Virus record (IMG/VR): IMGVR_UViG_3300020045_000734
Span: 1 to 25,902 of that record
DNA: 25,902 bases
Reading direction: 5' to 3' (one strand)
Source: a virus
Taxonomy: Duplodnaviria > Caudoviricetes
The number at the start of each line of letters is the position of its first letter. Position 1 is the first letter of the stretch. The notes beneath the pieces were generated by a model. It was not told the origin of the DNA, did no database searches, and was given only the letters and a program-made list of their open reading frames with translations. The position numbers and the translations under genes are program-made. Below are positions 1 through 25,902 of this stretch, piece by piece.

Positions 1-1
1 G

Positions 2-235
2 ATTTTGGGTAGGCCGGCGATTACGGGGCGCTTACGCCCCTCGAGACTTTTGACTAGCGCCGCGTGGGCGTTGGCGATGGACCCGCAACTCCTTCTCCTC
101 ATGCTCACCCCCGATCCCAAGCGGCCAACCACTCACCTGTTCATCGCCAAGACGAAGGTGACTATTGAAGGAGACGAAGGTGAGGTTCCCCAAAAATTTG
201 GGTGGGGCGGCGGTATGGCTCGACATAGGTCCTGA
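2..235 (+). CDS. Possible 3' end of a hypothetical protein in the non-phage-like left flank
   Basis: Frame is open from the window edge to TGA at 233-235 and is followed by a hairpin cluster. No recognisable motif. Confidence 0.3.
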   Translation: MLGRPAITGRLRPSRLLTSAAWALAMDPQLLLLMLTPDPKRPTTHLFIAKTKVTIEGDEGEVPQKFGWGGGMARHRS

Positions 236-389
236 CTCCTTGTCATGGTGGGGCGGGCATTTTCTAAGTGAGCCGTCCGCTGCTTTCGTCCGGTGTACCC
301 TGCTCATCCTCGGGTAGCAGCGCTCACACAAGAGGCAATAGCGACGGCTCGCTAAGAAAATGGTCGTCGCCCCGGCAAGGGGAGGGTCA
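233..389 (+). other. Long imperfect rod-like hairpin (~157 nt); possible structured RNA or palindromic element
   Basis: Nested pairings: 233-244/374-389, GGGGCG 250-255/CGCCCC 368-373, CATTTTCTAAGTGAGCCGTC 258-277/343-362, GTGT/ACAC, CTGCT/AGCAG. Several mismatches are G-U pairs on the + strand. Confidence 0.55.
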
Positions 390-419
390 CGCATGGATGA
401 TAACTCGCCGGGGCAACTG

Positions 420-462
420 AGCGGGGAGGCAACTGGAGGGAAATCCTCCCCGCTTTTAGTTT
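420..462 (+). terminator. Rho-independent terminator-like hairpin
   Basis: AGCGGGGAGG 420-429 / CCTCCCCGCT 445-454 perfect 10-bp stem followed by TTTAGTTT. Confidence 0.55.
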
Positions 463-532
463 GGTGAGGTACGCCACCTGCAAAAGTACCCGTACCTCAC
501 CGCGCGTCGTCACACTTAAGCGACAAGACGCG
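463..532. repeat. Two further inverted repeats
   Basis: GGTGAGGTACG 463-473 / CGTACCTCACC 491-501 (perfect 11 bp); CGCGTC 503-508 / GACGCG 527-532. Confidence 0.6.
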
Positions 533-537
533 AACTG

Positions 538-3500
538 TTACTCGGCCGCGGTTTCCGCAGGCGCGGGCTCGGCCGAACCGCCGCCGATACCGAGGCCGGC
601 GAGGGAAATCTTCCCGGCGCCCTGGCGTGCCTTGACCTCTTCGCGCATGGCCTCTTGGGCTGCGGCCAGTTCTTTGCGCAAGTCGCCCAGTTCCTCCTGC
701 AGCTTCTCGCTCTTGGCTTCCCATGTGCCGCGCTGTGCGTGAGTCGTGCTGTCGGATGCCGCCATCTTCTCCAGCGCCAGAATTTCCTCTCCCAAGGCGG
801 ATTGATGATCCAACTTGTCCCGGTTCAGCATGTTGAAGCGCGTGTGTGCGCCGTCCGGGTGGTAGGTTAGCGCCCGCAAGTTATACAGGTAGCCCGTGGG
901 CTCGCCGGTAGCCGCTTGCATCAGTGAGTGCGCTTCGTCCGCTACCACCAGACTCCACTGGCGCCGGGCCAGTTGGTCATTCTCTCCAAGATTGGCGTAG
1001 GTTGTGATGACAACGCCCTTGCCTGCGTCTTTGGTGTCTTTCAGGCCGGTGATGTCTAAGCCCATCAGCTTGCCGGACTCGATCCAGTCGGATGCAATCT
1101 TGCTGTCTGGCGCTACGATCAGGGTGTCCGTCTTGCCTTGCAGGGCGAAGCGCTTGATGATGCCAAGTCCGCTAAAAGTTTTTCCTGTACCAGTTCCATT
1201 GGTGAACAACATGCCGTAGCCGTCCTCCTTGGCAAAGCGGTCTTCTGCCAGCTTCACATCGTCTTGCTGGCCGGTGAGTAACTGCGGCAGGGTGGTGCGA
1301 ATGCTGTCAATGTCGCCCAGCGTCACGGGCAACTTGTCAGCCTTGACCTGCTTTAGTTTGGCTTCTGCTTGAGCAGTGCGGCTTGTAGCAACTGCGTCAA
1401 CTTTTGCTGCTGCAATGGGTTCAGGCGGTATTCTTGAGACGCCAGAATCACCGCCTGGTTCACGGAAGTCAGCTCCGGTAACGATGCTCGTAAGCTCGGG
1501 TTGTTCGCCAACAGGATGTAATCGCTGATCGCTTCGTTCTCCAGCAACAGGGGCGCTACCAAACGGTACGCCAGCACTGTCTTGTTGTCCGCGCCCTTCG
1601 CCTCGATTGGATCGTCCACCAGCTTTGGCAGTTGCTGCGTCAGTTCCGTTTGATTCAGGCGAAACAGTGTCGCCCATGGCTGGCTCAGTGCTTGCGACTG
1701 GGCTATCTCGTTCCACACGGCTGTCGGTACTTGGTGCATTTGATTCTCCGTTGCGTTCATTATCGGTCTGTGCGGTGTGGCTTTCAATCTCTGATTTGTC
1801 TTCGATGTTGCTCACCGCGCGAATGCCATCCACGCCAGTCTTGCCGCTGGACATGGAGATATAGGCGCCTTGCAAATGCTCCAGCGTAAGGTCGTCGGCC
1901 ACATCGCTGCCCAGTGCGGCGCGAATCTTGTCCAGTGCAAACTTGGCTGCGTCCTTGAATTTGACGTAGCCCAGCCGGAAGGCGGCATCGAACAACTTCA
2001 CCATGACCGGCAGAATCTTGGCTTCCTGCTCGGGCATCATGTTCATGCGCGTGTTCTTGCCGAAGATGTCGCCAAGGTCGGCCAGTGCTGCCTGTAGGTC
2101 GGCCTGTGCGCGCAGTTCGGCGGCGCTTGGGGTTTTGGCTGTTGGCGCTACTGGATTAGTGGTTGTTTCCGTTTTGGAAACAGGCGCGGGTGCTGATGGC
2201 TCATCAAAAATACTACCCTGCCCACTCAGGTTCTGCTCTGCGTCACCGCCCAGCTCAAAGGTGTCAGCGGCGGCTTCGGATGCCTTGGCAATGTCCTTGC
2301 GTTCACGGTCTCGCTTGTCGGCCAAGTCCTGCGCCTTGCGCTGCGCGGTTTCGGCCTTGGCGGCATTGTCGGCGCGCTCCTGTTGCGCCAGTACCTCGGT
2401 GCGGGTTGGGGTGGTCAGTGTGGGCGCCTCCACATACTCATCTTCCTTGTCTTCATTCAGCGCCTCTTGGGTTTCCTCCCCAAGATTGATCGGTCCGGTG
2501 TATGGCGTGACCTTTGACAGATCAACCCCGCTTGCGTCATAAGTCAGGGTGACGTGCGGCGTGTAGCCCTCGTAGTCCCACGATGCGCCTGCATCACGAT
2601 ATTGTTTCCAGCGTGATTGAAGCTCGTCACTTGCAAACTTCAGAACGACTGCGCCACCATCACCAAGAGGCTCTACTGTGCGTGCTCCGCTTTCAATGCT
2701 GACCGTTGGGCTTGTCTTGCCGGCCTTTGCGCCATCCACCGGCTTGCTTGAGTACGCCACGGTGACGTGCATATCGTTGGCCGGGAGGGTCGTCTTGAAG
2801 CCCTGCGTCTGAGCCCAAGCAATGATGTCGGCGGCATTTGTGACCGCACGGCTGGCGTAAAGCGGATTTGCTACGCCTTCTTCGCTTCCCGCATTGCCTT
2901 GTGCGCCAGCATCTTCGTTGCGACTTCGATTGCTTTCTGCGATGGCTGACGTAAGGGCGTCGCGGGTTGCTTCGTAGTAGTCTTGCTCTGATCCATTGCG
3001 GGTGCCTTCATGTGCGCTCTCTTTAATAGTGTCGGTGTCAATGCCCAAGGCTTCAGCCTGCGCCAGATAGGCGTTCACCTCCAGCTTGATTGGGTCTTCC
3101 AAAGCATCATAGCCCGCCCAGTCGGCGTCGTCCAGCGTGAAACCCATGTCGGAAACAGACTCGAACGGGTCGAAGTCGTCGGCTTGCGCGGATTCTTCTT
3201 GGCTCGTCAGGTAGTCATCAAAGCGCGCCTCGACTTCAGCCTGCGCCGTGGTTTCTGTGCCGTCAGCGGTGTATTGCGGCCTGGTGAAGCTGCGGTTGAC
3301 CAGCGCCACGGTGTCGCTGTGGGTCGCGCCTTGCGGCAGGTAGCCCGCCTCGATCAGCTTTTCAGTGGCTGCATCAATACTCAGTCCGCCGCGCGCGCCA
3401 GCGAACAGTGTGCGGTTGCCCACGCGGGGGTTGTTGCCAAAGCTGAATTCGCTCTTGGTGCTGGCATCCATGCCACCTTCACCTGCGATGAACTCGTGCG

Positions 3501-5991
3501 CCGCCGTTGGCACGCCAGCCTGGCCGGTGCGGGCGATGCCAAGTCGTTTGGCGGCTTGCTGCTCGGCGGCGAGCTGCTTTTCAGTCTTGGGCGCCAGTGC
3601 AAAGCCGCCTTTGGTCTTGATGACGCGAAGCATGGGCTGCAGCTTCTTGGCGGTGGCCGCTTCGTCTTTGGTCTTGAACGGCTTACCGCCTTCGGCCAGT
3701 GGCTTGCTGTTGCGGCCAAGGTGTTCGGGGTCGATGGACTGGGTTGACTTGGCGATTAGACGGGGGTCAGTTGGTTTGGATTTTTTAATCTTTCCAAGAA
3801 TAGCCAATCCATCTTCTTCTGATGCAAATACCGTTACCTTTTCCCCGCGCTCTGCCGCAACAGCAATGCGGTGGCGTCCATCGTTGATTCCAATATCGCC
3901 GCGTGCATTGATGGCAGCTTCGATATTCCCGGTTGATTTTGCGCCGCCTCGAACCGCATTCAGCTTGTCGTTATTCCACACCAAAGCTGAGCCGTTTTCT
4001 TTTTCAAATGCAGCCATGAGCGCTTTCGCGTCAACTTCAAAAGGCTTTTCGTAGCCCTCTCGTCCTGCTGGCTCTTTTGCTACAGTTTCAATAGCTGCTG
4101 ACGCTTTTTTTACAAGGGGTGCGGCCTGTTTTTCCTTCAAAACCGCATAGCCATACTTGCCATTGCGGTTGGCCACGCGAACAACCTCTCCACCATCCAT
4201 CTCAACCTGAAGTTGCGCCAATTCAAGCGGCATGGTGACTGCGCCATCAAAGCGCGGCACGATGCGGGGTTGTGCTTCTGGCTTGGGTGCGGGGATGGCT
4301 GGCGCCTCGGCCACCGGGTCAGGCCCAATGGTTTTATCCGCCAGTCGGTTGAAGGCGGCGCTCATGGCGTTCGGCGCTTCCGTGGCGGCGGCGCGCTGCA
4401 ATGCACCGGCCACCACATCCTGCTCGGCAGCAATGCCGGGGATTTGATTCATCTGCGCCTGCTTGACGCGATCTTGCTCAATCTGTGCCTGCATAACTTG
4501 CAAGTTGCGCTGCTCACTGGCCACCAAGCCATCAAGCTCTTGCTGGTCGAAGTAGCCGGGCGCCACGCTGCGGGCATCAAAGCCTGGGCCTGCGGTCACG
4601 GCATTCATGGTGCCCATGCTGGCGGTCGGTGTCGAAGCCAGTGCGCCCTGCGCCAGTGCAATCGCATGGTCCACACTTGTGACGTTATCCGCCATGATGT
4701 CGGCGGGCTGTGGCGCCAGGCCGGACAGCTTGGCACGCGCGGCCACGCGGTCGGCTTCGGGCAGGCTGTTGATATAGGCGTCCACCTCTGAGCGCCGGCC
4801 GACAGTTCCATCAGGGAATGACAGTAGCGGGTCGGGCGTGTTGCCAAGCTGCAGCGTTTCAGGTGTTTCAGGCGTTGCGGCCGGAGTTGGTGCGGCTGGC
4901 GCCTTGGCACCGTGGATGATGCCGCCAACAGAGCCCATGGCAGCGCCGCCCAGCGCCCCAAGTGCCGCGCCATCGCGGGCTTGCGCCAGTGACGCCTCGC
5001 TGAACGGGTCTTTGCCCTTGCCGTATTCCTCGGCCAGTGTTTGCGCAAACTCGGTGCCTGCCTCAATCGGCGCAGCGCCTGCGGCCGCAACCCCGGCGCG
5101 TGCGGCCGCGCCACCAAAGCCAGTGAGTGACGCGGCCGGCTTGAGCAATTTCGACTTGCCAAGCATGATGTCCAGGCCAACTTTATCGCCCACGAATTCC
5201 AGTGCGCCAGCGCCCAAGGTGGCAGCGAATGCCTTGCCAAGCTCTGAGCCGGTTAGAGCACGGTCTTTGTTTTCAGAGGTCAGCCCACCGAAAATCTCGC
5301 CGCCCTCCATGCCAAACGCACTGGCGCCCACGGCGGCGGTCTGCCCAATGGTGGCAAACTTGGCGGCGATGTTGGCCGTGGCCAGCTTGGCGACTGCATC
5401 AGCGGCCAGTGTTTTACCGGCTTCGCTGGCGGCAATGCTTGCTGCCTCTTTGGCCACCATGCCCTCGGCAATCTGTTTGGCGGCGGTCGATGCTACGAAC
5501 TTGCCACCCACAGCGCCGATTCCGCCCGTGGCCAGCGTTTGAATCGCCTGTCCACCAACATAACCCAAGCCGTGCGCCACCCAGTTGATCAGCGCGCCAA
5601 AGTCGCCTTCTTTTGCCTTGTCGTAAGAGTAGTTCCACGAATCCGACTCTTGCGCCTTGTCGGCAATCTTCTTGCCCCAGTCGTCGTAGCCCTTGATGCC
5701 CGCCTTTTTGATGCCCGTGGCAATGCCGCCCTCGCCCAATGCCGACTCGGCCAGCGCGCCCGCGCCCGCCACCAGGCCCGCACCCAGTTGCGGAAGTTGC
5801 TGGAATGCCTCGGTGGCGCCGCGCTTCAGTCCGCCCCATGCGGATTCTTCCGGCTTGGGCGTTGGCGCTTCTGGCATGTTTTCCAGATGGTCAAGATACG
5901 CAGACAATCCGCCATCCGCGCTGTCTTTATTGGCTGGCTTGCTGTCTGGAAGTTGCTCTAAATACTGGCTCAGTGGATCGCTTGATGGCAT
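538..5991 (-). CDS. Large polyvalent (DarB-like) putative internal virion protein with Gly/Ala-rich N-terminus, ParB/Srx-like domain, Acb1-like 2H phosphoesterase and SF2 helicase; C-terminally truncated at ~615
   Basis: 1817-aa ORF. INDGRHR motif (~3870); HVTVAYS (~2765) and YTPHVTLTY (~2550) paired HxT motifs; Walker A GTGTGKT (1177-1197); VADEAH (~930). No motif III or second RecA lobe before the stop. Last gene of the putative ejection-protein block. Confidence 0.85.
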   Translation of the reverse strand: MPSSDPLSQYLEQLPDSKPANKDSADGGLSAYLDHLENMPEAPTPKPEESAWGGLKRGATEAFQQLPQLGAGLVAGAGALAESALGEGGIATGIKKAGIKGYDDWGKKIADKAQESDSWNYSYDKAKEGDFGALINWVAHGLGYVGGQAIQTLATGGIGAVGGKFVASTAAKQIAEGMVAKEAASIAASEAGKTLAADAVAKLATANIAAKFATIGQTAAVGASAFGMEGGEIFGGLTSENKDRALTGSELGKAFAATLGAGALEFVGDKVGLDIMLGKSKLLKPAASLTGFGGAAARAGVAAAGAAPIEAGTEFAQTLAEEYGKGKDPFSEASLAQARDGAALGALGGAAMGSVGGIIHGAKAPAAPTPAATPETPETLQLGNTPDPLLSFPDGTVGRRSEVDAYINSLPEADRVAARAKLSGLAPQPADIMADNVTSVDHAIALAQGALASTPTASMGTMNAVTAGPGFDARSVAPGYFDQQELDGLVASEQRNLQVMQAQIEQDRVKQAQMNQIPGIAAEQDVVAGALQRAAATEAPNAMSAAFNRLADKTIGPDPVAEAPAIPAPKPEAQPRIVPRFDGAVTMPLELAQLQVEMDGGEVVRVANRNGKYGYAVLKEKQAAPLVKKASAAIETVAKEPAGREGYEKPFEVDAKALMAAFEKENGSALVWNNDKLNAVRGGAKSTGNIEAAINARGDIGINDGRHRIAVAAERGEKVTVFASEEDGLAILGKIKKSKPTDPRLIAKSTQSIDPEHLGRNSKPLAEGGKPFKTKDEAATAKKLQPMLRVIKTKGGFALAPKTEKQLAAEQQAAKRLGIARTGQAGVPTAAHEFIAGEGGMDASTKSEFSFGNNPRVGNRTLFAGARGGLSIDAATEKLIEAGYLPQGATHSDTVALVNRSFTRPQYTADGTETTAQAEVEARFDDYLTSQEESAQADDFDPFESVSDMGFTLDDADWAGYDALEDPIKLEVNAYLAQAEALGIDTDTIKESAHEGTRNGSEQDYYEATRDALTSAIAESNRSRNEDAGAQGNAGSEEGVANPLYASRAVTNAADIIAWAQTQGFKTTLPANDMHVTVAYSSKPVDGAKAGKTSPTVSIESGARTVEPLGDGGAVVLKFASDELQSRWKQYRDAGASWDYEGYTPHVTLTYDASGVDLSKVTPYTGPINLGEETQEALNEDKEDEYVEAPTLTTPTRTEVLAQQERADNAAKAETAQRKAQDLADKRDRERKDIAKASEAAADTFELGGDAEQNLSGQGSIFDEPSAPAPVSKTETTTNPVAPTAKTPSAAELRAQADLQAALADLGDIFGKNTRMNMMPEQEAKILPVMVKLFDAAFRLGYVKFKDAAKFALDKIRAALGSDVADDLTLEHLQGAYISMSSGKTGVDGIRAVSNIEDKSEIESHTAQTDNERNGESNAPSTDSRVERDSPVASTEPAMGDTVSPESNGTDAATAKAGGRSNRGEGRGQQDSAGVPFGSAPVAGERSDQRLHPVGEQPELTSIVTGADFREPGGDSGVSRIPPEPIAAAKVDAVATSRTAQAEAKLKQVKADKLPVTLGDIDSIRTTLPQLLTGQQDDVKLAEDRFAKEDGYGMLFTNGTGTGKTFSGLGIIKRFALQGKTDTLIVAPDSKIASDWIESGKLMGLDITGLKDTKDAGKGVVITTYANLGENDQLARRQWSLVVADEAHSLMQAATGEPTGYLYNLRALTYHPDGAHTRFNMLNRDKLDHQSALGEEILALEKMAASDSTTHAQRGTWEAKSEKLQEELGDLRKELAAAQEAMREEVKARQGAGKISLAGLGIGGGSAEPAPAETAAE
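1353..1739 (-). CDS. Nested 128-aa gene in the +1 frame of the polyvalent protein gene
   Basis: GGAG at 1749-1746, 6 nt before ATG 1739. CTG/GCG/CAG-rich codon usage in this frame. Leu/Gln/Ala-rich helical-looking product (MHQVPTAVWNEIAQ...). The host frame here is a low-complexity linker. Confidence 0.7.
   Translation of the reverse strand: MHQVPTAVWNEIAQSQALSQPWATLFRLNQTELTQQLPKLVDDPIEAKGADNKTVLAYRLVAPLLLENEAISDYILLANNPSLRASLPELTSVNQAVILASQEYRLNPLQQQKLTQLLQAALLKQKPN
2871..3011 (-). CDS. Possible nested 46-aa ORF in the same +1 frame
   Basis: AAAGAGAG 5 nt upstream of ATG 3011. Product MKAPAMDQSKTTTKQPATPLRQPSQKAIEVATKMLAHKAMREAKKA; stop lies just before the 2H domain. Confidence 0.3.
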   Translation of the reverse strand: MKAPAMDQSKTTTKQPATPLRQPSQKAIEVATKMLAHKAMREAKKA

Positions 5992-6025
5992 GTAGTGGCT
6001 TTCGTTTTATTGGGTGTGGCGTTGA

Positions 6026-7405
6026 CTACTGAAACCGTGTGTTCAGCAAGCTCTGGCCAGAATCTCGTGTACCAAGCTGCTTGCGCATGGCGATCAATTT
6101 GGCTTGGTAGGCTTGCTCGGCCAGTGCTGCGGCAGATGCGTCGGCATCGTTCTTGATCTTGTCTGCGCCTTGTTGCGCCGCTGCTTTGGCGTTGCGCTCG
6201 GCAGTGGCTGCTGCGCCATAGAACCCGCCATTGGCGACTGACCCGATTACGCCCTGCTTCTTGACTGGTGCTGGCGCATTGGGGGTGCCGCCAATATTGG
6301 CAAGTTGCCGCGTCATGTTCGACAGATGTTCCTGCAACTGTTCCCGTGATTCCGGGTCGGTGACAACTTTCAGGTCGGCGGTAGTTCTGGCAATCTCACG
6401 CTGAATAGCTTTTGGATCGGCGCCCATATCGCTTTGCGCCGATACCTTCATGCCTGCCTCGGTAGAGTTTCCGCCGGTGGCTTGTGTCGTACTGGATGGC
6501 GCTGGCTTGTATTGGTTGCCCTCTTTCACAATGTCGCGCACTGCCTGCTCTACCGTCAGTTTTGAGCCTTTGTCGGATTCTGCTGCCTTGGCAACCCGCG
6601 CTTGTGCCAGGCTCTTGATTTGCGCCATCTTGGTGGTGGCAAATTCAACCGCCTCATTGGGGGACATGTCGCCGCTAGATTTGGCGGAATTGAACAGTCG
6701 GAGATAGGCGGAGCGCAGATCAACAGATTCCACATCCTTATCGCCCATGGCGTTTGGCAGCGATACCACGGACTTGTCAATCTTGGCTGCGGCATCCCAC
6801 TGCTTTTCATCAAAGTGATCGGCGCGCTTGGCACCCACTTTCCCATCAGCCTTTTCCTGGTTGATGGAGCCCTTGAGTGCAGAACCATTGTCATAAATGA
6901 CATTGCCATCGCCATCGACGCGGGTTGACCCCCATGCCACCGTAGAGGCACCACTTTCGGCAATCTTGTCCAGCTTGGCGGCTTCGTCGCTATAACCCAC
7001 ATTGGATGCTGCTTGCGCACGGATACGCGGGTTCTTGGCCATGGCCACAATACCTTGATTGCGTGCCGCCTCCATTTCTGGCGTCCATGTTGAGGCGTCA
7101 ACCACTTGATGCCCTGCCAGATTGCCATCCACAATGGCGCTGGATTCATTTTTGATGGCATCAAGCATCTTGGCGCGGGCGGCGTCTTGGCTGGCTGCCA
7201 CTTCCCCGGCTGTCGCTTGGCGTTCGGTGGCTCGATTTGCCATGCCGCGCTGCTCGGCGCGAACTGCAGAGCCCTCTTGCAAGTCGCTCAAGACCTTTGC
7301 CCGTGCGATCACCAGCTCCTGCTCGCGCTCGGCCTTGATCTTGTCGCCAAGAATGTCGGCGCCCGCCGTCGCCGCGCCGCCTACGAAGTCACCAAAGAAA
7401 CTCAT
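6026..7405 (-). CDS. Putative internal virion / DNA ejection protein
   Basis: 459 aa, Ala-rich and helical, N-terminal MSFFGDFVGGAA typical of ejected proteins. ATGA overlap with the upstream gene. Confidence 0.65.
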   Translation of the reverse strand: MSFFGDFVGGAATAGADILGDKIKAEREQELVIARAKVLSDLQEGSAVRAEQRGMANRATERQATAGEVAASQDAARAKMLDAIKNESSAIVDGNLAGHQVVDASTWTPEMEAARNQGIVAMAKNPRIRAQAASNVGYSDEAAKLDKIAESGASTVAWGSTRVDGDGNVIYDNGSALKGSINQEKADGKVGAKRADHFDEKQWDAAAKIDKSVVSLPNAMGDKDVESVDLRSAYLRLFNSAKSSGDMSPNEAVEFATTKMAQIKSLAQARVAKAAESDKGSKLTVEQAVRDIVKEGNQYKPAPSSTTQATGGNSTEAGMKVSAQSDMGADPKAIQREIARTTADLKVVTDPESREQLQEHLSNMTRQLANIGGTPNAPAPVKKQGVIGSVANGGFYGAAATAERNAKAAAQQGADKIKNDADASAAALAEQAYQAKLIAMRKQLGTRDSGQSLLNTRFQ

Positions 7406-7800
7406 GCTGGCACTCCTGCTTGTTGAATGATGCCTTGCGGCTGGGTTGGTTGCGCGGGTTGCGTTGGCTGTGCGCCCTGCTGCGGCTGGCTGCGCGTGTT
7501 GCCAAGAATTGACTTGATGACCTCTTGCAGAATGCCGGGGTCGGCCTTCTTGCCGGTGGCGTCTTGCAGCACATCCACAATCAGCATGTAAATATTGACA
7601 CCCAGCAACGGGCGGATGGCGGGCGGCACGGGTTTGTGCTGGTCGATGGAACCCAGCACCGTCTGCACAGCGTTCAGGGCGCCTTCTTTGCTGCCCATCA
7701 TCTGCATGAACTGCTTCATGCGCGCCGTGTCGTAAATGATCTTCTTGGCGACCAAGGTAAAGCGCATCAGCGCGTCTTTGTTTTGCGGGTTGATTGCCAT
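7402..7800 (-). CDS. Hypothetical phage protein (ejection block)
   Basis: 132 aa, tightly packed in the operon, Q/P-rich tail. Confidence 0.7.
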   Translation of the reverse strand: MAINPQNKDALMRFTLVAKKIIYDTARMKQFMQMMGSKEGALNAVQTVLGSIDQHKPVPPAIRPLLGVNIYMLIVDVLQDATGKKADPGILQEVIKSILGNTRSQPQQGAQPTQPAQPTQPQGIIQQAGVPA

Positions 7801-7803
7801 GGT

Positions 7804-8304
7804 TTAAGCCTTGATGTATTTTCCGTTGTCGAACACGTTGGCGCCGGTGTTGCGCTGCAGTTGGCTTTGCGCGCCGATGATCCCGGGCTTGCGCATGGCC
7901 AGCACGTTCGCGCTGTTGGTGTTGGCTTGGTCTTGCTTGAGCTTGGCGGCTTGGTTCAGTTCGTCAATCCGGCCTTGCGCGGTCGTGGCTGCTGCGGCCT
8001 TGGTGTTGCTGCTGGATACGGCGTTTCCAATGCCGGAGGCAATGATTTTGGTGAGCTCAGAGTTTTTTTGCACCCATTTGCCCGTGTCATCAAGAACCGC
8101 TTTGCCTGATGTGATTAACCTGGGGAGTGTTGAGTCGGCGTCATGCGCAACGCCGGGCTCCTGCGACTCCGGCTGACTTGTGCCCATGGGATCGGCCAGA
8201 AAATCAGCCGTGATCTGCTCCGACATGGCTTCGAGTTCAGGGGAAACTCCAGACAGTGAGATGGCCTCCATGAGGTCTTCCGAGTAGATTTCTTCGTCGT
8301 CCAT
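7804..8304 (-). CDS. Hypothetical phage protein, possible internal virion protein
   Basis: 166 aa, AAGGA RBS, acidic N-terminus. Confidence 0.7.
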   Translation of the reverse strand: MDDEEIYSEDLMEAISLSGVSPELEAMSEQITADFLADPMGTSQPESQEPGVAHDADSTLPRLITSGKAVLDDTGKWVQKNSELTKIIASGIGNAVSSSNTKAAAATTAQGRIDELNQAAKLKQDQANTNSANVLAMRKPGIIGAQSQLQRNTGANVFDNGKYIKA

Positions 8305-8323
8305 GTGTATTCCTTGAAATTAT

Positions 8324-9301
8324 TTATGCTTGATTGGAGTTGCCGCCGCCGAATCCGCCGCTGACGCCATTACTTCCGAAGCCGCCTCCAGGCCCGGCAG
8401 TATTCCCGCCGAAGCCGCCGCCCGACCCTCCGCTTGACCATCCGCCTGTTGCGGTGGCGCTGGAATCCCCGGCATCTGAATCGGCTGCTGACGTGTCACC
8501 TTCCGGGCTGACGGCTGCAAAGCGCGCGTTTTCCACTCTTGTTCGGCTTCCATCTGGGTCGCCATCCATGTTTTTGCCGAGGTGGCGCGCATCTCTGGCG
8601 GTCATGCTTGAGTCAACGCCAAAGTCGGCCTTAATGCCTTCATTGAATGTGTTTGCCGTTTGAGCCGCATCGCTGATGTTCATTTTTGTCTCACCCCAAT
8701 CAACAGCGCGCGTCACCGTCTCACCCAAGCTCCAGCCACCCATCGCGCTAGATACCAAGCCGCCCAGCGCAAGTACCGGGTGCGCCATCGCAAGGGACAT
8801 CGTTGCCCATCCCGAGATAGCCCCGGGCACGCCATCATTGATCCCGCCCATAACAGCCCCCGCGACTGGCGCCGACGCACCAAACGCCTGAAGCGCCGGG
8901 CCTGCAATGGCTGCAGCCTTCTGCGAGTCGGTGGCACTGGCGCTATTGAGAGTGCCGTAAGAATTCACCAATCCGCCCAGCGTCCCAAGATTTGGATCGT
9001 TTGCCAGCGTGCCAGCCAGCCCAAGCGATGCCGCCACCTTGTTTTCAGCGGTGGCATTGGGGTTGCTGAGCACCGATGCCGTGCCGAGCGCCTTGGATGC
9101 TGAATTTATGTTGGCGTCATGCGCCACCGCGCCCACGATGCCGGTCACACTGGCGGCGTTGGCCAGGCTTGCGGATGGGTTGGATTCCGCGTTTCTGGAA
9201 ATTCCGGTCGAGTCGTTCGGGCTCTTGACCGACCAGCCACCAAACACATCCGGCGACATCGTGAGGTTGCTAGACCCTTGTGATGGAATAATTCCAGCCA
9301 T
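8324..9301 (-). CDS. Gly/Ala/Ser-rich putative ejection protein with hydrophobic segments
   Basis: 325 aa, hydrophobic stretch around AISGWATMSLAMAHPVLALGGLVSS, Gly-rich C-terminal tail, 2-nt gap to the upstream gene. Confidence 0.65.
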   Translation of the reverse strand: MAGIIPSQGSSNLTMSPDVFGGWSVKSPNDSTGISRNAESNPSASLANAASVTGIVGAVAHDANINSASKALGTASVLSNPNATAENKVAASLGLAGTLANDPNLGTLGGLVNSYGTLNSASATDSQKAAAIAGPALQAFGASAPVAGAVMGGINDGVPGAISGWATMSLAMAHPVLALGGLVSSAMGGWSLGETVTRAVDWGETKMNISDAAQTANTFNEGIKADFGVDSSMTARDARHLGKNMDGDPDGSRTRVENARFAAVSPEGDTSAADSDAGDSSATATGGWSSGGSGGGFGGNTAGPGGGFGSNGVSGGFGGGNSNQA

Positions 9302-9303
9302 GG

Positions 9304-10398
9304 TCAGGCGGGGAACAGCGAATCAATGTACTTGGACAGATCCACATCGCCAGCCAGTGAACCGATGATCTGTAGCGATACCTTGGCCTGCGTGTTAAAC
9401 CCGTCTTTCAGTGCCTGCTGCGCCTCGCCGCTCAGGGTACGGTCAATGCTGGCGATGTAGGCTAAAGTGTTGTTCATGATCGACGCGACTGCGCTGCTGG
9501 CAGTGGTCAGCCGGTTGGCCGCAATGGTCGCATCTGCGTTGGCGACGGTGTTGGTCTGATTCGTCGCTGTCTTGGTCGAGTCGTAGGCGTTGGCCTGGCT
9601 CAATAAGTTGATAGCGTTTTGCGCACTGGCATTGAACTGCCCAGCCTGATTGTTGGCGTTGGCGTTGAACTGGTTTGCCGTGTTGGTTGCGGCTGCATCC
9701 GGCGTAGCAATGCTCAAGGCGTTCTTGATGATCCCGTCCTGCACCATTGACTCGCCAATGGAAGAATTCAGCAGGCCGCGCTGGTTGGCCGATCCTCTTG
9801 CGCCAGCTGCAACGGATTGGTTGTAGGCGCTGTTTGGGTCTGTCAGTCTTGCCATCCGACTCTCAACCGTATCGGCGGTGGTTTTCGCTGCTGAGTAGGT
9901 GGATGGGGCTGAGACTGAGCTGATGATGCCGCTTGACTGAAGAACTGGAGTAGCTGTGCCAGTTGCTGTCGAGCCTCCAGTATTAACGTTGGCGTACTGC
10001 CCGCCAAGCCCTGCGACTGGCGCTGCTGCTGGCCCGGTTGCATTACCACTGGCATCGTAAGTGGTCCCGTGGTATGCATTCCATGCTGCGTAAGGGTTGG
10101 TTGCAGCAGCATATTGCGCATCTGATACGCCGTACTGAATCTGCGCGGCAGACTTGGCGGCTGCACTTGGATTGGTGGCTGCGAACGCCTTAATGCTTGC
10201 GTTCTGAGCGTCCGTCATTACCGATGGTGCAGCAACAGATGACGCGGAGTAATTGGTCGATGCCGTTGGCGTTATCGCGTTTGTGTAGTCGGCATCAGAA
10301 ACACCATAGGTCTTCTTTGCCTCTGCAAGCTCGGCGTCTGTCGGGTTTGTTGCTGCGAATGCGCGAATGCTTGCATTCTGGTCGTCGGTCATTGCCAT
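9304..10398 (-). CDS. Putative internal virion / DNA transfer protein with an N-terminal tandem repeat
   Basis: 364 aa, Ala/Asn/Thr-rich, NQRGLLNSSI and repeated NQFNA-type motifs, 42-aa duplication at the N-terminus. Confidence 0.7.
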   Translation of the reverse strand: MAMTDDQNASIRAFAATNPTDAELAEAKKTYGVSDADYTNAITPTASTNYSASSVAAPSVMTDAQNASIKAFAATNPSAAAKSAAQIQYGVSDAQYAAATNPYAAWNAYHGTTYDASGNATGPAAAPVAGLGGQYANVNTGGSTATGTATPVLQSSGIISSVSAPSTYSAAKTTADTVESRMARLTDPNSAYNQSVAAGARGSANQRGLLNSSIGESMVQDGIIKNALSIATPDAAATNTANQFNANANNQAGQFNASAQNAINLLSQANAYDSTKTATNQTNTVANADATIAANRLTTASSAVASIMNNTLAYIASIDRTLSGEAQQALKDGFNTQAKVSLQIIGSLAGDVDLSKYIDSLFPA

Positions 10399-10420
10399 GT
10401 GTTGCGCCTTGTGTTGGTGT

Positions 10421-10484
10421 ATTTTAAGTGCTCAGCGCAACTATTGAAAGAATATTGCGCACAATGCCGAGTTACGGCAATATT
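10421..10484 (-). promoter_or_regulatory. AT-rich intergenic region with candidate -10 and overlapping inverted repeats
   Basis: TAAAAT at 10426-10421. AATATTGC 10451-10458 / GCAATATT 10477-10484; GCGCAA/TTGCGC 10435-10460; TGCCG/CGGCA 10465-10479. No good -35. Confidence 0.35.
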
Positions 10485-10490
10485 ATTTGC

Positions 10491-10910
10491 CTACTTGGCA
10501 ACGCCTTTGACTTTTTCCCACGTCCGCCCTGCGGAGTAGCCAAGCATGACGGTGCCAAATAAGGTCAGGATGGGGTCTGGAATCGACGCCAACCATGCTT
10601 TGAATCCAATGGTGAAAGCCGTCGCTGCATCTGGCTTAAACACCGCCAGCAAGCCCATTGGAATACTCCACAGCAACAGCAAATAAACCACGTACAGAAA
10701 CGACGGACGGGCGCGGCTGGTCCACGGGTCGGCGCTTTGTGCTTCTGCCACGATGGCACTGAGCTGCACCTTAAGCTCATCAAGATCGCCCGCTTGCTGC
10801 ATACGGAGCAGCTCAAGCTGTGCCTGGGCTTTTTGGGTGGGGTCGGGAAACAGCTTGTCGATCAGCTTGCCACCGATGCCGAAAAGTCCACTGATAGTTA
10901 ATGGGTCCAT
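10491..10910 (-). CDS. Holin, 3TM (GTA-type) family
   Basis: Likely start MDPLTISG with AAGGAG RBS. LIDKLFPDP...KAQAQLELL...EAQS.DPWTSRARP motif plus hydrophobic helices. Directly follows the endolysin. Confidence 0.85.
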   Translation of the reverse strand: MDPLTISGLFGIGGKLIDKLFPDPTQKAQAQLELLRMQQAGDLDELKVQLSAIVAEAQSADPWTSRARPSFLYVVYLLLLWSIPMGLLAVFKPDAATAFTIGFKAWLASIPDPILTLFGTVMLGYSAGRTWEKVKGVAK

Positions 10911-10911
10911 G

Positions 10912-11412
10912 TCATGCTCCTTGCGTGTAATTCGGCGCACCGCCAGAAAATGAGGCCGTCATCACTTGCTGGCGCATGCGTTGATCAAAGCTGATGTGCA
11001 CCCATCCACCCTCTTGAATCAACTGGTCAAATTTGATGCCGCTAGCCTCGATGGCTTTGAAGATCTTCAGCGGTGAGCCAAATGCGGGGCAGACAAAATC
11101 CACCGACAGCATGCGTGGGTGAGCCTTACCACTGAAGTACACCGCCCACGACTTTTCACTCTGAAGGTAGCCGTGGCGCGAGCACCATGCGGCATAGTCC
11201 CTCGCGCACAGCACCCGCTCCAGCGCCTCACAGCGGTAGCCGGAATTGATTCGCATCGGGTGCCCGAGCAGGCTTCGGACCTGCTCCAGCGATCTGGCGG
11301 TTGTCGCTGCATTGGGCAGCAGCGCGTCGGGCAGGTTGTTGCCGATGCCCATGCGCGTGGCTGTGTCCGAGTCCGTGAACTCGGTCAGGTCAAAGTTCGG
11401 GCTTAGTTTCAT
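10912..11412 (-). CDS. Endolysin, peptidase M15A (Zn D-Ala-D-Ala carboxypeptidase fold)
   Basis: MKLSPNFDLTEF, INSGYRC, H-x6-D (HPRMLSVDF), FDQLIQE, WVHISF. GGAGG RBS. Confidence 0.9.
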   Translation of the reverse strand: MKLSPNFDLTEFTDSDTATRMGIGNNLPDALLPNAATTARSLEQVRSLLGHPMRINSGYRCEALERVLCARDYAAWCSRHGYLQSEKSWAVYFSGKAHPRMLSVDFVCPAFGSPLKIFKAIEASGIKFDQLIQEGGWVHISFDQRMRQQVMTASFSGGAPNYTQGA

Positions 11413-11464
11413 TTAGATGCCTCCATTCGTTTTCGAGCCAGTACAGCCATACCACCCAGCCCAT
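11390..11464 (-). CDS. Possible 24-aa Trp-rich micro-ORF in the lysis cassette
   Basis: ATG overlaps the upstream stop (TGATG). Product MGWVVWLYWLENEWRHLNETKPEL; it spans the gap and overlaps the endolysin start. Confidence 0.35.
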   Translation of the reverse strand: MGWVVWLYWLENEWRHLNETKPEL

Positions 11465-11760
11465 CATTTCGGAGGCGTGCCGTGAGGCCAGATGGAGTAC
11501 AAGACGCCGCCCGCCGTCGTCAGCCCGGCCAGCCACTTGATGCCCGCACCGATATGCCCAAGCACTTTGAAAAAGCTGCGCCCCATGCTGACGATCTCCA
11601 ACACCTCTTGCGTGGCGCTGGTGTTTTCAGTGAGAAGCTTTTCATGCTTGTCCATGCGCTCGGCGCCCTTGGAAAGCTGGGCCTCTATCGCCGTCACGCG
11701 CCCGCTCACGCCGCGATCTTCTTTGCGCCGGTCTGGAATTGGTTTGTTTTGGTCTGTCAT
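11464..11760 (-). CDS. Holin/antiholin-like small membrane protein
   Basis: 98 aa, N-terminal coiled coil plus C-terminal hydrophobic helix, immediately upstream of the endolysin. Confidence 0.65.
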   Translation of the reverse strand: MTDQNKPIPDRRKEDRGVSGRVTAIEAQLSKGAERMDKHEKLLTENTSATQEVLEIVSMGRSFFKVLGHIGAGIKWLAGLTTAGGVLYSIWPHGTPPK

Positions 11761-11763
11761 TTT

Positions 11764-12048
11764 TCAGGCGTAAAAAAACCGCTTGACGCGGTGGGCTGAT
11801 TGGTTGATTCGTAAAGGTGTATCTGCCCCCTGCCAGCTTGTTTTGCAGTGGTCAACGTCACCCAGCCAGCCGAACACCGCATCAATAAATGGCACAAACA
11901 CGCGTCCTTGCCACTTGCCCGACTGCAGGCAGGACCATGCCGCTGACGATGCGTACTCGCCACGTCGGCAGTTTCCCAGGGTGATGATCGCAAAGATGAG
12001 GGCGTCCAGCGCACAGGCCACGATCAACAGCCGAATCATGATTTGCAC
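11764..12048 (-). CDS. Small phage membrane protein
   Basis: 94 aa, hydrophobic N-terminus, SSAAW...FIDAVF...DHC pattern reminiscent of small proteins near phage tail/lysis genes. Confidence 0.6.
   Translation of the reverse strand: MQIMIRLLIVACALDALIFAIITLGNCRRGEYASSAAWSCLQSGKWQGRVFVPFIDAVFGWLGDVDHCKTSWQGADTPLRINQSAHRVKRFFYA
11772..11792 (-). terminator. Rho-independent terminator-like hairpin
   Basis: ACCGC-GTCAA-GCGGT running into a T7 tract on the minus strand. Confidence 0.65.
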
Positions 12049-12536
12049 CTCTTGATCGTGAATACCGGAGCCGCTTGAAACGAGCCATCAAGCACGCGGT
12101 ACACCTGATAACCGACGACGAGCTTGAGCGGGCCGAGCGGCAGCGCATAGCGCCAAATGTCGCCACGTCGCCAGAAGCCGTTTGGCAACTCGGGGATGTA
12201 GCCGCTCGTCGGCTTTCCCGCCCACACTGCCAAGCCCATCAGGCAGTTCCTGACGCCAAGCCAGTACCAGCTTGTCACCCACTGCCCGCGTCGCATGTAC
12301 ATCGACTTCACAGCCTCTTCGCAGGTGTCGCCAGGTAGCCTGATGTCCGGCGTTGAAAACCATGAAAGCCAGCGCGGAAGGTCGCCTTGCACAACATCAA
12401 TGCCGTCCTCATTGCGCGGCCGACTTTTCGATGTGTCCCACTTGATAAACGGCAAAGCGAACAACACAAGCACCGGGCACAATAGATTGAGCAGCGTGAT
12501 AACCAGACCCGCTATTGGGGCGTAGACGTAGTTCAC
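12036..12536 (-). CDS. Hypothetical membrane-anchored phage protein
   Basis: 166 aa, N-terminal TM segment, LPRWLSWFSTPD and WLGVRN motifs. GTGA overlap with the upstream stop. Confidence 0.7.
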   Translation of the reverse strand: MNYVYAPIAGLVITLLNLLCPVLVLFALPFIKWDTSKSRPRNEDGIDVVQGDLPRWLSWFSTPDIRLPGDTCEEAVKSMYMRRGQWVTSWYWLGVRNCLMGLAVWAGKPTSGYIPELPNGFWRRGDIWRYALPLGPLKLVVGYQVYRVLDGSFQAAPVFTIKRCKS

Positions 12537-12889
12537 GCGAGAATCTCCGCAGCGCGGCCTTCAGCAAGCACTCCGACAGACTCAAGATAAGCCAGCCCGT
12601 TCACCGTGTCCGGGTCGTCGTCACGTACATTGGAACCGCTTGCAATCGCTGCATTGAGAGTTGCGTAAATGTCTTCGACTATAGGATCGGTCTTTGCCAG
12701 CGTGCGGATTGCAACGCGCTCAGCCGTTGTAAATTTTCGGTAAAAGTCGAAAGCAGGCCAGCTTTTGAATGCCGGAGCGGATGGATCTGTAGCCTCCACA
12801 ATTGCCGCGAAGTCGCCCGCGTAATGCACTTCGACGAAAGCCAGATCAGCAACTATCACAGCGCCTGTTGAGTTGATTTTGTACTGCAT
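12533..12889 (-). CDS. Tail-fibre-associated small protein (possible assembly chaperone)
   Basis: Likely start MQYKINS with GGAG RBS. FYRKFTTAERVAI...DDPDTVNGLAYL...RAAEIL pattern; follows the fibre gene. Confidence 0.65.
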   Translation of the reverse strand: MQYKINSTGAVIVADLAFVEVHYAGDFAAIVEATDPSAPAFKSWPAFDFYRKFTTAERVAIRTLAKTDPIVEDIYATLNAAIASGSNVRDDDPDTVNGLAYLESVGVLAEGRAAEILA

Positions 12890-12890
12890 A

Positions 12891-13862
12891 TTAATACTCC
12901 ACAATTACTAAACCGTTCCCGCCAGCGCCTGCATAAGCACCAGATCCCGTAGCACCGCCGCCGCCGCCGAATGGTCCTCCTGCGCCCCCTTCGCCAGTTA
13001 ATCCAGCCCCTCCACCAGCATAAACACCACCACTCTGTGATGCACTGGCTCCGGTGGTGTGCCCTGCTCCCCCACCGCCGTTGCCGCCAATTGATGTACC
13101 AGATACGCCCCCGCCTGTGCCAACACAGCCAAACAAGTTATGGACAACGCCGACTGCATTAGTTCCGACCCCTGTGCTAACACCGCCAAGTATGTCTGGT
13201 CCACTCACTATAGAGTTATCTAGAGCTGGCCCACCAGAGCCACCACCGCCTGTTGCTGTGACACTTGATGCATTTCCAGACTTACCCCCTACGCCTGCGC
13301 CGCCTGTCGCGCAAGCTGCTGTCCAAGTGGCATCCCCACTACTAAATCCAATTCCGTTAACGCCGACAGCCCCACCACCTGTTACAGCATTAATTGATGC
13401 TCCCGGGGTTGCCAGCCCTGACCCACCGCCCTGCACGTTAATATCGCCGCCAGTTGCCGTTCCACCAATCGCCCCGGCAGCAGTACCAGTTGCCGCGTAA
13501 TTACCCCCACTGCCGCCGTTAGCCGTTAGCGTGTTTCCGGCAACGTCAACCCAGCTTGTAGCTGAGCCAGACGCCCCGCCTGAGTTTGCTGTGGCCTGCG
13601 CTGCGGCGCCCGCACCGATAGTGACAGTCGCAGTTTGCCCGGCAGTGAGATAAAGTTTTTTCTGGAAAAGCCCACCTGCACCGCCGCCTGTGCAAGCTGA
13701 TCTAGCTGTCCCGCCCTTAGCCCCACCTCCGCCACCACCGATGCCTGTAACCCGGTGCCAGCCTGTTTTCACAGCCGTAAAAGTGGTGCTTGAAAAGATG
13801 CGCCGTGAGTTTGCGTAGTCGACAGAGCCCGCGCCGATCAACGCTGATTGTGTTCCGCTCAT
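12891..13862 (-). CDS. Glycine-rich tail fibre / receptor-binding protein
   Basis: ATGA overlap at 13862. GGGGGG/GGGAGG repeats, C-terminal GAGGNGLVIVEY, more A/T-ending codons than the core genes. Confidence 0.75.
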   Translation of the reverse strand: MSGTQSALIGAGSVDYANSRRIFSSTTFTAVKTGWHRVTGIGGGGGGAKGGTARSACTGGGAGGLFQKKLYLTAGQTATVTIGAGAAAQATANSGGASGSATSWVDVAGNTLTANGGSGGNYAATGTAAGAIGGTATGGDINVQGGGSGLATPGASINAVTGGGAVGVNGIGFSSGDATWTAACATGGAGVGGKSGNASSVTATGGGGSGGPALDNSIVSGPDILGGVSTGVGTNAVGVVHNLFGCVGTGGGVSGTSIGGNGGGGAGHTTGASASQSGGVYAGGGAGLTGEGGAGGPFGGGGGATGSGAYAGAGGNGLVIVEY

Positions 13863-14473
13863 GCCATCACCCACTTTCCGAGAGTTGTTGAGTATTCAAA
13901 TTCCATGGGTGCTCCTAAAGTCATGGTGATAAGTCCTGATGCTGTTGCGCCTGAGTAGCCAAGAACTGTCGATGCGCCAAAGTCGATGATGTTGTTGATC
14001 AATCCGTTGACTGGCGTCACGCGAAACTTTGCGCCGTCAGTGGCAGTTGGCGCTGTGACGGTTGTCGCGGCGACGTTGGCCAGCCAGTAGTCATTGCCAG
14101 CGGTGGCGGCTTGGGTTATTGGACCGACAAGAACACGGGTTAAGCCGGATGAAGCCCATCCCGCAGAGTTCCCGTCAGTAGACAAAACCTTGCCCGCATT
14201 GCCCGCCTGACCAGGCAGCGCCGAAGAAAACGCTTGAGCAGCAACAAACTCTGTAGTGGCTAACTGCGCGCTGGATGTGCCTGGTGAAGCAGTGGGGGCG
14301 GTTGGTGTGCCGGTAAAGGCTGGCGATGCAATCGGCGCGCGCAACAGCATCGCCACTTCTGTCAGATTGAATCCCGTCTGGATCAGGTCGAACTCACTGC
14401 GAAGCAATGAGCTAACCCCTCGCGTCAGCAGGACCGGAACCCCGCTGGAATGGTTGTAATAAGAATTTGGCAA
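13859..14473 (-). CDS. Tail fibre (proximal) protein
   Basis: APIASPAFTGTPTAPTA...LATTEFV fibre motif and LPGQAGNAGKVLSTDG. TTG start right after the nozzle gene. Confidence 0.75.
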   Translation of the reverse strand: MPNSYYNHSSGVPVLLTRGVSSLLRSEFDLIQTGFNLTEVAMLLRAPIASPAFTGTPTAPTASPGTSSAQLATTEFVAAQAFSSALPGQAGNAGKVLSTDGNSAGWASSGLTRVLVGPITQAATAGNDYWLANVAATTVTAPTATDGAKFRVTPVNGLINNIIDFGASTVLGYSGATASGLITMTLGAPMEFEYSTTLGKWVMA

Positions 14474-14476
14474 TGC

Positions 14477-16519
14477 TTACCTTTCAAGTTTTTGCGGGCT
14501 GGTCAGCAATGTGATGCCCTGCAGGGTGTGTGAACCGTCTTGCGCTCGGTCGCTGTAAAACAGCATGGAGATGTTCTTTTCACTTCCGTCGAGTGAAATT
14601 CGTGGGTTCCCGACTGATTGAGAGTCCCATGTGAAGTTGTCCCATGTGAACTGGTCCCAGAAGCCGCCCGCCGCAATCAATGGCTGATTCATCACGGCGA
14701 TGCCTTGTGCCACATCGGCATTGCCATAGCCCAGGTCATAGGTCACAGCGATCTGTGAATAACTTGACGCCACAAGCTCCAGTACAGCCGCCCGAAAGCG
14801 CTTGCGCACGCGGGGCGCCTTCTGGTTGTTGAATGGCAGGCGTACCCAGCTCGCAATGCTGGCGCCGTCTTGACTGGTGCCCCGGTTGTCCTGGTACACC
14901 ATGCCGGTGTCCGAGCCGAACCATGTCACCTCCGAGCCACTGGAATCTTCGGCGGTGCAGATGCAGCGCACGGGGATGCCATAGTCCAGCGGCATGATGC
15001 TGGTGATCTTGTCGCCCGTCAGGCCCACGGCCAAGGCTGAACCATCCGAGAAATACACCCGGTACTGATTCTTCTCCTTGAGCGTCGTGGCTACAGTCTG
15101 CAATCCGCGCTTGCGGGTAATCAGTGGCTGAATCAGGTGCGAGACTGAGGCGTAATTGAAGTCGCCGTAATTGAGCGTGGTCAAAAACCTCTGAATGCCG
15201 CGCTTGGTCAGCATCAACGCATCATTGCCGATGTTCTGCGCCGTGAATGGCATGGCGCCAATGTCGTTGACCGAAGGCGTCAGTTTGAAGTCTGCCGTGC
15301 TGGAGCCATACAGAATATAGGTCTGCCCCTCGGTGAACACCGCCATCGAGGCGCCCAGCGTCGAGCCGGTCTGCGTCAGAAATCCGGTGATGGTTTCGCC
15401 CACTGCGATTTCAGCCGCGCCAAGTACCACCGTCCAGGCGTAGGGATTGCCAATGCCGCTCAGTTGCACACTACCAAGAAACGACAGCACCAAATAGAAC
15501 TTGTGCACCAGAATGTGCGATGGCGCATCTACCACCATGCCGGTGCGGATCGGGATGTAACTCGTGCCATCGAACTCAAATGCAGTGTTGACGCCATCGG
15601 CTCCGTACATTTTCTTGGTGGCGGTTGAGCCGGTGAAGTTGGCATTGACGAATTCCAGCGAGCCGCCAGGCGCCCGGGTGATGGCTGTGGCCAGTGATGC
15701 GCTGGTAGCCTTGGTGACAGTAGCCACCTTGACCGCTTCGCCACTCTGCCAAGTGCCAGTGACGGTTGAAATGATCAGCGTTCCAGTTCCCGATACTGTC
15801 CATGATCCAGTGCGCAGCATGGCTTTGACGACAACCGCCGTCGCCGCACTGGTGCCGCCGACAATGGTTTGGCCTGCAGTTATCTCGCCCACGGCGCCCG
15901 TGAACTGAATCTCAGTGCCAAAATTGATCTTGGCCCATCCGCCCGAGGTGGCTACGTACATATCGCCCGCCGTCGCCCCAGCGTTGTCGCGGAAGGCGTA
16001 GGTGTTGTTGTTGTAGCGCCACACACCACGAATGCGGCCCGAGCCCGGCACCTCGGCAATCAGTGTGCGCTGCAGGTTGGCCGCGAGCAGGGTGTAATCG
16101 GCGTGGTTTGATGGGGATGAGTCGCCATTTTCCGCAATGGTCAGCAGGGTTCCCACGGGCGATCCGTTGCCGATGGCCTCGCCTTCGGTGTAAGTGCCGG
16201 TGATGCCGCCCACGATAAGCACGCCAGCGCTTTGCGCCAAGACGGTACTGGTGGCGCCGCTGGTCAGTCCGGTGATGGTTTGGCCGGTCGTCACTGCATC
16301 AGTCAGCGTCACCGCCATCGACCAATAGGTTTTGGAGCTGGGTGAGGTGCGACCATCGTAGCGCTCGTAGCCGTCAATGCGCCGGTAGCCGCCGCCAATC
16401 TCGGGCTCGTAGTTCTGCGCGTCAATCACCTTGCCGGGCTGGATTGAGATTGCAGGCGTCAGCAGGTCAAGACCGCCGACCATCGGCGCATAGTCTGGGA
16501 GAATCTTGGGCAACCTCAT
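14477..16519 (-). CDS. Putative tail nozzle / packaged-DNA stabilisation protein
   Basis: 680 aa, beta-rich, downstream of and overlapping the adaptor gene (ATGA); position typical of podovirus nozzle genes. Confidence 0.65.
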   Translation of the reverse strand: MRLPKILPDYAPMVGGLDLLTPAISIQPGKVIDAQNYEPEIGGGYRRIDGYERYDGRTSPSSKTYWSMAVTLTDAVTTGQTITGLTSGATSTVLAQSAGVLIVGGITGTYTEGEAIGNGSPVGTLLTIAENGDSSPSNHADYTLLAANLQRTLIAEVPGSGRIRGVWRYNNNTYAFRDNAGATAGDMYVATSGGWAKINFGTEIQFTGAVGEITAGQTIVGGTSAATAVVVKAMLRTGSWTVSGTGTLIISTVTGTWQSGEAVKVATVTKATSASLATAITRAPGGSLEFVNANFTGSTATKKMYGADGVNTAFEFDGTSYIPIRTGMVVDAPSHILVHKFYLVLSFLGSVQLSGIGNPYAWTVVLGAAEIAVGETITGFLTQTGSTLGASMAVFTEGQTYILYGSSTADFKLTPSVNDIGAMPFTAQNIGNDALMLTKRGIQRFLTTLNYGDFNYASVSHLIQPLITRKRGLQTVATTLKEKNQYRVYFSDGSALAVGLTGDKITSIMPLDYGIPVRCICTAEDSSGSEVTWFGSDTGMVYQDNRGTSQDGASIASWVRLPFNNQKAPRVRKRFRAAVLELVASSYSQIAVTYDLGYGNADVAQGIAVMNQPLIAAGGFWDQFTWDNFTWDSQSVGNPRISLDGSEKNISMLFYSDRAQDGSHTLQGITLLTSPQKLER

Positions 16520-17208
16520 GCCAGCGCACCCGATTGCATCATGGTGGGCAACTGGTGCATGGAGATGCGGCGCAGCATCTTCTTGAATTCGGTCTGACCT
16601 TCGTCATAGACTTCGGGCGCCGCTTCACTCACGCCAAAAAACATCATGGCCTTGTAAACGATGGCCATGTGGTATTGATCTGGCAGGCTTGGGATGTCGG
16701 TATCAGCCGTCATTTCGCTGGCCACCTTGAAGTAATCGCCGCTGATGGTGTAACCGGCCGCCGGCGCCGGACCCAGGGCAATGCCGTGCAATGGCGTGAT
16801 CGCAAACTCAATCGGGCGCGACTGGGTGTTGCGGTTGGCGCCCAACTGGTACAGGTTGCGCCAGTCGTCGTACTCGCGCGGGTCCATCAGCACCTCGGAA
16901 TTGGTGCCGGTGCTGGTCACGTAGTTACGGAAGGTCTGGTTATCCCAGTTGCCGAAGTTGGCCAGCCCGGCGCCGGTGGCCGCGATCTGGGCCAGGGTGT
17001 ACGTGTCCTGCCCCGCTACGGTCGGAAAGCTCATGGAGGCCCGCATCCAGCGCCAGTCGGGCCGCTCCAGTTGCAACTCCATCCACGCCTCGTTGACCAT
17101 ATCTACCAGGCGAGCGTATTCCTCGTTCTGGTTGATGATGGATGACGGACCTGTGCCGGACACCCGGCACTTGCGGCGCAGGCGCTGCACTAACTGGAGC
17201 ATGTTCAT
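16516..17208 (-). CDS. Putative head-tail adaptor (tail tubular protein A-like)
   Basis: 230 aa, MNMLQLVQRLR...VNEAW...W.W N-terminus and LPDQYHMAIVYKA C-terminus typical of podovirus adaptors. Confidence 0.7.
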   Translation of the reverse strand: MNMLQLVQRLRRKCRVSGTGPSSIINQNEEYARLVDMVNEAWMELQLERPDWRWMRASMSFPTVAGQDTYTLAQIAATGAGLANFGNWDNQTFRNYVTSTGTNSEVLMDPREYDDWRNLYQLGANRNTQSRPIEFAITPLHGIALGPAPAAGYTISGDYFKVASEMTADTDIPSLPDQYHMAIVYKAMMFFGVSEAAPEVYDEGQTEFKKMLRRISMHQLPTMMQSGALA

Positions 17209-17212
17209 GGGC

Positions 17213-17740
17213 TTAACCTTGTTGTGTCATCAGTCGTTTCAGCCACTCCACGCCCTTGGGGTTCGTGTCGCCAATGACGGTAAACACCGCGCTGGAGCTG
17301 GTCACGCGGTTGATGCGGTTGGCTGGGTTTTCCACCGTGGCGTCATCCACCATGGTGTTGATCGTGTCAATCTTGGAGCGCGCCAGCACTTCGACGTACT
17401 TGCGCTTGGTGGTGACAGCGATGTTCACGGGTAGGCAGTTGAAGGCGTGCCACTGGCCATTGACGAACACTTCAGCGCCTTTGCCATTGACCCAGCAATC
17501 CACCACAATCGGCGCGTTCTTTTCGCGGCTCGGGTAAATGAGGATGGTCACAGGCTCTTCAGCAAACTTGAGCTGGGCGGCGTAATCGTTTTCCAGTGGC
17601 GTGTCCATCGAGACAATCACCTGCTCGCGGGGGATGGACTCGCCATCGCGCAGCAGAATGTCAGGCTTCTGGCCAATGGGGAAATCGGCGCTGGTGGTTT
17701 CGCGTTGGCGGCGGACGGGGGTGTTAACAGCTTGGTTCAA
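17213..17740 (-). CDS. Hypothetical phage structural-region protein
   Basis: 175 aa, TTG start with GGAG RBS, G/C-ending codon bias. Confidence 0.75.
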   Translation of the reverse strand: MNQAVNTPVRRQRETTSADFPIGQKPDILLRDGESIPREQVIVSMDTPLENDYAAQLKFAEEPVTILIYPSREKNAPIVVDCWVNGKGAEVFVNGQWHAFNCLPVNIAVTTKRKYVEVLARSKIDTINTMVDDATVENPANRINRVTSSSAVFTVIGDTNPKGVEWLKRLMTQQG

Positions 17741-17757
17741 TTCAGACTCCAGAAACG

Positions 17758-17780
17758 AAAAAAGCCCCTATAAAGGAGCA
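17758..17780 (-). terminator. Terminator-like hairpin after the head-protein genes
   Basis: GCTCCT-TTAT-AGGGGC followed by T6. Confidence 0.6.
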
Positions 17781-17812
17781 ATTAAAAGACCACTAAGTGG
17801 TAAAATTAACGA

Positions 17813-18151
17813 ATGAAAACTATAAACAACCTCACCCCTCAACAGGCAGCTTACTTAGCTGGGCTCATCGATGGAGAGGGTCATATACAAGTTACAACCA
17901 GCAAGCTTGTCGTTGCGATAACGCAAGCAGAAAAGGGAGTTGCGGTTTTGCATTTAGCCAAAAAGTGGATCGGCTGCGGATGCGTCGGACTGCATAGAGC
18001 AGCAATTGGAAATTGGAGTACTGTTTACAGATATAGACTCCAATCTACAAGGCATTGTCTATCGTTGTTTGAGCAACTTAGGCCCTACCTAGTGATAAAG
18101 CAAAATGCCTTTTTGGAGGCAATTTGCAAACTCCCAAAGGGACTTGGGTGA
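17813..18151 (+). CDS. Free-standing single-motif LAGLIDADG homing endonuclease
   Basis: AYLAGLIDGEGHI motif and LRPYLVIK. AT-rich, antisense to the operon. Extended -10 TGGTAAAAT at 17798-17806. Confidence 0.88.
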   Translation: MKTINNLTPQQAAYLAGLIDGEGHIQVTTSKLVVAITQAEKGVAVLHLAKKWIGCGCVGLHRAAIGNWSTVYRYRLQSTRHCLSLFEQLRPYLVIKQNAFLEAICKLPKGLG

Positions 18152-18154
18152 GGT

Positions 18155-18544
18155 TTAACCCTCGGCAGTCCAGCTAATCACATCGGATGCGGCAATGGCC
18201 AGCAAAGTCGCGTTTTGCGCAACCTTGAAGTAGCGACCGGCGACATTGGCCGTGCCATCGGCATCGCAAATCGTGATGCCCTTGTTCGTGGTTTCGATGG
18301 TGCGGGTGCCAGCGGCTGCAGTCTTGATGCAGGTGTCAGCGGCCATGCCTTCGTACCACTCGCATTTGATGCGGCTAGTGTTGTTGTCCCAGTTCACGTA
18401 ACGGGGCGTGAAGCCCACGGGCTGAATCAAGTAGTCAGCCGCCGTGATGGCAGTGGCTGGCATGGTGACGCGGCCCACCTTGACTTGGGATGAATCGGTG
18501 CTACTGGTGTTGCCGGTCTGGGTGAAAGCGGTGTTATTTGCCAT
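18155..18544 (-). CDS. Putative virion structural protein (head decoration-like)
   Basis: 129 aa, Thr/Ala-rich beta-type sequence with a VGFTPRYV motif, downstream of the capsid gene. Confidence 0.65.
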   Translation of the reverse strand: MANNTAFTQTGNTSSTDSSQVKVGRVTMPATAITAADYLIQPVGFTPRYVNWDNNTSRIKCEWYEGMAADTCIKTAAAGTRTIETTNKGITICDADGTANVAGRYFKVAQNATLLAIAASDVISWTAEG

Positions 18545-18556
18545 GATGGATGGTCC

Positions 18557-19057
18557 TTACAGAGTGATGGTTGGGTCAAACGCGCCGACTGGCGACACGT
18601 AAACAGTGGTGGCGGTGTCCAAAGGCGTTGTGCCGCCCGTGAATGCCGATGCGTAGGTGATGACCAGATAGCCAACCAACGCCTTGCCAACAGGGAACTG
18701 CGGGAAATCGACAGCACCCAGTGTGGCGCCCTCAGTTCCTGCAAGTACCGTGACAACGGAGGCTGCATCAATGAAGAAGCAGGCCACGTTGAATTTGCCA
18801 GCGCTGACGTTGATGCCGGTCAAGGCGGGCATATCGGTGCCGGCTGCGATGGCGACAGGGACGCCAGCGGCAACCCCGGCAAACGCGGCGGCGCCGGTCT
18901 TGGCAAGAACGCCGCCGCCAGCCTTGATGACAAGGCCCGCGGTAGAAGTAGCTTGGCTGGATAGGCGATCGGCTATCGCATTGAGCAAGGGGCGCAGGGC
19001 GTCCTTGTCAACACTGGAGGCCATCGCATTCAGTTGCTGTGAAACAGTGCTTTGCAT
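18557..19057 (-). CDS. Putative capsid decoration / cement protein
   Basis: 166 aa, Ala/Gly/Thr-rich, AAAGGA RBS, first structural-type gene after the capsid gene. Confidence 0.65.
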   Translation of the reverse strand: MQSTVSQQLNAMASSVDKDALRPLLNAIADRLSSQATSTAGLVIKAGGGVLAKTGAAAFAGVAAGVPVAIAAGTDMPALTGINVSAGKFNVACFFIDAASVVTVLAGTEGATLGAVDFPQFPVGKALVGYLVITYASAFTGGTTPLDTATTVYVSPVGAFDPTITL

Positions 19058-19080
19058 GTTTTATTGTCCTTTGTTAAAAA

Positions 19081-19818
19081 TTACCAAGTCTTCGGATTAC
19101 AGGGCCAGCATTCCCATGGTTTGGGTTCTCTGTTCCTGTGATGGATTTGCGCGTGTGCAAACTTTGTTACTGCCAATAGGTTCGACAGTTCATTGTTTGA
19201 CCTGTTACGGTCAATGTGGTGAACTTCAATCTCTGTGCGCAATTTCTTTATGCCATCAACCTCAATGAGGAATGGATGGTTTTGGTCATGCTCAAGAATG
19301 GCGCTCAAGACGATAAGTCGATGGTTGAATGAAAACTTCTCAGAATCATTCACTTTACTTTTGTGCCGGATATATCCGGTGCCAGTTTTGTAAAGCCCAC
19401 CAGTCCATCGCCAGTGCTTCTCTCCTCTCTGAGAAACCGAGCATTCTTCTTTAAACGCAAGGCTTTCGCTTTTGCATTTCATTGAGCAAAACCTAGCGGT
19501 TTCTTTCCGGGTCAATGTGACTCTGAAAGAAACTTTGCACACTTCGCAAACCTTGTAATACCTGACGCTGTCTGGATTGATCTTGTGTTTCAAGCCCTTC
19601 TTGCTTGAGTGATGGCAGGCTGGAGAGCAGTATCTATGTATGGCATCGGGGTTATCCGACTTCGGCCTGCTAAAGGTCGATCCACACTGCACACATGCAA
19701 ACGTAGCCCTTCCAGCTTCAGTTCTGCACTGTCGTGAGCAAAACTTGACCAGATCACTCCTGCGATTTGGGATTGAAAACACATTGCTGCACTGAACACA
19801 AATTTTCTCAACTGCCAT
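19081..19818 (-). CDS. Free-standing HNH homing endonuclease with three Zn-finger-like repeats
   Basis: CxxC...(F/Y)CSxxC three times, GEKHWRWTGG, EVHHIDRNRSNNELSNL...HAQIH. AT-rich; AAGGAG RBS. Confidence 0.9.
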   Translation of the reverse strand: MAVEKICVQCSNVFSIPNRRSDLVKFCSRQCRTEAGRATFACVQCGSTFSRPKSDNPDAIHRYCSPACHHSSKKGLKHKINPDSVRYYKVCEVCKVSFRVTLTRKETARFCSMKCKSESLAFKEECSVSQRGEKHWRWTGGLYKTGTGYIRHKSKVNDSEKFSFNHRLIVLSAILEHDQNHPFLIEVDGIKKLRTEIEVHHIDRNRSNNELSNLLAVTKFAHAQIHHRNREPKPWECWPCNPKTW

Positions 19819-19911
19819 GAATCACTCCTTTTACTGGGTGCTTCAATTCTACCGTTGTTTTGTGTTAGTACAGTCCTAAACCAGCTAGCTATTTAACTTG
19901 TAGGTTGTCGA

Positions 19912-20988
19912 TTACGCTGGTAAATTCTTCCGTCCAACATTACCTACGGCAAGCCATCCCTGATTTTCGATCATCACGGCCTTATACCAAATTGTCCCGG
20001 CATAGCCTCGTTGACCATGAGGATCAGACTTCGACTTCTGGCCTGGCGGCAAGAAAGTGGGGTCCAACGCACCCAAGCCGCGCACCGCGATTTGCGACCA
20101 AGCATCCTGACCAGCGACGATGAACGGGTAAACGTCAACCGAAGTGCCGGTGGTGGAATACAGATTCGTCGCACCGACTGCAGCGCCACCATTCTGGATA
20201 GATGGCAGGTCAGGCGATGTGATGAAGCGGAAACGCTCGCACTTACCCACTTCGTTTTCCAGCGGGGTGCCGGAAGCGTACTTTTCCACGGGGATGAAGC
20301 CGGGCAAGTCACGAATATCGGGCTCCAAGTCAGTGTGGCAATAGACCAGGTAGCCAGCGGCCACGGCGTCCGTCGCGTACATATTGCTGGCTTTCAGCAT
20401 CGAGGTCACGGGCTTGGCGTGATTGGATTGCAGGTTCTGCACGATCTTGCGGATCAAGCCCAGCGTCAAGCCGCCATTGACGGTAGCCACGGTTGTGCCG
20501 GTGCCGCCGTAGTAGGCGTTGGTGCAAGCCTTCAGCGCGCCGTAGATGATCATTTCATTCACGAACGTGACGCGCTCACCGACCTGAGTGGTCATTTCGG
20601 TGGGGATGTCATCTTCGTAGAGGTCAAACGTCTTGTCGCTGAAGCCATACAGGCAAGAGTATTGCTGCATGACCACCGTGGTGTCTTGCGGCACGATGGA
20701 ATCAGGCGAAGGCGTCACGCCCTCGGTGACCAAGTGCGCGCTGGCGATGGCCGTGGCGCGGTCAGCGCTGTTGCCGTCTTGGAAGAAGCGGTTGATCGTG
20801 TTGCGGTCAGTCGCAGTACCACCGTAAGGCAGGAAACGGCGAGCCACGTAGGTGTCGCTCTGGTTCTTTGGCATCTGAACCTGGCGGCCCGTGCGGCCAA
20901 GCACTTCCATTGGCACGGCGTGCTTCAGGATGGCGCCCTTGAATTTATTGATCCGGCCCGGTGTAAGGGCAAAAGTTTGCATCGTCAT
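19912..20988 (-). CDS. Major capsid protein, N4-gp56 family
   Basis: 358 aa, EGVTP, YCHTDLEPDIRDLPGFIPVEKY, EVGKCERFRFI, DVYP, SDPHGQRG motifs. Follows the scaffold gene. Confidence 0.92.
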   Translation of the reverse strand: MTMQTFALTPGRINKFKGAILKHAVPMEVLGRTGRQVQMPKNQSDTYVARRFLPYGGTATDRNTINRFFQDGNSADRATAIASAHLVTEGVTPSPDSIVPQDTTVVMQQYSCLYGFSDKTFDLYEDDIPTEMTTQVGERVTFVNEMIIYGALKACTNAYYGGTGTTVATVNGGLTLGLIRKIVQNLQSNHAKPVTSMLKASNMYATDAVAAGYLVYCHTDLEPDIRDLPGFIPVEKYASGTPLENEVGKCERFRFITSPDLPSIQNGGAAVGATNLYSTTGTSVDVYPFIVAGQDAWSQIAVRGLGALDPTFLPPGQKSKSDPHGQRGYAGTIWYKAVMIENQGWLAVGNVGRKNLPA

Positions 20989-21009
20989 GATGTTTTCCTT
21001 GTGTGTGAA

Positions 21010-21792
21010 TTAGCTGGAGAAACCAGCGTTAAAGTCGTCAATATCCGTTTTGGCAGGCGTGTAACCGCCGGTGCCGCGCGGTGTGGTAGCCGCCTCAAGC
21101 TGCTGTTTTCGTGTGGAGGTTTGTTGCTTGACAGGTGCTGCAGCGGGTGCCGCTTTGAATAGGCGAAGCAAGCGCGATGCATCCCGCACCGAATCCGAGG
21201 CTTCAAGCGCCTTGATGTTTTCGGGCTGGGCTGCAATCCACTGCTGGTACTTGTCGCTTCGGACTTCTTCCATCCAGTCACCATCAACGATGGCATCCAG
21301 GCTGGCATCAATCAGTTGCTTTCGAGTGCCTTCAGTGCGCGTGCTCACCAGTGCCTCGATGGCCTTCGTGTCCACTGAGCCGCCTTTGAGCTTGCCAAGG
21401 ACTTTGTTCAAGCCCTTGATTTGCAGTTCGGCCAACTCTGGGAACTCAGATTGCATCTCGGCAAAGTCTTCGGCAGTCACTTCGACGCCACCGCCAGGTG
21501 CTTGAAGCTGGTTCAAGACCCGTTCAATGCCGCCAATCTTTCCAAACGCGGTGCCAAAGCTCTTCTCTTGTGTCGCGCGCATTTCATCGAGTGATGCGGC
21601 CCGGCTCAAAAGGTCTTGGTACTGCGCTTCGGTGATCTGCGCCAACTTGGGTTGTTCGACTTCTGCCACTTCTTCGACTTCATTGGCGGGCTCTTTTGTC
21701 ACGTCCGGCGTTTCCGTGGGAGTGTCATCAAAACCTGCTGCAAAGTCAGCTTCAGCGGCGGCGTCGTCCATTACCTCTGTTTCACCTGTCAT
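21010..21792 (-). CDS. Putative scaffolding protein
   Basis: 260 aa, acidic and helical, directly upstream of the capsid gene, GGAG RBS. Confidence 0.75.
   Translation of the reverse strand: MTGETEVMDDAAAEADFAAGFDDTPTETPDVTKEPANEVEEVAEVEQPKLAQITEAQYQDLLSRAASLDEMRATQEKSFGTAFGKIGGIERVLNQLQAPGGGVEVTAEDFAEMQSEFPELAELQIKGLNKVLGKLKGGSVDTKAIEALVSTRTEGTRKQLIDASLDAIVDGDWMEEVRSDKYQQWIAAQPENIKALEASDSVRDASRLLRLFKAAPAAAPVKQQTSTRKQQLEAATTPRGTGGYTPAKTDIDDFNAGFSS
21368..21488. repeat. 121-bp exact direct repeat, copy 1 (inside scaffold gene)
   Basis: Identical base for base to 25782-25902. Confidence 0.97.
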
Positions 21793-21814
21793 GTCTCTAT
21801 CTCCACAAATGCAA

Positions 21815-21864
21815 AGCCCTCACGAGGAGGGCTGAAATCAACAACCGGCGCTTGCGCGTGGGTC
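21815..21864 (-). promoter_or_regulatory. Two hairpins in the scaffold leader
   Basis: GACC-CA-CGC-GCAA-GCG-CC-GGTT (GNRA loop, 21864-21843) and AGCCCTC/GAGGGCT (21833-21815) followed by TTGCATTT and the RBS. Confidence 0.5.
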
Positions 21865-21884
21865 ATTACGTTTGCCGTGCTGAA

Positions 21885-22100
21885 TTACTCCAGGGCGGCG
21901 GGAACTTCGTTGTCGAGCTGCAAGTTCGCTCGTATTTCAAGAATGCGACCGCGAATCTTTGCGGCCTCAATCTCGGGAATGTCTGCTTCCAGCTTGGCGC
22001 GTAGCTGCTCAAGCCGGGTTTGCCAGTCCAGCACCAGCCGGGGCCATAGCCCGCCAGCCTTGTCGAACGGCGTCAATATCAAACGGGGTGCCGGTGTCAT
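21885..22100 (-). CDS. Small protein between portal and scaffold
   Basis: 71 aa, ATGA overlap with the portal stop, RLEQLRAKLE...IRGRILEIR coiled coil. Confidence 0.75.
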   Translation of the reverse strand: MTPAPRLILTPFDKAGGLWPRLVLDWQTRLEQLRAKLEADIPEIEAAKIRGRILEIRANLQLDNEVPAALE

Positions 22101-24424
22101 CGTTGAAACGCCTGACCATCGGGGGCGCGACCGGGCGGCTCCATTGCGGGTGTTGCCACCTGCGGCGCCGAACCATCAGCCGCCAGCTTGATCTGGGCTT
22201 GCAGCTTCATCGTGGTCTGCGCCAGTTGGGCCTTCACGTCTTCCAGTGACATTTCGCGCTTGTTGGCATAGTCCAGCATGGCCAGGCGCTCACGCATCTG
22301 CAGTTCAGCCATGCGCAACTCGTGATCAATGCGGTTGCCCTCGGTCTGGGCCTGCACATAAGCGGTGTCGCGGTCGGTGTCGGCCTTGGTCTTTTCGACC
22401 GTGACCTGATCCCGGCCCACGGCGATCTTCTCGGCGCTGGCACTGCGAATCTTGGCGGCGGTAATGACGGGCGCTTCCGGCTGCGGCTGCTTGGCCATCT
22501 CGGCTTGCTCTTCTTCGGTGTACTGCAGCTTGCGCGGGTCGAGGCGCTTAGCCATCAGGTACTGCTCGGCCACCTTCTTCGGGTTCATGCCAAAGGCCGG
22601 GTCTTTGCTGGCCGGCAACAACTGAGACAAAACCATTTCTTGCACGGCTTTCTCCACCATTGCAATCGAGCCCTTGGCATTGATCTTGAAATCACCCTTC
22701 TCGTCCTCGGGCACATCCTCATCCAGCAGCAGCCACTCGTACAAGTCGCGCACCACCGGCTCGGTGATGTCGTCGTCAATCTGGTACGCCAGTGAGCGCA
22801 GCAGAGTGTGGGCGTTGTTGTTCTGCAGTTCAGCCGCGCCAAAGGTGGCAGGCGTGTTCTCAGAGTCGCGGCCTTGGGCCACCAGCGGGATGTTGCTTGC
22901 CTCTTCGGCCAGCTTGAAGGCGTACTGAATGATGGCCATCAACTGCGGCCCCATGTTTGGGAGCGCAATCGACATGAAAATCTTGCGCACATCGTCCGTC
23001 ACGGCATTGGGGGCGAGCCACCAGAGCTTGTCCGGTGTCATTTCCCATTTGCCATCAGCAGGCACCACGGCGTTCTGGTCCATGACTGTCTGCGCGCCAG
23101 CACTCTTGCCAGCATTGTTCAGCAGCGCACGAGTAGATGCATTAACCATGCGCTGAGGCATGGCAACCTGCTCACTCACGCCCACGCCAGCCCATGAACC
23201 TTCTCGGCGTGACCAGTTCAGCACGCGATATGGGAAACTCCCCGACTCCAGCGGGTTGATGGTGGCGCGGATCACCGAATCATTGACCAAGGTCACGATG
23301 GCGCTCACGTCAACCACATCATCCGGCAGGTCATCGATACCAACAGCGCCCATCAGCACCATTTCGGCGCGCTTGATGACGCCCGTGAAGTACCAAATCT
23401 GGAATTGCTTCTGGTTCTTGGTGTTGTTGTGCGGGTTGCCGCCATCCAGTTTGCACTTGCCCGGGCCTTCTTCCAGCACCTTGTCAATCTGGCTGTGAAT
23501 GTAGATCGGCGTGCCGTCTTTCAGCTTCTCCAGCTTGAGCTTCTTGAGCTTCTGCGCACTGAGCTTGTCGCATTCAAACAGAAAATCGCCGTTGTGGATG
23601 GACTCGCCGCACGCGGGGTCTGGGTAAATGTTCCAGACGCTCGTTTGCTTCATGCCGGGCGACATCGTGCGGCTGTGCTTGAGCTTGCCATTCTTGCGGG
23701 CGTAGCTGGTCTTGACTTGAGGGAAAGGTGACTTCAGCACGCCAGCACCCAAGCGAGCAGCTTCGTGAATCACTTTGCGCATCTCGGCCGGGTAGTTGGC
23801 CTCCAGCATCCAGTCGTAAATTCGTGTCTCGGCCTTGGTGGCGCAATCTTTGGCGGTGGCCAGCTGCAATCCAGCCTGGTCGGCCTTGGTCGCGGGCACC
23901 ATGCCATTGGCGCCGGGCTGCTCGCCTTCTTTGGGCGCGCGAAACACTTGCTGGCCTTGTGGGTCAAGCAATGGCGACTGATCATCCTTGGCCTCAACCA
24001 TCTCAGGAACGGGCGTCGGGTCCAGCGTAAACGCTTTGTCGTCAATCGGAAGGGTGATTTCCGAAATCTTGGCGGCGCCCATGTCCACATAGCGGCTGGT
24101 CAATCGCACAAAGGCGGTGGACTTGTTGCTATTGGGTCGGCCTGCGGTCGTGACTGAGCCTTCCATGCTGGTCGGCTTGGCCCACTTGGCAGATGCAAAC
24201 TCATGGCGGTTGGCGTCGTCAATGCCAAGATACGCCTCTTCGCAAGCCATCCACACCTCTTCGATGCCCGAGCTTTTGCGCGCTGCCACAGCCTCGTCAC
24301 GCATCCGGCCAACTGTGATGCCCAGCGCCTCAAGCAGCGAATCATCGCGCTCAATAGCCTCGGAAGATGCGCGTACCCGCCCGTCCTGCAGTTCGTCGGG
24401 CATGTCTTGATCGTGGTAGGCCAT
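22097..24424 (-). CDS. Portal protein
   Basis: 775 aa between terminase and scaffold; EAARLGAGVLKSP, YPDP, GVGVSEQV motifs and a long C-terminal coiled coil as in P22-type portals. Confidence 0.85.
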   Translation of the reverse strand: MAYHDQDMPDELQDGRVRASSEAIERDDSLLEALGITVGRMRDEAVAARKSSGIEEVWMACEEAYLGIDDANRHEFASAKWAKPTSMEGSVTTAGRPNSNKSTAFVRLTSRYVDMGAAKISEITLPIDDKAFTLDPTPVPEMVEAKDDQSPLLDPQGQQVFRAPKEGEQPGANGMVPATKADQAGLQLATAKDCATKAETRIYDWMLEANYPAEMRKVIHEAARLGAGVLKSPFPQVKTSYARKNGKLKHSRTMSPGMKQTSVWNIYPDPACGESIHNGDFLFECDKLSAQKLKKLKLEKLKDGTPIYIHSQIDKVLEEGPGKCKLDGGNPHNNTKNQKQFQIWYFTGVIKRAEMVLMGAVGIDDLPDDVVDVSAIVTLVNDSVIRATINPLESGSFPYRVLNWSRREGSWAGVGVSEQVAMPQRMVNASTRALLNNAGKSAGAQTVMDQNAVVPADGKWEMTPDKLWWLAPNAVTDDVRKIFMSIALPNMGPQLMAIIQYAFKLAEEASNIPLVAQGRDSENTPATFGAAELQNNNAHTLLRSLAYQIDDDITEPVVRDLYEWLLLDEDVPEDEKGDFKINAKGSIAMVEKAVQEMVLSQLLPASKDPAFGMNPKKVAEQYLMAKRLDPRKLQYTEEEQAEMAKQPQPEAPVITAAKIRSASAEKIAVGRDQVTVEKTKADTDRDTAYVQAQTEGNRIDHELRMAELQMRERLAMLDYANKREMSLEDVKAQLAQTTMKLQAQIKLAADGSAPQVATPAMEPPGRAPDGQAFQR

Positions 24425-24436
24425 TGTTTCAGTCGT

Positions 24437-24461
24437 AAAAAAACCGCCTTAATGGGCGGTT
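24437..24461 (-). terminator. Terminator-like hairpin immediately before the portal start
   Basis: AACCGCC-CATTAA-GGCGGTT running into a T7 tract. Confidence 0.65.
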
Positions 24462-24482
24462 GTGATTTGCATTCGTTTGGGC

Positions 24483-24836
24483 TTACTTGTAGCGGGCGGT
24501 GATGAACAGGTCGGCAGCGCCAATCGTCTTGGCTGGTCCGGTTGAGCTATTGCAAATCACCAATCCGAGAATGAACTTCTTGCCGTACACGCCAAAGTCA
24601 ATGCTGAAGTTGCTGGCGGTCGGGATAGCGATTACCTCGGTCGGCGCGACTGCATCCGTTGGCAATGCTGCGGCGTCGTGCAATTGCAGGAACTGCGCCG
24701 GGCCGGAGTTGTAGCCACTGATGCCGTAAACGACGCCTGCGCCCGCTTTGGCGACCAGGCTGGCAGCGTAAGCGCTGGTCTTTGCGTTGTCTGGAGAAAA
24801 TGAAGTGTCCGACTGAGCGGTGAGAATCATGGCCAT
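24483..24836 (-). CDS. Hypothetical small beta-rich phage protein
   Basis: 117 aa, starts 2 nt after the terminase stop with an AGGA RBS. Confidence 0.7.
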   Translation of the reverse strand: MAMILTAQSDTSFSPDNAKTSAYAASLVAKAGAGVVYGISGYNSGPAQFLQLHDAAALPTDAVAPTEVIAIPTASNFSIDFGVYGKKFILGLVICNSSTGPAKTIGAADLFITARYK

Positions 24837-24838
24837 GT

Positions 24839-25894
24839 TTATCCTAGTAAGCCCATCGAGGCGTTGTTGTTTGCGTAAGCTGGCAGTGAGCGCACTGGCT
24901 TTTGCCCCGCCTGCATGATTGCTTGGATTCCGCCAGACTCCATTGCCACATATTGCAATGCGTCGTGCGGATGCGAATATTTGTTTTTCATCGCCTCTTC
25001 GGTGTATCGCTCTTCACCAGTCACCTGAATTCGGCGGTATTTGTAACCACCATTGAAGCCCTTGCGCAAGGTCGAGCACCCCATATCAAGCAAAAAAGCA
25101 GGCTGTCCACTTGTCAATTTAGACAGGAACCAAGCCACAGCGCCGCGTCTTGGCAACCATGAATTCGACTTTGCCGCCCTGATCTTCAGTTGCTTTGCAC
25201 GAGCCTCTTGGTAGCACGACTTCTCATCTGACTGCGAGCGCTGCTCACCGGCTGGGTCGCCAATCAGAACGATCATGTCATCCTTCTTTGCCCAATGCGC
25301 CGGGTAGTTGGTAGTCAGGTATGGAATCAAGATGTCCTCAAGGAACTGCCTGAAGCCCATGTCTTCGCCGCATAGCTCATCCAGCACTAGAAGTCGGCCC
25401 CGTGCATCGTTCTGCGTGATGATGGCAGCAGGCGTCAAGCCAAAATCAACGCCAATATTGAGTTGCACACCTTGAATAGCGTAAATTTCTTTGGTGTGCA
25501 GAGAATCATTCCACTCGGGGTATACCGGCTTCCCGTCGTGGACGCTGCCATATTGCCCAAGCACATAGACCTTAATCCACTGCTCTTGCTTGCCTGGTAT
25601 CTGACGCAACCAATATTCATAGCCCAACGTGTGGTTCTGGATATTCTCAGCCAGCGGGTTAGGCGCATAACTTCCGTCTGCCTGCTTTACCAAGGCGCCT
25701 GGCTGCGCAAAGAACTCGTACCCATCAGGGCGTGTCACTTCTGCCAACTCGTAATACCAATGATCTTCATCAGGGCTATTGGTGTCCACTGAGCCGCCTT
25801 TGAGCTTGCCAAGGACTTTGTTCAAGCCCTTGATTTGCAGTTCGGCCAACTCTGGGAACTCAGATTGCATCTCGGCAAAGTCTTCGGCAGTCAC
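24839..25894 (-). CDS. Terminase large subunit, C-terminal part (terminase-like only up to ~25786; the first ~36 aa derive from the scaffold repeat)
   Basis: DTNSPDEDHW coupling-motif region, RNase H-like GVDFGLTPAA, GDPAG and HPHDALQY. Walker A/B region absent. Confidence 0.9.
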   Translation of the reverse strand: MTAEDFAEMQSEFPELAELQIKGLNKVLGKLKGGSVDTNSPDEDHWYYELAEVTRPDGYEFFAQPGALVKQADGSYAPNPLAENIQNHTLGYEYWLRQIPGKQEQWIKVYVLGQYGSVHDGKPVYPEWNDSLHTKEIYAIQGVQLNIGVDFGLTPAAIITQNDARGRLLVLDELCGEDMGFRQFLEDILIPYLTTNYPAHWAKKDDMIVLIGDPAGEQRSQSDEKSCYQEARAKQLKIRAAKSNSWLPRRGAVAWFLSKLTSGQPAFLLDMGCSTLRKGFNGGYKYRRIQVTGEERYTEEAMKNKYSHPHDALQYVAMESGGIQAIMQAGQKPVRSLPAYANNNASMGLLG

Positions 25895-25902
25895 TTCGAC
25901 GC
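25782..25902. repeat. 121-bp exact direct repeat, copy 2 (runs to the window end)
   Basis: Identical to 21368-21488 and joined in frame to terminase at the shared D-T codons. Confidence 0.97.

Follow-up and report, generated by a model that had tools for sequence, protein, structure and literature searches.

Nested Genes and Giant Virion Proteins

Small genes can be nested in the gene of a large enzyme. Thus, traH lies within traI of the IncP plasmids and comS within srfAB, and an action on the TraI complex has been attributed to TraH. These hosts encode a plasmid relaxase and a chromosomal synthetase, whereas the gene described here is nested in that of a helicase that would be delivered by the virion. 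In phages, spanin genes can be embedded, as is Rz1 in Rz, and the nested product then partners the product of the host gene (PMC5295617, in its accessible part). Like Rz1, the gene described here is fully nested, out of frame and has its own start. Unlike Rz1, which is a lipoprotein of the lysis cassette, its product holds no cysteine in 128 amino acids, is predicted to be soluble and is encoded within the neutral linker of a virion enzyme. Rz/Rz1 pairs are annotated in the phages Parlo and PEp14, and that of Parlo lies elsewhere from the nested gene. Nested partner genes as such are therefore already known; what appears to be new here is a nested family tied to a reversed helicase-methylase module, its replacement at the ATG and a specific model of binding.

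The host gene resembles those of the P1 DarB-type polyvalent proteins, i.e., giant multi-domain genes located at the end of the virion module and encoding an SF2 ATPase, an N6-adenine methylase (TP and NPPF motifs), LPD38/LPD39, SLT, 2H and PLxRFG. As in these proteins, several conflict domains are gathered in one large protein within a virion gene context, which makes it a polyvalent protein. In the canonical dyad, whose archetype is P1 DarB, the methylase precedes the helicase (PMC5512222, main text), and this order is seen in SopranoGao as well as in P1. By contrast, the helicase comes before the methylase in the type studied here (7 of 8 relatives, those with a methylase match), instead of an LPD36-methylase located N-terminal to the SWI2/SNF2 ATPase, and the matches to the Strawberry-notch C-lobe are weak (PF13871, 16-36 bits for a cut-off of 30.5). 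The methylase motifs TP and NPP(Y/F) are invariant columns of the consensus of the relatives, the window itself ending before the methylase. From the precedent of P1 DarB (PMC5512222), the giant protein would be packaged and injected.

Another small protein tied to DarB function, Ulx (146 aa), is encoded beside darB in P1 (accessible parts of PMC9024508 and PMC12810830). The nested protein is comparable in this respect, but Ulx is encoded downstream of darB without overlap and the two proteins share no sequence similarity; a homology was rejected by comparison of a profile with the single Ulx sequence (hhalign probability 0.1-0.2%). In the openly accessible literature, as distinct from subscription journals and the polyvalent-protein FTP files, no description of the nested gene was found. 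It is not mentioned in the body of the papers on ZX1 (PMC9505181), Parlo (PMC6606913), POI1126 (PMC5492332) and polyvalent proteins (PMC5512222), supplements apart, and the main text of the latter, as distinct from its FTP supplements, contains neither "overlap" nor "TnpV".

Organization of the Locus

The window, i.e., the whole stretch of 25,902 nucleotides that was analysed (Caudoviricetes record IMGVR_UViG_3300020045_000734), carries on its minus strand the larger part of a podophage-like virion module, including portal, major head protein, adaptor and internal proteins (Table 1).

Table 1. Features of the giant virion protein gene and of the gene nested in it (positions in the window).
Feature	Position	Strand	Remarks
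Giant polyvalent (DarB-like, PLxRFG-type) virion protein gene	538..5991	-	Cut near residue 1800
Unrelated tail of the giant ORF	538..614	-	Probably a chimeric join or a truncation
First lobe of the SF2 (SWI2/SNF2-related) ATPase, predicted binding partner	592..1335	-	From about residue 1553
DEAH of the helicase	939-928	-	
Motif after Walker A	1113-1096	-	
Walker A of the helicase	1203-1177	-	
Host-frame linker reading through the nested gene	1351..1740	-	Sequence-neutral, never interrupted
Nested gene, 128 aa + TAA	1353..1739	-	+1 frame of the giant ORF; eight helices predicted
Shine-Dalgarno GGAG	1746..1749	-	6 nt ahead of the nested ATG; from sequence
Sigma-70-like promoter match, TTGAAA-17-GATAAT	1759..1787	-	Just upstream of the nested gene; candidate only
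Small domain directly before the nested ATG	1777..2106	-	Two database proteins have it joined to the nested family
Acb1-like 2H phosphoesterase domain, N-terminal arm	2440..2865	-	PF23474, E 2.6e-40; residues 1043-1184

The protein of 1817 residues encoded by the giant ORF is incomplete: the protein match to a relative ends at residue 1800, the DNA match to locus L001 ends near position 614, and the giant proteins of the relatives reach 3,160-3,910 aa. Of the helicase, the window would thus include the first lobe only, after which comes a probable chimeric join. At its other end, the last 124 bases (25779-25902) copy positions 21365-21488, from the scaffold gene, onto the terminase frame. Given the early end of the giant-ORF match and this repeat, both ends of the assembly are probably chimeric. 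The colinear stretch extends well beyond the nested gene on either side.

The nested ORF is present just as it had been described, i.e., in the +1 frame, with an ATG at 1739 placed 6 nt after GGAG and a stop at 1353, just before the helicase. It spans residues 1418-1547 of the 1817-aa ORF (5991-538). The contrast announced between about 70% of G/C-ending codons in the nested frame and mostly A/T-ending codons in the host frame is found in the third-position GC (0.71 versus 0.35), and codon adaptation, with the 17 other genes of the window as reference, is 0.70 versus 0.51. In the same way, the host residues said to be linker-like consist for 78% of G, S, A, P, R, D, E, Q or K, versus 55% in the helicase. 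When the giant gene is read by windows of 128 codons in steps of 64, the +1 frame outscores frame 0 in only one of them, which is the nested ORF. The length of this ORF alone is no proof, since the same +1 frame is open over 215 codons elsewhere in the giant gene; what exceeds chance is its conservation.

The Acb1-like 2H domain located in the arm of the virion protein suggests an injected anti-CBASS activity. Inspection by eye points to an HNH-like ORF, rich in A/T, that follows the head gene (19081-19818) and to a plus-strand ORF resembling a LAGLIDADG endonuclease (17813-18151).

Conservation and Selection of the Nested Frame

A protein search led to 121 homologues of the nested protein, sharing 42-89% identity and mostly 118-144 aa long. 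Eight GenBank phage records match it at 35-40% (Parlo, ZX1, Skulduggery, Vibrio D274, Vibrio 1.232.O, Ruegeria 45A6), and the same eight are recovered whether the nested protein or the helicase is used as query. In the six phage regions that were fetched, the nested ORF has an ATG and a purine-rich leader, lies in the +1 frame inside the giant gene and is unannotated. The hosts of the phages and prophages with this family include Proteobacteria, Bacteroidota, Firmicutes and others, yet even the six cultured phages checked carry it without annotation.

Among 232 loci, 217 have a match of at least 25 bits, corresponding to 164 distinct nested sequences. The start codon is ATG in 162 of them and GTG in two, and a Shine-Dalgarno 4-mer precedes 127 of the 164 starts, versus 624 of the 6201 other +1 ATGs (10%). 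The homologues are 116-144 aa long, with the sole exception of one ended by a contig edge; for six rows with a stop inside the HMM-aligned stretch, this stop was taken as the terminal one from the lengths. The ribosome binding site, the ATG and the stop-free +1 frame, whose conservation had been proposed as a check, are therefore maintained in the homologues. Seven loci (L119, L183, L195, L205, L210, L220 and L221) have a nested start without Shine-Dalgarno, preceded by an A/T-rich leader, and several of them are labelled Bacteroidota. Such leaders are presumably linked to this host phylum, and the nested initiation signal seems to follow the host.

Simple counting, uncorrected for transitions, over 53 independent pairs, sequences shorter than 110 aa being set aside, gives a dN/dS of 0.31 for the nested frame (bootstrap 0.27-0.35) and of 1.17 for the host frame (1.07-1.30), as expected if selection acts mainly on the nested frame, which had been the initial claim. 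Furthermore, amino-acid identity is higher in the nested frame in 13097 of 13203 pairs. No host-frame stop is found across the nested ORF in any of the 164 distinct sequences, and a synonymous T making such a stop occurs at none of the 3584 possible sites, for 456 expected. The host frame is near neutral in sequence yet protected from stops. Dual coding is seen here in an unusually clean form: one frame is selected for its sequence and the other only for its openness. The term "overprinted", used in the initial annotation, probably reverses the order: the nested frame is the constrained one, and the host linker looks like a by-product. The nested ORF is almost certainly a real gene.

In metagenome contigs, the host frame is open in 61 of the 65 distinct nested sequences, and the helicase is in frame in 52. 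The other four sequences come from contigs of 1.1-2.4 kb, and the remainder without helicase are short or decayed-looking. No free-standing intact copy of the nested gene was clearly found among these 65 sequences.

Association with the Helicase-Methylase Module

In order to avoid selecting on the nested frame, 160 loci were chosen by their helicase (best 80 of 406 viral matches and best 80 of 126 genome matches), with a profile whose source loci had initially been detected by means of the nested protein. A nested homologue lies in the +1 frame in 144 of them. In two loci the homologue is weak (full-length +1 ORFs scoring about 15 bits), in one it has a frame break, and two loci are too short. 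In 11 loci, the 2.5 kb fetched lack the homologue in all three forward frames; these are all stand-alone helicase genes that start 25-61 codons after a stop and have no N-terminal arm. These stand-alone genes (L136, L149, L173, L182, L185, L198-L200, L211, L229 and L230) encode a helicase-methylase, many of them in Bacteroidota, in a non-structural context.

About a dozen loci hold 90-370 codons between the nested gene and Walker A. No conserved host-frame start that could allow reinitiation of the helicase is found from -31 to +60 nt around the nested stop. In locus L057, the P-loop of the helicase is interrupted after Walker A by an insertion that we take, from its motif, to be an intein.

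Exchange of the Module and Second Nested Family

Comparison of two phages of the same genus, ZX1 and SopranoGao, suggests how the nested gene and its surroundings evolve. Residues 1-1025 of their arms are 98% identical. At the DNA level, they resemble each other up to about the nested ATG, beyond which both the nested gene and the enzyme module differ. SopranoGao carries the canonical methylase-helicase order and, in the +1 frame, another gene, of 108 aa. The nested gene thus appears to be part of the enzyme module and not of the arm.

This second nested family is present in 21 GenBank records. It occupies the same spot, ahead of the canonical methylase-helicase module, in SopranoGao, LASTA, SJM3, Pavtok, PEp14, Stean, Itty13, VvAW1, PBC5, POI1126, Mwe-JY07 and Atu_ph08, as genes of about 100-110 aa (L237:4951-5274, L238/L239:3625-3939, L241-L305) that are unannotated in the records fetched. 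Among 54 distinct viral sequences, 53 have an ATG, 53 a Shine-Dalgarno and none a host stop; dN/dS, computed without L254 and short rows, is 0.28 for the nested frame versus 1.09 for the host frame. The match of this family to TnpV (PF14198) is below the cut-off (E 0.0035), and the helicase-tied family has no TnpV match in Pfam. When the two families are compared by hhalign, the probability is 1.6% (P 0.03) over 22 columns only, and they are not demonstrably related. A screen for ORFs with ATG, Shine-Dalgarno and at least 80 aa detected no nested ORF in P1 darB, F116 and douglas 12A4.

Predicted Structure and Partner

The amphipathic helical bundle proposed from the sequence agrees with the AlphaFold prediction of eight helices, made with confidence (pLDDT 89, pTM 0.84). 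No usable family match was obtained in Pfam, PHROGs and NCBIfam, nor any usable fold match in ESM Atlas or by Foldseek on PDB and BFVD, and VIA comparison over 48,161 chains gave no usable match (best Z 4.3). This lack of library match does not show a new fold.

The proposed co-fold with the helicase domain was made with the 803-residue core of the relative L073, because the helicase of the window is cut, and with alignments of 137 loci (138 paired loci without L057, which has the putative intein after Walker A). L073 and the window share 95 of 124 residues of the nested protein and 73% identity over the part of the core present in the window. The co-fold places the nested protein in the ATP cleft with an ipSAE of 0.75, versus 0.01 for the best of three controls. 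Of solved complexes, 116 of 157 attain the ipSAE mark used, as do 2 of 215 mismatched pairs; with these alignments, such counts are valid only roughly. The runs agree in at least 85% of the contacts, and the partner pLDDT is at least 89.

The modelled interface includes Walker A (46-55), residues 77-91, Walker B (135-143) and residues 251-252, 519-522 and 542-557, the last three being presumably motifs III, V and VI. Nested residues 102-103 contact G50 and G52 of the P-loop in the model, and residue 103 is D or E in 99% of the 137 rows. The interface holds six of the ten conserved polar, P or G positions while covering 46 of the 124 residues, which is a weak enrichment, and the most conserved nested residue, E67 (98%), lies outside it. 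The 25 best predicted contacts show some covariation (mean z 0.45 versus 0.08 +/- 0.14 for matched controls), which is not independent of the model as it uses the same alignments. Over the whole interface, the mean z is 0.02, and an unguided scan between the two proteins, with about 118 effective sequences, gives no outlier (best z 5.4 versus 9.6 within the core).

Among solved structures, the core has only distant relatives (SNF2/Rad54, XPB and DEAD-box proteins), so that recall of a like complex by the model is not obvious, though possible. Models may also readily fill a cleft such as the deep pocket between the RecA lobes. Overall, it is likely from the co-fold that the nested protein binds the helicase, and its placement at the ATP site cannot tell an inhibitor from an escort or an activator. 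Of the roles guessed in the initial annotation (chaperone, inhibitor or separate anti-defence factor), a helicase-binding inhibitor or escort is thus favoured, the separate factor less so.

Possible Functions of the Nested Protein

The reading preferred here, to which a probability of about 0.55 can be given, is that the nested protein is a cognate inhibitor, i.e., a safety catch, of the helicase-methylase motor. Wedged between the two RecA lobes, it would cover Walker A, Walker B and motifs III, V and VI, and its acidic residue 103, set on the glycines of the P-loop, could mimic a phosphate. The giant protein would be packaged and ejected with the DNA like P1 DarB. Separate translation of the same message would yield the small protein, which could block ATP turnover during late synthesis and packaging before being left behind or stripped at ejection. 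The enzyme would in this way act only on the incoming phage DNA. As for its origin, a two-gene cassette (small partner and helicase-methylase) could have been joined to a virion-targeting arm, this joining taking the form of a read-through of the small gene in another frame.

It can be suggested, more tentatively, that giant DNA-modifying virion proteins carry a linker-hidden, module-specific inhibitor of the SNF2 ATP site that acts through an acidic phosphate mimic, in a cassette starting at the nested ATG, and that an unrelated nested partner replaces it when the module is swapped. If true, polyvalent phage genes would follow a general design rule, and a new class of natural inhibitors of SNF2-type ATPases would be revealed. 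The nested gene adds a missing component to a widespread anti-restriction machine, and the safety catch would explain how a potent DNA motor-methylase can be produced late without acting on the producing cell. If the model is right, an SNF2-type ATPase can be inhibited by a small protein, and such soluble partners may ease the expression and study of DarB-like proteins.

Alternatively, but rather improbably, the small protein could be a folding or packaging escort of the giant protein, as Ulx would be, inhibition not being the point. The co-fold fits such an escort equally well, the nested gene accompanies only the arm-bearing virion form of the helicase, and P1 Ulx, listed as "Aids DarB localization", sits in the head (PMC9024508, in its accessible part). 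However, the nested protein shows no homology to Ulx and its predicted site is the catalytic cleft, not a hydrophobic surface.

An independent factor expressed from an internal promoter, involved in anti-defence, in superinfection exclusion by lysogens or in partnership with the upstream domain, seems more doubtful still. The sigma-70-like site (one found for 0.6 expected) has a counterpart in 22 of 161 homologues, several of them close relatives, versus 1-7 per 153-164 in ten control windows, but is missing in the 139 others. Two database proteins, P0121 and P0122, which are the two longer forms of the nested family found among 8000 candidates scored, have it fused to the small upstream domain, present once or twice, and not to the helicase; however, the helicase follows the nested gene at nearly all of the 164 loci, and two profiles of this upstream domain match only 90 of them. 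That many loci are prophages or phage-plasmids would suit a factor acting in lysogens, whereas the swap of the nested gene together with the enzyme module and the lack of any clear free-standing intact copy, the host frame being kept open in nearly all metagenome sequences, argue for the tie to the enzyme that the safety catch supposes.

A programmed +1 frameshift, leading to a shortened giant protein that ends in the nested domain, is very improbable. Frameshifted forms are common in phage structural genes and the +1 frame of the window is open over the 26 codons or so that precede the nested ATG, but the ATG and Shine-Dalgarno are conserved at a fixed position, and a +1 stop stands directly before the ATG in 17 of the 164 sequences and within five codons in 47. 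Lastly, that the nested ORF is an untranslated by-product of host-frame constraints is hardly credible: long +1 open frames do arise by chance in this GC-rich giant gene, as the 215 codons mentioned above, but the start, Shine-Dalgarno and length are conserved, purifying selection acts on the nested frame only and the predicted fold is confident.

Other Frames in Giant Genes

Some nested-family proteins (P0093, P0043 from L308, and L316) continue in frame into a sequence resembling the start of the helicase, owing either to fusion or to sequencing error. Some giant genes may hold several nested genes. In L324 (2-361), a further +1 ORF, TnpV-like by eye and missed by the profile, is located in another linker upstream of the helicase-tied nested gene. 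In the record of Itty13 (L243, NC_070969), the annotated genes and the giant DarB-like frame are on opposite strands; over the stretch examined, this frame is open.
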